Sequence record: PP856269
Reading direction: 5' to 3' (one strand)
Length of the DNA stretch: 40,299 nucleotides
DNA from: Escherichia phage UFJF_EcSW4
This document shows, piece after piece, positions 1 to 40,299 of this stretch (within the stretch, counting starts at the first letter, position 1; every line of letters begins with the position of its first letter). Both the position numbers and the translations under genes were made by a program. The notes under the pieces were generated by a model. The model ran no database searches. It saw only the letters and a list, made by a program, of their open reading frames with translations, and was not told the DNA's origin.

Positions 1-286
1 CAAGAACCTCAAGTCTCCCCATAGGCCCTCTTTCAGTCTCGACCAAAGGCCCTACCCCAGTATATCATAAGGTTGGACCGATGGTCAAGACTTCAGGTCA
101 ACGATAGGTGGTGACTATGGCTTCGGGAAGGACGATAGGTGGTGACTATAGGCCCTCTTTCAGTCTCGACCAAAGGCCCTACCCCAGTATATCATAAGGT
201 TGGACCGATGGTCAAGACTTCAGGTCAACGATAGGTGGTGACTATGGCTTCGGGAAGGACGATAGGTGGTGACTATTGGTCTGTCT
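1..286. repeat. Direct terminal repeat, left copy (286 bp, identical to 40014-40299)
   Basis: First 286 nt (caagaacctcaagtctcc...gactattggtctgtct) recur exactly at the window end; T7-like phages carry direct terminal repeats. The true DTR may extend beyond the window edge. Confidence 0.9.
21..276. repeat. Two tandem 128-bp units (21-148, 149-276) inside the terminal repeat, each holding two copies of an 18-bp motif ACGATAGGTGGTGACTAT
   Basis: Read directly: ataggccctctttcagtctcgaccaaaggccctacccc...ggtggtgacta repeats head to tail with period 128; the 18-mer sits at 101-118, 132-149, 229-246 and 260-277. Confidence 0.9.
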
Positions 287-317
287 TTTGAGTCTCTATC
301 TGTATCAGACCTTGAGT

Positions 318-392
318 CACTACCTACAGTCTAACTACCTACAGTCTAACTACCTACAGTCATCGACCATCGGTAATGCAGCTACCTACAGT
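318..392. repeat. Short tandem repeats CTAACTACCTACAGT (two full copies, one partial, plus a fourth TACCTACAGT at 383-392) just inside the left DTR
   Basis: Read directly at 319-360 and 381-392; a related CCTAC(A/G)GT array lies just inside the right DTR. Confidence 0.85.
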
Positions 393-518
393 CAGAGACA
401 TACAGTTAATAGACACAAAGGCTATAGACTTAAGGTCTAAGACATGTTAGTCAAAGACTATATCCTCTTACACCATGGGGCCGACGATGGCTTAATCAAT
501 ATTATTTCAAATTACATA

Positions 519-548
519 TTGACTACAGGTCCAGACTATGGCTTAATA
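519..548 (+). promoter_or_regulatory. Candidate host sigma70-type early promoter (TTGACT, 18 nt, TTAATA)
   Basis: -35-like TTGACT at 519-524 and a weak -10-like hexamer at 543-548; position matches the T7 early promoter cluster. Weak -10. Confidence 0.3.
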
Positions 549-829
549 GCTTCCGTCAACACGACACGGCAACAACCGGATAGTGAAGACGCCGGTGTCA
601 TCCCGGTTAAGTAGACAGCCTGATAAGTCATAAGAACAACAGGCAGATGACAATAAGGTAGTAAGGTCGCTGAGGGCTTCCACTTCAGCAGGTCGGAAAG
701 GTCCTAAAACCTAACGAGAGTCTGACCAGCTCGCCAAGTCTGCCACTGAGGTGGATAACCAGAGGAGGCAACGTGTCGCCCACTGAGGGGCTACAGCTCA
801 CAGTTTAGGTTAACAGGCTAAACAAATGC

Positions 830-859
830 TTGACAAGATGTAACGATAAGATGTAATAT
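830..859 (+). promoter_or_regulatory. Candidate host sigma70-type early promoter (TTGACA, 17-18 nt, TAATAT)
   Basis: Consensus -35 TTGACA at 830-835 and TGTAATAT at 852-859; resembles the T7 A2/A3 pattern (TTGACA...GTAAGAT) and sits about 180 bp upstream of the first early ORF. Confidence 0.5.
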
Positions 860-1037
860 TTACCACATCGAAACAACGGTGATGACCAACACTGAAATGG
901 TCTACCTGAAGTCCTCTGACTGAAGGGAATGCTCTTTAACAATCTGGATAAACTCTTAATGTGCGCCGATAGCGACTAACTACAGGGCCTTTGAGTCTAC
1001 ATCTGAAGGCCCTGACTGATAGCCACTAACTTAAAGG

Positions 1038-1292
1038 ATGGACACTATGAAACACTTAAGCACAATCACTAATCGCAATGAAGTATTCGTGAACACTAAA
1101 GGTTATGCGTGGATTCAGCTTAAAGAGATGAGAGGAGCGCGTCACCGTGTGGTAGTGCGCAAGGTATCAAGCAAGCAGTTCAGCAACTACAGAGTCGATA
1201 CTATGCGTATAGACAACGAGACTTACCTGATAGACTCGCAGATAACCGTGCGTCCTACAGCGGGCATCTCAGCTCCTTATTTCGCTAACTGA
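1038..1292 (+). CDS. Hypothetical early protein, 84 aa (alternative start at the ATG at 1047)
   Basis: First ORF after the early promoter region, preceded by aaagga; no recognisable similarity. Confidence 0.5.
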   Translation: MDTMKHLSTITNRNEVFVNTKGYAWIQLKEMRGARHRVVVRKVSSKQFSNYRVDTMRIDNETYLIDSQITVRPTAGISAPYFAN

Positions 1293-1375
1293 GAGTGATT
1301 AACTACAGGTCGTTAGACTGATAGCGGCCTGACTGATAGTCACTAACACATAATTAACTTTGAGAGGATATAACT

Positions 1376-1879
1376 ATGGAACGTAATGCTAACGCATACT
1401 ATGAGCTGCTGGCTGCAACCGTTGAGGCATTTATCGAGCGTATTCAGTACGACCACCTGACTCAAGATGATGACTACAGCGATGCGCTGCATGAGGTAGT
1501 AGACGGTCAGGTTCCACACTATTACCACGAGATTTTTACGGTGATGGCTGCTGATGGTATAGACCACGAGTTCGAAGACTCTGGGCTGATGCCTGAAACC
1601 AAGGACGTAACGCGTATACTACAAGCTCGCATCTATGAGGCGCTTTATAACGATGTGTCTAATAGCTTGGATGTAGTCTGGTTTGAGGATGAAGAGGCAG
1701 ACGAAGAGGATGAATATTGGGTAGTTGACGCTAAAACAGGCGCAATAATTGTGCAAGCTGTAGCTCTTGAGGTCGCTACTGCATGTGCCAAGGTCAACTA
1801 TGCAATAGGTCGCCACCTGAAGGTGGAAGACATCAATGATAACGTAGTGTTCGACCCTGCGGCTGAGGACTGCGAGTGA
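1376..1879 (+). CDS. 0.3: Ocr-like DNA-mimic anti-restriction protein (gp0.3 homolog) with a roughly 50-aa C-terminal extension
   Basis: 167-aa acidic protein; the segment [42 protein letters not shown] matches the T7 Ocr core ([42 protein letters not shown], from memory). T7 Ocr is 117 aa. Confidence 0.85.
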
Positions 1880-2028
1880 TGGTAACTTATGGTCTCTGCC
1901 AGCACCACGTCGCCAACGCCCGGCTTATGGTCAAGACCGGGCGGTTAACCCATGATGATACTATGCGTCTCCTGAAGGTGGTCTACAAGCGCCGCAAGCG
2001 CATACACGACAGTTTGCACGCTGAGTGA
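1879..2028 (+). CDS. Possible small basic protein, 49 aa, coupled to the Ocr stop (TGATG overlap)
   Basis: ATG at 1879 overlaps the Ocr TGA; [49 protein letters not shown]; below the ORF-track size cutoff. Confidence 0.3.
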   Translation: MVTYGLCQHHVANARLMVKTGRLTHDDTMRLLKVVYKRRKRIHDSLHAE

Positions 2029-2095
2029 TAAACGAGAGGTCATCGACTGATAGGTGGCCTCAAAGATTACCACTTACATTGATAGGAGAATTACT

Positions 2096-2263
2096 ATGAA
2101 ATTTACAATCATCGCACTTTACGTAACCATTATTCTATCTTGGCTTACTGCGGTGCTCACTGATGGTAACGCATTACGACTGGGCTGGCTGGCAGTGGAC
2201 ATTATATTCTCTCCGGTAGGTGTCGTGCGCGGTATCTTGATATGGATTGGACTGGCAGGATAA
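2096..2263 (+). CDS. Small hydrophobic (membrane) protein, about 55 aa; track ORF extends to a GTG at 2054
   Basis: ATG at 2096 is preceded by aggag at spacing 8; MKFTIIALYVTIILSWLTAVL... is predominantly hydrophobic, consistent with a membrane helix. Confidence 0.5.
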   Translation: MKFTIIALYVTIILSWLTAVLTDGNALRLGWLAVDIIFSPVGVVRGILIWIGLAG

Positions 2264-2266
2264 ACT

Positions 2267-2464
2267 ATGAGTCTTGCACTATTGATAGCAATAGGCTATG
2301 GACTTATCGCCTACGTGCTGGTGAGATACATCAACAAAGCGCGTAAAGTCTACAAATTCAACTATGTACGTCTGGGCCGCTGGACTGTACGTCAACCTAA
2401 CGGACGATTCATGCGCAACTTAGCGAACGTCTGGGATATAGCAACTATTGGGAGCAAACTGTAA
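2267..2464 (+). CDS. Hypothetical small protein, 65 aa, hydrophobic N-terminus
   Basis: ORF packed tightly after the previous gene; N-terminal LALLIAIGYGLIAYVLV stretch. Confidence 0.5.
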   Translation: MSLALLIAIGYGLIAYVLVRYINKARKVYKFNYVRLGRWTVRQPNGRFMRNLANVWDIATIGSKL

Positions 2465-2724
2465 TGAAAACCGTATACATTAACAAACCATCTAGCCATA
2501 GCCGTGTAGAGCAAATAGAGCGTGACATGCTCTTACATCGCCGCATGAGGGCTGAGGGCCATAAGTACGAACTGATGAGTCTGGCGTTTGGTGGACGACC
2601 GATCACTGACGATGGTAAACTTTTAGTCTCAGGCTGGAAGGCGATAGACCAACGGTCAACCATCAAGCACACGACTCACGGTGACTTCAGCCATCTCCAC
2701 GCTAACCCACTGATATGCAAGTGA
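2464..2724 (+). CDS. Hypothetical early protein, 86 aa
   Basis: Start overlaps the upstream stop (TAATG); occupies the position where T7 has genes 0.6/0.7 but is far too short to be the gp0.7 kinase. Confidence 0.5.
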   Translation: MKTVYINKPSSHSRVEQIERDMLLHRRMRAEGHKYELMSLAFGGRPITDDGKLLVSGWKAIDQRSTIKHTTHGDFSHLHANPLICK

Positions 2725-2729
2725 TTATG

Positions 2730-2752
2730 ACTTAACTATCACTATAGGACTC
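2730..2752 (+). promoter_or_regulatory. Phage RNAP promoter (CTTAACTATCACTATAGGAC), immediately upstream of the RNAP gene
   Basis: Matches the 11-copy consensus (T/A)AACTATCACTATAGG; predicted +1 G at 2747. Confidence 0.7.
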
Positions 2753-2821
2753 AAGGTCTAAGACTCCAAGTGAAAGACCAAAGAGACTTTAAGTGAAAGA
2801 CTAATAACAAGGACTTTAAGT

Positions 2822-5503
2822 ATGAGCGTCATCTCTATTGATAAACACGACTTCTCTGATGTGTCTAACGCCATTGAGCCGTTTAACCTGCTGGCTGACC
2901 ACTACGGGCAAGACCTTGCAGTCAAACAGCTTCAGCTTGAGCATGAGGCATACACTGAAGGCGAGCGACGTTTCATCAAAAACCTTGAGCGACAGACTGA
3001 GCGCGGGGAACTGGCAGACAATCAGGTCGCCAAGCCTTTGATGCAGACTCTGGTTCCTAAGATTGCGCAAGCCGTCAAGGAGTGGCACGAAGGTCCAGAC
3101 GGGAAGCTGTCAACCTCACGTCCGAGCGTAGCGTTCACCATGTTAAGCACTGAAGAGAAGGCCGTTAAAGACCGCTCTCTACGCATCTCCTGTGAGTCTG
3201 CTGCGGTCATCATACTGAAGGTCATACTCTCCAAGCTGGTCAAGCCTGAAGGTATACCGATTACACCGATGGCCTCCGCGATAGGTCGCACACTTGAGGA
3301 TGAAATCCGATTCGGTCGCATTCGTGACAAGGAGAAGGAGCACTTCAAGAAGGCGATAGCTGAGAACTTGAACAAGCGAGCTGGGGCATCCTACAAGAAA
3401 GCCTACATGCAAGCGGTCGAGGCATCCATGCTGGAGCAAGGCCAACTGGAAGATGCGTGGGGGAATTGGAGTCCTACAGAGGCTGTCCACGTTGGCATCA
3501 AGATGCTTGAGATTATCATCCAGTCGACGCAACTGGTCGAGCTTAAGCGCTACGGTGCTGGCAATGCAGCGGCTGACGTTGAGATGGTCCACCTGTCAGA
3601 CTTCTGGGTCAAGAAGATGGCACAACGCGGCTTTAGCCTTGCGGGTATCGCCCCAGTCTACCAACCTTGCGTCGTTCCACCTAAGCCGTGGACTGGTGTC
3701 GTAGGCGGTGGGTACTGGGCCAAAGGTCGCAGACCTCTACCACTGATTCGCTTAGGGTCTAAGTCTGCGGTAGCACGTTACGAAGATGTGTATATGCCTG
3801 AAGTATATGACGCTGTTAACATCATCCAGAATACACCTTGGAAAGTAAACAAGAAGGTTCTGGACGTGGTGAACATGGTCGAGAAGTTGAACAACACGCC
3901 TATTGATGATATCCCTCAGATGGAGCCACTGAAGCCTGAAGACTATGCAGGTGAGACTGAAGAGGAACTCAAGGCATGGAAGAAGGCTGCTGCTGGTATC
4001 TACCGCCGAGAGAAGGCCCGGCAGTCACGTAGATTGTCACTGAGCTTTATCGTTAACCAAGCGAACAAGTTCTCTCAGTTCAAGGCCATCTGGTTCCCGT
4101 ACAACATGGACTGGCGCGGTCGCGTCTACGCTGTGCCGATGTTCAACCCTCAGGGTAACGACATGCAAAAGGGTCTCCTGACTCTGGCAGTCGGTAAGCC
4201 TATTGGTGCTGATGGTTTCAAATGGCTGAAGGTCCACGGTGCAAACTGTGCGGGTGTCGATAAAGTCACCTTCGAGGAGCGCATCAAGTGGGTGGAAGAC
4301 AACCACGACAACATCATGGCTGCTGCTAAGGCACCGATGGATAGCATTGAGTGGTGGGGCAAGTTAGACTCTCCTTTCTGCTTCCTTGCGTTCTGCTTCG
4401 AGTATGCTGGCGTGATGCACCACGGATTGTCTTACTCCTGCTCGCTGCCGATAGCATTCGATGGGTCCTGCTCTGGGATTCAGCACTTTAGCGCGATGCT
4501 TCGTGATCACATCGGTGGACATGCAGTAAACCTGACGCCTTCCGGTAAGGTCCAAGACATCTACCGCATCGTGTCTAACCGCATTGAGGAAGAGCTTAAA
4601 GTCCTGCTGGTTAACGGCACGGACAACGAGATGGTAACTCACGAGGACAAGAAAACTGGTGAGATTACCGAGCGTCTCAAGCTGGGGACACGAGAGCTGG
4701 CCCGTCAGTGGCTGACCTACGGTATGTCACGAAAGGTCACTAAGCGTTCGGTCATGACTCTGGCCTACGGGTCGAAAGAGTACGGCTTCGCAGACCAAGT
4801 TTACGAGGACATCGTGATGCCAGCGATTGACTCAGGGTCTGGCGCTATGTTCACTGAACCAAGCCAAGCATCTCGCTTCATGGCTAAGATGATTTGGGAA
4901 GCTGTGAGTGTGACCGTAGTTGCTGCGGTTGACGCGATGAAATGGCTTCAGGGTGCTGCCAAGCTGCTGGCGGCTGAAGTGAAGGACAAGAAGACGGGTG
5001 AAATCCTGAAGCCTTGCCTTCCGGTACATTGGGTCACACCTGATGGGTTCCCGGTCTGGCAGGAATACCGCAAGAAGGATACCACTCGTCTGAACCTGAT
5101 GTTCTTAGGGTCCTTCAACCTTCAACCTACCGTCAACAAAGGTACTAAGAAAGAGCTGGACAAGCACAAGCAGGAGTCAGGCATTAGCCCGAACTTCGTC
5201 CACTCACAAGATGGTAGCCACCTCCGCAAGACTGTAGTCCATACTCACCGCAAGTATGGCGTGATGTCGTTCGCAGTGATTCACGATAGCTTCGGGACCA
5301 TCCCGGCTGACGCTGAGTATCTGTTCCGTGGGGTCCGTGAGACTATGGTCGAGACATACCGCGACAACGATGTGCTGCTTGACTTCTACGAGCAGTTTGA
5401 ATACCAGCTTCACGAGAGCCAGCGCGATAAGTTGCCAGAGCTTCCGAAGAAAGGTAAACTGAATATCGAAGACATCTTGTCTTCAGACTTTGCATTCGCT
5501 TAA
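2822..5503 (+). CDS. 1: Single-subunit DNA-directed RNA polymerase (T7 RNAP family)
   Basis: 893 aa; blocks such as PFCFLAFCFEYAGV, SCSGIQHFSAMLRD, RSVMTLAYGSKE..., HDSFGTIPADA and the C-terminal FAFA match T7/T3 RNAP recalled from memory. Confidence 0.97.
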   Translation: MSVISIDKHDFSDVSNAIEPFNLLADHYGQDLAVKQLQLEHEAYTEGERRFIKNLERQTERGELADNQVAKPLMQTLVPKIAQAVKEWHEGPDGKLSTSRPSVAFTMLSTEEKAVKDRSLRISCESAAVIILKVILSKLVKPEGIPITPMASAIGRTLEDEIRFGRIRDKEKEHFKKAIAENLNKRAGASYKKAYMQAVEASMLEQGQLEDAWGNWSPTEAVHVGIKMLEIIIQSTQLVELKRYGAGNAAADVEMVHLSDFWVKKMAQRGFSLAGIAPVYQPCVVPPKPWTGVVGGGYWAKGRRPLPLIRLGSKSAVARYEDVYMPEVYDAVNIIQNTPWKVNKKVLDVVNMVEKLNNTPIDDIPQMEPLKPEDYAGETEEELKAWKKAAAGIYRREKARQSRRLSLSFIVNQANKFSQFKAIWFPYNMDWRGRVYAVPMFNPQGNDMQKGLLTLAVGKPIGADGFKWLKVHGANCAGVDKVTFEERIKWVEDNHDNIMAAAKAPMDSIEWWGKLDSPFCFLAFCFEYAGVMHHGLSYSCSLPIAFDGSCSGIQHFSAMLRDHIGGHAVNLTPSGKVQDIYRIVSNRIEEELKVLLVNGTDNEMVTHEDKKTGEITERLKLGTRELARQWLTYGMSRKVTKRSVMTLAYGSKEYGFADQVYEDIVMPAIDSGSGAMFTEPSQASRFMAKMIWEAVSVTVVAAVDAMKWLQGAAKLLAAEVKDKKTGEILKPCLPVHWVTPDGFPVWQEYRKKDTTRLNLMFLGSFNLQPTVNKGTKKELDKHKQESGISPNFVHSQDGSHLRKTVVHTHRKYGVMSFAVIHDSFGTIPADAEYLFRGVRETMVETYRDNDVLLDFYEQFEYQLHESQRDKLPELPKKGKLNIEDILSSDFAFA

Positions 5504-5517
5504 CAGGAGAGAGAGCT

Positions 5518-5733
5518 ATGAAATTTGCACACAAGCATACTGGCGTTAATGGTGGGACTCAAATCGTGACCGTAACAGAACACAACGGCAAGGGTCTTGT
5601 GAAGACCACGGTCATCCCTACCGAGATGTCCAAGCAGCTTAACATCCCGTTCAAGACTCTTGTAGATCTGGTCGAGTCCAGCCACGAGAAGTACCTGAAG
5701 GACGCAGTGTCCAAGCTGGAGCAGGCCAAATGA
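5518..5733 (+). CDS. Hypothetical protein, 71 aa, directly downstream of the RNAP gene
   Basis: Strong SD (caggagagagagct ATG); no T7 counterpart recognised at this position. Confidence 0.5.
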   Translation: MKFAHKHTGVNGGTQIVTVTEHNGKGLVKTTVIPTEMSKQLNIPFKTLVDLVESSHEKYLKDAVSKLEQAK

Positions 5734-5807
5734 CAGACCTACAGTTACTGGCCTTGTGGCTAGGAGCACTCGCAGTATTCACTTTAATCCAACGCAGAAG
5801 AGGTTAA

Positions 5808-5830
5808 CCTAAACTATCACTATAGGATTA
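5808..5830 (+). promoter_or_regulatory. Phage RNAP promoter (phi1.1-position)
   Basis: CCTAAACTATCACTATAGGATTA; +1 at 5825. Confidence 0.75.
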
Positions 5831-5870
5831 GACTCAAGGTCATGACTCAACGTCGTGGCCTTCATGATTA
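5828..5870 (+). promoter_or_regulatory. Conserved RNA element, candidate RNase III processing site (R1.1-position)
   Basis: TTAGACTCAAGGTCAT-N-TGGCCTTCATGATTA; AAGGUCA (5836-5842) can pair with UGGCCUU (5856-5862) including one G-U; two further copies at 13355 and 37006. Confidence 0.4.
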
Positions 5871-5900
5871 ACCCTAATAAACTACTGGAGATTTAACCAT

Positions 5901-6080
5901 ATGTATCAGAACACTATCAACTTCGAGCGAATCCGTGAACGTCAGCAGACTGAAGGTTACATTCCGAAGGGCCGCAAGCTGAACAAGACCAAGCGCGGCG
6001 GTGGTGTCAAGGGTGCTTTCCGTAACGCTGAAGGCAAAGACTCTCTGGTCAACCAAGAGAAATACTTCGTAGGAGCATAA
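5901..6080 (+). CDS. 1.1: gp1.1-like small basic protein, 59 aa
   Basis: MYQNTINFERIRERQQTEGYIPKGRKLNKTKRGGG...; the GRKLNKTKR motif matches T7 gp1.1 from memory; below the ORF-track cutoff. The minus-strand track ORF 5874-6083 is its shadow. Confidence 0.6.
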   Translation: MYQNTINFERIRERQQTEGYIPKGRKLNKTKRGGGVKGAFRNAEGKDSLVNQEKYFVGA

Positions 6081-6084
6081 CACT

Positions 6085-6348
6085 ATGGGCCGACTTTATA
6101 GTGGCAACCTCAACGCTTTCAGAGCAGCGTGTAACAGGCTTTATCAGTTAGACTTCGCTGTCATATCTCAGGAGTTTCAAGACTATACGTCACGCCAAGA
6201 GTGTATGAAACTCAGGGTCGAGGACCTAGCTGGTAACATCTTCGCGCTTGAGACCTTCGCACATTACGATGAAGACGTGCTGTATAACACTGCAACAGAC
6301 TACATCAACGGTCTCGCTGACCAACTCGACACATGGAGCAAAGCATAA
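6085..6348 (+). CDS. 1.2: gp1.2-like host dGTPase inhibitor
   Basis: MGRLYSGNLNAFRAACNRLYQLDFAV... matches T7 gp1.2 (MGRLYSGNLAAFKAATNKLFQLDLAV...). Confidence 0.8.
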   Translation: MGRLYSGNLNAFRAACNRLYQLDFAVISQEFQDYTSRQECMKLRVEDLAGNIFALETFAHYDEDVLYNTATDYINGLADQLDTWSKA

Positions 6349-7454
6349 TGACTACGACTATCAAAACCAACCCGCACCGCGCTGTAGATTACTCTGAGTC
6401 TGGCGTTAAGAAAGCACTGGAGGCCGCTGGGTCTCTCGAAGCTGAAGTGAAGTACGATGGCGTCCGGTTGAATCTTCCGGTCTTCCCTACTGGTGAGACT
6501 CAATGGTTGAGCCGTGAGTCTAAACCTCTCCCAGCCCTTAGCTGGTTGAACACTTCCGGTCAGGACATAGGAGCTACCAAAGCGAGCGACTGGCGGTGGT
6601 TCCTGAAGCAAGCTGGCTATGAAGGGACTGGCCTGATGATTGATGGCGAGGTCATGGTGAAAGGGGTTGACTTCAGCACGTCTTCGGGCCTCATTCGCAC
6701 GAAGTATGTCAAGTCTAGAAACTACGACTTCCACGATGGCGATTGGGACCTCAAGTCCAAGACTACTCAGTTCCGGCTGGACCGAGACCATATCAAGGTG
6801 GTCGTCTATGGTATCATAGACCTTAACGTCATCCTTGACCAGAAAGCCGAAGGTCCTATCCATAGCGTCACCCGACTGAAGGCCGAAGCTATCGTCCCTC
6901 TCCTCCAGAAATACCTCCCTGAAATCGACTGGGTTCTGTCTGAGTCACACACGGTCTATGACCTTGAGTCGCTCAACTCCCTGTACGAAGAGAAGCGTCT
7001 GGAAGGACACGAGGGTCTGGTAGTCAAGGACCCGCTGGGTAAATACAAGCGTGGCAAGAAGTCAGGTATGTGGAAAATGAAGCCTGCAGATACCATTGAT
7101 GGTATTGTGGTCGGACTGAATTGGGGGACTGAAGGTCTCGCCAACGAAGGTAAGGTGATTGGGTTCGACGTACTGCTTGAGAACGGTATGGTAGTTGCTG
7201 CTAACAATATCTCTCAGGCTCTGATGGACGAGTTCACCGAAGCGGTTGAAGTTGAACGTGCCTATATTTGGAATGACTGCATGACCGATATTGAGCGGGA
7301 AGAATGTGGTGAGGAATGTCTTGAGGACGTGAACCCATACAAAGGGCATCAATGCGAAGTCTCCTACATGGAGATGACACCAGATGGTTCCTTACGGCAC
7401 CCTAGCTTCAAGTGCTGGCGTGGGACGGAAGATAACCCGACCATTAAGAGCTAA
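6348..7454 (+). CDS. 1.3: ATP-dependent DNA ligase
   Basis: Adenylation motif EVKYDGVR (active-site Lys), MIDGEVMVKGVDF, EGHEGLVVKDP, PDGSLRHPSF match T7 ligase; start taken at the ATG overlapping the gp1.2 stop (TAATG). The track ORF begins 15 nt upstream at 6333. Confidence 0.9.
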   Translation: MTTTIKTNPHRAVDYSESGVKKALEAAGSLEAEVKYDGVRLNLPVFPTGETQWLSRESKPLPALSWLNTSGQDIGATKASDWRWFLKQAGYEGTGLMIDGEVMVKGVDFSTSSGLIRTKYVKSRNYDFHDGDWDLKSKTTQFRLDRDHIKVVVYGIIDLNVILDQKAEGPIHSVTRLKAEAIVPLLQKYLPEIDWVLSESHTVYDLESLNSLYEEKRLEGHEGLVVKDPLGKYKRGKKSGMWKMKPADTIDGIVVGLNWGTEGLANEGKVIGFDVLLENGMVVAANNISQALMDEFTEAVEVERAYIWNDCMTDIEREECGEECLEDVNPYKGHQCEVSYMEMTPDGSLRHPSFKCWRGTEDNPTIKS

Positions 7455-7463
7455 CTAAACGTC

Positions 7464-7500
7464 AACCCAGTGGTCTTAGGACTGCTGGGTTTCTTTGCTT
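7464..7500 (+). terminator. Intrinsic terminator after the ligase gene (TE-position)
   Basis: AACCCAGTGGTC ttag GACTGCTGGGTT: 12-bp stem with two G-U pairs and a tetraloop, followed by TTCTTTGCTT. Confidence 0.55.
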
Positions 7501-7536
7501 GTGCTAGCAAGCTATCGTTTGGGCCACCAGCTAGAC

Positions 7537-7559
7537 CCTAAGCTATCACTATAGGACAA
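7537..7559 (+). promoter_or_regulatory. Phage RNAP promoter
   Basis: CCTAAGCTATCACTATAGGACAA; +1 at 7554; one mismatch to the consensus. Confidence 0.65.
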
Positions 7560-7585
7560 CCCTAACCGACCAAAGGAGAAACCTT

Positions 7586-7840
7586 ATGTCTAAAAACTTA
7601 ATGTTCAACCGATTTACTAGAAGCTTCCACCTGTCGCATAGCCCATTCAGCTTCCATAAAGCTAATCAACCATTACCCCGCTTTGGTAAGACAGTGGCTC
7701 TGTCTCCTACAGTTCATGCGCTAGTCACCCGCAAGTCTATGCTGAATGCTATGGATAAAGAACAAATTGATGTACCTGTGGTCGTTACAAAATGGCCTCG
7801 CATTAAGCTGGCACTTCTGGTAATTAAGGAGGCGCTCTGA
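7586..7840 (+). CDS. Hypothetical protein, 84 aa (gene 1.4-1.6 region)
   Basis: Good SD (aaaggag); no confident similarity. Confidence 0.5.
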   Translation: MSKNLMFNRFTRSFHLSHSPFSFHKANQPLPRFGKTVALSPTVHALVTRKSMLNAMDKEQIDVPVVVTKWPRIKLALLVIKEAL

Positions 7841-8175
7841 TGACATACTGTGATAGCACCACATACTGTGAAGCATGTAATGGTGACGACCGCTTCCCTC
7901 ACGTTGGTAAACTTGTAGGTAACAAACTACAAGAAATTGATGGCGTCCGCAAGCCGTCCTACTATAAGGTCTTTGATGGTGTGGAATCCATTGAGATTAT
8001 CGCACGGTCAATGACTGTGAGTGAGTTCCGTGGGTTCTGCATGGGTAACGTCCTGAAGTATCGACTCCGAGCTGGTAAGAAGTCCGAGCTGGCTACTATG
8101 GAGAAGGACCTGAACAAAGCAGCCTTCTATCAGGAGCTGTTCGACCTGCATAAAGGTAAGTGCTATGACGCGTGA
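7840..8175 (+). CDS. DUF3310-family protein (gp1.7 C-terminal-like)
   Basis: 111 aa; the FRGFCMGNVLKYRLRAGKK...DLNKAAFY pattern resembles the DUF3310 signature recalled for the gp1.7 family; shorter than T7 gp1.7 (196 aa). Confidence 0.5.
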   Translation: MTYCDSTTYCEACNGDDRFPHVGKLVGNKLQEIDGVRKPSYYKVFDGVESIEIIARSMTVSEFRGFCMGNVLKYRLRAGKKSELATMEKDLNKAAFYQELFDLHKGKCYDA

Positions 8176-8392
8176 AGAACTTAAAGCTGTAGGGGTGAAG
8201 CGTAGAGCGCTCAGTTTTTACCGAGCATACAAGGCGCTACGTAAGGGTATGTTAGCGTTCTCATTAGGACACAGTGAGTATTGTGACTATGACCTCCTAC
8301 CGTTTGCTTATATGAAGACTCCTAGTATGATTATTAGGGTAGAGGAGTATGACCATTCTGACGACTGTGTAATGGTGAACCGATATGCTTAA
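8165..8392 (+). CDS. Hypothetical protein, 75 aa
   Basis: ORF overlapping the previous stop; no similarity recognised. Confidence 0.45.
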   Translation: MTREELKAVGVKRRALSFYRAYKALRKGMLAFSLGHSEYCDYDLLPFAYMKTPSMIIRVEEYDHSDDCVMVNRYA

Positions 8393-8479
8393 ACCAAGTG
8401 AGTGGTGCCGGGAGATGTACGAGAAGACTCTCAACACAGACTACATTACGTTATACAACCAATGGAAGGAGCGTGGTCT

Positions 8480-8650
8480 ATGACTGACGTAGAAAAGAAG
8501 TACATCGTGGAGCTTGAGGGACGCGTTCAGTCCTTCGAGGTTCCGTTGTACGCAAAGTCTCTTGAAGAGGCTACCCTGAAGTCCCAAGAGTATGAGGACG
8601 CTGGTTTTGTGGTCGGACGGATTCGTCCTGAGACTAAACTATCACTGTAG
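8480..8650 (+). CDS. 2: gp2-like inhibitor of host RNA polymerase
   Basis: 56 aa from the internal ATG with SD ggaagga; [14 protein letters not shown]...[10 protein letters not shown] matches T7 gp2 (SFEVPIYAETLDEA...AGFEVTRVRP). The track ORF starts at 8402. Confidence 0.8.
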
Positions 8651-8656
8651 GACAGA
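8634..8656 (+). promoter_or_regulatory. Phage RNAP promoter variant (CACTGTAGG; phi2.5-position)
   Basis: CTAAACTATCACTGTAGGACAG with one A-to-G change in the conserved core; overlaps the last codons and TAG stop of gp2. Confidence 0.55.
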
Positions 8657-8695
8657 CGTCAAGTTCGTAACTTTTAAATTAGGAGATTTACACCA

Positions 8696-9391
8696 ATGGC
8701 TAAAGAGCAACTGAAGACTTTCACCACTCCGGTAGCTGGTATCGTTGAGCCTTACGCATGGCTGAACAAAGCAGACACCAAGTTTAACGAGCGTGGTGAG
8801 CATAAGGTTAACCTGACATTCGACCTGAGCAACCCGAAGGTCCGTAAGATGATTGATGTCTTACAGAAGATTCACGACGATGCGTATGCGAAAGCACTCG
8901 CAGACCACGAGAAGAACCCACCTCAGGTTCAGCGTGGCAAGAAGCCTATTGAACCACGAGAAGGCGACATGCCGTGGATTGAGAATGGTGACGGTACTGT
9001 TACCATGAAGTTTAAATGCTTCGCGTCTTACCTGAAGGATGGTAAGTCTGAGCCTATCATATTACGGTTCTACGACACCGATGCTAAGTTAATCCGTGAC
9101 GTCCCGAATATTGGCGCTGGCTCAAAGCTGAAGGTCAAGTTTAAAGTCCTGCCGTTTAAGTGGAACGCTGCGACTGGTGCAAGCGTTAAGCTCCAACTTG
9201 AGTCCTGCCTTCTGGTAGAACTGAAGGAGTGGAAAGGTGATGGTGCTGGTGGCGATGGTGGCTGGGGTGACGATGAAGACCTCGGTACTGGCTACAAAGC
9301 GTCAACCGATGGTGACTTCGGGTCTGATGACTTCGGTGACGATGGTTCCGAAGGTGGTGACGATGATTCCGAAGGCGATTACAACTTCTAA
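8696..9391 (+). CDS. 2.5: Single-stranded DNA-binding protein
   Basis: 231 aa; GDMPWIENGDGTVTMKFKC, GAGSKLKVKFKVLPFKWNAATGASVKLQLES and the acidic C-terminal tail ending in F match T7 gp2.5. Confidence 0.95.
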   Translation: MAKEQLKTFTTPVAGIVEPYAWLNKADTKFNERGEHKVNLTFDLSNPKVRKMIDVLQKIHDDAYAKALADHEKNPPQVQRGKKPIEPREGDMPWIENGDGTVTMKFKCFASYLKDGKSEPIILRFYDTDAKLIRDVPNIGAGSKLKVKFKVLPFKWNAATGASVKLQLESCLLVELKEWKGDGAGGDGGWGDDEDLGTGYKASTDGDFGSDDFGDDGSEGGDDDSEGDYNF

Positions 9392-9840
9392 TGGCTACAG
9401 TGAAAAGCCTTAAGCAGCGACTCATGGTTTCGGGTGACTGCTGGCTTTTTACAGGCTGCGTTAACAACAAGGGCTACGGTCAGATTAGGCATAATGGGAA
9501 AACCATGCTTGCACATCGCGTAGCCTACGAGCTGATTACAGGTGAGGAACCTAACGGTGTTCTACTACACACTTGTGACACTCCGCTATGTTGTAACCCT
9601 GAGCATATGACTGTAGGAACCCAACGGGACAACCTTCAGGACATGCGTAACAAGGGGCGCGGTGTAAACCCTCCTCATGTTCCGGGAGAGAAGTGTGGTA
9701 TGTCTAAACTTACCAACACTAAAGTCAAGGAAATTAGGTCTTCCAGCCTTACCCAGCGACAGCTCGCCACAATCTACGGAGTGTCTCAGCCGACAATAGG
9801 TAAGATACTAAGGAGAGAAACATGGCGACACGTAATATAA
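9391..9840 (+). CDS. HNH homing-endonuclease-like protein with C-terminal helix-turn-helix (gene 2.8 position)
   Basis: VNNKGYGQIRHNGKTMLAHRVAYE...HTCDTPLCCNPEHMTVGTQRDN is an HNH_3-type motif; C-terminal LTQRQLATIYGVSQPTIGKILRRETWRHV is HTH-like; start overlaps the gp2.5 stop (TAATG). Confidence 0.8.
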   Translation: MATVKSLKQRLMVSGDCWLFTGCVNNKGYGQIRHNGKTMLAHRVAYELITGEEPNGVLLHTCDTPLCCNPEHMTVGTQRDNLQDMRNKGRGVNPPHVPGEKCGMSKLTNTKVKEIRSSSLTQRQLATIYGVSQPTIGKILRRETWRHVI

Positions 9841-10277
9841 GCAGGGGTCACTCGATAGGAATATACCGTTCCGGCCTTGAGGCCAAGAACCAAGAGTGGC
9901 TAGAGAAGAACGGAGTTAAGGCTGAGTACGAAATGTATAACATTAAGTACACAATACCTGAGTCACTCCATAGTTATTGTCCAGACTTTGTTCTTCCAAA
10001 TGGAATCATCGTGGAGACCAAGGGAATCTTCGCAGTCGAAGACCGTAAGAAGCACCTTCTGGTACGAGAACAGCACCCAGAGTTAGACATCCGGTTCGTG
10101 TTCTCAAGTTCACGCTCCAAGTTATACAAAGGGTCTCCGACCACGTATGGCGCATGGTGCGAAAAGAACGGCTTTAAGTATGCCGATAAGTTCATCCCGG
10201 TTGAGTGGCTGCGAGAGGCGACTGTACGTCTGCCTTCAGGTATCCTCATCCCCAAGAAGAAAGGAGTTAAGTTATGA
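9822..10277 (+). CDS. 3: Endonuclease I (Holliday junction resolvase)
   Basis: YRSGLEAKN...PDFVLPNGIIVETKG...DRKKHLLVREQHPELDIRFVFSSSRSKLYKGSPTTYG matches T7 gp3. Confidence 0.95.
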   Translation: MATRNISRGHSIGIYRSGLEAKNQEWLEKNGVKAEYEMYNIKYTIPESLHSYCPDFVLPNGIIVETKGIFAVEDRKKHLLVREQHPELDIRFVFSSSRSKLYKGSPTTYGAWCEKNGFKYADKFIPVEWLREATVRLPSGILIPKKKGVKL

Positions 10278-10498
10278 CTCAAGAAGTTAAGGTCGTTCGT
10301 AAGCGTCTGACCATTGATAAAATCCCGGTAGGCTATGCGTTTATCGTACACGGTAAGCCGGGTGAAGTGTACGTGAAGATTAGTAACTCTCACGTCTTCA
10401 ACCATAAGTTGCTCCAGATGCACACCACGGATGCTAACCGCTTCCAACGTCATCTGAACCTCGTAGCTGTAGAGCTGGTGGTGTACGATGGTGAGTAA
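10274..10498 (+). CDS. Hypothetical protein, 74 aa, between endonuclease I and the amidase
   Basis: ATG overlaps the gp3 stop (ATGA) and has an SD (aaaggag); T7 has no gene here. Confidence 0.5.
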   Translation: MTQEVKVVRKRLTIDKIPVGYAFIVHGKPGEVYVKISNSHVFNHKLLQMHTTDANRFQRHLNLVAVELVVYDGE

Positions 10499-10946
10499 GG
10501 TTCAGTTCAACCCACGGTCCCGCACTGACGCTATCTTCGTTCACTGTTCGGCTACAAAGCCAGATATGGACATCGGGGTAGAGACCATCCGTATGTGGCA
10601 CAAGCAGCAAGGCTGGCTGGACGTAGGCTACCACTTTATAATCAAGCGCGATGGTACTGTGGAAGAGGGTCGCCAGGTCAATGTCGTAGGGTCCCACGTT
10701 AAGGACTGGAACTCACTGTCTGTAGGCGTCTGCCTTGTAGGTGGAGTTGACGCTAAGGGCAAGTTTGAAGCTAACTTCACTCCAGCCCAGATGAACTCCC
10801 TGCGCAACAAGCTGGCTGACCTGAAAGTCCTGTATCCTCAGGCAGAAATCAAAGCACACCATGACGTAGCACCTAAGGCGTGTCCAAGTTTTGACTTGCA
10901 ACGCTGGCTGTCTACCAACGAACTGGTCACTTCCGACCGTGGTTAA
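10488..10946 (+). CDS. 3.5: N-acetylmuramoyl-L-alanine amidase (T7 lysozyme family)
   Basis: TDAIFVHCSATKP, WLDVGYHFIIKRDGTVEEGR, HHDVAPKACPSFDL and the C-terminal NELVTSDRG match T7 gp3.5. Confidence 0.95.
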   Translation: MVSKVQFNPRSRTDAIFVHCSATKPDMDIGVETIRMWHKQQGWLDVGYHFIIKRDGTVEEGRQVNVVGSHVKDWNSLSVGVCLVGGVDAKGKFEANFTPAQMNSLRNKLADLKVLYPQAEIKAHHDVAPKACPSFDLQRWLSTNELVTSDRG

Positions 10947-10970
10947 TAAACTCTAAGGGAGAATAGCTCA

Positions 10971-11186
10971 ATGATTAAACTTATCGAATTTCTTGGTCGT
11001 CTGGTGGTGCGTGGCTATCGTCGTGCTGCGGTTCTGGAACGAAAGGTAGAAAAGAAGACTGCTGACGGTGCGGCTGATGCTGCTGCTCTGGCTGACAAGC
11101 TGACCATCGCGTCACTGGAAGCTGGCATGAAGGCACGTCAGGCTGACACCAAGGCTGACCAGTTGTCTCAGTTCTTCAAAGACTAA
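10971..11186 (+). CDS. Hypothetical protein, 71 aa
   Basis: ORF with SD (aagggagaatagctca ATG); its stop TAA lies inside the following promoter. Confidence 0.5.
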   Translation: MIKLIEFLGRLVVRGYRRAAVLERKVEKKTADGAADAAALADKLTIASLEAGMKARQADTKADQLSQFFKD

Positions 11187-11204
11187 ACTATCACCTTAGG
11201 GATG
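11182..11204 (+). promoter_or_regulatory. Phage RNAP promoter variant (CACCTTAGG; gene 4 promoter position)
   Basis: ACTAAACTATCACCTTAGGGATG; two mismatches in the -4/-3 region, so probably weaker. Confidence 0.45.
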
Positions 11205-11254
11205 GGACCATGAGTCCTGTCCCTTTGTTCGCATTTGTGACTAAGGAGTGACCG

Positions 11255-11434
11255 ATGGTTACAGTTATTCTAGTTCTAACGCTTATCAGTGGTAGTGGGC
11301 AAACTATCAGCCAAGTACCTATAACAGCACCAACATTACAGGACGCATTCACAATATGTGACCAGTCCGGCTCAAAGTGGGCCGACAAGTTTGGCGATGT
11401 CTCAAACGTTGCAGCAGGGTATGAGTGTATTTAA
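11255..11434 (+). CDS. Possible small protein, 59 aa, hydrophobic N-terminus
   Basis: MVTVILVLTLISGSG...; preceded by TAAGGAGTGACCG ATG, almost the same 13-nt SD context that precedes the primase gene at 11445. Confidence 0.35.
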   Translation: MVTVILVLTLISGSGQTISQVPITAPTLQDAFTICDQSGSKWADKFGDVSNVAAGYECI

Positions 11435-11441
11435 GGAGTGA

Positions 11442-13145
<1,704 letters not shown>

Positions 13146-13187
13146 TCGGGACATAGCTGACTATAAGAATTTTACGGAGGACCGTTA

Positions 13188-13352
13188 GTGTTAAAGAAAC
13201 TTAAAGCTCGATACCACATGTTCATGTACAAATGGTGGAGCGATGAAGCAACCTGCCTGTCGAACATTCTGGGAGACCAGCGGTTCAACTCTGAGGCATG
13301 GAAGAAAGCTAACCGGAAGTTCATGTATCACTTCTTGCGTACAGACTTCTAG
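13188..13352 (+). CDS. Possible small protein, 54 aa (gene 4.3/4.5 position), GTG start
   Basis: GGAGGA followed at 6 nt by GTG; VLKKLKARYHMFMYKWWSDEATCLSN...; below the track cutoff; start uncertain. Confidence 0.3.
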   Translation: MLKKLKARYHMFMYKWWSDEATCLSNILGDQRFNSEAWKKANRKFMYHFLRTDF

Positions 13353-13354
13353 GT

Positions 13355-13395
13355 CTAGACTCAAGGTCATTCACAGCGAGTGGCCTTTATGATTA
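13355..13395 (+). promoter_or_regulatory. Conserved RNA element, candidate RNase III processing site (R4.7-position)
   Basis: CTAGACTCAAGGTCATTCACAGCGAGTGGCCTTTATGATTA; second copy of the element seen at 5828 and 37006. Confidence 0.4.
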
Positions 13396-13420
13396 GACTT
13401 ATAACTAAAGGAGAAGCAAT

Positions 13421-13852
13421 ATGAGGACTTGTAGTAGATGTGGCTATACAAAGGAGTCCACTGAGTTCAGGAAGACAAATGGGTGGTGCATATCCTGTGT
13501 TCGTGAGGATAATAGGTCGCGATATCATCGAAACAAAGGTACAGAGGCCGGTGAGGCACATCGCCTATCTGCCCGTAAGTCTTGGCTTAAGAAAGCCTAT
13601 GGTCTCACACTTGAGGAATATGACACTATGTTCGATAGTCAAAAGGGCAGATGCGCTATATGCTCAGACATTATCTTCAAGCATGGGTCTATTGAGAGTA
13701 AGAATAATGTAGCCCACGTTGACCATTGCCATGACTCAGGTATTGTTAGGGGATTGCTATGTGGTACATGTAATAGCGCACTTGGTAAGTTCGGTGACAA
13801 GTTAGCCGTGCTTAGGGCTGCTATAGCGTACTTGGAGAAATATAATGTTTAA
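13421..13852 (+). CDS. Endonuclease VII-type (HNH superfamily) nuclease
   Basis: 143 aa with CxxC...HVDHCH...GLLCGTCNSALG, the zinc/His-Me signature of the T4 endonuclease VII family. Confidence 0.75.
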   Translation: MRTCSRCGYTKESTEFRKTNGWCISCVREDNRSRYHRNKGTEAGEAHRLSARKSWLKKAYGLTLEEYDTMFDSQKGRCAICSDIIFKHGSIESKNNVAHVDHCHDSGIVRGLLCGTCNSALGKFGDKLAVLRAAIAYLEKYNV

Positions 13853-16016
13853 TCTCAACTCAATCTATGGCACAGATATAGAGACTGACGGTCTACTAGA
13901 CACTGTGTCACAGTTCCATTGTGGTGTTATCATTAACGCTGGAACTCAGGCTACTGAGAAATATGGTGTTGCCCCTATGACTGGGCTGACAGGTGGATTC
14001 AAAGAGTACATAGACCGCATAGAATCTATTATGGCATCCACTGACGGTATGCTGGTTCTGCACAATGGTGTGAACTATGATATACCAGCCTTGAAAATAC
14101 TGAAGAAGAAATACTTTGGTAAGAACCTAAATGTGAATAAGGGTCGAATTATTGATACCTTGGTGCTGGGGCGCTTGATGTATCCAAACATTAAGTTCTC
14201 AGACATGGGCGCAGTGAAATCGGGTCGTCTGCCACCTAGTATGATGGGACGTCAGTCTCTTGAGGCTTGGGGCTATCGTCTTGGTGAGATGAAGGGTGAG
14301 TACAAACACGATTACGTTGCCAAGTGCAAGGCCGAAGGTATAGAATATAAGGCTGGGGACGAATGGTTGTTCCCGTCTCAGGAGATGCTGGACTATAACG
14401 TTCAAGACGTTGTGGTCACACTGGCGTTGTTCAAGAAGTTCCTGACTGACAAGTATTACTTCCAGTCTGAACAGTTCGCTTTCGACCAGATTTATGCGTT
14501 GCGTCTGGAACATGATGCTGCGTGGACCTGTGCGAAGATGGAACGTAACGGCTATCCGATGAACACCGAGATGGTCGAAGGTTTATATCGTGAACTCACC
14601 GTCAAACGTGCAGAGCTGCTGGACAAGCTGCGTTCGACTTTCGGCAGCTGGTACGCACCAAAGGGAGGCAAGGAGTTCTTCAAGCACCCACGGACAGGCA
14701 AGGACCTTCCGAAGTATCCGCGCGTCGTGTATCCTAAGGTCGGGTCAGTATTCAAGAAGCCGAAGAACAAAGCTCAACGCTTAGGTCTGGAGCCTTGCGA
14801 GTTCGACTCACGAGACACGATGGAGGGAGCGCCGTTCACACCTATCACTTACGTTGAGTTTAATCCGGGAAGCGGGGACCACTTAGCGAAAGTTCTGATG
14901 GAGCGTGGTTGGGAGCCTGTTGACTTCACTGACACTGGGAAACCTGTAGTCGATGACGAGACGTTAGAACACGTTAAGTTACCAGACGCAGAGGCTCAGG
15001 CTTGCGTAGAGCTGGTCCGTGAGTATCTGGTAGTCCAGAAGCGCATCGGTCAGGCGGCTGAAGGTAAGAACGCATGGTTGAAACTTGTAGGTCCAGACGG
15101 ACGTATGCACGGTTCAATCAACCCTTGTGGAGCAGTAACCGGACGTGCGACCCATAGTTCACCAAACATGGCTCAGGTCCCGGCTAACGGTGCTCCATAT
15201 GGTGAGACTTGCCGTGGTGCTTTCGGTGCAGCGTGGAACAAGAAGGACGGTAAGCCAGACCCTTGGATTCAAGTGGGAGTGGATGCTTCAGGTCTTGAGC
15301 TTCGTTGTCTGGGGAACCGAGCGGCTCCGTTTGATGGTGGCGCCTATGCGAAGACTGTGGTCGAAGGTGACATCCACTGGGCCAACGCAGTCAACGCTGG
15401 GTTAGCACCTAACGTCCCACGCGATAAGTCCAGCCACGACCATGATGCTTTCCGTAACAACGCTAAGACGTTCATCTATGCGTTCCTGTATGGTGCAGGG
15501 GCCGCTAAGATTGGACTGATAGTCGGCGGTGGTAAGAAGGAAGGTTCAGCTCTCATGAAGAAATTCATTGAGGGTACACCAGCCATAAAAGACCTCAGGG
15601 AAGCTGTGAGTAAGACGTTAATCTCTGAGTCCAAATGGGTAGACGGTGAGAATATCGTGAAGTGGAAACGCCGCTGGCTTAAAGGCTTGGATGGTCGACG
15701 CATCCACATCCGGTCTCCACACTCAGCACTTAACGCCTTACTTCAGGGTGACGGTGCGGTAGTCTGTAAGCACTGGATGGTACTGACTGAGAAGAAACTT
15801 GAAGAGGCTGGTTACGGTAACGGATGGGACGGCGACTTTGCGCTAATGGCTTGGATTCACGATGAATTGCAGATAGCGTGCCGTACTCAGGAGATAGCAG
15901 AAGATGTCGTCCGTATCGCTCAAGAGGCGATGCGCGAGGTCGGACGCTTCTATAACTTCAAGTGTGACCTTGATACGGAGGGTAAGATTGGACCAACGTG
16001 GAAAGAGTGTCATTGA
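13845..16016 (+). CDS. 5: DNA polymerase (family A, with 3'-5' exonuclease domain)
   Basis: 723 aa; FHCGVI, LEAWGYRLGEMKGEYK, DYNVQDVVVT, GAVTGRATHSSPNMAQVP, DASGLELRCLG, NAKTFIYAFLYGAG, HDELQ match T7 gp5; the frame is contiguous with no intein or intron. Confidence 0.97.
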   Translation: MFNLNSIYGTDIETDGLLDTVSQFHCGVIINAGTQATEKYGVAPMTGLTGGFKEYIDRIESIMASTDGMLVLHNGVNYDIPALKILKKKYFGKNLNVNKGRIIDTLVLGRLMYPNIKFSDMGAVKSGRLPPSMMGRQSLEAWGYRLGEMKGEYKHDYVAKCKAEGIEYKAGDEWLFPSQEMLDYNVQDVVVTLALFKKFLTDKYYFQSEQFAFDQIYALRLEHDAAWTCAKMERNGYPMNTEMVEGLYRELTVKRAELLDKLRSTFGSWYAPKGGKEFFKHPRTGKDLPKYPRVVYPKVGSVFKKPKNKAQRLGLEPCEFDSRDTMEGAPFTPITYVEFNPGSGDHLAKVLMERGWEPVDFTDTGKPVVDDETLEHVKLPDAEAQACVELVREYLVVQKRIGQAAEGKNAWLKLVGPDGRMHGSINPCGAVTGRATHSSPNMAQVPANGAPYGETCRGAFGAAWNKKDGKPDPWIQVGVDASGLELRCLGNRAAPFDGGAYAKTVVEGDIHWANAVNAGLAPNVPRDKSSHDHDAFRNNAKTFIYAFLYGAGAAKIGLIVGGGKKEGSALMKKFIEGTPAIKDLREAVSKTLISESKWVDGENIVKWKRRWLKGLDGRRIHIRSPHSALNALLQGDGAVVCKHWMVLTEKKLEEAGYGNGWDGDFALMAWIHDELQIACRTQEIAEDVVRIAQEAMREVGRFYNFKCDLDTEGKIGPTWKECH

Positions 16017-16047
16017 CCCTCGAACCCAGACCCTACGCTTCCACACC

Positions 16048-16329
16048 ATGCCTACCGGATGTATCGTCTGCGTGTCCCACAAGAGGAACCAAGATGGGTA
16101 CTTCCGGTACTCCATGGGAAGTTACAGGAAGGGCAACAAGTTCGCCTTCATGTTCCACCGATGGGTGTGGGAGCAGAAGCGCGGACCTATACCAAATGGC
16201 TACGAAATAGACCATTTGTGCTTGAACCGTGGGTGCTGCAACATAGAGCATCTACAGTGTATTCCAAAACGCGAACACGTCATTAAGACGAACCGTGAGC
16301 GCAAACTTGTTAAGAAGGAGTGTCACTAA
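16048..16329 (+). CDS. HNH homing-endonuclease-like protein (gene 5.3 position)
   Basis: From the first ATG after the polymerase stop: GCIVCVSHKRNQDGYFRY...HRWVWEQKRGPIPNGYEIDHLCLNRGCCNIEHLQCIPKREHV. The open frame continues upstream to 15904, overlapping the polymerase 3' end. Confidence 0.7.
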   Translation: MPTGCIVCVSHKRNQDGYFRYSMGSYRKGNKFAFMFHRWVWEQKRGPIPNGYEIDHLCLNRGCCNIEHLQCIPKREHVIKTNRERKLVKKECH

Positions 16330-16487
16330 TGGAGACTTACACCGAACAGGAGGTCAAAGACCTGATGCGGTCAGCTTGGTGGTGTGGACACGAGGAGTCT
16401 CGCTATAGTCCAAACCTCAGCGGACAGTGCAGTCGAGACATTCGTGAAATTCTTAAAGAACATAACGAAGAAGAAGGAGAAGGCTAA
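16329..16487 (+). CDS. Possible small protein, 52 aa
   Basis: ATG overlaps the upstream TAA and its own stop overlaps the next ATG (TAATG at both ends); METYTEQEVKDLMRSAWWCGHEE... Confidence 0.35.
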   Translation: METYTEQEVKDLMRSAWWCGHEESRYSPNLSGQCSRDIREILKEHNEEEGEG

Positions 16488-16771
16488 TGGCTATTACTAA
16501 ACGTATTCGTGTGAGTTTTGATCTGAAGATGGTTGTTAACTCAAAGGAAGAAGAGACCATGTGTCGCCAACTGGCTGAGATGACTAAAGCCTACGCTGAG
16601 GGTGAGAAGCTGGATGGTCTTCAGATGGCTCTGGTCAAAACCGCAATCGAGTCAGGCCCTGAGTCTGCCCTTGAAATTGCCCTCAAGAAGACCATCAAGG
16701 AGGAGCTGGTAGACGCCTTTGGTGATGACCAGTTCGGAGTATCTAACCTGCGATTCGAGGTCAAGCAATGA
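16487..16771 (+). CDS. 5.5: gp5.5-like protein (H-NS-binding family)
   Basis: MAITKRIRVSFDLKM... versus T7 gp5.5 MAMTKRFKVSFDVTA...; similar length. Confidence 0.75.
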   Translation: MAITKRIRVSFDLKMVVNSKEEETMCRQLAEMTKAYAEGEKLDGLQMALVKTAIESGPESALEIALKKTIKEELVDAFGDDQFGVSNLRFEVKQ

Positions 16772-16977
16772 GTGAATACTTACGGGTCCTAGCGGCCCTT
16801 AAGTCCTGCCCGAAGACCTTCCAGTCCAACTATGTGCGCAACAACGCTGCACTGGTGGCTGAGGCTGCGAGTCGTGGACATCTAAGCTGCCTGTCTATGG
16901 ATGGGCGTAACAACGGTGCGTGGGAGATTACCGCTGCTGGCACCAAGTTCCTGAACCAACACGGAGGCTGCCTGTGA
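16768..16977 (+). CDS. 5.7: gp5.7-like protein
   Basis: LKSCPKTFQSNYVRNNAALVAEAASRGHLSC...GAWEITAAGTKFL is near-identical in pattern to T7 gp5.7. Confidence 0.85.
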   Translation: MSEYLRVLAALKSCPKTFQSNYVRNNAALVAEAASRGHLSCLSMDGRNNGAWEITAAGTKFLNQHGGCL

Positions 16978-17429
16978 AGATACCTGAAAGTCTGAAAGAG
17001 CTGGTCCTTGACATAGGTGAGTGTGAGTGCGAGAAGGAGCACCGCAAGTACGCTGAGTTCTACGCATCTTGGTCATACACCTTGACAGAGAAGGACGTTG
17101 AGTCCTACACCGAGTCTCCTTCTGAGGCTTATGAGTGGAGTCCGTTCATCGGACTGACCATCGTAGCCAGTGGTATGTGGAATGACAGCTACGGTTCAGA
17201 GGTAAATGACTGGGGAGTATATCGCCAGGTTGAGAAGGAGACTGAGATGTCTTCAAACTTCTGGAACCTGATGTCCCACCTCAACTCAGAGGACAACGAC
17301 ATGGCACATGAGTTCGCCAACAAATGGCTGAAGCCTGAGGTGACTCTGGAACGTATTGAGGAGCCTAAAGTTCCCTTGATGCCATATGCAGTCGCTATGG
17401 CTACAGGAGGTCTGGACGATGGGTGCTGA
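16974..17429 (+). CDS. Acidic hypothetical protein, about 152 aa (gene 5.9 position); start uncertain (GTG at 16974 or 16920)
   Basis: GTG at 16974 overlaps the gp5.7 stop with GGAGG 6 nt upstream; product is rich in Glu/Asp; no sequence similarity to T7 gp5.9 recognised. Confidence 0.5.
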   Translation: MKIPESLKELVLDIGECECEKEHRKYAEFYASWSYTLTEKDVESYTESPSEAYEWSPFIGLTIVASGMWNDSYGSEVNDWGVYRQVEKETEMSSNFWNLMSHLNSEDNDMAHEFANKWLKPEVTLERIEEPKVPLMPYAVAMATGGLDDGC

Positions 17430-18288
17430 GAAGAATATAGCTCTTGTTCTTGATGGCGATTACCTAGTATTCTCTTCTATGGCTGCTGCCGAGGAAGAGA
17501 CAGACTGGGGTGATGACATCTGGACCCTTATCTGCGACCACGAGAAGGCTCGCCGTATCCTTGAGAACACCATCGCTGAAATCGTTAAGAAGCGCAAGGC
17601 GTGGAAAGACGCTAAGATTGTGATGTGCTTTACTGATGATAACAACTGGCGTAAGGACGTTTTGCCTACCTATAAGGCTAACCGTAAGGGTTCTCGCAAG
17701 CCTGTAGGTTACAAGAAGTTCGTAGCCGAAGTGATGGCTGACCCACGGTTCAACAGCTTCCTGCGTCCAACGCTTGAGGGTGATGATTGTATGGGTATCA
17801 TCGGGACCAGACCTCAGATTGTCGGATGCGACCATGCGGTGCTGGTGTCCTGCGATAAGGACTTCAAGACCATCCCGAACTGTGAGTTCTTCTGGCTAAC
17901 CACTGGTGAAATCCTGAGTCATACGACTTCCGAGGCAGACTACTGGCACATGGAGCAGACCATCAAGGGTGACACTACAGATGGCTACGGCGGTATTCCT
18001 GGGATGGGTGAGGACATCACTCGTGCATTCCTTGACGAACCGTATTACTTCGTGCAGGAGAGCCGCGAGCTTAAGACTGGCAAGAACAAAGGCCAGATTA
18101 AGACTGAGTGGAAGAAGTATCCGAAGCGTGAAGACATGACGCTGTGGGACTGCATGGTTACACTGGCTGCTAAGGCTGGCATGACCGAGGAGGAACTTCT
18201 GGTCCAAGCTCAGGTTGCTCGTATTTGTCGAGCCTCTGACTATGACCCTAAGTCCAAGGAGGTCATCCTATGGACACCATCCATGTAA
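17419..18288 (+). CDS. 6: 5'-3' exonuclease
   Basis: LVLDGDYLVF, KIVMCFTDDNNWRK, YKANRK, KPVGY, SCDKDFKTIPNCEFFW, TIKGDTTDGY, WDCMVTLAAKAGMTEEEL match T7 gp6; start at the ATG with AGGAGG 9 nt upstream (track ORF begins at 17386). Confidence 0.93.
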   Translation: MGAEKNIALVLDGDYLVFSSMAAAEEETDWGDDIWTLICDHEKARRILENTIAEIVKKRKAWKDAKIVMCFTDDNNWRKDVLPTYKANRKGSRKPVGYKKFVAEVMADPRFNSFLRPTLEGDDCMGIIGTRPQIVGCDHAVLVSCDKDFKTIPNCEFFWLTTGEILSHTTSEADYWHMEQTIKGDTTDGYGGIPGMGEDITRAFLDEPYYFVQESRELKTGKNKGQIKTEWKKYPKREDMTLWDCMVTLAAKAGMTEEELLVQAQVARICRASDYDPKSKEVILWTPSM

Positions 18289-18414
18289 TTTACTGGGCCG
18301 GACTTCTGGCCCTTTACTGCATGTACAAGTGGTTCGGGTCGAACAACCGCCCTAAACACTGAGTCTAACCGATAGTCATATCCTATCAATCCAACAGTCA
18401 TCCATAGGTGAAAC

Positions 18415-18437
18415 ACTAAACTATCACTATAGGGACT
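18415..18437 (+). promoter_or_regulatory. Phage RNAP promoter (phi6.5-position)
   Basis: CACTAAACTATCACTATAGGGACTT; +1 at 18432. Confidence 0.75.
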
Positions 18438-18498
18438 TTAGGACCTAAGATATGACTATAAGATAGACTTTAGTCTTAACTTAAAGAGGAGATTCAAG

Positions 18499-18771
18499 AT
18501 GGCTATTAATGCTATTGAAAACGTTGTTAAGCAGTTACAGGAAGAAAGACTTGATGTCCCGAACATCTCACAGTCTGCTATCCAGTTCCTGCACGTATTG
18601 TTCAACGCAAGCTACGCTGAGAAGATGGGAGTTATCAGTCTCCTCAAGCAGCAAGGCTACAGCGATGCGTTCATTGCCGGGTTCATCAAGGGTCTCCAGT
18701 ATTGTTCTGACACTCTCGACTCTGCGATTGCTATGCGTCGTGAGCTGAAAGATACCGTTCAGTTTGATTAA
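18499..18771 (+). CDS. Hypothetical protein, 90 aa (gene 6.5 position)
   Basis: Strong SD (aaagaggag); assigned by position only. Confidence 0.55.
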   Translation: MAINAIENVVKQLQEERLDVPNISQSAIQFLHVLFNASYAEKMGVISLLKQQGYSDAFIAGFIKGLQYCSDTLDSAIAMRRELKDTVQFD

Positions 18772-18785
18772 CTGTAGGAGGGACT

Positions 18786-19010
18786 ATGTGTTTCAGTCCA
18801 AAGATTAGCACTCCGAAGCCTTCGGTCCAAGCACCTGAACCAGCACCTCTGAGTGAGGAAGTTGCGTCAGTTGACATCGGGGCTGAATCGGATGTTGACA
18901 CCAACGAGACCAAAGGTATCAAAGACCTTAAGGTCAAGAAGGAGTCTGCACCTAAAGATAAATCGTCAGTGAGCCGCGCTATGCGAGCCTCTGGCGTCAA
19001 CATGGGGTAA
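18786..19010 (+). CDS. 6.7: gp6.7-like virion protein
   Basis: The N-terminus MCFSPKISTPKP matches T7 gp6.7 (MCFSPKIKTPK) as recalled; no similarity seen beyond it. Confidence 0.7.
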   Translation: MCFSPKISTPKPSVQAPEPAPLSEEVASVDIGAESDVDTNETKGIKDLKVKKESAPKDKSSVSRAMRASGVNMG

Positions 19011-19014
19011 GACA

Positions 19015-19419
19015 ATGCTACCATATCTCAACTCACGCGAAGGTCGCCACATGTGCGCTTGTCGCCTCTGGGAAGACGGGCAGTCTAACTTCAAGTCATT
19101 TGAGGACTTCAAGGCTCATACTTACCGTATGGCTGACGAGTTCGACGGTGAAGAATACACAATCTACGATGTCTCAGGTCAACCAGTAGCGTATCTCTAC
19201 ATGCTGGCTACCGCATCTTGGCACAGACCGACTCCCGGTCTTGACCTTTCAATCGTCGCTATTCGTCGTGACTCGCAGTCCTCCCGCAAGGTTCTTGAGA
19301 CTGTCAGACACATCATAGACGAAGAGTGCAAGCGTTGGGGTCTTGGCTGGTATTCTCGTGTCAAGCATGTTTCCGGGTCGGTAGACATCGTAACAACTAA
19401 GGAGATTAATCGTGGGTAA
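19015..19419 (+). CDS. Hypothetical protein, 134 aa (gene 7 position)
   Basis: Positional only. Confidence 0.55.
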   Translation: MLPYLNSREGRHMCACRLWEDGQSNFKSFEDFKAHTYRMADEFDGEEYTIYDVSGQPVAYLYMLATASWHRPTPGLDLSIVAIRRDSQSSRKVLETVRHIIDEECKRWGLGWYSRVKHVSGSVDIVTTKEINRG

Positions 19420-19660
19420 ATCAATCAGTAAGGCATTCAAGAAAGTGGTGAAAAGTACGCTAGGGACCGTTGGTCTTGGCTCTGATGACGCACCTAAGGT
19501 TGTTGAGGCTCAGACCCCAGCAGCACCAGTGGAAGTACCGAACGACAAAGTGGAGGATGTGGATACTGAAACAACCGCATCTGACGAGAAGAAAGTGAAG
19601 CGTTCCGGTAAGCGTAGCCTTCAGGTCTCTCGTACCTCTGGTGGCGGTATTTCTATTTAA
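19412..19660 (+). CDS. 7.3: gp7.3-like tail/host-range protein
   Basis: GTG start after AAGGAG; the Lys-rich N-terminus and C-terminal KRSGKRSLQVSRTSGGGISI match T7 gp7.3 (...KKSLSVARSSGGGINI). Confidence 0.8.
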   Translation: MGKSISKAFKKVVKSTLGTVGLGSDDAPKVVEAQTPAAPVEVPNDKVEDVDTETTASDEKKVKRSGKRSLQVSRTSGGGISI

Positions 19661-19671
19661 GGAGGTGACGA

Positions 19672-21240
19672 ATGGCTGAACGTGAAGGGTTCGCTGCTGA
19701 AGGAGCCAAAGCGGTCTATGACCGACTGAAGAACGGTAGACAGCCATATGAGACACGCGCTCAGAACTGTGCTGCTGTCACTATCCCATCACTATTTCCT
19801 AAGGAGTCCGACAACTCGTCTACTGAGTACACCACTCCGTGGCAAGCTGTGGGTGCTCGCTGCTTGAACAACTTGGCTGCAAAGCTGATGTTGGCATTAT
19901 TCCCTCAGTCACCGTGGATGCGACTGACAGTCTCCGAATATGAGGCAAAGACCTTGAGTCAGGACTCAGAGGCGGCTGCTCGTGTTGATGAAGGGCTGGC
20001 TATGGTCGAGCGTGTGTTGATGGCTTACATGGAGACTAACAGTTTCCGTGTCCCATTATTCGAGGCGCTGAAGCAGCTTATAGTCTCCGGTAACTGTCTG
20101 CTCTACATTCCAGAGCCTGAACAGGGAACCTACAGTCCCATGCGAATGTACCGCTTAGTGTCTTACGTTGTTCAACGTGATGCGTTCGGTAATATCTTGC
20201 AGATTGTGACTCTCGACAAGGTAGCGTTTAGTGCTCTACCGGAAGACGTGAAGTCTCAACTCAACGCAGACGACTATGAGCCTGACACCGAGCTTGAAGT
20301 GTATACGCACATCTACCGTCAGGACGACGAGTATCTGCGCTACGAGGAGGTGGAAGGCATTGAGGTGACAGGGACCGATGGTTCCTACCCGCTGACTGCA
20401 TGTCCATACATCCCGGTACGAATGGTTCGACTGGATGGTGAAGACTACGGTCGTTCTTACTGCGAGGAGTATCTGGGAGACCTGAACTCGCTGGAGACGA
20501 TTACAGAAGCTATCACTAAAATGGCTAAGGTAGCCTCCAAGGTGATTGGCCTCGTTAACCCGAACGGTATCACGCAACCTCGACGTCTGAACAAGGCGGC
20601 TACAGGTGAGTTCGTGGCTGGTCGCGTTGAGGACATCAACTTCCTGCAACTGACGAAAGGTCAGGACTTTACGATTGCTAAGTCGGTGGCTGACGCTATC
20701 GAGCAACGTTTAGGCTGGGCCTTCCTTCTTAATAGTGCTGTTCAGCGTAATGCCGAGCGAGTCACTGCCGAAGAGATTCGTTATGTTGCTGGCGAACTGG
20801 AGGCGACCTTAGGTGGCGTGTACTCAGTACAGTCACAAGAGCTTCAGTTACCTATCGTCCGTGTACTGATGAACCAACTTCAGTCTGCTGGCATGATTCC
20901 TGACCTTCCGAAAGAAGCGGTAGAGCCTACGGTCTCCACTGGTCTGGAAGCTCTGGGCCGTGGTCAGGACTTGGAGAAGCTGACTCAGGCGGTTAACATG
21001 ATGACAGGTCTTCAGCCGCTATCTCAGGACCCGGACATCAACTTGCCGACCCTTAAGCTGCGACTCCTGAACGCTCTGGGCATCGACACCGCTGGCCTAC
21101 TCCTGACGCAAGACGAGAAGATTCAGCGCATGGCTGAGCAGTCGTCTCAACAGGCAGTTGTCCAAGGTGCTAGTGCTGCTGGTGCTAACATGGGGGCTGC
21201 TGTAGGTCAAGGAGCTGGTGAGGACATGGCTCAAGCCTAA
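19672..21240 (+). CDS. 8: Portal (head-to-tail connector) protein
   Basis: YETRAQNCA, TPWQAVGAR, YRLVSYVVQRDAFGN, CPYIPVRMVRLDGEDYGRSY, GLVNPNGITQPRRL, RVTAEEIRYVAGELE match T7 gp8. Confidence 0.97.
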   Translation: MAEREGFAAEGAKAVYDRLKNGRQPYETRAQNCAAVTIPSLFPKESDNSSTEYTTPWQAVGARCLNNLAAKLMLALFPQSPWMRLTVSEYEAKTLSQDSEAAARVDEGLAMVERVLMAYMETNSFRVPLFEALKQLIVSGNCLLYIPEPEQGTYSPMRMYRLVSYVVQRDAFGNILQIVTLDKVAFSALPEDVKSQLNADDYEPDTELEVYTHIYRQDDEYLRYEEVEGIEVTGTDGSYPLTACPYIPVRMVRLDGEDYGRSYCEEYLGDLNSLETITEAITKMAKVASKVIGLVNPNGITQPRRLNKAATGEFVAGRVEDINFLQLTKGQDFTIAKSVADAIEQRLGWAFLLNSAVQRNAERVTAEEIRYVAGELEATLGGVYSVQSQELQLPIVRVLMNQLQSAGMIPDLPKEAVEPTVSTGLEALGRGQDLEKLTQAVNMMTGLQPLSQDPDINLPTLKLRLLNALGIDTAGLLLTQDEKIQRMAEQSSQQAVVQGASAAGANMGAAVGQGAGEDMAQA

Positions 21241-21258
21241 ACTATCACTATAGGAACA
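21236..21258 (+). promoter_or_regulatory. Phage RNAP promoter (phi9-position)
   Basis: CCTAAACTATCACTATAGGAACA; the portal stop TAA is the TAA of the promoter. Confidence 0.75.
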
Positions 21259-21348
21259 GCACAACTTGAGTGAGTGAACGCATAGCCAGCCGTAACGGGA
21301 GGGCAGGTTGTTGTGTTTCCTATTAACGACTTAAAGGAGAATGACTTA

Positions 21349-22230
21349 ATGTCTCAATCAGTTTATGCCGAGTTCGGCGTTAGCTCTAATGCAATCACTG
21401 GTTCCGTTGAGGACCTGAACGAACACCAGAAGTCTATGCTTGAACAGGACGTAGCTGTTCGTGATGGCGATGACGCTATTACCTTCAAGCAACTGGAAGC
21501 CGAAAACGAAGAGGCGACCGAAGAAGACGAGAACGTCGAAGAGGCTGAAGGTGAAGACAACGAGTCCGATGACGAAGAGTCTGAGACCGATGGTGAGCAG
21601 CCTGAGTTCATCGAACTGGGTGATGCACCGAAAGAGCTGACCGAAAGTGTCACCGCTCTGGATGAAAACGAAGCTGCATTTGACGACATGGTGTCTTCTG
21701 CTGTAGAAGCTGGCAAGGTCACTGCTGATGAAATTACCGCTATCAAGGCTGAATACGCCAAGGACGGTAAGCTGTCTGACGCATCCTACGCTAAGTTGCA
21801 GGAAGCAGGTTACACAAAGCGTTTCGTAGATTCGTTTGTCCGGGGTCAGGAAGCTCTTGCTGAACAGTATGCTGCTGGTGTGGTTCGCTACGCTGGTGGT
21901 GCTGAACAGTTTAATCGCATCCTGTCACACCTTGAGTCCAACGACCCGTCAACTCGTGAAGCACTTGAAGCTGCTATCGTTCGTAAGGACATTGCTACTA
22001 CCAAAGCTCTGCTGAATCTGGCTGGCAAGACTCTGGGTAAAGCTGTGGGTGTTAAACCTCAGCGTACCATCACCACTCAGGCTAAACCTGTGGTCGCACC
22101 TAAGGCTCCTCAGACCGAAGCATTCAGCTCCAAGGCTGACATGATTAAGGCTATGAGTGACCCGCGATACCTGCGTGACGCTAAATACACGATGGAAGTT
22201 CGCGCTAAGGTAGCTGCCTCAAGCCTGTAG
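21349..22230 (+). CDS. 9: Capsid assembly (scaffolding) protein
   Basis: Acidic protein; VYAEFGV..., SYAKLQEAGYTKRFVDSFVRGQEALAEQY and C-terminal KAMSDPRYLRDAKY match T7 gp9; ATG at 21349 has AAGGAG upstream (track ORF starts at a GTG at 21313). Confidence 0.9.
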   Translation: MSQSVYAEFGVSSNAITGSVEDLNEHQKSMLEQDVAVRDGDDAITFKQLEAENEEATEEDENVEEAEGEDNESDDEESETDGEQPEFIELGDAPKELTESVTALDENEAAFDDMVSSAVEAGKVTADEITAIKAEYAKDGKLSDASYAKLQEAGYTKRFVDSFVRGQEALAEQYAAGVVRYAGGAEQFNRILSHLESNDPSTREALEAAIVRKDIATTKALLNLAGKTLGKAVGVKPQRTITTQAKPVVAPKAPQTEAFSSKADMIKAMSDPRYLRDAKYTMEVRAKVAASSL

Positions 22231-22231
22231 G

Positions 22232-22254
22232 ACTAAACTATCACTATAGGGAGA
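22232..22254 (+). promoter_or_regulatory. Phage RNAP promoter (phi10-position; full TATAGGGAGA initiation region)
   Basis: ACTAAACTATCACTATAGGGAGACC; +1 at 22249; the closest match to a strong class III promoter. Confidence 0.85.
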
Positions 22255-22356
22255 CCAAGAGAAAGACTCAAGGTTTCCCTATTACTTCAGTCCATACGGA
22301 TTGGGCGTACAGTAAGTAATAAACTTTATCTTTCAATTGAATAGGAGAATTATCAT

Positions 22357-23406
22357 ATGGCAAACGTTCCGGGTCAGAAAGTTGGTACAGACCAAGGTAA
22401 AGGCAAATCTGGTTCCGACGCTCTGGCGTTGTTCCTGAAGGTCTTTGCTGGCGAAGTCCTGACCGCATTCACTCGCCGCTCTGTAACTGCTGACAAGCAT
22501 ATTGTCCGCACCATTCAGAACGGTAAGTCTGCTCAGTTCCCGGTCATGGGTCGCACCTCTGGTGTGTATCTGGCTCCTGGTGAGCGACTGTCCGATAAGC
22601 GTAAAGGTATCAAACATACCGAGAAAGTGATTACCATTGACGGTCTGCTGACTGCCGATGTGATGATTTTCGACATTGAAGACGCGATGAACCACTATGA
22701 CGTGGCTGGCGAGTACTCCAACCAGTTGGGCGAAGCTCTGGCTATCGCTGCCGATGGTGCGGTACTGGCTGAGATGGCCATTCTGTGTAACCTACCGGCT
22801 GCATCTGATGAAAACATCGCTGGTCTTGGCAAAGCGTCTGTGCTGGAAGTTGGTACTAAAGCCAACCTGAACACTCCGGCTAAGCTGGGTGAAGCAATCA
22901 TCGGTCAACTAACCATTGCTCGTGCGAAGCTGACATCCAACTACGTTCCTGCTGGCGACCGTTACTTCTACACCACGCCGGACAACTACTCTGCAATCCT
23001 CGCGGCTCTAATGCCGAACGCTGCTAACTATGCTGCGCTGATTGACCCAGAGACTGGTAACATCCGTAACGTAATGGGCTTCGTTGTGGTTGAAGTTCCT
23101 CACCTTACTCAGGGCGGCGCTGGTGAGACTCGTGGTGACGATGGTATCTCCATTGCTTCTGGTCAGAAACACGCATTCCCAGCGACTTCTAGCGCTACCG
23201 TTAAGGTTGCTCTGGACAACGTTGTGGGCCTGTTCTCTCACCGTTCTGCTGTAGGTACTGTTAAGCTGCGTGACTTGGCGCTGGAACGTGACCGTGACGT
23301 AGATGCTCAGGGCGACCTGATTGTTGGTAAGTACGCTATGGGTCACGGCGGTCTGCGTCCAGAAGCGGCAGGAGCACTGGTTTTCACAGCGGCGCCAGCG
23401 GTTTAA
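22357..23406 (+). CDS. 10: Major capsid protein (10A form)
   Basis: LALFLKVF.GEVLTAF, SAQFPV.GRT, KHTEKVITIDGLLTADV, EDAMNHYDV, AALMPNAANYAALIDPE, NVMGF.VVEVPHLT, AVGTVKLRDLALER, KYAMGHGGLRPEAAGA match T7 gp10A. Confidence 0.97.
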   Translation: MANVPGQKVGTDQGKGKSGSDALALFLKVFAGEVLTAFTRRSVTADKHIVRTIQNGKSAQFPVMGRTSGVYLAPGERLSDKRKGIKHTEKVITIDGLLTADVMIFDIEDAMNHYDVAGEYSNQLGEALAIAADGAVLAEMAILCNLPAASDENIAGLGKASVLEVGTKANLNTPAKLGEAIIGQLTIARAKLTSNYVPAGDRYFYTTPDNYSAILAALMPNAANYAALIDPETGNIRNVMGFVVVEVPHLTQGGAGETRGDDGISIASGQKHAFPATSSATVKVALDNVVGLFSHRSAVGTVKLRDLALERDRDVDAQGDLIVGKYAMGHGGLRPEAAGALVFTAAPAV

Positions 23407-23669
23407 CGACCTTTAAGGCCCTCTCTACAGAGGGTCCTACCTTAGAGACGTACAGTTCTACGGTGGGGACCAGCCTGAAGGTTGACTTCCCTGAGCTTTC
23501 AGATGTGACCGACTGGTCGCTGCTTGATGTTACTACGCCTGATGGTGTTAGTTACTCCCGTAGAACCAACAGTCTCTACTTCAAGGCCACCTCTGGCGTG
23601 GAAGGTCTAGTGATTGTTGAGTATGACGGTTCGCCTGTGCGTTCCTTCAACGTATCTTTCACAAACTAA
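22357..23669 (+). CDS. 10: Predicted minor capsid protein (10B-type), made by a -1 ribosomal frameshift near 23379-23385 (GGTTTTC)
   Basis: The -1 frame is open from 23331 to 23669, overlapping the last 25 codons of 10A; GGTTTTC lies 8 codons before the 10A stop, and the T7 10A C-terminus has the same ...VVF motif; gives a roughly 95-aa extension. Not computed beyond reading the frames. Confidence 0.45.
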
Positions 23670-23673
23670 TTGA

Positions 23674-23713
23674 AACCCCTTGGGTGCCTTCGGGTGCTTG
23701 AGGGGTTTTTTTG
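23674..23713 (+). terminator. Tphi-like transcription terminator
   Basis: AACCCCT tgggtgccttcgggtgcttg AGGGGTT then TTTTTTG; same architecture and location (after the capsid gene) as T7 Tphi. Confidence 0.8.
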
Positions 23714-23727
23714 CTTAAGGAGGGACT

Positions 23728-23817
23728 ATGGTCCTTATTTACACAGGGTTAGCACTATTCGTCTTATTCTGGGCGTACCTTCTGTCCAGCTCACCGTCTA
23801 GTGCCTATGACCGTTAA
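23728..23817 (+). CDS. Possible 29-aa hydrophobic peptide between Tphi and gene 11
   Basis: AAGGAGGG then ATG at spacing 5; MVLIYTGLALFVLFWAYLLSSSPSSAYDR; very short, may be spurious. Confidence 0.2.
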   Translation: MVLIYTGLALFVLFWAYLLSSSPSSAYDR

Positions 23818-23829
23818 GGAGTAAAACCT

Positions 23830-24396
23830 ATGGCTCAATACATTCCACTGAATGCTAACGATGACTTAGATGCCATCAACGATATGTTAGCAGCTATCGG
23901 TGAACCAGCAGTCCTACAGCTTGATGAAGGCAATGCTGACGTCTCGAATGCTCAACGCATCCTGCATCGTGTCAATCGTCAGGTCCAAGCTAAGGGATGG
24001 AACTTTAACATTAATGAAGCTGCTGTCCTGACACCTGATGTCCAAGACAACAGGATTCGATTCCTGCCGTCATACCTTCGTGTAATGACTGCCGGGGCCA
24101 CCAGCTACTACAGCAACATGGGTGGATACCTGTACGACCTGTCCACTCAGTCAACCACTTTCACCGACCCTATAACGGTAGAGCTTGTTGAGATGAAACC
24201 GTTCTCTGAGATGCCTGTGGTATTCAGGGATTACATCGTTACCAAGGCCAGCCGTGAGTTCAACGCTAAGTTCTTCGGTAGCCCAGAGTCTGAACTGTAC
24301 CTTCGTGAGCAGGAAGCAGAACTCTATCAGCAGGTCATGGAATACGAGATGGACACTGGTCGCTACAACATGATGTCCGACATCGGGAGGGACTAA
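23830..24396 (+). CDS. 11: Tail tubular protein A
   Basis: INDMLAAIGEP, NAQRILHRVNRQVQAKGWNFNI, GGYLYDLSTQS, FRDYIVTKASREFNAKFFG, MEYEMD match T7 gp11. Confidence 0.95.
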   Translation: MAQYIPLNANDDLDAINDMLAAIGEPAVLQLDEGNADVSNAQRILHRVNRQVQAKGWNFNINEAAVLTPDVQDNRIRFLPSYLRVMTAGATSYYSNMGGYLYDLSTQSTTFTDPITVELVEMKPFSEMPVVFRDYIVTKASREFNAKFFGSPESELYLREQEAELYQQVMEYEMDTGRYNMMSDIGRD

Positions 24397-24623
24397 TGGC
24401 TAGTCACAACCTGAAGATTCACCGCCAACACTTTGGTCCGGTACAACTAGGTCTAAAGACAGCAGAGCTGAGACTTAACGACCGTGACTTTAAGGTTGGC
24501 GACTGGCTTATCCTGAATGAGTGGGACAACGGGTATACTGGACAACAGGTAGCACGTAAGGTTGTCCACATTGATGACGTTGGTGACATCGCTGAGGGAT
24601 ACGTCCTAATGAGTATGATTTAA
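24396..24623 (+). CDS. DUF3850/ASCH-like small protein inserted between tail tubular genes
   Basis: 75 aa; H.LKIHRQHF.....GLKTAELRLNDRDFKVGDWLILNEW...YTG...GYVLMS fits the DUF3850 (ASCH/PUA-like) pattern as I recall it; ATG overlaps the gp11 stop (TAATG) with GGGAGGG upstream. Confidence 0.6.
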   Translation: MASHNLKIHRQHFGPVQLGLKTAELRLNDRDFKVGDWLILNEWDNGYTGQQVARKVVHIDDVGDIAEGYVLMSMI

Positions 24624-24632
24624 GGAGGGCCT

Positions 24633-26990
24633 ATGCCACTAATTACTCAATCAATCAAGAACCTTAAAGGCGGTATTAGCCAGCAGCCAGACATACTGAG
24701 GTTCTCAGACCAAGGCGAGGAGCAAGTTAACTGCTGGTCATCCGAAAGTGATGGACTCCAGAAGCGTCCACCTACAGTCTTCAAGCGACGTCTTGACATC
24801 GACGTTGGGAGCAACCCTAAGTTCCACCTGATTAACCGTGATGAGCAGGAGCAGTATTACATCGTGTTCAACGGGTCCAACATTCAGGTAGTCGACTTGA
24901 GCGGTAATCAATACTCAGTTTCAGGTGCGGTAGACTACGTTAAGTCGTCCAACCCGCGAGATGACATCCGTGTCGTTACAGTTGCAGACTATACGTTCAT
25001 CGTGAACCGTAAGGTTGTCGTTAACGGTGGAAGCGAGAAGTCACACTCTGGTTATAATCGTAAAGCTCGTGCTTTAATTAACCTGCGTGGTGGACAGTAT
25101 GGTCGCACCCTTAAGGTAGGAATCAACGGAGGCGTTAAGGTTTCGCATAAGCTGCCAGCAGGTAATGATGCCGAGAATGACCCACCTAAGGTGGATGCTC
25201 AGGCCATCGGTGCAGCTCTGAGAGACCTTCTTGTTGCTGCTTACCCTACCTTCACGTTCGACCTTGGGTCTGGCTTCCTGTTAATCACTGCCCCTTCAGG
25301 GACTGACATTAACTCAGTGGAGACGGAGGATGGCTACGCTAACCAGCTAATCAGCCCAGTCCTAGACACGGTGCAAACAATCTCTAAGTTGCCTCTTGCG
25401 GCTCCAAATGGGTACATCATTAAGATTCAAGGTGAGACCAACAGTAGCGCCGATGAATATTACGTGATGTATGACTCCAACACTAAGACGTGGAAGGAGA
25501 CAGTAGAGCCGGGAGTTGTCACTGGGTTCGATGTAACCACAATGCCACATGCTCTGGTCAGAAAGTCTGATGGCTCCTTTGAGTTCAAGACTCTGGACTG
25601 GTCTAAGCGCGGTGCGGGTAATGATGCCACAAACCCTATGCCCAGCTTCGTGGATGCTACGATTAACGATGTGTTCTTCTACAGGAACAGGCTGGGGTTC
25701 TTGTCGGGCGAGAACGTAATTATGAGCCGTTCAGCCAGCTACTTTGCGTTCTTCCCTAAGAGTGTGGCGACATTGAGTGATGATGACCCTATTGACGTAG
25801 CTGTAAGTCACCCTAGAATCTCAATACTTAAGTATGCCGTTCCGTTTAGCGAGCAGCTACTACTTTGGTCAGATGAGGTGCAGTTCGTGATGACAAGCTC
25901 AGGGGTCCTTACCTCGAAGTCTATCCAGCTTGATGTGGGCTCAGAGTTTGCCTTAGGTGATAACGCCAGACCGTTCGCTGTAGGACGCTCAGTCTTCTTC
26001 TCAGCACCTCGTGGGTCATTCACCAGCATTAAGCGATACTTCGCTGTAGCAGATGTGTCTGACGTGAAGGATGCCGATGATACCACTGGTCACGTACTGT
26101 CCTATATCCCTAACGGGGTGTTTGACATTCAGGGAACAGGAACTGAGAACTACATCTGCGTCAACTCTACAGGTGCATACAACCGAATCTACATCTACAA
26201 GTTCCTGTTTAAGGACGGCGTACAGCTTCAAGCCTCTTGGTCGCACTGGGAGTTCCCTAAAGCTGATAAGATTCTGGCGTCTGCGTCGATTGGCTCTACC
26301 ATGTTCATTGTTCGTCAGCACCAAGGGGGTGTGGACATTGAGCACCTTAAGTTCATCAAGGAGGCGACTGACTTTCCATTAGAGCCGTATAGACTCCACG
26401 TTGACTCCAAGGTGTCTATGGTAATCCCAATTGGCTCATATAACGCTGACACCTATGAGACTACGGTCGACATTGGTTCTGCTTATGGTGGAAACGCTCC
26501 GTCTCCAGGTCGGTACTATCTGATTGACAGTCAGGGTGCCTATGTGGACCTTGGTGAACTGACCGACATCTCAACTGTGGCTATACTCAATGGCGATTGG
26601 TCGGGACGTACAGTGTTCATCGGACGGTCTTATCTGATGTCCTACAAGTTCTCACGGTTCCTGATTAAGATTGAAGATGAGAGTGGCACTCAGTCTGAAG
26701 ACACTGGACGTCTACAACTTCGCAGGGCTTGGGTCAACTACAAGGACACTGGCGCTCTTAGACTCATTGTCAGAAACGGTGAGCGGGAGTTCGTGAACAC
26801 CTTTAATGGGTACACCCTTGGTCAGCAAACCATCGGGACTACCAACATTGGGGATGGACAGTATCGCTTCGCTATGAATGGTAACGCATTAACCACGAGC
26901 CTAACCTTAGAGTCAGACTATCCTACCCCAGTGTCCATCGTTGGGTGTGGCTGGGAGGCGTCATACGCTAAGAAAGCTCGTTCCGTCTAA
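24633..26990 (+). CDS. 12: Tail tubular protein B
   Basis: 785 aa; SQSIKNLKGGISQQPDILR, GLQKRPP, HLINRDE.EQYY, VTVADYTFIVNR, INDVFFYRNRLGFLSGENV, DDDPIDVAVS, ILKYAVPFSE, LQLRRAWVNY, GCGWE match T7 gp12. Confidence 0.97.
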   Translation: MPLITQSIKNLKGGISQQPDILRFSDQGEEQVNCWSSESDGLQKRPPTVFKRRLDIDVGSNPKFHLINRDEQEQYYIVFNGSNIQVVDLSGNQYSVSGAVDYVKSSNPRDDIRVVTVADYTFIVNRKVVVNGGSEKSHSGYNRKARALINLRGGQYGRTLKVGINGGVKVSHKLPAGNDAENDPPKVDAQAIGAALRDLLVAAYPTFTFDLGSGFLLITAPSGTDINSVETEDGYANQLISPVLDTVQTISKLPLAAPNGYIIKIQGETNSSADEYYVMYDSNTKTWKETVEPGVVTGFDVTTMPHALVRKSDGSFEFKTLDWSKRGAGNDATNPMPSFVDATINDVFFYRNRLGFLSGENVIMSRSASYFAFFPKSVATLSDDDPIDVAVSHPRISILKYAVPFSEQLLLWSDEVQFVMTSSGVLTSKSIQLDVGSEFALGDNARPFAVGRSVFFSAPRGSFTSIKRYFAVADVSDVKDADDTTGHVLSYIPNGVFDIQGTGTENYICVNSTGAYNRIYIYKFLFKDGVQLQASWSHWEFPKADKILASASIGSTMFIVRQHQGGVDIEHLKFIKEATDFPLEPYRLHVDSKVSMVIPIGSYNADTYETTVDIGSAYGGNAPSPGRYYLIDSQGAYVDLGELTDISTVAILNGDWSGRTVFIGRSYLMSYKFSRFLIKIEDESGTQSEDTGRLQLRRAWVNYKDTGALRLIVRNGEREFVNTFNGYTLGQQTIGTTNIGDGQYRFAMNGNALTTSLTLESDYPTPVSIVGCGWEASYAKKARSV

Positions 26991-27014
26991 CTTATTGAAT
27001 GGCCTATAGATTTA

Positions 27015-27037
27015 CCTTAACTATCACTATAGGGACT
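27015..27037 (+). promoter_or_regulatory. Phage RNAP promoter (phi13-position)
   Basis: CCTTAACTATCACTATAGGGACT; +1 at 27032. Confidence 0.75.
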
Positions 27038-27066
27038 ATAGGCCCTTAAGGTTATAAGGAGACTTT

Positions 27067-27537
27067 ATGTATATTCGCAAGGCTACGGAACCAGATGTCC
27101 ACTACTTTCTGTGGCATCTTTCAGCAGATGATGTTAATGAGTGCAAAGCAAACTATGGGTCAACCGTTGGTCTCTCTGAAAGACTGCTTAAGCATCTATC
27201 TCCGTCATCTGTGGTTTTAACGAACGGTGTAGGCGAAGTGTTTGCCTATGGTGGAAACCAAGGGGATAACGTATGGTTCTTGACTTCCGGTCTTGTCCAT
27301 AAGCTGAGACCTAAAGAGAAGCTGGAGTTCATAAAGCGTATCTCTGAGTACAGGGACTTAATGTTAGACCAATACGGGACCATCTGGAACTACGTGTGGT
27401 CAGGCACTAAGTCTCACATTAAATTCTTGAAGTTGCTTGGGGCTAAATTCCATGATGATTGGACTGTAAGCCCAGTAACTGGTGAGCGTTTTCAACTATT
27501 CACTATCTCTAAGGAGGACGTATGTGCGAGCCAGTAA
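27067..27537 (+). CDS. Internal virion protein (gene 13 position)
   Basis: 156-aa ORF with SD (taaggagac) between gp12 and gp14; assignment positional. Confidence 0.65.
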   Translation: MYIRKATEPDVHYFLWHLSADDVNECKANYGSTVGLSERLLKHLSPSSVVLTNGVGEVFAYGGNQGDNVWFLTSGLVHKLRPKEKLEFIKRISEYRDLMLDQYGTIWNYVWSGTKSHIKFLKLLGAKFHDDWTVSPVTGERFQLFTISKEDVCASQ

Positions 27538-28109
27538 GTATCGGCATGGGTATTATGGCTGTAGCTGGTGCCACTATGTCCGCATCCCAACAGGCCAAGG
27601 CTGAAGGAGCAGCAATTGACGCTCAGAACCGACAGGCTCAGGAAATGGTTAAGCAGATGAACTACTCTGACGCAAACCTGAAGATGCAGGAGCGAGACCT
27701 GAAGGAGCAGCAGATGGCTGAACTGACAGAGACCACGCTCAACGGTATCCGCAATCAGGGTATGGTCCGAGCTGCGGTGGCTGAGTCCGGTCTGGAAGGT
27801 AACTCTATGGACAGGATTGAACGTCAGGTCGCAGGAGATACAGTCAAGGAGCGAGCAGGGATTACCGAAAGTTACAACCGCGACTATGCGGCTATCTTCG
27901 GGAACCGTATCGCCAACATTGAGAACACCAAGTCTGCTATCCGTGGTCAGGGTAAAATCATCAAGACCAGCCCACTGGCTCATGCACTTAATGTTGCTAC
28001 CGCAGGGATGCAAGGTTACGCCGCTGGTAAGTCAATCTCTGGAGCGTCAAGCTCTGGTGATGCTGCACCAATTAGTGCTGCTAAAGGCACACCTACAGGT
28101 CATAGCTAA
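27522..28109 (+). CDS. 14: Internal virion (core) protein gp14
   Basis: Starts MC..., with LEGNSMDRIERQVAG, ESYNRDYAAIFG and C-terminal APISAAKGTPTG matching T7 gp14. Confidence 0.9.
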   Translation: MCEPVSIGMGIMAVAGATMSASQQAKAEGAAIDAQNRQAQEMVKQMNYSDANLKMQERDLKEQQMAELTETTLNGIRNQGMVRAAVAESGLEGNSMDRIERQVAGDTVKERAGITESYNRDYAAIFGNRIANIENTKSAIRGQGKIIKTSPLAHALNVATAGMQGYAAGKSISGASSSGDAAPISAAKGTPTGHS

Positions 28110-28120
28110 GAGGAGGACTA

Positions 28121-30403
28121 ATGGCTAGTAATATTGAATCAGCTCTGGCTAATCGGACTATGGGTCGCGGCAGAGCGCCGGGTAAAACTATCGCCGTCAA
28201 CTATCAAGCAGCCAACGTTCAGGCTCCGACTGGGGACTCCGGTCTGGCTCGTGCGTTAACCAACTTCGTTGAGTCTGGAACTGGATTGTACAAGCAGTTC
28301 AAAGATGATGAGAAGACACGGGCTGACGAGCGGTCTAACGAGATTATCCGTAAGCTGACTCCTCAGCAGAGACGAGAGGCTATCCAGAACGGGACACTGC
28401 TGTATCAGGACGACCCGTATGCTATGGAAGCACTGCGAGTCAAGACTGGTCGTAATGCTGCCTTTGCTGTAGACGACGAGATTAACGTTAAGATTCAGAA
28501 CGGTGAGTTCCGTACACGTCAGGACATGGAAGAGTATCGCCACCAGCGACTTCAGGACGCCGCTAAGTCCTATGCTGAAGAGGCGGGTATTAACCCTACA
28601 GACGAGTTCTTCCAGCGTGGGTTCAACGATAACATCACAGACCGCAACATCGCTATCTATGGGTCTTTCAATAAGTATTTCAGTAAGCAGTCTGAAGAGA
28701 CAGCAATGTTGAATACTCGTATTGAGATGAACTCATTCCTGAACGATGGCGACCTGATGCGTTCACCTGAGTCTGGCAAGACCTTCATGGCCTACCTTCG
28801 TGATGGACTAACTACTGCTGCCATCCCTTCGGACCAGCGAGCACGGGAGGTAATTACCCAGACGGTCCGTGACGCAATCCAGAAGTCAGGCGGCTCCAAC
28901 TTCCTACAGCAAGTACGAGGCGAGCGAATCACCCTTAACGGCGTGGATGCTACAGTCGAAGAGATTGTAGGACCTGATGTCTTCAACGCTGCTATTGTTG
29001 AGGCGCAAGGAACTGAGTACAAGCTGGTGGCTAAGTATCAGGAGGACTTAGCGTTAGGCGTTCAGTCTGCGATTCTTCAGGACGACCCAACCATCGGTCT
29101 GGACCAGATTCAGAAACTCAAGGAGCAGAACAACCTGCTTCAACCGGGTGAAGAACTCACGCCTCAGCGTCAGATGCTTATTAATGCCGAAGCCAGCTTG
29201 CTTGAAGCGGTAAAGCGTAAGTCTGCTGAACAGGCGAAGGAGAACACTAAGTTAATCCAGACTCAGAACAAGCAACTGGTCATTGACCAAGTGTATCAGC
29301 GACGTCTGGCTGGAGACAACGTGTCCACCAACTATGAGGACCTTCCGGTCTCTGAAGCCACAGGAGAGTTCAAGCGTTCAGACATGAACAACTATGCGTC
29401 TTCTAAGCTACAGCAGATTGACCAGATGGACATCCCTGAGGCTGCTAAGGACGCACAGAAGGTTGCATTATTAAGAGCTGACACTAACAACGGTCCGTTC
29501 CGTAATGCCTTCCAAACGCTTACTCAGGACGCTGCTGGTGAGTGGCAAGCTGCGGTCATCCGTGGGCAGTACGACCCAGACAAGATGCAACGCTTCGAAT
29601 CTCTTCGTCGTGCCTACACTCAGGACCCTTCAAGTTTCGCTGCTCTGTATCCTGACCAAGCTCAGTTGTTCTCTACGTTCGACCAGATGGACAAGATGGG
29701 TCTGGACCCTCAGACGATGATTGAAGCTGATAAGCAAGCTGCAAGTCAAAGCCGTGAGATGCGCATGGAGTCAGACAAGGCGTGGCAGGAGTTGAAGAAC
29801 GACTCTCGGAATAAGGACCTTTCGCGTCTTCCTACGTCTCTAGACTCAAGTGCTCGTAAGGTCTGGGACTCATGGTACTATCGTACAGGTAACGCTGACG
29901 CTGCAACGCAGCAGACTCAACGCTGGCTGAACGAGAACACCGTAACGTTCCAGTCTGAAGGTTCTGACGGTAAGTCCATCGGCATGGTGTCAAAGCACCA
30001 GCTTATGGTCGGGGATAACCCAGAGTCGTGGCAGGTGGGTCGAGACATTATCGACACCGCTCGTAAGCAGCTCATTAAGGCTAACCCTTGGGTAGTTAAC
30101 TCTCAGTTGTCCGTTGTTGAACAGAACGGCTCTATCTTCCTCCAAGACGCTACAGGGACTATTCGTATTCGCTACGATAAAGAACTTGTAGGTAAACTCT
30201 ACCGCGAACAACAGCAGAAGGCACAAGATGCCGCATACGCTCAGGCAGAACGTGACGCTAACAAGCGAGCGCGTATCGTCGGGACTAAAGCTGCTGGTGA
30301 CAAACGTCGAGCTGACCGAGAGGCCAACATCGAGAAGCGCGGTGGGATGTATAATGACGTCTCACTGGAGGGTATCGCAAACGTACTAATTGGTAAGGAG
30401 TAA
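28121..30403 (+). CDS. 15: Internal virion (core) protein gp15
   Basis: ADERSNEIIRKLTPQQRREAIQNGTLLYQDDPYAMEALRVKTGRNAAF is near-identical to T7 gp15; similar length (760 aa). Confidence 0.93.
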   Translation: MASNIESALANRTMGRGRAPGKTIAVNYQAANVQAPTGDSGLARALTNFVESGTGLYKQFKDDEKTRADERSNEIIRKLTPQQRREAIQNGTLLYQDDPYAMEALRVKTGRNAAFAVDDEINVKIQNGEFRTRQDMEEYRHQRLQDAAKSYAEEAGINPTDEFFQRGFNDNITDRNIAIYGSFNKYFSKQSEETAMLNTRIEMNSFLNDGDLMRSPESGKTFMAYLRDGLTTAAIPSDQRAREVITQTVRDAIQKSGGSNFLQQVRGERITLNGVDATVEEIVGPDVFNAAIVEAQGTEYKLVAKYQEDLALGVQSAILQDDPTIGLDQIQKLKEQNNLLQPGEELTPQRQMLINAEASLLEAVKRKSAEQAKENTKLIQTQNKQLVIDQVYQRRLAGDNVSTNYEDLPVSEATGEFKRSDMNNYASSKLQQIDQMDIPEAAKDAQKVALLRADTNNGPFRNAFQTLTQDAAGEWQAAVIRGQYDPDKMQRFESLRRAYTQDPSSFAALYPDQAQLFSTFDQMDKMGLDPQTMIEADKQAASQSREMRMESDKAWQELKNDSRNKDLSRLPTSLDSSARKVWDSWYYRTGNADAATQQTQRWLNENTVTFQSEGSDGKSIGMVSKHQLMVGDNPESWQVGRDIIDTARKQLIKANPWVVNSQLSVVEQNGSIFLQDATGTIRIRYDKELVGKLYREQQQKAQDAAYAQAERDANKRARIVGTKAAGDKRRADREANIEKRGGMYNDVSLEGIANVLIGKE

Positions 30404-30407
30404 CATA

Positions 30408-33400
30408 ATGGCGACTCGTGGTATTCGCAATAACAATCCGGGTAACATCCGGGTAAGTAAGGACCAATGGGAAGGAATGACTGGAGATGATGGCGCATTT
30501 GTCACCTTCGATAGTCCAGAGTCTGGCGTCCGAGCTTTAGGTAAAAACCTGCTGTCCTACGGTCGCCAAGGTTATGACTCCATCGAGAAGATTATCAATC
30601 GATGGGCACCTCCTAACGAGAACGACACTAAGGCTTATATTGACTCAGTGGTGGCTGCAACTGGTATTCCAGCTACCCAGAGTCTCGACCTATCGGACAC
30701 TGACACCCTGTCTTCTCTGGCTCAAGCTATCAGCTTCCATGAGACAGGATCCCGGTACGACCCAGAAGTCTATCAGAAGGGAGTCGCAAGAGCACTCAAT
30801 GGCATTAGCCCAAAGACTCCACCAGTAAGCGCTAACGTATTTGACGCACTCACGGAAGGACTCAAGGCTAAACCTAAAGTAGCTCTGGGTGAGAACCTTC
30901 CGACCGCTGCTGGTATGAACATTGAGGGTCAAGCACCTGAAGCTCCCAACGAATCTTTCGGTGAGATGTTCTATAAGGCTACTGGCGAGACCATGCAGGA
31001 ACGAGAGGGCCGCTCTACGTGGTTCGGTTTCGGTGCGGCTACAGAAGCTGAAGTGAAGAACTCTATGGTCGGCGTGGCTATCAGAGCTGGTCAGACTGAG
31101 GACTCACTGGATGTCATTGGCGATGTGTTCAACCCAACCCGATGGAATAACCATAAGTGGTCTCGTGAGGAGCTGGACCAGATTCGTAACGCTGGGGTTC
31201 TGCCTCAGTATTACGGGGTCATTACTGGTGGCTCCCCTCAGAACCTGACCGAGCTTATTAACTTGGCGCTTGAGAACCAGAAGTTGGACCAAGAGAAGGC
31301 CAAGGCCGGGACTGGTGCTCAACTGGCGGCTGGTGTGATTGGTGCTGGCGTGGACCCTCTGACCTACGTTCCTATTGCTGGGCAGGTAGGTAAAGGTGGG
31401 AAGCTAGTCAACAAGATGTTCACTGTGGCTGCTCAGTCTGGTGCTCTGGCGGGGGCATCCGAGATTGCTCGAACCTCAGTTGCTGGTGGGGACGCTCATG
31501 TGGCTGAGGCAATTATGGGCGGTGCTCTCTTCGGTGGGGGAATGACAGCTATCGGGGACGCTATCGGCAAGGCCTTAGGCAAGACAACCAACGAGTTCGC
31601 CGGGCCAGCCACACGTCTGGAAGCCCGTGAGACTGCACGTAATGTTGATGGTCAGGACCTGTCGCGTATGCCAATCCGTGAAGGTGAGCAGACATTTAGT
31701 CACCAAGGCGTTAAGTTCGCTGACGTGCCGAATGAGCCGGGTAGTGTACGACTGGAAGATGGTTCAATCCTGATTGGTGAGAACCCTCTGAACCCTAAGA
31801 CACGTCAAGTCTTTGACGAAGTGATTGAGCCTGAACGGGCCGCTGCTGGTGTGAACCTTGGTGGACTTACCGAGATTGGCCTGAAGCTGCTTCGGTCTGA
31901 GAACCCTGAGATTCGTGGAGTAGCTGCTGACTTAGTGCGTTCACCGACTGGTATGCAGTCTGGGGCCTCAGGTAAAATCGGGACCACTGCGTCAGACGTA
32001 TTCGAGAGACTTCGTGCTGTGGACCATCGGTTCTACAACGACATCGACGATGCGGTTACTGAGGCACTAAAGGACCCGTACTTCCAGACAGCATTCTGGC
32101 GAGACTCTGGAGCATTCCGTCAGGACATCTACCAGCGCGTGTCTATGGCTATCGAAGATGGTAGCGGAAATCTGAAGGCTGAACTGACTCCTGGAGAACT
32201 GAAAGTCTATGACCTACTGAAGAACCAGTTTGACGCCAAGCGTGAGATGATGGAGAACCCGGCGATGTTTGGTCGTCAAGACGCTCAGTCTATCTTTCCG
32301 GGCAGCCGCTTCAAGGGAACATACGTCCCGCATGTGTATAGCAACCAGATGAAGGAGCTGTACATCAAGGAGCTTGGGAGTCCAGAGGCATTACAGGAGG
32401 CCATCAAGAAGTCATGGTTGACCAGCTATGCGTCTCGACCTGAGGTCAAGAAACGTGTGGACGAGGCACTCTTAGAGGCTGACCCTACGTTGACTCCAGA
32501 AGGACTTGCGGCTGCGGTCGATAAGTACGCCAACGATAAGGCTTATGGTATCTCTCACACCGAGCAGTTCGAGCGTTCATCCGTAATGGAAGAGAACATC
32601 AATGGTCTGGTGGGTCTGGAGAACAACAGCTTCCTTGAGGCTCGTAACCTGTTCGATAGCGATATGTCAATCGTCCTACCTAACGGTCAGACCTTCAGTG
32701 TCAACAACCTGCGTGAGTGGGACATGGACAAGATTGTCCCGGCCTACAACCGTCGAGTTAATGGCGATATTGCTATCATGGCTGGTACAGGCAAGACCAC
32801 GAAGGACATGAAGGACTTGGTTGAGACCATGATGAACAAGGCTGGGGATGACGGTAAGTTGAAAGGTGAAGTATCTACCTTACGTGACACCTTGAAGATT
32901 CTAACTGGTCGTGCTCGACGTGATGGTGCTGATGATGCAGCCTTCGCTACCGTGATGCGCACAATGACAGACCTATCGTTCTTCGCCAAGAATGCCTACA
33001 TGGGTGTTCAGAACTTAACGGAGATTGGTGGTATGCTGGCTCGTGGCAACGTTCGTGCACTGCTTCATGGAGTCCCTATTTTCCGTGACCTAGCCTTCCG
33101 TAACAAGAAGGTTGGGGCCTCGGAGATTAAGGACCTGCATAATGTGATCTTCGGTAAGGAACTGGACGACTCAATCCGTCCGTCTAAACAGGATGTCATT
33201 GACCGTCTGCGGTCTTACAGTGACCTCGGTCGTGGTACAGCTACAGCTCTGGGGACTGCCAAGTATTACACTGGCGAACTTGCAGTACGCTCTCCGTTCA
33301 CTAAAGTCCTCAACGGTACGACCAACTACCTGTTAGATGCTGGACGTCAAGGCTTCCTGTCTGACATCGTGGAGCATAGCCTTACTGGTAGTAAGCGTAA

Positions 33401-34295
33401 GTTCGATGACCGCTGGCTTAAGACCGCTGGTATCTCTGACGAGCAGTGGAAGGGAATTAAGTCCCTCATCCGTGAGTCAGTGACGCGTGGTCCAGACGGG
33501 AAGTATACCATCAAGGATAAGAAGGCGTTCAGTCAGGACCCAAGGGCTATGGACCTGTGGCGTATTGGTGATACCATCGCTGACGAAACGTTACTCCGGC
33601 CCCACAAGCTGTCCAACATGGACGCCAAGGCTTATGGTCCTCTCGCTAAGACTGTCCTTCAGTTTAAGAACTTCGTTATCAAGTCTATCAACGGTCGAAC
33701 CATGCGTACCTTCTACAACGCCACCAAGAACAACCGAGCTATGGATGCTGCACTGTCCACGGTTATGTCTATGGGTCTGGCTGGGATGTACTACATGGCT
33801 CAGGCGCACATCAAGGCTTACGCTATGCAGGACGGTCGTGACCGTGAGTACCTGAAGCAAGCCCTGAACCCGACGATGATTGGCTATGCGGCCCTGTCCC
33901 GTAGTTCACATCTAGGTGGACCACTTGGGGTCGCTAACATTCTTGGTGGTATCGCTGGGTATGAGGACACTAAGATGCTCCGTTCGTCTATCCTCCCGCG
34001 TTCACCTACAGAGAAGCCCGAACGTGCCATCTCATATGGTGCGGCTACAAGTGACCCTGTGATGAATGTCGTTGGTAACTTCTTGGAGCAGGTCCCGGCT
34101 TTCGGCTATGCTGCTAACGTTGGCGCTTCGGCATACAACTTGGCTGGCTACCTCAAGGCTGATACCCGTGTCAACGAGCGAGACTACATGACCGGGATGT
34201 ATAACACGTTCCGTGAACTTGTACCGAATGACCCGATTACCCAGAAGTTGCTGCTTGGGACGTTTGAGGAGCAAGGCATCCACATCAAGGACTAA
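30408..34295 (+). CDS. 16: Internal virion (core) protein gp16 with a divergent, non-SLT N-terminal module
   Basis: From about residue 200 onward matches T7 gp16 (TRWN.H.W..EELD.IR, VITGGSPQNL, GVDPLTYVPIAG, RLEARETARN, VRSPTGMQSGASGK, GTYVPHVY, LRPHK...); the first ~180 aa (MATRGIRNNNPGNIR...) lack the T7 lytic-transglycosylase motifs. Start at the ATG with AAGGAG at spacing 8; the track ORF starts at a TTG at 30390. Confidence 0.93.
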   Translation: MATRGIRNNNPGNIRVSKDQWEGMTGDDGAFVTFDSPESGVRALGKNLLSYGRQGYDSIEKIINRWAPPNENDTKAYIDSVVAATGIPATQSLDLSDTDTLSSLAQAISFHETGSRYDPEVYQKGVARALNGISPKTPPVSANVFDALTEGLKAKPKVALGENLPTAAGMNIEGQAPEAPNESFGEMFYKATGETMQEREGRSTWFGFGAATEAEVKNSMVGVAIRAGQTEDSLDVIGDVFNPTRWNNHKWSREELDQIRNAGVLPQYYGVITGGSPQNLTELINLALENQKLDQEKAKAGTGAQLAAGVIGAGVDPLTYVPIAGQVGKGGKLVNKMFTVAAQSGALAGASEIARTSVAGGDAHVAEAIMGGALFGGGMTAIGDAIGKALGKTTNEFAGPATRLEARETARNVDGQDLSRMPIREGEQTFSHQGVKFADVPNEPGSVRLEDGSILIGENPLNPKTRQVFDEVIEPERAAAGVNLGGLTEIGLKLLRSENPEIRGVAADLVRSPTGMQSGASGKIGTTASDVFERLRAVDHRFYNDIDDAVTEALKDPYFQTAFWRDSGAFRQDIYQRVSMAIEDGSGNLKAELTPGELKVYDLLKNQFDAKREMMENPAMFGRQDAQSIFPGSRFKGTYVPHVYSNQMKELYIKELGSPEALQEAIKKSWLTSYASRPEVKKRVDEALLEADPTLTPEGLAAAVDKYANDKAYGISHTEQFERSSVMEENINGLVGLENNSFLEARNLFDSDMSIVLPNGQTFSVNNLREWDMDKIVPAYNRRVNGDIAIMAGTGKTTKDMKDLVETMMNKAGDDGKLKGEVSTLRDTLKILTGRARRDGADDAAFATVMRTMTDLSFFAKNAYMGVQNLTEIGGMLARGNVRALLHGVPIFRDLAFRNKKVGASEIKDLHNVIFGKELDDSIRPSKQDVIDRLRSYSDLGRGTATALGTAKYYTGELAVRSPFTKVLNGTTNYLLDAGRQGFLSDIVEHSLTGSKRKFDDRWLKTAGISDEQWKGIKSLIRESVTRGPDGKYTIKDKKAFSQDPRAMDLWRIGDTIADETLLRPHKLSNMDAKAYGPLAKTVLQFKNFVIKSINGRTMRTFYNATKNNRAMDAALSTVMSMGLAGMYYMAQAHIKAYAMQDGRDREYLKQALNPTMIGYAALSRSSHLGGPLGVANILGGIAGYEDTKMLRSSILPRSPTEKPERAISYGAATSDPVMNVVGNFLEQVPAFGYAANVGASAYNLAGYLKADTRVNERDYMTGMYNTFRELVPNDPITQKLLLGTFEEQGIHIKD

Positions 34296-34313
34296 ACTAT
34301 CACTATAGGAAAC
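34291..34313 (+). promoter_or_regulatory. Phage RNAP promoter (phi17-position)
   Basis: ACTAAACTATCACTATAGGAAAC; the gp16 stop TAA is inside it. Confidence 0.75.
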
Positions 34314-34360
34314 GGGAGGCGCTACCATAGGTCTCCCTTTAATTCATAACAGGAGGCATA

Positions 34361-36391
34361 ATGTCCACGATTACACAATTCCCTTCAGGAAGCACTCAGT
34401 ACAGGATTGAGTTCGACTACCTAGCCAGAACGTTTGTTGTTGTTACGCTGGTGAATAGCTCTAACCCTACCCTGAACCGTGTACTGGAAGTTGGTCGAGA
34501 TTACCGATTCCTTAATCCAACGATGATTGAGATGTTGGTTGACCAATCAGGTTTCGACATCGTTCGCATTCACCGTCAGACTGGAACTGACTTAGTGGTA
34601 GACTTCAGGAATGGCTCAGTGTTGACAGCTAGTGACCTGACAAATTCAGAGCTTCAGGCTATCCATATTGCAGAAGAAGGTAGAGACCAAACGGTTGACT
34701 TAGCGAAGGAATATGCCGATGCTGCTGGTAGCTCTGCTGGCAACGCTAAGGATAGCGAGGACGAAGCACGACGAATCGCTGAGAGTATCAGGGAGGCTGG
34801 TCTAATTGGTTATATTACCCGTCGCTCCTTCGAGAAAGGCTACAACGTTACAACATGGAGCGAGGTCCTGCTATGGGAAGAGGATGGTGATTATTACCGC
34901 TGGGATGGTACGCTTCCAAAGAACGTTCCTGCTGGTTCAACTCCTGAAACTTCCGGTGGGATTGGATTAGGTGCGTGGGTTAGTGTTGGTGATGCTGCTT
35001 TAAGAAGTCAGATTTCAAACCCGGAAGGGGCAATACTCTACCCAGAATTACAGATGGCACGCTGGCGAGATGAGGGCGATGTTCGCGGATGGGGTGCTAA
35101 AGGTGATGGTTCTGCGGATGATACAGAGGCTTTCAAGGCAGCACTGGCAACAGGAAAGAATCTATATATCCCCGTTGGTATATACATCATTAAAGAGACT
35201 TTGTACTTTAAGAACCAAGTTATTAAAGGTGGGGGAATATCTCCATCACCAAGTCTTGGTACAATCCTAGCAATCTCTCACAATGAAGCAGCTTTTAAGT
35301 ATGACGTTAACTCTGGATACTCCATGGGTGGCTACTTAGGCGGTTTCTTCATTGATTATGGTGAGAACAAGCCAGACAACTATGGTGGTCGCAAAGGTAT
35401 TGATATTGGTGATGCATCGCAGACAGTATGGCCTTCACAATTTATCATTGAGAACATCATAGTACGTGGTGCGTACTTTGGTATTCATGACGTGACAGGG
35501 GCTTTTCAGTATACCATGCGTAACGTATTGGCGATTAATTGCTGGGAAGGTTTCCGTAAGCATATTGGTACTACAGTCCTAATGGATACATGCTACGCAC
35601 TTAATTGTTATCAGGCGTTCAATTTTGCAAACGTGTACAACATGACTATGAACAATTGTGCAATGGACGGCTGTAATGATATACAAGGTCTACAGGCTTT
35701 TGATATTAACAACTGTAAAGGTATGGTAATAAATGGCATGTACAGCGAGAACTGTGAGATTCATCATAATGGACATGCCTCTATATATATTCATGGGGAC
35801 TCAACAGTAACACTTAACGGATATGCACTACATTCCCACAAAGTTCTGGCTAGTTCTGGGGAGGCTTACTTCTTACGAGCACATGAAAGTTCTCGCGTTA
35901 CTGTTGATGGTATCTTCTTCGGGGAAGACCTGACGTCTACTGCTGTATTCATGTACCCAGTCCTGTCTTCTGGGGATGCTAGAGTTCAGCTTGGAACTAC
36001 TAGATTGAAGTTGTGGACTGGTGCTACGGGTGGCGCGTCACTGGCTGCACTAGGTAACAGTTTGATTGAGTATGACAACACAGTCTTTGTTCCAACAGTC
36101 ACGGTCGGATGGTGTAGCAACAACGGAGTTGTAGCCAAAGGTACTCTTGCAGTTAACACTACGCTTGAACCAGGTGCTGACCTGAATGCTGGTAATATCA
36201 CCCTCACTGGTGACTACAAGCCAACTAAGGGGGATGTGCTTGTGTATGGTGCTACCTTTGATGTTAAGTCATGTTCAATTATTCTCAAGCCAATAGGGGA
36301 GAATTTATGTAATGTGTACATTAAGAACTTAAGTGCAGGTGGTAGTGCTACTCTTCTTGGTGACTTGATGGTACAGGCCATCCGACGCTAG
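34361..36391 (+). CDS. 17: Tailspike/tail fiber: T7 gp17-like N-terminal adaptor plus pectate-lyase-type beta-helix (putative polysaccharide depolymerase) domain
   Basis: N-terminus (YRIEFDYLARTFVVVTL...DYRFLN...LVVDFRNGSVLTASDL...AIHIAEEGRD) matches the T7 gp17 N-terminal domain; from about residue 240 GWGAKGDGSADDTEAFKAAL...LYIPVGIY is the classic start of a right-handed beta-helix glycanase. Confidence 0.9.
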   Translation: MSTITQFPSGSTQYRIEFDYLARTFVVVTLVNSSNPTLNRVLEVGRDYRFLNPTMIEMLVDQSGFDIVRIHRQTGTDLVVDFRNGSVLTASDLTNSELQAIHIAEEGRDQTVDLAKEYADAAGSSAGNAKDSEDEARRIAESIREAGLIGYITRRSFEKGYNVTTWSEVLLWEEDGDYYRWDGTLPKNVPAGSTPETSGGIGLGAWVSVGDAALRSQISNPEGAILYPELQMARWRDEGDVRGWGAKGDGSADDTEAFKAALATGKNLYIPVGIYIIKETLYFKNQVIKGGGISPSPSLGTILAISHNEAAFKYDVNSGYSMGGYLGGFFIDYGENKPDNYGGRKGIDIGDASQTVWPSQFIIENIIVRGAYFGIHDVTGAFQYTMRNVLAINCWEGFRKHIGTTVLMDTCYALNCYQAFNFANVYNMTMNNCAMDGCNDIQGLQAFDINNCKGMVINGMYSENCEIHHNGHASIYIHGDSTVTLNGYALHSHKVLASSGEAYFLRAHESSRVTVDGIFFGEDLTSTAVFMYPVLSSGDARVQLGTTRLKLWTGATGGASLAALGNSLIEYDNTVFVPTVTVGWCSNNGVVAKGTLAVNTTLEPGADLNAGNITLTGDYKPTKGDVLVYGATFDVKSCSIILKPIGENLCNVYIKNLSAGGSATLLGDLMVQAIRR

Positions 36392-36549
36392 AAATGTACG
36401 CATGGATTCGCTGAGGTGGTTATCCATGAAGAGGGTGAGGAGTGGGGTGTAGATGTTAGAAGGTTGTGGAGGTAGAGGCTAACTACACGCTAACCAACGT
36501 ATGGTAACAACTTTGGGTCACGGACGACCCGCTTTAAACTGGAGGTTTT

Positions 36550-36744
36550 ATGATTGAGTTAGACTTCAAGAATGAGGTCCTTAAAGCCTCTCCTATAGTC
36601 GGGACCGCTGCGGCTGATGGTGCCAGTCGGTTCTTCTTCGGACTTACACTGAACGAATGGTTCTACGTTGCAGCTATCGCGTACACCGTTGTCCAGATTG
36701 GTGTGCTAGTCTACAAAACGATTAAAGGAGGTGGTAAAACATGA
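36550..36744 (+). CDS. 17.5: Holin (class II)
   Basis: ASPIVGTAAADGASRFFFGLTLNEWFYVAAIAYTVVQIG matches T7 gp17.5 (AAPIVGTGVADVSARLFFGLSLNEWFYVAAIAYTVVQIG). Confidence 0.88.
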   Translation: MIELDFKNEVLKASPIVGTAAADGASRFFFGLTLNEWFYVAAIAYTVVQIGVLVYKTIKGGGKT

Positions 36745-37004
36745 CGCAGATGGACTTAGAGAAGTTCCTATTGATGCTTGATACTGAGCGTGCTCGACTT
36801 ATGCTGCAAGACTTGCGGGATGACACTAAGCGTTCACCTCAACTCTACAACGCCATTGAGAAGCTACTGGCTCGTCACAACTTTGTGTTAAGCAAGGTGT
36901 CTGTTGACGAGAAGACGCTCGCTGATATGGAGGCCCTGAACGCAGAGTACGATAAGGTGCTCTCCGCTACGGAAGATAATGACACCGGGTATGGTGTTCA
37001 GTAA
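36741..37004 (+). CDS. 18: Terminase small subunit (DNA maturation protein A)
   Basis: FLLMLDTERARLMLQDL...RSPQLYNAIEKLLARHNF matches T7 gp18. Confidence 0.88.
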   Translation: MTQMDLEKFLLMLDTERARLMLQDLRDDTKRSPQLYNAIEKLLARHNFVLSKVSVDEKTLADMEALNAEYDKVLSATEDNDTGYGVQ

Positions 37005-37005
37005 G

Positions 37006-37050
37006 TGTTAGACTCAAGGTCATTACTATATGTAGTGGCCTTTATGGTTA
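37006..37050 (+). promoter_or_regulatory. Conserved RNA element, candidate RNase III processing site (R18.5-position)
   Basis: TTAGACTCAAGGTCATTACTATATGTAGTGGCCTTTATGGTTAA; third copy of the element at 5828 and 13355. Confidence 0.4.
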
Positions 37051-37105
37051 ACACTAACTAGTGGAGGAGACTCTACGTGAAATCTGATAAACCGGGAGGG
37101 CAACT

Positions 37106-37555
37106 ATGCTCGAATTTTTAAAGAGATCGGCTCCGTGGTTACTTGCAGCAGTGATGTTTGCTGGTGGATACCACACCGCTAACAATAAGTGGGAGGCTAA
37201 GGTCAATGAAGAATACACCTCGAATCTTAAGGCATCGGAAGATACAAGGCTTGCTGTCCAAGCTGAAGTCAACAAAGTGTCCAAACGGTTTCAGGACGAA
37301 ATGTCCTCGCTGGAAGGCAGCACTGATAGGATTATTGCTGACCTTCAGTCTGACAATAAGCGGCTGCGCATCCGAGTCAAACCAACGAGTGGAACCACGC
37401 AAAGTGACGGTCGATGCGTCATTGATGGTTACGCCGAACTTGATGAACGAGATGCTAAACGTCTTATCGCCATCGGAGTGAAAGGAGACAAGTGGATTAA
37501 GGCCCTTCAGGACACTGTGAGAGCCTTGCAGCAAGATAAGGAGGTGACGCATTGA
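37106..37555 (+). CDS. 18.5: i-spanin (Rz-like inner-membrane lysis protein)
   Basis: [21 protein letters not shown]... and [34 protein letters not shown] match T7 gp18.5. Confidence 0.85.
37206..37481 (+). CDS. 18.7: o-spanin (Rz1-like outer-membrane lipoprotein), embedded in the +1 frame of the i-spanin gene
   Basis: [25 protein letters not shown] (lipobox ISGC) and C-terminal [17 protein letters not shown] match T7 gp18.7; start taken at the ATG with an upstream SD; the track ORF begins at a TTG at 37158. Confidence 0.75.
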   Translation: MKNTPRILRHRKIQGLLSKLKSTKCPNGFRTKCPRWKAALIGLLLTFSLTISGCASESNQRVEPRKVTVDASLMVTPNLMNEMLNVLSPSE

Positions 37556-39315
37556 GTAAAGATTTAGTGGCGCGTCAGGCGCTAATGACTGCCCGTATGA
37601 AGGCAGACTTCGTGTTCTTCCTGTTCGTCCTGTGGAAAGCTCTGTCACTACCAGTCCCGACTCGCTGTCAGATTGACATGGCGAAGAAACTATCGGCTGG
37701 GGACAACAGGCGTTTCATCCTACAGGCGTTCCGTGGTATCGGGAAGTCATTCATTACGTGCGCATTCGTGGTATGGAAACTGTGGAACAACCCAGACTTG
37801 AAGTTCATGATTGTGTCGGCCTCAAAGGAACGAGCCGATGCAAACTCCATCTTCATCAAGCGAATCATCGACCTCATGCCTCAGCTTCGGGAACTCAAAC
37901 CTAAGCAGGGGCAGCGAGATGCGGTTATCAGCTTCGACGTTGGACCAGCCAAGCCAGACCACTCACCTTCGGTTAAGTCCGTTGGTATCACTGGTCAGTT
38001 GACTGGTAGTCGTGCTGACATCCTGATTGCCGATGACGTGGAGGTTCCGAACAACTCAGCGACTCAGGCTGCCAGAGACCGTCTGTCAGAGCTTGTGAAA
38101 GAGTTCGACGCTATCCTGAAGCCGGGAGGTACAATCATCTATCTGGGTACTCCTCAGAACGAGATGACCTTGTATCGTGAGCTGGAAGGCCGTGGGTACA
38201 CCACTACTATCTGGCCTGCTCGTTATCCACGCGACAGGAAGGACTGGCAGTCTTACGGCGACCGTCTGGCTCCAATGCTTCAGGCAGAGCTTGAAGAGGA
38301 CCCTGAGTCATTCTACTGGCGTCCGACTGATGAAGTACGCTTCGATGATACGGACCTTAAGGAACGTGAGCTGTCATATGGTAAGGCTGGCTTCGCTCTA
38401 CAGTTCATGCTTAACCCGAACCTGAGTGATGCCGAGAAGTACCCACTGAAGCTCCGTGACCTTATCGTAGCGGACTTGGACCCAGCGTCCAGCCCAATGG
38501 TCTACCAATGGTTACCGAACCCTCAGAACAAGCGTGAGGACGTTCCTAACGTTGGACTCATGGGTGACTCGTACCACACGTATCAGACTGTAGGTTCTGC
38601 CTTCAGCTCATACACCCAGAAGATTCTGGTCATTGATCCTAGTGGCCGTGGTAAGGATGAAACTGGCTATGCGGTACTGTACCAGCTTAATGGCTACATC
38701 TTCGCTATGGAAGTTGGTGGTATGCGTGGTGGTTATGAAGACTCTACGCTTGAAGCACTGGCTAAGATTGGTCGTAAGTGGAAGGTCAACGAATACGTCA
38801 TTGAGGGTAACTTCGGTGATGGTATGTACCTTGAGCTATTCAAGCCTGTAGCGGCCCGTATCCATCCTGCTGCTGTAACTGAAGTGAAGAGTAAGGGTCA
38901 GAAAGAACTCCGCATCTGTGACGTTCTGGAGCCTATCATGGGGTCTCACCGACTTATCGTTAACGCTGCTGCTATCGTTCAAGACTACCAGTCAGCCTCT
39001 GATAAGGATGGTGTTCGTAACCCTATCTACTCTCTCTTCTACCAGATGACACGTATATCTCGTGAACGTGGAGCCTTGGCACACGATGACCGACTTGATG
39101 CGCTGGCTATCGGTGTACAGTTCTTCGTTGAGTCTATGGCGAAGGATGCCAACAAAGGCGAACGTGAAGTCACTGAGGAGTGGTTGGAAGAACAGACGGA
39201 GAACCCACGTAAAGGCTTCGAGTCAATCCACACGGAGTTCTGGGACAATGGGGTCCGGGTAACTCACGATACGGACGACGAGCTGGGACTAGGGTCCTAC
39301 GTTACGTTCCACTAG
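37552..39315 (+). CDS. 19: Terminase large subunit (DNA maturation protein B)
   Basis: [123 protein letters not shown] match T7 gp19. Likely TTG start overlapping the spanin stop with TAAGGAGG at spacing 7; first in-frame ATG is at 37585. Confidence 0.95.
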
Positions 39316-39409
39316 CTGAATGAATAACTATAGGCGAAAACTGAATTAATAAGCAGTTAGTAACCTATAGTTACTACCAGTCTAACCTACTGTTTTACAA
39401 TGAGTTTGG

Positions 39410-39432
39410 ACTTAACTATCACTATAGGGAAG
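39410..39432 (+). promoter_or_regulatory. Phage RNAP promoter (phiOR-position, right end)
   Basis: ACTTAACTATCACTATAGGGAAGACC; +1 at 39427. Confidence 0.75.
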
Positions 39433-39606
39433 ACCCCCGGTTACTTATAGTATTACTGTAGTGAATATACATATGCAGACTTTATGCAAGACCTTAGGAG
39501 GCAGACTCCTAGTTCTTACCTAAGGCTTGCACCGATGGAAGGAGGGTGATATTAATCATCACACCCTCATAACTTAAGTAGACCCAAGAGACAGGAGGTA
39601 TGTAGC

Positions 39607-39765
39607 ATGGGTAAGACCAAGGCTGTTCTTAAAGCTCTGGCGACCAATAGAGCTACTTACAGGTTTCTTGCTGCTGTTCTACTTGCTGCTGGCGTTACTG
39701 CTGGAAGTCAGTGGGTCTGGTGGGTCGAGACTCTCGTATGTACTCTGGTGTCTGAGTGTCATTAA
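39607..39765 (+). CDS. Possible small membrane protein, 52 aa (gene 19.5 position)
   Basis: AGGAGG then ATG at spacing 8; MGKTKAVLKALATNRATYRFLAAVLLAAGVTAG...; below the track cutoff. Confidence 0.4.
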   Translation: MGKTKAVLKALATNRATYRFLAAVLLAAGVTAGSQWVWWVETLVCTLVSECH

Positions 39766-39789
39766 CGCCATCATGGTAACAATCAACGA

Positions 39790-39830
39790 AAGCAAGACCT
39801 AAGGTCAGTTCATAGCTGACGCTACTCTAC
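39790..39830 (+). other. Perfect 11-bp stem, 19-nt loop hairpin after the last ORF
   Basis: CTAAGGTCAGT ... ACTGACCTTAG read directly; no U-run follows, so function (pause, terminator or packaging) is unknown. Confidence 0.35.
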
Positions 39831-39921
39831 TGACCTTAGCTACTGTAGTCAAGGACTTTAGGTAACACCTTAAGAGAAGCTCACTTAGGGTCATCCTACT
39901 TATTGGTCTATCCTAGTGTCG

Positions 39922-39966
39922 CCTGACCTACGGTCCTTGACCTACAGTTGCTGTGGCCTACAGTAG
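39922..39966. repeat. Three imperfect TG(A/G)CCTAC(A/G)GT repeats just inside the right terminal repeat
   Basis: tgacctacggtcc / tgacctacagttg / tggcctacagtag; the CCTACAGT core is also in the array at 318-392 next to the left DTR. Confidence 0.7.
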
Positions 39967-40013
39967 TGACGATGAGTTTTGGACCAAAAGTTTGAGACCA
40001 CATCTCACAGTTC

Positions 40014-40299
40014 CAAGAACCTCAAGTCTCCCCATAGGCCCTCTTTCAGTCTCGACCAAAGGCCCTACCCCAGTATATCATAAGGTTGGACCGATGGTCA
40101 AGACTTCAGGTCAACGATAGGTGGTGACTATGGCTTCGGGAAGGACGATAGGTGGTGACTATAGGCCCTCTTTCAGTCTCGACCAAAGGCCCTACCCCAG
40201 TATATCATAAGGTTGGACCGATGGTCAAGACTTCAGGTCAACGATAGGTGGTGACTATGGCTTCGGGAAGGACGATAGGTGGTGACTATTGGTCTGTCT
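40014..40299. repeat. Direct terminal repeat, right copy (identical to 1-286)
   Basis: Exact identity with the window start, including the internal 128-bp tandem duplication. Confidence 0.9.

Follow-up and report, generated by a model that had tools for sequence, protein, structure and literature searches.

A modular, exchangeable acidic protein gene in the gp5.9 slot of Escherichia phage UFJF_EcSW4 and its possible role in counter-defence

The window analysed here is the whole 40,299-nt stretch of DNA from Escherichia phage UFJF_EcSW4 (PP856269), a K1F-like relative of T7 that is assigned to Kayfunavirus. Between the gp5.7 homologue and the gene 6 exonuclease of this phage lies a single ORF, referred to here as the slot gene, and the same junction in T7 is the location of gene 5.9 (Table 1). 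The original prediction had placed this ORF at the gp5.9 position and coupled it translationally to gp5.7, and both statements hold, with the coordinates exact and the neighbours on either side as proposed. The GTG start (16974-16976) overlaps the TGA stop of gp5.7 (16975-16977) in the tetranucleotide GTGA. At the other end, the stop codon (17427-17429) lies beyond the gene 6 ATG at 17419, which matches the annotation in relatives, so that the two genes overlap by 11 nt and the last codons of the slot gene also serve as the translation initiation region of gene 6. A gp5.5-like gene (PHROG 1452) is also found upstream. Over the 1.5 kb around the slot gene, the Escherichia phages LNA3, phiHAO1-1, and SR04 share 96-97% identity with the window, and 250 records, mostly from Kayfunavirus, match this region. 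A second polymorphic site lies just upstream of the slot, where an HNH homing-endonuclease ORF (15904-16329, + strand; PF13392, E 4.6e-19) and the DNA polymerase gene overlap at the 3' end of the latter; this ORF is missing in the close relatives phiHAO1-1 and vB_EcoP_F, in which the polymerase is followed directly by a 52-aa gene, and TM1 and EFA-1 carry other inserts there.

Table 1. Features of the slot region in the window and slot or gene pair loci in other phages
Feature	Coordinates	Strand	Basis or detail
gp5.7 homologue, upstream neighbour	16768..16977	+	PHROG 1334, E 7e-39; annotations in relatives
Slot-gene Shine-Dalgarno GGAGG, inside gp5.7 3' end, 6 nt before GTG	16963..16967	+	sequence reading
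Slot gene CDS, 151-aa acidic protein, PHROG 4382 family	16974..17429	+	ORF; orthologue annotations; dN/dS ~0.23
N-terminal alpha/beta domain (N-domain), aa 1-89	16974..17240	+	AF2 pLDDT ~90 over most of the domain; alignment conservation
Exchangeable cassette	16978..17414		local blastn against CLB_P1, ST63, PM131, EV136_1, LS2; record survey
Motif-1 module, aa 92-120	17247..17333	+	hhalign, BLASTP, pN/pS 0.13
C-terminal strand (aa 122-127) and low-confidence tail (aa 131-151)	17334..17426	+	AF2 model, alignment
Gene 6 Shine-Dalgarno AGGAGG, within slot-gene codons T144-G145-G146	17405..17410	+	sequence reading
Gene 6 exonuclease, downstream neighbour	17419..18288	+	PF02739, PHROG 107; relatives' annotations
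CLB_P1 slot			'gp5.8', 78 aa, pI 4.3; PF25708 match 41.6 bits
Salmonella phage ST63 slot	L008:475-807		unrelated 110-aa protein, pI 4.33, no Pfam match
PM131 and HC12 slot			empty; gp5.7 leads straight to gene 6
EV136_1 slot			short or decayed sequence
Escherichia virus LS2 slot	L006:1467-1650		decayed remnant of the slot gene, with internal deletions
Erwinia phage Y2 gp58-gp59 gene pair	L020:2501-3143		
PP101 orf49-orf50 gene pair	L021:1483-2059		
Further gene pair loci	L024, L025, L004		

The slot gene is a genuine gene under purifying selection. A chance ORF was ruled out by its homologues, which number from 34 to 108 in protein databases, and by those in 174 phage records. The median pairwise dN/dS is ~0.23, against ~0.05 for the neighbouring gp5.7 and gp6; the gene is therefore constrained, yet it evolves 4-5 times faster than its neighbours. 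Constraint is unevenly spread, with pN/pS lowest in a short segment termed motif-1 below (0.13) and reaching 0.38 in the C-terminal tail. It had been allowed that the real start might be a far-downstream ATG giving a short product, and this candidate was rejected: relatives annotate the ORF from the same start position, at which five of seven orthologues have ATG, the window and pO2 being the two with GTG; pN/pS is 0.31 over codons 1-67, the stretch ahead of the first internal ATG; and residues M1, I3, P4, and K8 do not vary across 14 homologues. Within this stretch, codons 15-20 (17017-17034, GECECE) contain a two-codon tandem duplication (GAGTGT GAGTGC, 'EC-EC') that is found in the window and phiHAO1-1 relative to the 149-aa orthologues.

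The product had been expected to be a strongly net-negative protein of ~152 aa. Its acidity stands, with 30 Asp and Glu residues against 12 Lys and Arg residues, a net charge of -18, and a pI of 4.35, and the proposed check of charge distribution found negative charge spread evenly along the whole chain; the length is 151 aa, however, and the charge density is moderate. Per residue, the net charge is -0.12, lower than that of T7 gp5.9 (-0.15) and of the motif-1-bearing proteins of the gp5.9 family PF25708 (-0.20), and several other proteins encoded in the window have a comparable pI. Acidity is kept throughout the family down to ~25% identity, with a median pI of 4.4-4.55. The protein is also rich in aromatic residues (6 Trp and 8 Tyr).

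The slot protein is a member of PHROG 4382 (E 4.7e-46, residues 1-132 against positions 6-129 of the 130-position profile), a family of unassigned function in which the Kayfunavirus members carry an extra tail of ~20 aa. There was no Pfam match for the whole protein at E<=1 and no NCBIfam match, it is named 'hypothetical protein' throughout the databases, and no function for the family was found in the libraries or literature searched. Nor did the searches yield a homologue with a known but unrelated function, a result that would have spoken against the original prediction. The homologues fall into four groups: Kayfunavirus proteins at 80-98% identity; proteins of other T7-like phages, including Przondovirus and Pectobacterium phage Jarilo, at 40-58%; ~112-aa proteins from ~88-91-kb genomes or contigs of Ounavirinae (Felix O1-like phages), which match residues 1 to ~85 only; and a few proteins of Proteus and Providencia phages. 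Members from Klebsiella, Ounavirinae, and Proteus phages were recovered by sequence and also by fold. In Escherichia phage SUSP2, a 132-aa Ounavirinae homologue (L016:3974-4372) is encoded between nrdD and nrdG of the anaerobic ribonucleotide reductase, near genes for ribose-phosphate pyrophosphokinase and nicotinamide phosphoribosyltransferase.

An AlphaFold2 (AF2) monomer model built from 47 sequences (mean pLDDT 81.5) predicts a globular alpha/beta protein with no coiled coil. It consists of five short helices (residues 5-14, 39-45, 49-58, 91-101, and 109-118), none longer than 11 residues, and five strands (16-19, 28-36, 61-70, 74-88, and 122-127). The N-domain contains two near-invariant motifs, E22-H23-R24-K25-Y26..F29 and G67-M68-W69-x-D71..G74-x-E76; across the 47 sequences, at ~30% identity, K25, G67, and G74 are invariant and H23, R24, W69, and D71 nearly so. 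This domain also exists without motif-1, as in the ~112-aa proteins of the ~88-kb Ounavirinae phages. It is followed by motif-1 ('FWNLMSHLNSEDNDMAHEFANKW'), which comprises a helix (91-101), the loop HLNSEDN, and a second helix (109-118), and whose helices are confidently modelled within the same compact structure as the N-domain. The tail, modelled with low confidence from residue 131 onward, is variable among homologues, and its residues 134-149 have a pLDDT below 50. No known fold was detected for the protein, and this includes the absence of a fold match to known DNA mimics.

Motif-1 ties the slot protein to the gp5.9 family. Its consensus, 'LMSHLNSEDNDMA.EF', recurs elsewhere as the N-terminal module of many PF25708 proteins, in which it is followed by a long helix, the core LEAGGVDNWxGY, and an acidic tail. 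A family profile search of 5.8 billion proteins recovered one such PF25708-bearing protein, P0108, at E 7.8e-4, to which the slot protein is 43% identical over 60 aa by BLASTP, and hhalign matched motif-1 to PF25708-type proteins with a probability of 98.4% over 29 columns and, in a second comparison, 92.9% (E 3.7e-7). These profile-profile alignments stop past motif-1, after 29-36 columns and short of the PF25708 core. For T7 gp5.9 itself, the original prediction of no obvious similarity was borne out: it scored a probability of 0.1% against the C-terminal profile of the family in hhalign, and no ORF in any of the six frames of the window was matched by phmmer when gp5.9 of the T7, Berlinvirus, or T3 type served as the query. 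No Pfam HMM, PF25708 (gathering threshold 24.5 bits) included, matched residues 91-151 of the slot protein even at E<=10, although PF25708 recovered T7 gp5.9 (27.8 bits), P0108 (51.5), CLB_P1 (41.6), ETEP21B (61.7), and Klebsiella phage 175028 (48.7) as positive controls. The core LxALEAGGVDNWxGY and the acidic tail are absent from the slot protein, and the sole core-like stretch, AMATGGLDD (aa 141-149), is a degenerate likeness of ALEAGGVDN that coincides with the ribosome-binding site of gene 6 and was therefore not counted as evidence.

The motif-1-bearing PF25708 members, namely CLB_P1 gp5.8, the slot protein of Klebsiella phage 175028, Erwinia phage Y2 gp58, and PHROG 6163, share with the slot protein the 29-aa module LMSHLN(S/A/G)E(D/E)N.MA.(E/D)F, acidity, and a slot in the same genera. 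They possess the core and a poly-acidic tail, both of which the slot protein lacks, whereas they are missing its 90-aa N-terminal domain, and their own function is inferred from T7 only. T7 gp5.9 is the sole PF25708 member with experimental and structural support (PMC9836394; PDB 8B1R, 9GMB). It forms a dimer with a parallel coiled coil and a bracing beta-sheet at the N-terminus (PMC9836394; PDB 8B1R), and the AF2 monomer of the slot protein has neither the long helix nor this arrangement. The two proteins are alike in occupying the gene 5.7/gene 6 slot, in coupled expression, in being acidic, and in being non-essential; they differ in that they have no sequence similarity, in length (52 aa compared with 151 aa), and in the coiled coil of the one compared with the predicted globular alpha/beta fold of the other.

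When the slot proteins are arranged in a series from T7 through Berlinvirus ETEP21B, the T3 type, and the CLB_P1 type to the window protein, adjacent types share modules and the two ends have nothing in common. As judged from the sequences, the tie to T7 gp5.9 is a chain of module sharing rather than homology. The ETEP21B slot protein (L005:1456-1641) is an intermediate that combines a T7-type N-terminal segment, VTVTREAWNDMQAYIQSLE, with a T3-type core, KLDALEAGGVDNWSGY, and the Pfam gp5.9 family is therefore itself a mosaic. The residues by which T7 gp5.9 contacts RecB (E36, D38/E39, and E45) lie in a coiled coil that is lacking even in T3-type PF25708 proteins; the RecB-arm-binding coiled coil is not a family-wide feature. 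In P0129, a metagenomic protein of 56 aa, motif-1 is joined to yet another kind of C-terminal segment, the third seen and unrelated to the others, as would fit a portable module.

A second association with the gp5.9 family is found in Chaseviridae, in which a gene for a protein of ~130 aa comes directly after a PF25708 gene with motif-1, the two overlapping by 8 nt. The pair is present in Loessnervirus Y2 (gp58-gp59), Fifi44, SSEM1, one metagenomic contig, and Suwonvirus PP101 (orf49-orf50), where orf49 is annotated as 'putative host recBCD nuclease inhibitor', and it lies downstream of genes for dUTPase, ligase, and a 5'-3' exonuclease. A profile of five downstream-gene sequences matched the N-domain family with an hhalign probability of 96% (E 4e-9, 91 columns). 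The initial profile of three sequences had given 95.2%, its 30 column-shuffled versions scored no more than 2%, and the other neighbouring gene family scored 0.1%. Single-sequence comparisons between the Chaseviridae downstream proteins and the N-domain were not significant, so the relationship is remote. The two products possibly form a complex. In the Carltongylesvirus phages ST32 and DE15, the gp5.9-family gene occurs without an N-domain gene. The PHROG 4382 family was already catalogued; its modular link to the gp5.9 family, like the gene pair of Chaseviridae, seems not to have been described before.

The slot itself is a precisely bounded hypervariable hotspot, and the slot gene behaves as a horizontally exchanged accessory cassette. 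In comparisons with Kayfunavirus genomes whose slot is empty or differently filled, similarity breaks off exactly at 16977 and restarts at 17415-17428. In a survey of 1050 records, ~278 had flanks at least 80% identical to those of the window, and the slot gene is present in ~54 of them. Where the Kayfunavirus slot is filled by an alternative, it holds a small acidic protein of the CLB_P1 or ST63 type, and other slots are empty or decayed (Table 1). The same alternation is seen in Przondovirus, the T7-like phages of Klebsiella: a homologue of 127 aa with 43% identity occurs in KMI1, where it consists of the N-domain and motif-1, and in ~60 further records of Klebsiella phages, and phage 175028 has a 75-aa PF25708 protein consisting of motif-1 and the PF25708 core. 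Among metagenomic sequences, the in-frame deletion derivatives P0033 (91 aa) and P0122 (43 aa) retain just the two ends of the gene. Given these deletion derivatives and the empty or decayed slots, the slot gene is dispensable and often lost. Its fast evolution, together with natural deletion and decay (LS2, P0033, and P0122), is typical of host-interaction accessory genes. P0029 is likewise among the natural decay products, and the ends kept by the deletion variants bear the coupling signals to gp5.7 and gene 6. The C-terminal tail of the ST63 protein (LLDVTVPAMSKAKAV) is similar to the tails of the slot-protein homologues P0030 and P0035, a sequence likeness that suggests recycling of the 3' joint of the cassette.

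The reading we favour, with a probability of about 35%, is that the slot protein is a stoichiometric inhibitor in the counter-defence niche of gp5.9, directed against RecBCD or a related DNA-end or defence enzyme, and with a new, globular architecture. The gene would be expressed together with the DNA-metabolism genes through its translational coupling between gp5.7 and gene 6, and the product, with its two modules, an alpha/beta domain of ~90 aa and the 29-aa helix-loop-helix of motif-1, would bind a host DNA-end-processing or defence enzyme stoichiometrically and neutralise it, with RecBCD as the prime candidate. Inhibition would then be exerted by a globular domain in place of the coiled-coil DNA mimic of T7. 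We infer both the inhibitory role and its target, and place the protein in the same niche as gp5.9 because of the shared slot, the shared motif-1, and the adjacency of the N-domain to gp5.9-family genes. None of these three features makes the slot protein a gp5.9 homologue or shows that it inhibits RecBCD. It also counts in favour of a gp5.9-like role that the window contains no other gp5.9-like sequence, that acidity is kept throughout the family, and that the selection pattern is that of a host-interaction gene. Against it stand the missing PF25708 core, the lack of similarity to T7 gp5.9, the globular monomer model, and the moderate charge density; moreover, the N-domain-only versions sit in nucleotide-metabolism clusters of Ounavirinae, and different cassettes of one hotspot often differ in their targets. 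In addition, the most conserved polar residues include the basic H23, R24, and K25, contrary to what pure DNA mimicry predicts. The original prediction of a different or expanded DNA-mimic or anti-defence protein is thus upheld in part: the locus has the look of an exchangeable anti-defence-type cassette, but the protein is not an expanded gp5.9, as the Pfam core is absent and the predicted fold is globular.

Almost as likely as the favoured reading is that the slot protein serves anti-defence or host takeover by inhibiting something other than RecBCD, with another nuclease, a DNA-binding defence protein, and an SMC complex as examples of possible targets, and that it shares the hotspot and the module with the gp5.9 family only through cassette recombination. 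The hotspot houses unrelated cassettes, such as the ST63 protein, as well as the empty state, no known fold was matched, the gp5.9 core is missing, and the gene is fast-evolving and dispensable, all of which are in keeping with another target; even T7 gp5.9, going by paper titles and PDB entries 8B1R and 9GMB, targets both RecBCD and MukBEF. What tips the balance toward a related function rather than a random neighbour is that three independent associations with the gp5.9 family are seen, in the slot, in motif-1, and in the Chaseviridae adjacency. A further reading is that the protein is no inhibitor by itself but assists or modulates gp5.9-type proteins or the DNA metabolism of the phage, in which case the N-domain would dock motif-1, in cis here and in trans between gp58 and gp59 of Y2. 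AF2 packs the motif-1 helices with the N-domain in one compact structure, in Chaseviridae motif-1 resides on the upstream gp5.9-family protein with the N-domain separate and the genes overlapping, and the genes occur in DNA-metabolism modules beside exonuclease, ligase, dUTPase, and nrd genes. We nevertheless consider this improbable, as the window genome encodes no gp5.9-core protein to act as a partner, many phages, namely CLB_P1, Klebsiella phage 175028, ST32, and DE15, have motif-1 and the core without an N-domain gene, and the ~112-aa N-domain proteins occur without motif-1.

The conservation pattern of the N-domain raises the further prospect that the protein binds a small molecule or nucleotide, as a signal 'sponge', or is a small enzyme, with a putative site formed by the E22-H23-R24-K25-Y26 loop and the G67-M68-W69-x-D71..E76 hairpin. 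The invariant and near-invariant residues of the 47-sequence alignment, the Trp and Tyr content, and a size typical for phage sponge proteins would fit such a role, to which we assign a small chance, below that of a partner role. Finally, the gene might be non-functional filler retained just for the gene 6 translational coupling signals at its ends, as might be suggested by P0033 and P0122, which keep the two ends only, and by the empty or decayed slots. A confident fold prediction stands against this, and the purifying selection, at a dN/dS of 0.23 overall and a pN/pS of 0.13 in motif-1, together with the conservation of the family across Autographiviridae, Ounavirinae, and Chaseviridae, essentially refutes it.

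Returning to an inhibitor of the gp5.9 niche, a bolder and rather doubtful extension is that the slot protein founds a new-fold class of inhibitors of RecBCD or of a related DNA-end or defence nuclease. Motif-1 would then be a portable docking or assembly module shuffled between effector bodies, either the coiled-coil/acidic-tail core of gp5.9 or a globular alpha/beta domain, and in Chaseviridae each of the two bodies would have a gene of its own, the genes overlapping and their products perhaps forming a complex. RecBCD is central to bacterial immunity; certain retrons act as its guards and sense when it is inhibited. To our knowledge, few architectures of RecBCD inhibitors are known, these being Gam, T7 gp5.9, and Abc2. 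The slot family, which is widespread, has no known fold, and swaps with gp5.9-family genes, would offer either a new means of disabling RecBCD or a new counter-defence aimed at another target; if the protein has no such role, it is one more hypothetical accessory gene. The family is found in K1F-like phages and T7-like phages of Klebsiella, with remote versions in Felix O1-like phages and Chaseviridae, and phage therapy makes use of several of these groups. Other small acidic phage proteins, among them Ocr (gp0.3), Ugi, and Gam, likewise inhibit host DNA-binding enzymes. Also encoded in the window is a homologue of the DNA mimic Ocr (1376-1879, + strand; 167 aa, pI 4.05, net charge -31), which matches PF08684 over residues 8-94 (E 4e-30) and is ~50 aa longer than T7 Ocr, giving it a C-terminal extension.

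Follow-up and report, generated by a model that had tools for sequence, protein, structure and literature searches.

Escherichia phage UFJF_EcSW4 almost certainly produces a second, longer capsid protein by ribosomal −1 frameshifting in gene 10, as in T7. The window analysed here is the whole 40,299-nt stretch of sequence record PP856269, a complete T7-like genome assigned to Kayfunavirus (K1F-like relatives of T7), within which the region 22300–23720 shares 97.3% identity with Escherichia phage Peacock and ~96% identity with many other K1F-like phages. The best overall explanation for this region combines a 10A/10B frameshift, a 10B tail with a predicted Ig-like fold and a proposed RNA stimulator of the shift, and we put its probability at roughly 0.88. 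Frameshifting in UFJF_EcSW4 itself, and its efficiency, we infer from comparative sequence data.

Gene 10A (22357..23406, plus strand) encodes the 0-frame product, the major capsid protein of 349 amino acids (36.4 kDa), which is present in the ORF list and matches Pfam PF21703 Gp10A-like (E = 9e-105) as well as PDB capsid chains of T7-like phages (9vvq, 7y23 and 2xvr). Its stop codon lies at 23404–23406, where the window reads TAACG. The slippery heptamer GGTTTTC (G_GUU_UUC; 23379..23385, plus strand), the −1 shift site predicted from its sequence and its conservation in relatives, is set in the 0 frame as cuG GUU UUC ACA, with GUU the eighth codon before the 10A stop and six sense codons between heptamer and stop. 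The −1 frame is closed by a TAA at 23328–23330 and is then open from 23331 to 23669 (112 sense codons plus a stop), the 10B frame ending at TAA 23667–23669. The coding sequence of the 10B extension (23385..23669, plus strand; 94 amino acids plus TAA) was delimited from translations, homology, third-codon-position bias and a match to PHROG 7473. Full-length 10B corresponds to join(22357..23385, 23385..23669), a predicted protein of 437 amino acids (343 + 94) and 45.9 kDa, in which the extension (HSGASG...NVSFTN) follows Phe343 with the junction ...GALVF/HSGASGLTTFK; the predicted trans-frame tryptic peptide is YAMGHGGLRPEAAGALVFHSGASGLTTFK. A T-phi-like intrinsic terminator (23672..23716, plus strand; terminator scan), with a 17-bp stem, CCCC in its 5′ arm and a U tract, starts 3 nt after the 10B stop and is near-invariant across all clades compared. 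These features agree in most points with an earlier sequence-only reading, which had placed GGTTTTC at the same position eight codons before the 10A stop, had given the −1 frame the same limits with an overlap of 25 codons with 10A (the correct count when the stop codon is included), and had expected an extension of ~95 residues (94 by translation) and a capsid species of ~46 kDa (the mass computed for 10B being 45.9 kDa). Its description of a T7-like ...VVF context holds for the heptamer, which is identical to that of T7, but not for the local residues, which are ...ALVF here, VVF being the context in T7.

By the frameshift reading, most ribosomes on gene 10 would terminate at 23404–23406 to give the major capsid protein 10A, and a minority would slip by −1 on G_GUU_UUC, tRNA-Phe re-pairing from UUC to UUU, after which the slipped ribosomes would next read CAC at 23385 and go on to TAA 23667–23669. 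The resulting 10B would comprise 343 residues of 10A, a flexible linker of ~18 residues and a 75-residue Ig-like β-sandwich. In T7 gene 10, the −1 shift on G_GUU_UUC takes place in ~10% of translations (PMC1635266; PMC5009743), and a review lists G_GU as the variant used at the shift site of T7 gene 10 (PMC5009743). The two phages share the gene, the heptamer and its place a few codons ahead of the 10A stop, the −1 direction and a 10B stop just before the T-phi terminator, but the T7 tail, by which 10B exceeds 10A by 53 amino acids, has a low-complexity or helical character and shows no sequence relationship to the tail of the window.

Taken alone, the heptamer and the open −1 frame are not beyond chance: GGTTTTC occurs three times in the window versus 3.7 expected, the minus strand (gene-free in these phages) contains 21 stop-free stretches of at least 112 codons, and the 87 codons past the 10A stop remain open in 0.7% of dinucleotide shuffles. 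Because the raw observation is not beyond chance, the significance of the frameshift signal derives from its conservation across relatives. With the 94-residue tail as tblastn query, 454 phage records with a homologous tail were retrieved (42–99% amino acid identity), among them members of Kayfunavirus, Przondovirus (K11 and KP32-like Klebsiella phages), Caroctavirus CR8, Pektosvirus PP47 and Ningirsuvirus Cornix, and 97 loci containing both slip site and tail were fetched. The homologous extension lies in the −1 frame of 10A, unbroken from xGTTTTC, at all 97 loci, and its stop codon falls a few bases before a T-phi-like terminator in the same 97/97. The linker varies among clades in sequence and in length, the length differences being exclusively multiples of 3 nt, and the frame with the heptamer is kept through these indels. 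The heptamer GGTTTTC is identical in T7, K1F, CR8 and K11 and takes the forms AGTTTTC in PP47 and CGTTTTC in Cornix, with GTTTTCA invariant in 22 aligned sequences. Counted as minimum changes at codon positions 1/2/3, substitutions amount to 42/36/109 for the domain, and the 19 codons that separate the GTG at 23463 from the 10A stop give 16/15/29. The extension evolves as a −1-frame protein-coding sequence lacking initiation signals of its own, as indicated by the position-3 bias and the lack of a conserved start. That the −1 frame is open by chance or in decay, and yields no product, has a nearly negligible probability; the abundance of equally long stop-free stretches in the window, the chance frequency of the heptamer and a deletion in the frame in one genome (L027, described below) favour such a view, but the tail amino acids are conserved to 42% identity over five genera with 19–20 residues invariant across homologues, and both the codon-position bias and a confident fold prediction argue for a product; the conservation data already contradict this view. 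The earlier claim of a −1 frameshift yielding an extended capsid protein is thus supported by the conserved heptamer, the register, the −1 frame and the coding signature in relatives.

The extension could also be translated separately from 10A, and the sequences around its possible start codons bear on two such routes. The first is that ORF 23463–23669 is an independent small gene, read from GTG 23463 or another internal codon into a free 68-residue protein, as would fit most GenBank records of these phages, which list a ‘hypothetical protein’ after the capsid gene, and PHROG 7473 and the protein-database homologues, which consist of such short ORF calls. We consider it very unlikely: the Shine-Dalgarno duplex of GTG 23463 amounts to only −2.9 kcal/mol, versus −7 to −13 kcal/mol for neighbouring genes; CR8, K11 and PP47 have no start codon at this position; and the database ORF calls for tail homologues start at five different alignment columns. 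Moreover, β-strand 1 of the predicted domain is encoded upstream of the GTG, and in the 19 codons upstream of it substitutions favour the third position and indels leave the frame set by the heptamer intact. The suggestion of the sequence-only reading that this ORF is not an independent gene is borne out by the same four features (unconserved GTG, weak Shine-Dalgarno, upstream β-strand 1 and inconsistent called starts). The second route is termination-reinitiation at the 10A stop (translational coupling) to make a free protein of ~87 residues. The clade of HC12, MBBL139 and L025 does have TAATG, with an ATG in the −1 frame overlapping the 10A stop from which gene callers start, but in the window and most relatives the sequence there is TAACG, TAAGC or TGAAG and offers no start codon, the −1 frame of the window is without ATG, GTG or TTG from 23331 to 23462, and the element that is conserved instead is the heptamer. 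Reinitiation as a general account is accordingly most improbable, and would be conceivable only in the HC12 clade.

The frameshift finding is already known: it is annotated in close relatives and is textbook in T7, where the programmed −1 frameshift of gene 10A/10B was reportedly described by Condron, Atkins and Gesteland in 1991. Since the finding is both correct and already known, it is for this genome an annotation point. In GenBank, Peacock (97% identical) and CR8 carry a joined −1 frameshift 10B CDS, that of Peacock by similarity to CR8. The CR8 record gives the notes ‘predicted translation by a -1 internal frameshift’ and ‘matches in mass spectrometry analysis’ and names no extension-specific peptides; the CR8 genome announcement makes no mention of 10B or mass spectrometry. 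The extension of the Peacock minor capsid protein is ~98% identical to that of the window (92/94 residues) and the homologous extension of CR8 10B 51% identical, both with the same heptamer and an annotated −1 frameshift, and they differ in nothing essential except that their records describe neither the tail fold nor an RNA stimulator. In most other GenBank entries for these phages, 10B appears as two products, a capsid protein and a ‘hypothetical protein’. The correct product would be a capsid subunit with an exposed, predicted Ig-like domain, which is the value of the annotation and is relevant to phage display, to the engineering of therapy phages (e.g. K1F-type g10b fusions) and to ideas on phage adherence to host or mucosal glycans.

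An AlphaFold2 model of the tail (m96e3784ddb88), built on 20 homologues, has a mean pLDDT of 81, rising to ~90 in the domain. It predicts a flexible linker at extension residues 1–19 (23385..23441, plus strand; ~18 residues by the count given above), of which residues 1–16 are disordered with pLDDT <50, followed by a seven-strand Ig-like β-sandwich at extension residues 20–94 (23442..23666, plus strand). The predicted model has the two-sheet, seven-strand sandwich looked for in an Ig-like module of ~75–90 residues located C-terminally on a structural protein. Searches by sequence returned no Pfam match at E ≤ 1 for the tails of the window and K11, PF02368 Big_2 included, and no PDB match covering the tail, and the tail matches PHROG 7473 (E = 3e-36), annotated ‘unknown function’. 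In the same Pfam comparison the T3 tail was identified as Big_2 at E = 4e-10, and the T7 and K1F tails match nothing. Going by the predicted model, the tail is a sequence-novel Ig-like domain and represents a third class of 10B tail.

Within the T7 group, a single conserved frameshift platform carries three or more mutually unrelated 10B tails, in keeping with the idea that frameshifting rescues Ig-like modules which have landed out of frame (PMC5009743). In T3, a −1 shift at the end of gene 10 on CCC_AAA_G adds an Ig-like domain to a fraction of the capsid subunits (PMC5009743); the window resembles T3 in appending an Ig-like domain to capsid subunits by −1 frameshift, but differs from it in the slip site and in that its domain belongs to no Pfam family, whereas that of T3 is Big_2. 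K1F, the type species of the genus to which the window belongs, has the same heptamer and flanking codons, but carries a short T7-type tail (48 amino acids) with no Ig-like domain. A K1F g10b::gfp fusion is incorporated in virions and renders the phage fluorescent (PMC6277420).

As the whole HK97-fold body is kept in 10B, this protein should co-assemble into the shell, and it would then display the Ig-like domain on the capsid exterior. By analogy with the Ig-like decorations of other phages, the domain would serve as an accessory module for weak adhesion. In one IMG/VR genome (L027), a deletion of ~160 nt has taken out half of the domain together with most of the terminator, which suggests that the domain is dispensable unless the assembly is faulty.

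RNA structure prediction downstream of the slip site, which had been proposed by the sequence-only reading, gave three long-range or local helices that co-vary among clades (P1–P3) but no conserved stem-loop at the usual spacing: in the interval 5–9 nt past the heptamer, where a stem-loop or pseudoknot was looked for, the 85-nt local fold has z = −1.5 and none is conserved. P1, the candidate closing helix, joins a 5′ arm at 23390..23402 (plus strand), whose first pair lies 5 nt after the heptamer, to a 3′ arm at 23589..23601 (plus strand) formed by the codons for the variable loop T69–E73 of the modelled Ig-like domain, and comprises 11 bp in the window (−20.0 kcal/mol by RNAduplex); the arms were located by RNAduplex and as inverted repeat I3, the 5′ arm also by cross-clade complementarity. 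P2 (23411..23447, plus strand; from folds and the covariation scan) is a local hairpin just past the 10A stop, with arms 23411–23424 × 23429–23447, a core of 23419–23424 × 23429–23434 and the loop CUAC. P3 is a long internal stem between 23443..23467 and 23555..23578 (both plus strand), of 19 bp and −28.6 kcal/mol in the window, whose outer 7 bp compete with the base of P2; it was recovered by RNAduplex and as inverted repeat I1, its 5′ arm in both representative sets described below and its 3′ arm in the covariation scan.

The scan covered all pairs of 22-nt segments (4547) in six clade representatives, independently of alignment register, and compared the RNAduplex energy of arms from the same genome with that of arms from different genomes (SD 1.15 kcal/mol). 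The top three cognate-specific clusters were P2 (−6.1 kcal/mol), P1 (−5.9 kcal/mol) and P3 (−5.0 kcal/mol), although the representatives are few (six clades) and one data set served both to detect the helices and to test them. P1, which joins the slip-proximal segment to one ~205 nt downstream, has the strongest cognate energy of the clusters (−17.4 kcal/mol). When clade labels were deranged in this first set, the values of P1 and P2 were reached anywhere in the scan by 0/265 derangements and that of P3 by 14/265. A second, non-overlapping representative set again placed P1, P2 and P3 on top, with the P1 value reached by 3/265. As a negative control, six clades carrying T7-type tails were scanned in the same way and gave no signal (51/265), and the scan therefore does not yield signals by default.

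Other measures of P1 point in the same direction. In fixed alignment columns, 80% of cells pair (64% in shuffles), with a covariation score of 0.335 (0.102 in shuffles) that is equalled by 0/500 shuffles and lies above all slid controls. RNAalifold on 22 sequences likewise predicts a long-range helix (columns 15–19 × 264–268) with four pair types at one position. Within the K11 clade, a 5′-arm C faces G in 7/7 sequences and a U faces G or A (Fisher p = 4e-4, a value not corrected for phylogeny). Each clade has a hairpin at the place equivalent to P2, differing in sequence, and K11 and RCIP0069 are distinguished there by two compensatory pairs. The two P1 arms are both free to co-vary, as the 3′ arm codes for the variable loop (residues 69–73) and the 5′ arm lies in the poorly constrained overlap of 10A tail and 10B linker. 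In folds from +1 to ~+228, P1 is part of the unconstrained minimum free energy (MFE) structure in 5/11 sequences (HC12, EV136_1, CR8, K11 and Cornix); enforcing it costs +0.6 kcal/mol in the window and 3.7–5.1 kcal/mol in Peacock, EcL30g and PP47, the maximum being +5.1 in Peacock. The P1 5′ arm has an alternative partner in the window at 23507–23524 (VTDWS codons), at −26.7 kcal/mol stronger than P1 and the winner in the MFE of a 351-nt fold; as a conserved element this pairing was rejected, since it is lost in close relatives such as U8, Dev2 and L017. The RNA region matched no Rfam family at threshold.

From its position next to the slip site, the conserved P1–P3 fold may drive the shift. 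An RNA domain of ~215 nt, in which closing helix P1 encloses hairpin P2 and the long stem P3, would in this proposal stimulate frameshifting. We tentatively extend it to the whole of this large T7-like group, with a three-way-junction RNA driving the −1 shift, closed by P1 through pairing of the 13 nt right behind the slip site with the codons of a surface loop of the Ig-like domain; as the distal arm would be crossed and melted by frameshifted ribosomes only, the fold could also self-limit the 10B:10A ratio, and like logic might explain the dependence of T7 on sequence >200 nt downstream. This extended proposal is possible but, on balance, doubtful. Its architecture is reminiscent of the IS911 three-way junction and the T7 long-range effect (PMC5009743), the element being multi-helix with a closing stem ~5 nt past the shift site and a distal arm ~200 nt away, but the candidate element is homologous to neither stimulator. 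If confirmed, it would provide a testable, covariation-supported account of the way in which, in the T7 group, a distant element raises shifting at a weak heptamer, a group where the long-range effect of T7 is still listed as unexplained in the main review of the field (PMC5009743).

It is also plausible, at a little short of even odds, that frameshifting is real and P1–P3 is not its stimulator, the efficiency being set by the heptamer alone, or by the terminator as in T7, and the RNA fold serving mRNA stability, terminator function or ribosome traffic control. T7 frameshifting implicates the CCCC in the terminator and depends on sequence >200 nt downstream (PMC5009743); the same terminator sequence is invariant here, the T7-type tails are without a co-varying long-range helix, and the MFE of the window itself favours another pairing. 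The CCCC-containing terminator may accordingly contribute to frameshifting in these phages. The distal elements do differ, that of T7 being the terminator CCCC and the co-varying partner in the window lying inside the coding region, ~205 nt downstream. Against a role unrelated to the shift, every clade has its first P1 pair 3–7 nt past the heptamer, which is the usual spacer of −1 stimulators, and P1 is among only three co-varying helices in the region.

Further candidates for a role at the slip site were discarded. A T7-type long-range helix was rejected because the relatives of T7 conserve neither its GGGGG (+16 to +20) nor the GGUGGC/GCCACC pair, and because the scan was not significant. 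The Shine-Dalgarno-like AGGAG at 23370–23374, a potential upstream stimulator, is found only in the window and Peacock, and transcriptional slippage on the run of four T residues was dismissed as the run is, by established knowledge, too short. The heptamer G_GUU_UUC is in itself a weak, non-canonical slip site.

Immediately upstream of the slippery heptamer (G_GUU_UUC, 23379–23385), the window carries a Shine-Dalgarno-like AGGAG (23370–23374), 4 nt 5' of the heptamer. This motif is shared at that site only with the 97% identical phage Peacock, while the other relatives present AGGCG, GGGTG or TGGTG, and because of this confinement to two genomes we consider that, on sequence comparison, the AGGAG of the window is probably incidental. 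The HC12 clade (the gene 10 loci L012, which is HC12 itself, L013 and L025) differs from the window at the stop codon of the major capsid gene 10A, with TAATG (~1510–1516 in L012) in place of TAACG, such that an ATG in the −1 frame overlaps the 10A stop. The Ig-like tail could therefore also arise in this clade as a free protein via coupled reinitiation, in addition to the frameshift product.

Among the short, unrelated T7-type tails, the CCCC of the terminator in T7 (L008) could pair with a GGGGG downstream of the heptamer (+16 to +20). This G-run is not kept in the close T7 relatives (L109–L121), which have GGGAG, AAGGG or GGAAG instead, and a search for a co-varying long-range helix across T7-type tails detected none. 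Truncated 10B frames were observed in L130 and L138.

Between the terminator (23672–23716) and gene 11, the plus strand of the window encodes a 29-aa hydrophobic ORF (23728–23817; MVLIYTGLALFVLFWAYLLSSSPSSAYDR), whose Shine-Dalgarno sequence (UAAGGAGGG, −12.6 kcal/mol) is the strongest among the neighbourhood starts scored. The ~100-nt segment bearing this ORF is absent from Peacock and has no annotation in U8 and HC12, and a homologue of the ORF is present in L027 (IMGVR_UViG_2974604219). This genome has a natural deletion of ~160 nt (at 1655–1700 of L027; equivalent to ~23549–23706 of the window), through which the Ig-like domain loses its C-terminal half and the terminator most of its stem, and which joins the small hydrophobic ORF in frame to the truncated 10B tail. 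Either the Ig-like domain and terminator are dispensable, or the deletion is an assembly error.

Further downstream, a 75-aa plus-strand ORF (24396–24623) lies between genes 11 and 12, with a positional counterpart of equal length, annotated as DUF3850, in the same interval of EV136_1, whereas T7 lacks a counterpart at this position. The minus strand of T7-like phages is gene-free, and that of the window contains 21 stop-free stretches, each of at least 112 codons; a long open frame by itself is poor evidence of coding in this genome. Upstream of gene 10, a plus-strand sequence resembling a phage RNA polymerase promoter (CACTATAGGGAGA, ~22240–22252), ~105 nt 5' of the gene, is the expected phi10 promoter.

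What the first reader, a model, noticed from the sequence alone, without database searches (positions are those of the whole stretch)
24396..24623. DUF3850/ASCH-like gene inserted between tail tubular genes 11 and 12
In T7 and the relatives I can recall, gene 11 is followed directly by gene 12. Here a 75-aa ORF is wedged between them, translationally coupled to gp11 (TAATG overlap, GGGAGGG SD). Its sequence fits the small ASCH/PUA-like DUF3850 pattern (LKI..F.....G.KT.E.R.NDRDF.VGD.L.L.EW...YTG...GYV.MS). ASCH domains are proposed RNA- or modified-nucleotide-binding modules. Its place in the late structural operon implies high late expression; it could be a virion component or a late-acting host or defence modulator.
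Basis: partly seen in the sequence, partly recalled or inferred. Interest (0 to 1): 0.6.

Follow-up and report, generated by a model that had tools for sequence, protein, structure and literature searches.

The report
Known small ASCH-fold accessory gene
The 75-codon gene between tail genes 11 and 12 is real and encodes a tiny ASCH/DUF3850 barrel protein, but about three quarters of sequenced K1F-like (Kayfunavirus) phages carry it in the same place, where it is already annotated, dispensable and probably not part of the virion.

Summary
ORF 24396-24623 (+) encodes 75 aa. Its ATG overlaps the gene 11 stop (TAATG) and follows a GGGAGGG Shine-Dalgarno. It hits Pfam DUF3850 (E 2.4e-19) and ASCH (E 1.3e-5). 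The AlphaFold model (pLDDT 92.5) superposes on PDB 3IUW at TM 0.90.

The window is a Kayfunavirus, closest to Vec13, whose protein is 100% identical. About 168 GenBank phage records carry this gene in the same slot, against about 217 with this type of gp11. They label it 'RNA-binding protein', 'DUF3850' or gene '11.05' (CR44b, 2014).

The gene is accessory. K1F, whose gp11 is 100% identical, lacks exactly this 237-bp cassette. Dev2, CR8 and T7 also lack it. It is under purifying selection (dN/dS 0.03-0.22) and has diverged in step with gp12. The CR44b and LET1 copies have lost motif residues. The CR44b record flags virion mass-spectrometry matches for gp11 and gp12 but not for 11.05.

The protein keeps the ASCH octapeptide G19-x-K21-x-x-E24-x-R26. 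My best guess, which is inference only, is a soluble late-expressed enzyme or reader for an N4-acyl or otherwise modified cytidine, not a tail part. Low interest; already known.

The parts
24396..24623 (+). DUF3850/ASCH gene (75 aa, 8.6 kDa, pI 6.0), equivalent to 'gene 11.05' of CR44b. Carries the ASCH octapeptide G19-x-K21-x-x-E24-x-R26 followed by N28-D29-R30-D31.
24385..24398 (+). Coupling junction. The Shine-Dalgarno GGGAGGG is built from the Gly-Arg codons of gene 11, followed by the TAATG stop/start overlap.
   Evidence: The same junction occurs in L007, L009, LET1, CR44b and yong1. Dev2 and CR8 use GGTCGA/AGCCGA codons and lack this internal SD.
24396..24632 (+). 237-bp ATG-to-ATG cassette: the ORF plus its own AAGGAGG SD for gene 12. 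This is exactly the segment missing in K1F-type genomes.
   Evidence: record spans of 838 vs 601 bases
24622..24628 (+). Shine-Dalgarno AAGGAGG serving gene 12, overlapping the ORF's stop codon
23830..24396 (+). Gene 11 (tail adaptor, 'tubular protein A'), 188 aa, 100% identical to K1F gp11
   Evidence: (PF17212 Tube)
24633..26990 (+). Gene 12 (tail nozzle, 'tubular protein B'), 785 aa
   Evidence: (PF25675 Phage_nozzle)
22232..22254 (+). Phage RNA polymerase promoter phi10, identical to the annotated EcoDS1 promoter. It is the nearest upstream promoter for genes 10, 11, DUF3850 and 12.
23672..23709 (+). Terminator Tphi between genes 10 and 11. Genes 11, DUF3850 and 12 would be expressed by read-through, as in T7 (established T7 knowledge).
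27015..27037 (+). Promoter phi13, the next promoter downstream. It marks the end of the 11-DUF3850-12 unit.

Best explanation
This is a genuine, conserved but dispensable accessory gene of Kayfunavirus (K1F-like T7 relatives). It encodes a minimal PUA-like/ASCH beta-barrel of the DUF3850 family.

Shown. It is transcribed with tail genes 11 and 12 in the late (class III) unit and is translationally coupled to gene 11. It was acquired within the Kayfunavirus lineage, because T7 and the sister genus Caroctavirus (CR8) lack it, as does the Kayfunavirus Dev2. It has since co-diverged with gene 12 under purifying selection. It has been lost cleanly in the K1F group and is decaying in CR44b and LET1. 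It retains the ASCH octapeptide G-x-K21-x-x-E24-x-R26 ('GKER' type), plus the family-invariant residues H4, N28, D29, R30, D36 and E42.

Inferred. It acts as a small soluble protein in the infected cell, not as a virion part. The conserved pocket binds a flipped-out or free modified pyrimidine. The most likely action is hydrolysis of an N4-acyl group, ac4C-type amidohydrolase chemistry with a Lys/Glu dyad, on host tRNA or on nucleosides. I give the enzymatic mechanism itself roughly 0.3 probability. I give the identity and the accessory, non-structural status roughly 0.85-0.95.
For: Identity. Pfam DUF3850 69.7 bits and ASCH 26.2 bits. PHROG 986, E 3.9e-34. PDB 3IUW, E 1.6e-10 as a single sequence and 3.3e-19 with a profile. 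The AF2 model has pLDDT 92.5 and matches 3IUW at TM 0.90. The next hits are ASCH proteins: PH0355, YqfB 9KYF, EOLA1, ZmASCH and TRIP4.

Motif. K21, R26, N28, D29, R30, D36, E42 and H4 are invariant, and E24 is at least 90% conserved, across 63 distant representatives. They are also conserved across 29 close homologues. A DUF3850 profile aligns to E. coli YqfB with hhalign probability 90%. G19, K21 and R26 match, and E24 sits opposite the catalytic Thr24. A 2026 preprint (bioRxiv 10.64898/2026.02.27.708502) shows that GKER-type ASCH proteins remove ac4C from tRNA with an essential Lys/Glu dyad.

Real gene and old resident. dN/dS is 0.03-0.22. Copies of 67-73% aa identity sit in the same slot next to gp12 copies of 70-71% identity.

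Accessory and non-structural. K1F has a 100% identical gp11 and lacks the gene. In one search, 22 of the 60 top-ranked records lack it. Dev2, CR8 and T7 lack it. The CR44b record gives MS matches for gp11 and gp12 but none for 11.05. Homologues in P2 (Orf91), Bas77 and SRT8 lie in early or replication-side accessory blocks.

Expression. There is no promoter or terminator between Tphi and phi13.
Against: No DUF3850 or phage protein was among the ASCH proteins tested biochemically (one search found no mention of 'phage'). The activity is therefore extrapolated across about 15% sequence identity.

The YqfB triad is not conserved: Thr24 is replaced by Glu, and no counterpart of Glu74 was aligned.

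The only ac4C site I know of in E. coli RNA is tRNA-Met C34 (my own knowledge). I cannot see an obvious benefit to the phage from erasing it.

The protein is slightly acidic (pI 6.0), which is atypical for a tRNA binder.

The CR44b and LET1 copies keep the ORF but have lost N28/R30/D31 and, in CR44b, K7 and GY. Either the pocket is dispensable or those copies are decaying.

The virion mass-spectrometry evidence is weak. It comes from the divergent CR44b copy, and a small 8.6-kDa protein is easily missed. The B1 study analysed only eight gel bands.
Confidence: 0.6

Rival explanations
1. The protein is a non-catalytic reader or sponge. The barrel only binds a modified base (for example m6A or 4mC in DNA, or a modified RNA base) or a cytidine-type nucleotide. 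This would shield phage nucleic acid from modification-dependent nucleases or sequester a signalling nucleotide, making it an anti-defence factor.
For: PUA-superfamily domains (SRA, EVE, YTH, ASCH) are base-flipping readers. ASCH was predicted to read modified bases, including m6A, from fusions to and operons with N6A-methyltransferases (PMC4738411; PMC11037411). DUF3850 is recurrently fused to the CTP-binding ParB-CTPase fold in phages and prophages (PMC12704722). It is also fused to DUF551 modules (7 of 63) and to a dATP/dGTP pyrophosphohydrolase (1 of 63). P2 Orf91 sits next to the tin/old exclusion genes. The presence/absence pattern is typical of counter-defence genes.
Against: The m6A-reader role of ASCH has not been confirmed experimentally. 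The Lys/Glu/Arg octapeptide and a dense set of invariant charged residues look more like an active site than a reader pocket. Late expression is a poor time to counter restriction of incoming DNA unless the protein is packaged, and no evidence supports packaging. There is no significant PADLOC hit (best E 0.0027).
Confidence: 0.22
2. The protein is a virion or tail-associated protein, or a tail-assembly chaperone, made together with gp11 and gp12. This is one of the first reader's suggestions.
For: The gene lies between the two tail-tube genes, is translationally coupled to gene 11 and is in the late operon. Very weak Foldseek similarities to beta-barrel domains of phage tail-tip and baseplate proteins were seen, with E above 0.1.
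Against: K1F-group phages with 100% identical gp11 and 97% identical gp12 lack it. Dev2, SH3 and SH4 build the same tail without it, and their virion MS lists no extra protein. The CR44b record flags MS matches for 11 and 12 but not for 11.05. Homologues in more than 380 other phage records sit outside structural modules where sampled. The fold and motif belong to a nucleoside-handling family.
Confidence: 0.06
3. The cassette is selfish or neutral. It persists because it sits in a recombination-tolerant slot, possibly spread with neighbouring homing endonucleases, and gives the phage no function.
For: The indel runs cleanly from ATG to ATG. The same slot holds an extra Endonuclease_7 ORF in yong1, B1 and KM02. 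A second cassette of the same design, a 29-aa ORF, lies upstream of gene 11. There have been repeated losses and two decayed copies.
Against: Purifying selection is strong, with dN/dS 0.03-0.22 over dS above 1, comparable with gp12. Catalytic-type residues are invariant across thousands of family members. The protein has no nuclease or recombinase domain.
Confidence: 0.1
4. The ORF is spurious and is really a long intergenic spacer.
For: None beyond its small size.
Against: Pfam E 2.4e-19, a confident fold, conservation with low dN/dS, and a proper SD with start/stop coupling.
Confidence: 0.01

Closest known systems
Kayfunavirus orthologues: Vec13 hypothetical protein, EcoDS1 AS9_0040 (YP_002003774.1, 'RNA-binding protein'), CR44b gene 11.05, and FFK3/EPr2 'DUF3850 domain-containing protein'
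   Same: Same slot between genes 11 and 12, same TAATG coupling and same length. Identity is 100% to Vec13 and 98.7% to EcoDS1.
   Different: Nothing of substance. CR44b's copy is only 44.6% identical and has lost motif residues. None of these has been characterised experimentally, as far as the searched literature shows.
PDB 3IUW, 'activating signal cointegrator' NP_814290.1 of Enterococcus faecalis V583 (a DUF3850 structural-genomics entry)
   Same: 38-41% identity, TM 0.90, rmsd 1.3 A over 75 residues. Both carry the same KT-x-E-x-R-x-NDR motif.
   Different: It is a bacterial, possibly prophage, protein with no assigned function.
Phage P2 Orf91 and other phage DUF3850 proteins (PHROG 986; T1-like, Guernseyvirinae-like, Listeria, Enterococcus and Gordonia phages)
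   Same: Same domain at about 35-60% identity. All are small accessory proteins.
   Different: These lie in early, replication-side or accessory gene blocks, often with C-terminal extensions or fusions (ParB-CTPase, DUF551). Only in Kayfunavirus does the gene sit inside the tail gene cluster.
GKER-type ASCH proteins (Thermus TthASCH 2DP9, human EOLA1 and TRIP4-ASCH), reported as tRNA ac4C deacetylases
   Same: PUA-like barrel, the G-x-K-x-x-E-x-R octapeptide and a conserved Lys/Glu pair.
   Different: These are about 110-160 aa with extra helices, against 75 aa for DUF3850, which also has its own NDRD extension of the motif. Sequence identity is about 10-16%. No activity data exist for DUF3850.
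E. coli YqfB, N4-acetylcytidine amidohydrolase (PDB 9KYF, 1TE7)
   Same: ASCH fold. G19, K21 and R26 align residue for residue (hhalign probability 90%). Foldseek TMq is 0.64-0.66.
   Different: Thr24 is Glu here. The helical insert carrying Glu74 has no aligned counterpart. The two share about 16-24% identity.

Membership tests
DUF3850 (Pfam PF12961) | Profile HMM score above the curated gathering cut-off over the full domain | tested here: met
   69.7 bits against a cut-off of 22.9, E 2.4e-19, residues 4-73 on profile positions 2-76 of 77
DUF3850 (Pfam PF12961) | Fold of the only solved member (3IUW): a compact beta-barrel of about 80 residues with one helix | tested here: met
   AF2 pLDDT 92.5. 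Foldseek to 3IUW_B gives TM 0.90/0.85, rmsd 1.3 A and 41% identity
DUF3850 (Pfam PF12961) | Family-invariant residues H4, K21, E24, R26, N28, D29, R30, D36, E42 and G-Y near the C-terminus | tested here: met
   All are present in the window protein. They are invariant or at least 90% conserved in 63 distant representatives and 29 close homologues
ASCH superfamily (Pfam PF04266, PUA-like clan) | Profile match above the gathering cut-off | tested here: met
   26.2 bits against a cut-off of 21.2, E 1.3e-5
ASCH superfamily (Pfam PF04266, PUA-like clan) | Conserved octapeptide G-x-K-x-x-[E/T/S]-x-R | tested here: met
   G19-L-K21-T-A-E24-L-R26. It aligns to G19-R-K21-T-I-T24-I-R26 of YqfB (hhalign probability 90%).
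YqfB-type N4-acetylcytidine amidohydrolases | Catalytic residues Lys21, Thr24, Arg26 and Glu74 (PMC9599836) | tested here: not met
   Lys21 and Arg26 are conserved, but Thr24 is Glu24. The profile alignment ends at residue 47/49, before the YqfB segment that carries Glu74. The protein is not a YqfB-type member
GKER-type ASCH tRNA ac4C deacetylases (TthASCH, EOLA1, TRIP4-ASCH) | Essential Lys/Glu dyad in the octapeptide | tested here: met
   K21 and E24 are present and conserved. This is tested at the sequence level only
GKER-type ASCH tRNA ac4C deacetylases (TthASCH, EOLA1, TRIP4-ASCH) | Aromatic residues that position the nucleoside (Tyr14 and Tyr81 in TthASCH) | tested here: inconclusive
   F13 and Y69 are conserved aromatics in DUF3850. 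I could not obtain a residue-level structural superposition on 2DP9 with these tools
GKER-type ASCH tRNA ac4C deacetylases (TthASCH, EOLA1, TRIP4-ASCH) | Demonstrated deacetylase activity on ac4C or tRNA | not testable with these tools
   Needs biochemistry. No DUF3850 or phage protein was in the tested set
T7-like virion (tail) proteins | Present in all phages that build the same tail | tested here: not met
   Absent in K1F (gp11 100% and gp12 97% identical), Dev2, CR8 and T7, and in 22 of the 60 top-ranked records
T7-like virion (tail) proteins | Detected in purified virions | tested here: not met
   The CR44b record notes MS matches for 11 other virion proteins, including gp11 and gp12, but not for 11.05. 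The B1 band-MS did not list ORF40. This is weak negative evidence
Homing endonuclease / self-mobile cassette | Encodes a nuclease domain (HNH, GIY-YIG, LAGLIDADG or Endo VII) | tested here: not met
   Only DUF3850 and ASCH domains were found. The Endonuclease_7 ORF found in this slot in yong1 is a separate gene and is absent from the window

The most novel reading that the evidence does not exclude
The protein is a virus-encoded 'eraser' or editor of a modified cytidine. This late-expressed minimal GKER-type ASCH enzyme would deacylate ac4C or a related N4-modified cytosine. The substrate could be host tRNA (for example elongator tRNA-Met), a nucleotide, or DNA. The effect would be to retune translation or nucleotide pools, or to disarm a modification-dependent defence late in infection. 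That would make DUF3850, with more than 5000 representative clusters (50% identity) that are mostly from phages and prophages, a widespread phage RNA/DNA-demodification family.
Probability: 0.15. Interest if true: 0.6.

Novelty: already known. Interest (0 to 1): 0.18.

Why it matters
As found, it matters little. The gene and its domain assignment are already in GenBank and RefSeq for well over a hundred Kayfunavirus genomes, and small accessory ORFs wedged between T7-like core genes are commonplace.

Two things are mildly useful. First, the natural presence/absence series gives isogenic-like material for testing what DUF3850 does. The series has four states: K1F-type clean deletion, Dev2-type empty site, canonical copy, and decayed CR44b/LET1 copies. 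Second, the family is large (5077 representative clusters at E <= 0.001), enriched in phages, retains an ASCH Lys/Glu/Arg pocket and has no experimentally known function. If recent reports that ASCH proteins erase ac4C hold up, this small T7-like protein would be an easy entry point for asking whether phages edit host RNA modifications.

Tried and rejected
1. PADLOC defence models gave only an insignificant hit (E 0.0027, 15.8 bits). NCBIfam gave none.

2. Rfam (gathering threshold) and tRNA scans of the whole window found nothing. There is no RNA element in or near the ORF. The 56-aa antisense ORF 24419-24589 lies on the strand opposite all the predicted genes of the window and I dismissed it as spurious; I did not test it further.

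3. Literature searches for DUF3850, 'ASCH domain' plus phage, Kayfunavirus plus mass spectrometry, and orf91 found no functional study of any phage DUF3850 protein. One paper id could not be read.

4. The first homologous-protein run returned only 29 close relatives. The exhaustive representative search was needed for family-wide conservation.

5. Enterobacter phage 04_vB_Eclo_IJM is a frameshift-ridden assembly and was not used.

6. YqfB-type membership was tested and rejected.

7. The virion-component idea was rejected on distribution and MS annotations.

8. The homing-endonuclease-passenger idea was considered and downgraded, because the endonuclease is present in only a few genomes and the gene shows strong purifying selection.

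9. I could not do a residue-level structural superposition on YqfB-ac4C (9KYF) or TthASCH (2DP9), because model coordinates are not exposed to scripts.
Full report

Yes. The + strand carries an ATG-initiated ORF at 24396..24623 encoding 75 aa. Gene 11 (23830..24396, 188 aa) stops with TAA at 24394-24396, and the ORF's ATG starts on the last A, giving the TAATG overlap. GGGAGGG lies at 24385-24391. The ORF's TAA (24621-24623) overlaps AAGGAGG, which serves gene 12 (ATG at 24633, 785 aa).

**2. What is the protein?**

- Pfam gives DUF3850 at 69.7 bits (cut-off 22.9, E 2.4e-19) over almost the whole profile, and ASCH at 26.2 bits (cut-off 21.2).
- PHROGs gives phrog_986, 'RNA-binding protein', E 3.9e-34.
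- The only sequence-detectable solved relative is 3IUW, a structural-genomics 'activating signal cointegrator' from Enterococcus faecalis. E is 1.6e-10 with the single sequence and 3.3e-19 with a profile.
- An AlphaFold2 model from 29 sequences has mean pLDDT 92.5. It superposes on 3IUW with TM 0.90 and rmsd 1.3 A.
- The next structural neighbours are all ASCH proteins: PH0355, E. coli YqfB 9KYF/9KYH, PF0470, EOLA1, ZmASCH and TRIP4. More distantly come YTH and EVE domains.
- BFVD neighbours are phage DUF3850/ASCH proteins.

**3. What is the window, and how common is the gene there?**

The window is a complete-looking T7-like genome of the genus Kayfunavirus. Its closest relative is Escherichia phage Vec13, at about 94% nt identity. 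Vec13 encodes a 100% identical protein.

A megablast of the gene 11 / ORF / gene 12-start segment found 214 phage records. In 156 of them one place covers at least 80% of the query, which requires the ORF to be present. tblastn with the protein found 168 records at 60% identity or more. tblastn with gp11 found 217 records with this type of gp11 (80% identity or more) and 1062 other T7-like records below 60%.

So roughly three quarters of sequenced Kayfunavirus-type phages carry the gene. In every case I inspected, it sits in the same slot with the same overlap:

- EcoDS1
- Hafnia yong1
- two metagenomic lineages, L007 and L009
- Pectobacterium LET1
- Enterobacter B1 ORF40
- CR44b

The records call it 'RNA-binding protein', 'DUF3850 domain-containing protein', 'activating signal cointegrator' or 'hypothetical protein'. 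In the 2014 CR44b annotation it is numbered gene 11.05. The gene is lineage-specific, not rare or new.

**4. Presence/absence and history**

T7 has only a 23-nt gap between genes 11 and 12. Within Kayfunavirus the type species K1F also lacks the gene. Its sequence reads ...GGGAGGGACTAATGCCGCTT, so gene 12 starts on the gene 11 stop. The window differs from K1F by exactly the 237 bp at 24396-24632, which is the ORF plus its own SD for gene 12.

With the K1F junction as query, the 60 best records split as follows:

| State | Records |
|---|---|
| No insert (span 601 or 600) | 22 |
| +237 bp | 37 |
| +655 bp | 1 |

The +655 case (yong1), together with B1 and KM02, carries an additional Endonuclease_7 ORF (PF02945, E 2.6e-20) between the DUF3850 gene and gene 12.

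Dev2 (Kayfunavirus), SH3 to SH5 and CR8 (sister genus Caroctavirus) have a different empty site. Gene 11 ends ...GGTCGAGACTAA (Dev2) or AGCCGAGAGTAA (CR8) with no internal SD. An 11-nt spacer with its own SD follows, then gene 12.

K1F shares the SD-forming GGG-AGG codons and the TAATG overlap with the cassette-bearing phages. I therefore infer that the K1F state is a secondary deletion. It could have arisen between the near-repeats GGAGGGACTAATG and GGAGGGCCTATG at the two cassette ends. The Dev2/CR8/T7 state would then be the ancestral empty site.

The gene is an old resident, not a recent arrival. In L007 and L009 it is 73% and 67% identical to the window protein, while gp12 is 70-71% identical and dS exceeds 1. 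dN/dS is 0.12-0.22 for those pairs and 0.03-0.05 for close pairs, similar to gp12.

Two lineages show decay of the conserved motif. In LET1, NDRD has become YDEG and three residues are deleted. In CR44b, identity is 44.6% and K7, N28, R30, D31 and the C-terminal GY are lost. The CR44b type is unique to CR44b in the collection.

**5. Expression**

Eleven matches to the EcoDS1-type phage promoter occur in the window. The relevant ones are phi9 at 21236, phi10 at 22232 and phi13 at 27015, with none in between. The Tphi hairpin is at 23672-23709, and no terminator-like site lies between it and phi13.

The gene therefore belongs to the late 10-11-12 unit, downstream of Tphi. By analogy with T7, it would be expressed by terminator read-through and translated in step with gene 11. 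'Late expression' is supported. 'High' expression is not shown.

**6. Is it a virion component?**

This is unlikely.

- K1F's gp11 is 100% identical to the window's and its gp12 is 97% identical, yet K1F has no such gene. So there is no sign of co-adaptation.
- Dev2-type phages build the same tail without it. Virion LC-MS/MS of SH3 and SH4 lists only the canonical proteins.
- The CR44b record marks 'matches in mass spectrometry analysis' on gp7.3, 8, 9, 10A, 11, 12, 14, 15, 16, 17 and 17.01, but not on 11.05. This is weak evidence, because the protein is small and the copy divergent.
- Phage B1 band-MS was too limited to be informative.
- Homologues elsewhere sit in non-structural contexts. 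P2 Orf91 follows replication gene A and lies next to tin/old. Bas77 has it beside a primase. SRT8 has it in a block of small genes near polynucleotide kinase.

**7. How might it work?**

An exhaustive HMMER search found 5077 representative clusters at E <= 0.001. Across 63 distant, often multi-domain, representatives the invariant positions are H4, K21, R26, N28, D29, R30, D36, E42 and a Gly in the YTG turn. L6, K7, G19, E24 and G-Y-V are at least 90% conserved.

G19-x-K21-x-x-E24-x-R26 is the ASCH octapeptide. A DUF3850 profile aligns to E. coli YqfB (sequence taken from MG1655) with hhalign probability 90%. G19, K21 and R26 are in register, and E24 sits opposite YqfB's Thr24. The alignment stops before the helical segment that holds YqfB's Glu74.

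The protein is therefore not a YqfB-type amidohydrolase; the YqfB catalytic set is given in PMC9599836. It does belong to the 'GKER' class. A February 2026 preprint reports that GKER-type ASCH proteins (TthASCH, EOLA1, TRIP4-ASCH and several archaeal and bacterial ones) remove ac4C from tRNA, and often from the free nucleoside, with Lys and Glu essential. No phage or DUF3850 protein was tested there.

The dense set of invariant charged residues and the mildly acidic pI of 6.0 suggest a pocket for a small or flipped-out ligand rather than a general RNA-binding surface. My best guess is a soluble enzyme acting on an N4-acylated or otherwise modified cytidine in tRNA or in nucleosides. I hold this at about 0.3.

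The main rival is a non-catalytic reader or sponge for a modified base or a cytidine nucleotide. It draws support from predicted ASCH-methyltransferase associations and from phage ParB-CTPase-DUF3850 fusions. An m6A-reader role for ASCH remains unconfirmed.

Domain fusions seen among relatives were DUF551 (7 of 63), a dATP/dGTP pyrophosphohydrolase (1) and DUF7415 (1).

**8. Comparison and novelty**

The gene is an already sequenced and annotated member of a known family. It is identical to the Vec13 protein and orthologous to EcoDS1 AS9_0040 and CR44b 11.05. Its position inside the tail cluster is a Kayfunavirus peculiarity, but that too is visible in over 150 public records. What is unknown is the biochemical function of DUF3850 in any organism. 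The literature searches found none. I rate it 'already known' with low interest. The remaining value is the chance that it is a viral modified-cytidine eraser, which the natural deletion series makes easy to test.

**9. Seen in passing**

- A second cassette of the same ATG-to-ATG design lies upstream of gene 11. It is a 29-aa hydrophobic ORF at 23728-23817 with a strong SD. It is absent from EcoDS1, K1F, yong1, L007 and L009 and present in 48 records, mostly unannotated.
- A 68-aa ORF (23463-23669) lies between gene 10 and Tphi with no Pfam hit. A 68-aa gene is also called at the same position in L007 and L008.

Noticed in passing
window 23728-23817 (+): A 29-aa hydrophobic mini-ORF (MVLIYTGLALFVLFWAYLLSSSPSSAYDR) with a strong SD (TAAGGAGGGACTATG) lies between terminator Tphi and gene 11. 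It is a roughly 102-bp ATG-to-ATG cassette that brings its own SD for gene 11. It is absent from EcoDS1, K1F, yong1, L007 and L009 and present in 48 Kayfunavirus records, mostly unannotated. It may encode a small membrane peptide of unknown role.
   Followed up: partly
window 23463-23669 (+): A 68-aa ORF lies between the gene 10 stop (23406) and Tphi, with no Pfam hit. A 68-aa gene is also called at the same position in L007 and L008. Similar-sized ORFs occupy the same position in other records: 'gp10.1' in Dev2, ORF38 in B1 and a hypothetical protein in LET1. I did not compare their sequences. The EcoDS1 record marks this position as a 'region of similarity to gp10B', so it could be a gp10B frameshift extension or a separate small late protein.
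   Followed up: partly
L004 (Hafnia phage yong1) 1140-1580; also Enterobacter phage B1 ORF41 and Escherichia phage KM02: In some Kayfunavirus genomes an extra Endonuclease_7-fold ORF (PF02945, E 2.6e-20) sits between the DUF3850 gene and gene 12. Its SD (GGAGGTGATATG) matches the one that precedes gene 12 in Dev2. The 11/12 junction is a hotspot for small cassettes.
   Followed up: partly
L017 (CR44b) 22053-22277; L016 (LET1) 2067-2285: These are orthologues of the DUF3850 gene with intact reading frames but with family-invariant residues lost. CR44b is 44.6% identical and has lost K7, N28, R30, D31 and GY. In LET1, NDRD has become YDEG and three residues are deleted. They are either decaying copies or copies with a function independent of the conserved pocket.
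   Followed up: partly
window 9391-9840 and 13421-13852 (+): Two ORFs (149 and 143 aa) have N-termini typical of HNH-type homing endonucleases of T7-like phages (…CWLFTGCVNNKGYGQ…; …CSRCGYTKESTEF…). This is judged by eye only, from the ORF list.
   Followed up: no
P0058-P0174 (representative proteins): Many enterobacterial, apparently prophage, proteins have an N-terminal DUF3850 domain. It is followed by highly variable C-terminal modules with recurring 'APPAPVVP' and 'ACRAAMLQ' linkers and sometimes DUF551. This shuffled modular architecture resembles lambdoid Ead/Ea22-type accessory proteins; that resemblance is from my own recollection and was not tested.
   Followed up: no

Follow-up and report, generated by a model that had tools for sequence, protein, structure and literature searches.

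Genomic context and domain layout of gp16

The window, that is, the whole stretch of 40,299 nucleotides analyzed here (Escherichia phage UFJF_EcSW4, PP856269), represents the essentially complete genome of a phage of the K1F type (Kayfunavirus, Studiervirinae). The DNA of its gp16 region is 96-97% identical to the corresponding regions of K1F, YZ1, LM33_P1 and many others. According to the PHROG assignments of the neighbors, gp16 is flanked by the standard T7 late genes (gp11, gp12 and gp13-15; gp17, gp18, Rz and terminase), and the order gp13-gp14-gp15-gp16-gp17 is of the T7 type (Table 1). The gp16 reading frame is real: it opens with an ATG at 30408, about six bases 3' of the taaggag motif, which overlaps the last codons of gp15 (stop codon at 30401-30403), closes with a stop at 34293-34295 and encodes 1295 amino acids. 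The N-terminal sequence quoted in the initial annotation is correct.

Table 1. Coordinates of gp16, its predicted parts and the neighboring and lysis genes in the window
Feature	Position	Strand	Basis
gp3.5-type amidase, separate lysis endolysin	10488..10946	+	phrog_822 amidase, 3e-79
gp13	27067-27537		
gp14 (internal virion protein B), ejectosome outer-membrane component	27522..28109	+	phrog_805, 1e-64
gp15 (internal virion protein C), gp16 partner in the periplasmic tunnel	28121..30403	+	phrog_1339, 1108 bits
gp16 ribosome-binding site, taaggag	30394..30400	+	read from sequence
gp16 residues 1-128, Enc34-type (PHA02564 / PM2 P5-like) predicted muralytic domain, in place of the T7 SLT	30408..30791	+	
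Codon of W66 (TGG), equivalent to Enc34 Trp79	30603..30605	+	alignment to 7q47
Codon of Y77 (TAT), equivalent to Enc34 Tyr95	30636..30638	+	alignment to 7q47
Codon of E112 (GAG), equivalent to the proposed catalytic Glu131 of Enc34, in H-E-T-G	30741..30743	+	alignment to 7q47
gp16 residues 129-182, variable linker starting with G-I-S-P-K	30792..30953	+	HMMER, MAFFT, low pLDDT
gp16 residues 183-1295 and stop, conserved internal virion protein D core	30954..34295	+	homology to T7 gp16
gp17 tail fibre/spike	34361-36391		
Holin-like ORF	36550-36744		
Rz spanin	37106-37555		

Beyond its N-terminal part, the protein is a T7-type internal virion protein D, as indicated by homology over the full length of the core, including the tape, membrane and cytoplasmic regions. 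In the HMMER comparison with the T7 gp16 chains (7eyb, 7k5c and 6yt5), residues 125-1294 align with T7 residues 152-1314 (1309 bits); the core also matches phrog_342 (1088 bits) and, between residues 183 and 1000, shows 57% identity to T7 in the MAFFT alignment. The region from 183 to 1295 comprises the membrane-inserting and cytoplasmic parts of the ejectosome. In addition, Gp29 in the PDB entry 9vvp ('Core proteins of the bacteriophage E1004') shares about 98% identity with gp16 from end to end; the 9vvp model includes 1106 of the 1295 residues, and the Foldseek alignment to it covers only 83 columns of residues 1-181. Judging from this near-identical homologue in another phage, gp16 is likely to be an internal core protein of the capsid.

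In T7, the periplasmic tunnel has 'wings' made of the transglycosylase domain of gp16 (residues 1-156), and the segment that follows (residues 157-228) is a 'molecular tape' by which gp15 is cemented (PMC8954989). Homology between the two proteins resumes weakly at G-I-[ST]-P-K (residues 129-134 here, approximately 158-163 in T7), the motif that closes the enzymatic domain in both, and becomes strong from about residue 183; the linker between these points (129-182) is homologous to the first part of the tape (T7 residues 157-228). The swap boundary lies at about 128/129, and because this junction coincides with the boundary between T7 residues 1-156 and 157-228, the replacement is domain-exact. 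The initial annotation, in which similarity to T7 began only at about residue 200, was right about an N-terminus unlike that of T7 but placed the return of homology too far downstream.

The N-terminal module belongs to the Enc34-type family

Residues 2-172 of gp16 match phrog_873 ('endolysin', 8e-55), and the search of PDB sequences pairs residues 3-123 with the endolysin of Hafnia phage Enc34 (catalytic domain, 7Q47; E=2.8e-15); an A1-derived HMM matches the module at 1.3e-59. The phrog_873 and 7q47 matches support the original suggestion of a domain swap to a different, possibly enzymatic, cell-wall-active module and assign that module to the Enc34 type. It is 50-55% identical to stand-alone Enc34-type proteins, closer than to any SLT domain, and additionally matches PHROG tape-measure, head and 'tail injection transglycosylase' families that carry the same domain inside. 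About 950 homologues of the module were detected in a large protein database, mostly stand-alone proteins of 130-220 amino acids without a Pfam domain. The closest hit in this database search was 55% identical and no near-identical gp16 was found, so that close gp16 relatives were taken from a phage genome collection. Pfam and NCBIfam scans of the module and of the whole gp16 gave no match, a result that is uninformative on fold or function because neither library has a model for this family. In the source databases, the homologues are often named 'structural protein', a name that traces to the structural protein P5 of the corticovirus PM2 (CDD PHA02564, 'V; virion protein').

The alignment of 52 family members contains 18 invariant columns, and the AF2 model built on this alignment reaches pLDDT values above 90 between residues ~10 and 131, followed by disorder in the tail (134-181). 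The module shows the helical, permuted lysozyme alpha-lobe fold of 7Q47; the Enc34 domain has been described as a helical, circularly permuted version of this lobe (PMC8943055). The conserved globular domain of about 180 residues that had been proposed from the DNA sequence is thus indeed conserved and globular but shorter, comprising only residues 1 to ~128, whereas residues 129-182, as judged from their homology, represent the ordinary variable linker of gp16 and lie outside the foreign module.

The Enc34 domain was shown by Cernooka et al. to be muralytic, with Glu131 proposed as the catalytic residue and Trp79 and Tyr95 as the residues that position the substrate (PMC8943055); the same three residues were mapped by Yutin et al. 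onto PM2 P5. This catalytic signature is intact in gp16, where W79, Y95 and E131 of Enc34 align with W66, Y77 and E112, respectively. The glutamate and the tyrosine are invariant in the 52 family members and in all gp16 copies compared, and the tryptophan is at least 90% conserved in the family, with a Tyr in the Morganella phage MmP1. Nevertheless, the Kayfunavirus copies have Thr (T113) instead of the Asn that is found in at least 90% of the family, and the near-invariant Pro that should follow G114 is missing from them; both positions adjoin the catalytic glutamate, so that the activity could be altered.

Purifying selection and cassette exchange

Comparison with five Kayfunavirus relatives by the Nei-Gojobori method gave dN/dS values in the range of 0.08-0.13 in the module and 0.05-0.14 in the core. 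The N-terminal module accordingly is under purifying selection, with dN/dS of about 0.1. It is also exchanged among kayfunaviruses as a recombination cassette. Relative to LNA5, the module has dS of ~1.1 and 81% amino acid identity, in contrast to dS of 0.01-0.11 and 98-99% identity in the adjoining linker and core; the divergent nucleotide block in this comparison extends from -240 to +360. Relative to Esher2, nucleotide identity is 98-100% in gp15, drops to 72-83% from the gp16 ATG to about +420 and then reaches 100%. The wall-cutting head of the T7-type ejectosome can hence be exchanged as a cassette, and its junction is a defined one, located where the gp15-binding tape begins.

These patterns bear on the possibility that the module is a catalytically dead structural 'wing' that is kept only for the assembly of the ejectosome or the core. 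The Thr beside the catalytic Glu, at a position where Asn is near-invariant, and the missing Pro would be compatible with loss of activity; furthermore, the gp16 of Vibrio phage ICP3 works without any N-terminal module, and, according to work cited in PMC8954989, the lytic transglycosylase activity of T7 is dispensable except with highly cross-linked peptidoglycan. The latter observation implies that the contribution of the module may be conditional; T7 mutants in this activity are impaired at 20 °C and on stationary-phase cells. However, E112, Y77, W66 (with the Tyr in MmP1) and most of the other invariant residues are retained across gp16 copies that are only 44% identical, dN/dS of the module is as low as given above, and, in the course of exchange between kayfunaviruses, distinct alleles of one enzyme family replace each other, with no copy lost. 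Taken with these observations, a purely structural role appears improbable, and the module is best regarded as a predicted active enzyme.

Distribution among related phages and direction of the swap

The SLT domain is the N-terminal module in seven of the eight other gp16 lineages sampled. Among the diverse Studiervirinae gp16 compared, it is present in T7, KP32, Pifdecavirus, Pektosvirus, Foetvirus, Ghunavirus and Mak; ICP3 has no N-terminal module; and the Enc34-type module is found only in Kayfunavirus and in MmP1. This comparison with gp16 of related phages agrees with the proposed swap. In the phage collection, the gp16 core is present in ~1283 records, the T7-type SLT domain in ~1070, the Kayfunavirus-type Enc34 module, counted at 60% identity or more, in ~223, and the MmP1-type module in 7 Minipunavirus records that represent 5 distinct Morganella/Providencia phages. 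The gp16 proteins of the Minipunavirus phages MmP1 and MP2 resemble the protein analyzed here in that an Enc34-type module precedes the gp16 core. That of MmP1 differs in sequence, the module being only 44% and the core about 46-52% identical, with a Tyr at the position of Trp66 and Q-E-N-G instead of H-E-T-G.

In the neighbor-joining tree of the family, the module of the present gp16 forms one clade with the MmP1 module and with P0001, a gp16 fragment from a metagenome in which a G-I-T-P-K linker is retained. This topology agrees with the module having entered gp16 a single time. The opposite direction, with the Enc34-type module as the ancestral N-terminus of gp16 and the SLT domain as a later replacement, has in its favor that the swap is formally unrooted and that unrelated podoviruses also have the module in proteins of the ejection type, epsilon15 gp15 being an example. 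Given, however, that every deep-branching Studiervirinae lineage sampled has the SLT domain, namely, Mak (31% core identity), SRT7, Ghunavirus, Pifdecavirus and Pektosvirus, whereas the Enc34 type occurs only in Kayfunavirus, in Minipunavirus and in a single fragment from a metagenome, which together make up one module clade, this scenario seems quite improbable.

Absence of the SLT domain

The initial annotation reported no SLT motifs in the N-terminus of gp16, and this holds: there is no match to Pfam SLT (PF01464) even at E<=1, nor an SLT profile match with the E-S motif in the first helix. The same Pfam scan detects the SLT domain in the N-terminus of T7 gp16 (6.5e-31) and in gp16 of KP32, Torvandi, PP81, SRT7, Laurelin and Mak (1e-9 to 1e-29), which indicates that the absence is real rather than a problem of sensitivity. 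Direct comparison of the Enc34-type alignment with seven gp16 SLT domains in hhalign yielded a probability of 0.4% (E=0.14), and BLASTP detected no similarity between the module and these domains.

The notion that no swap took place and that the N-terminal domain arose in situ from an SLT/GH23 domain by strong divergence draws on the argument of Cernooka et al. for a distant common ancestor of the Enc34 fold and GH73/GH23 (PMC8943055); also, the sole stretch aligned by hhalign, although non-significant, pairs the two helices that contain the catalytic glutamates. Apart from the hhalign, BLASTP and Pfam results, this notion is contradicted by the greater similarity of the module to stand-alone Enc34-type proteins, by the mosaic breakpoints on both sides of the module, and by the location of the catalytic glutamate near the C-terminus of the domain (E112 of 128) as opposed to the N-terminus in T7 (E37 of 156), in a permuted topology. 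The permuted position fits the published permutation and rules out simple in-place divergence, which, with the rest of gp16 57% identical to T7, would also demand an implausible local rate of evolution. The diverged-SLT reading, rejected already on the hhalign and BLASTP comparisons, is effectively refuted and has a very small residual probability, so that the swap stands. Altogether, gp16 is most likely a normal T7-type ejection protein whose SLT domain has given way, precisely at the junction between domains, to a peptidoglycan hydrolase domain of the Enc34 type.

Predicted role in DNA ejection

By analogy with T7, gp16 would be stored in the core of the capsid and ejected through the tail into the periplasm at infection, where its N-terminal globular domain would cut a local hole in the peptidoglycan. 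In this scheme, the catalytic acid would be E112, W66 and Y77 would hold the glycan in position, and the linker might then bind gp15 to give rise to the periplasmic tunnel. The phage encodes a separate gp3.5 amidase endolysin, and the gp16 module therefore most likely cuts peptidoglycan during DNA ejection; with the amidase, holin and spanin present, it would not be needed for lysis from within, which argues for a role in entry. A function as a second endolysin at the end of infection, to which the stand-alone relatives Enc34 ORF39 and M4Lys, both endolysins, might point, is hardly credible for a module that is fused to a capsid-internal ejection protein, lacks a signal or transmembrane segment of the Enc34/M4Lys type and resides in a phage with a full lysis set of amidase, holin and Rz.

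The catalytic domains of two relatives (Enc34 ORF39deltaC and M4LysdeltaTMD) are muralytic in experiments. The muropeptide data for M4Lys, together with the GH73-like geometry, best assign the family to beta-N-acetylglucosaminidases; these data are not clean and also suggested an endopeptidase, and one figure legend in the M4Lys paper refers to a muramidase, so this assignment of bond specificity in the Enc34-type family is provisional. On these grounds, the bond cut by gp16 would probably be GlcNAc-beta-1,4-MurNAc, and the module is probably an N-acetylglucosaminidase rather than a lytic transglycosylase. The cleaved bond and the reaction chemistry thus probably differ between T7 gp16 and the Enc34-type gp16, and the two modules provide a natural pair on homologous ejection proteins that could be used to test whether the cleaved bond matters for DNA entry.

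A more specific proposal is that replacement of a transglycosylase, which needs the free C6-OH of MurNAc, by a glucosaminidase that cuts the other glycosidic bond made ejection insensitive to O-acetylation. O-acetylation of MurNAc blocks lytic transglycosylases and lysozymes, and Morganella and Proteus are listed as O-acetylating whereas E. coli is not (PMC6174289). The Enc34-type module is present in all five T7-like phages of Morganella and Providencia in the phage collection, but these belong to one genus and are not independent observations, so that the correlation with O-acetylation is weak. Furthermore, kayfunaviruses infect mainly E. coli and Salmonella, and Dickeya phages keep the SLT domain, both of which speak against this proposal. 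Although unlikely, it would, if true, mean that the module entered gp16 in phages of O-acetylating hosts and that the cassette exchange in kayfunaviruses is an adaptation to the cell wall chemistry of the host.

Relation to known systems and annotation

Among the closest known relatives of the module, Enc34 ORF39 (PDB 7Q47; PHA02564) and M4Lys of Salmonella phage BSPM4 are lysis proteins of ~25 kDa with a C-terminal transmembrane domain, whereas here the domain is N-terminal in a capsid-internal protein of 141 kDa, is not directly followed by a transmembrane tail, and differs in T113 and the missing Pro. PM2 P5, NO16 GP11 and epsilon15 gp15 contain the same domain family and use it as a virion-borne cell wall enzyme for entry, the role predicted here. 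The corticovirus PM2 and the vibriophage NO16, however, are tailless, membrane-containing phages that encode small stand-alone proteins, and in epsilon15 gp15 the domain is internal (residues 246-388) in a protein that is not homologous to gp16. T7 gp16 (7EYB, 7K5C and 6YT5), conversely, shares the position of the gene and the succession of enzymatic domain, tape and core, but its residues 1-156 are an SLT/GH23 domain with the catalytic E37, unrelated to the Enc34-type domain. The fold, the activity and the use as a virion lysin (PM2 P5 and NO16 GP11) have already been published, so that neither a new enzyme class nor a new mechanism is involved; rather, the Enc34 fold gains a large group of tailed-phage virion proteins as a context.

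GenBank labels for gp16 of Kayfunavirus and Minipunavirus are 'peptidoglycan lytic exotransglycosylase', 'MltF' and the like. Neither 'MltF' nor 'peptidoglycan transglycosylase gp16' is a correct name for the Kayfunavirus gp16 analyzed here, and the present assignment corrects a widespread error, with hundreds of Kayfunavirus and Minipunavirus gp16 named lytic transglycosylases by transfer from T7 although they contain no SLT domain. Literature searches found no link of K1F or Kayfunavirus gp16 to Enc34 or PHA02564 and no statement that an Enc34-type domain replaces the SLT domain in gp16, although an earlier mention in the K1F genome paper (Scholl & Merril 2005) or in the structural work on E1004 is possible; no paper was found for PDB 9VVP or phage E1004. 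Sequences of Kayfunavirus gp16 have been publicly available from K1F onward, and a PDB entry of 2025 contains a nearly identical protein. A survey of the same year lists Kayfunavirus and Minipunavirus gp16 with no domain. The paper on MP2 asserts an SLT motif in gp16 of this phage; the N-terminus of MP2 gp16 is 83.6% identical to the Enc34-type module of MmP1.

Modular exchange and possible origin of the gp16 N-terminal module

Within Kayfunavirus, the Enc34-type N-terminal module of gp16 is, as indicated by nucleotide comparison, a recombination cassette. The DNA encoding this module in UFJF_EcSW4 is only 72-83% identical to that of the related phages Esher2 and LNA5 (window 30168-30830, from about 240 bp upstream of the gp16 ATG to about 420 bp downstream of it), and the flanking gp15 gene and the remainder of gp16 are 98-100% identical. 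When the window is compared with both relatives (L012 and L014), the 3' breakpoint of the exchanged block coincides with the boundary between the domain and the linker of gp16. The true start of gp16 is the ATG at 30408, which is preceded by a ribosome-binding site; the mechanical ORF list instead places the start at a TTG at 30390, located inside gp15 (extension 30390-30407). From Met1 onward, the protein agrees residue by residue with the PDB chain of the homologous Gp29 (9vvp).

The closest stand-alone relatives of the module are three metagenomic proteins (P0016, P0004 and P0053) that open with nearly the same sequence as gp16 itself, MATRGIRNNNPGNIRKSKDKWQG..., and end with a C-terminal transmembrane helix, similarly to the Enc34 and M4Lys endolysins. 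This comparison suggests that the donor of the gp16 module was an endolysin-type gene from an enterobacterial phage. Next to the catalytic Glu, the Kayfunavirus copies read H-E-T-G-S-R-Y compared to the family consensus H-E-N-G-x-Q-P-Y (residues 113-117, window 30744-30758). Both the replacement of Asn with Thr and the absence of a Pro that the family conserves adjoin this Glu, and they could tune or lower the activity.

Related proteins in other phages and the tail fibre

Features discussed in this section
Feature	Coordinates	Length	Annotation
UFJF_EcSW4 gp17	window 34361-36391	676 aa	tail fibre/spike
Salmonella phage epsilon15 gp15	L002:2203-4731	842 aa	'putative lytic transglycosylase'
Vibrio phage ICP3 gp16	L006:1339-4542

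Epsilon15 gp15 is a further podovirus protein bearing an Enc34-type lysin (residues 246-388; HMM E=4e-58), 51% identical to the module in the window; it has no Pfam match and probably is virion-internal, like gp16. The gp16 of ICP3 contains no N-terminal enzymatic module, its conserved core being preceded by only ~54 residues; thus, in this lineage, the wall-cutting head is either dispensable or supplied elsewhere.

The names 'peptidoglycan lytic exotransglycosylase', 'peptidoglycan transglycosylase' and 'MltF' are widespread among GenBank records of Kayfunavirus gp16 (matches H7, H8, H13, H21, H26-H30 and H157-H185), and 'endo-type membrane-bound chitopentaose' is also used, although these proteins lack the SLT domain; these names appear to be carried over from T7. 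An SLT motif has been stated for gp45 of Morganella phage MP2 (PMC5384007); the N-terminus of this protein is 83.6% identical to the Enc34-type module of MmP1.

Gp17 combines a T7-type N-terminal adaptor (residues 1-217, phrog_27367) with a C-terminal part (residues 254-587) that belongs to phrog_8649 and is not the K1F endosialidase; the K1F protein is also longer (~1064 aa). Because of these differences, UFJF_EcSW4 is probably not specific for the K1 capsule.
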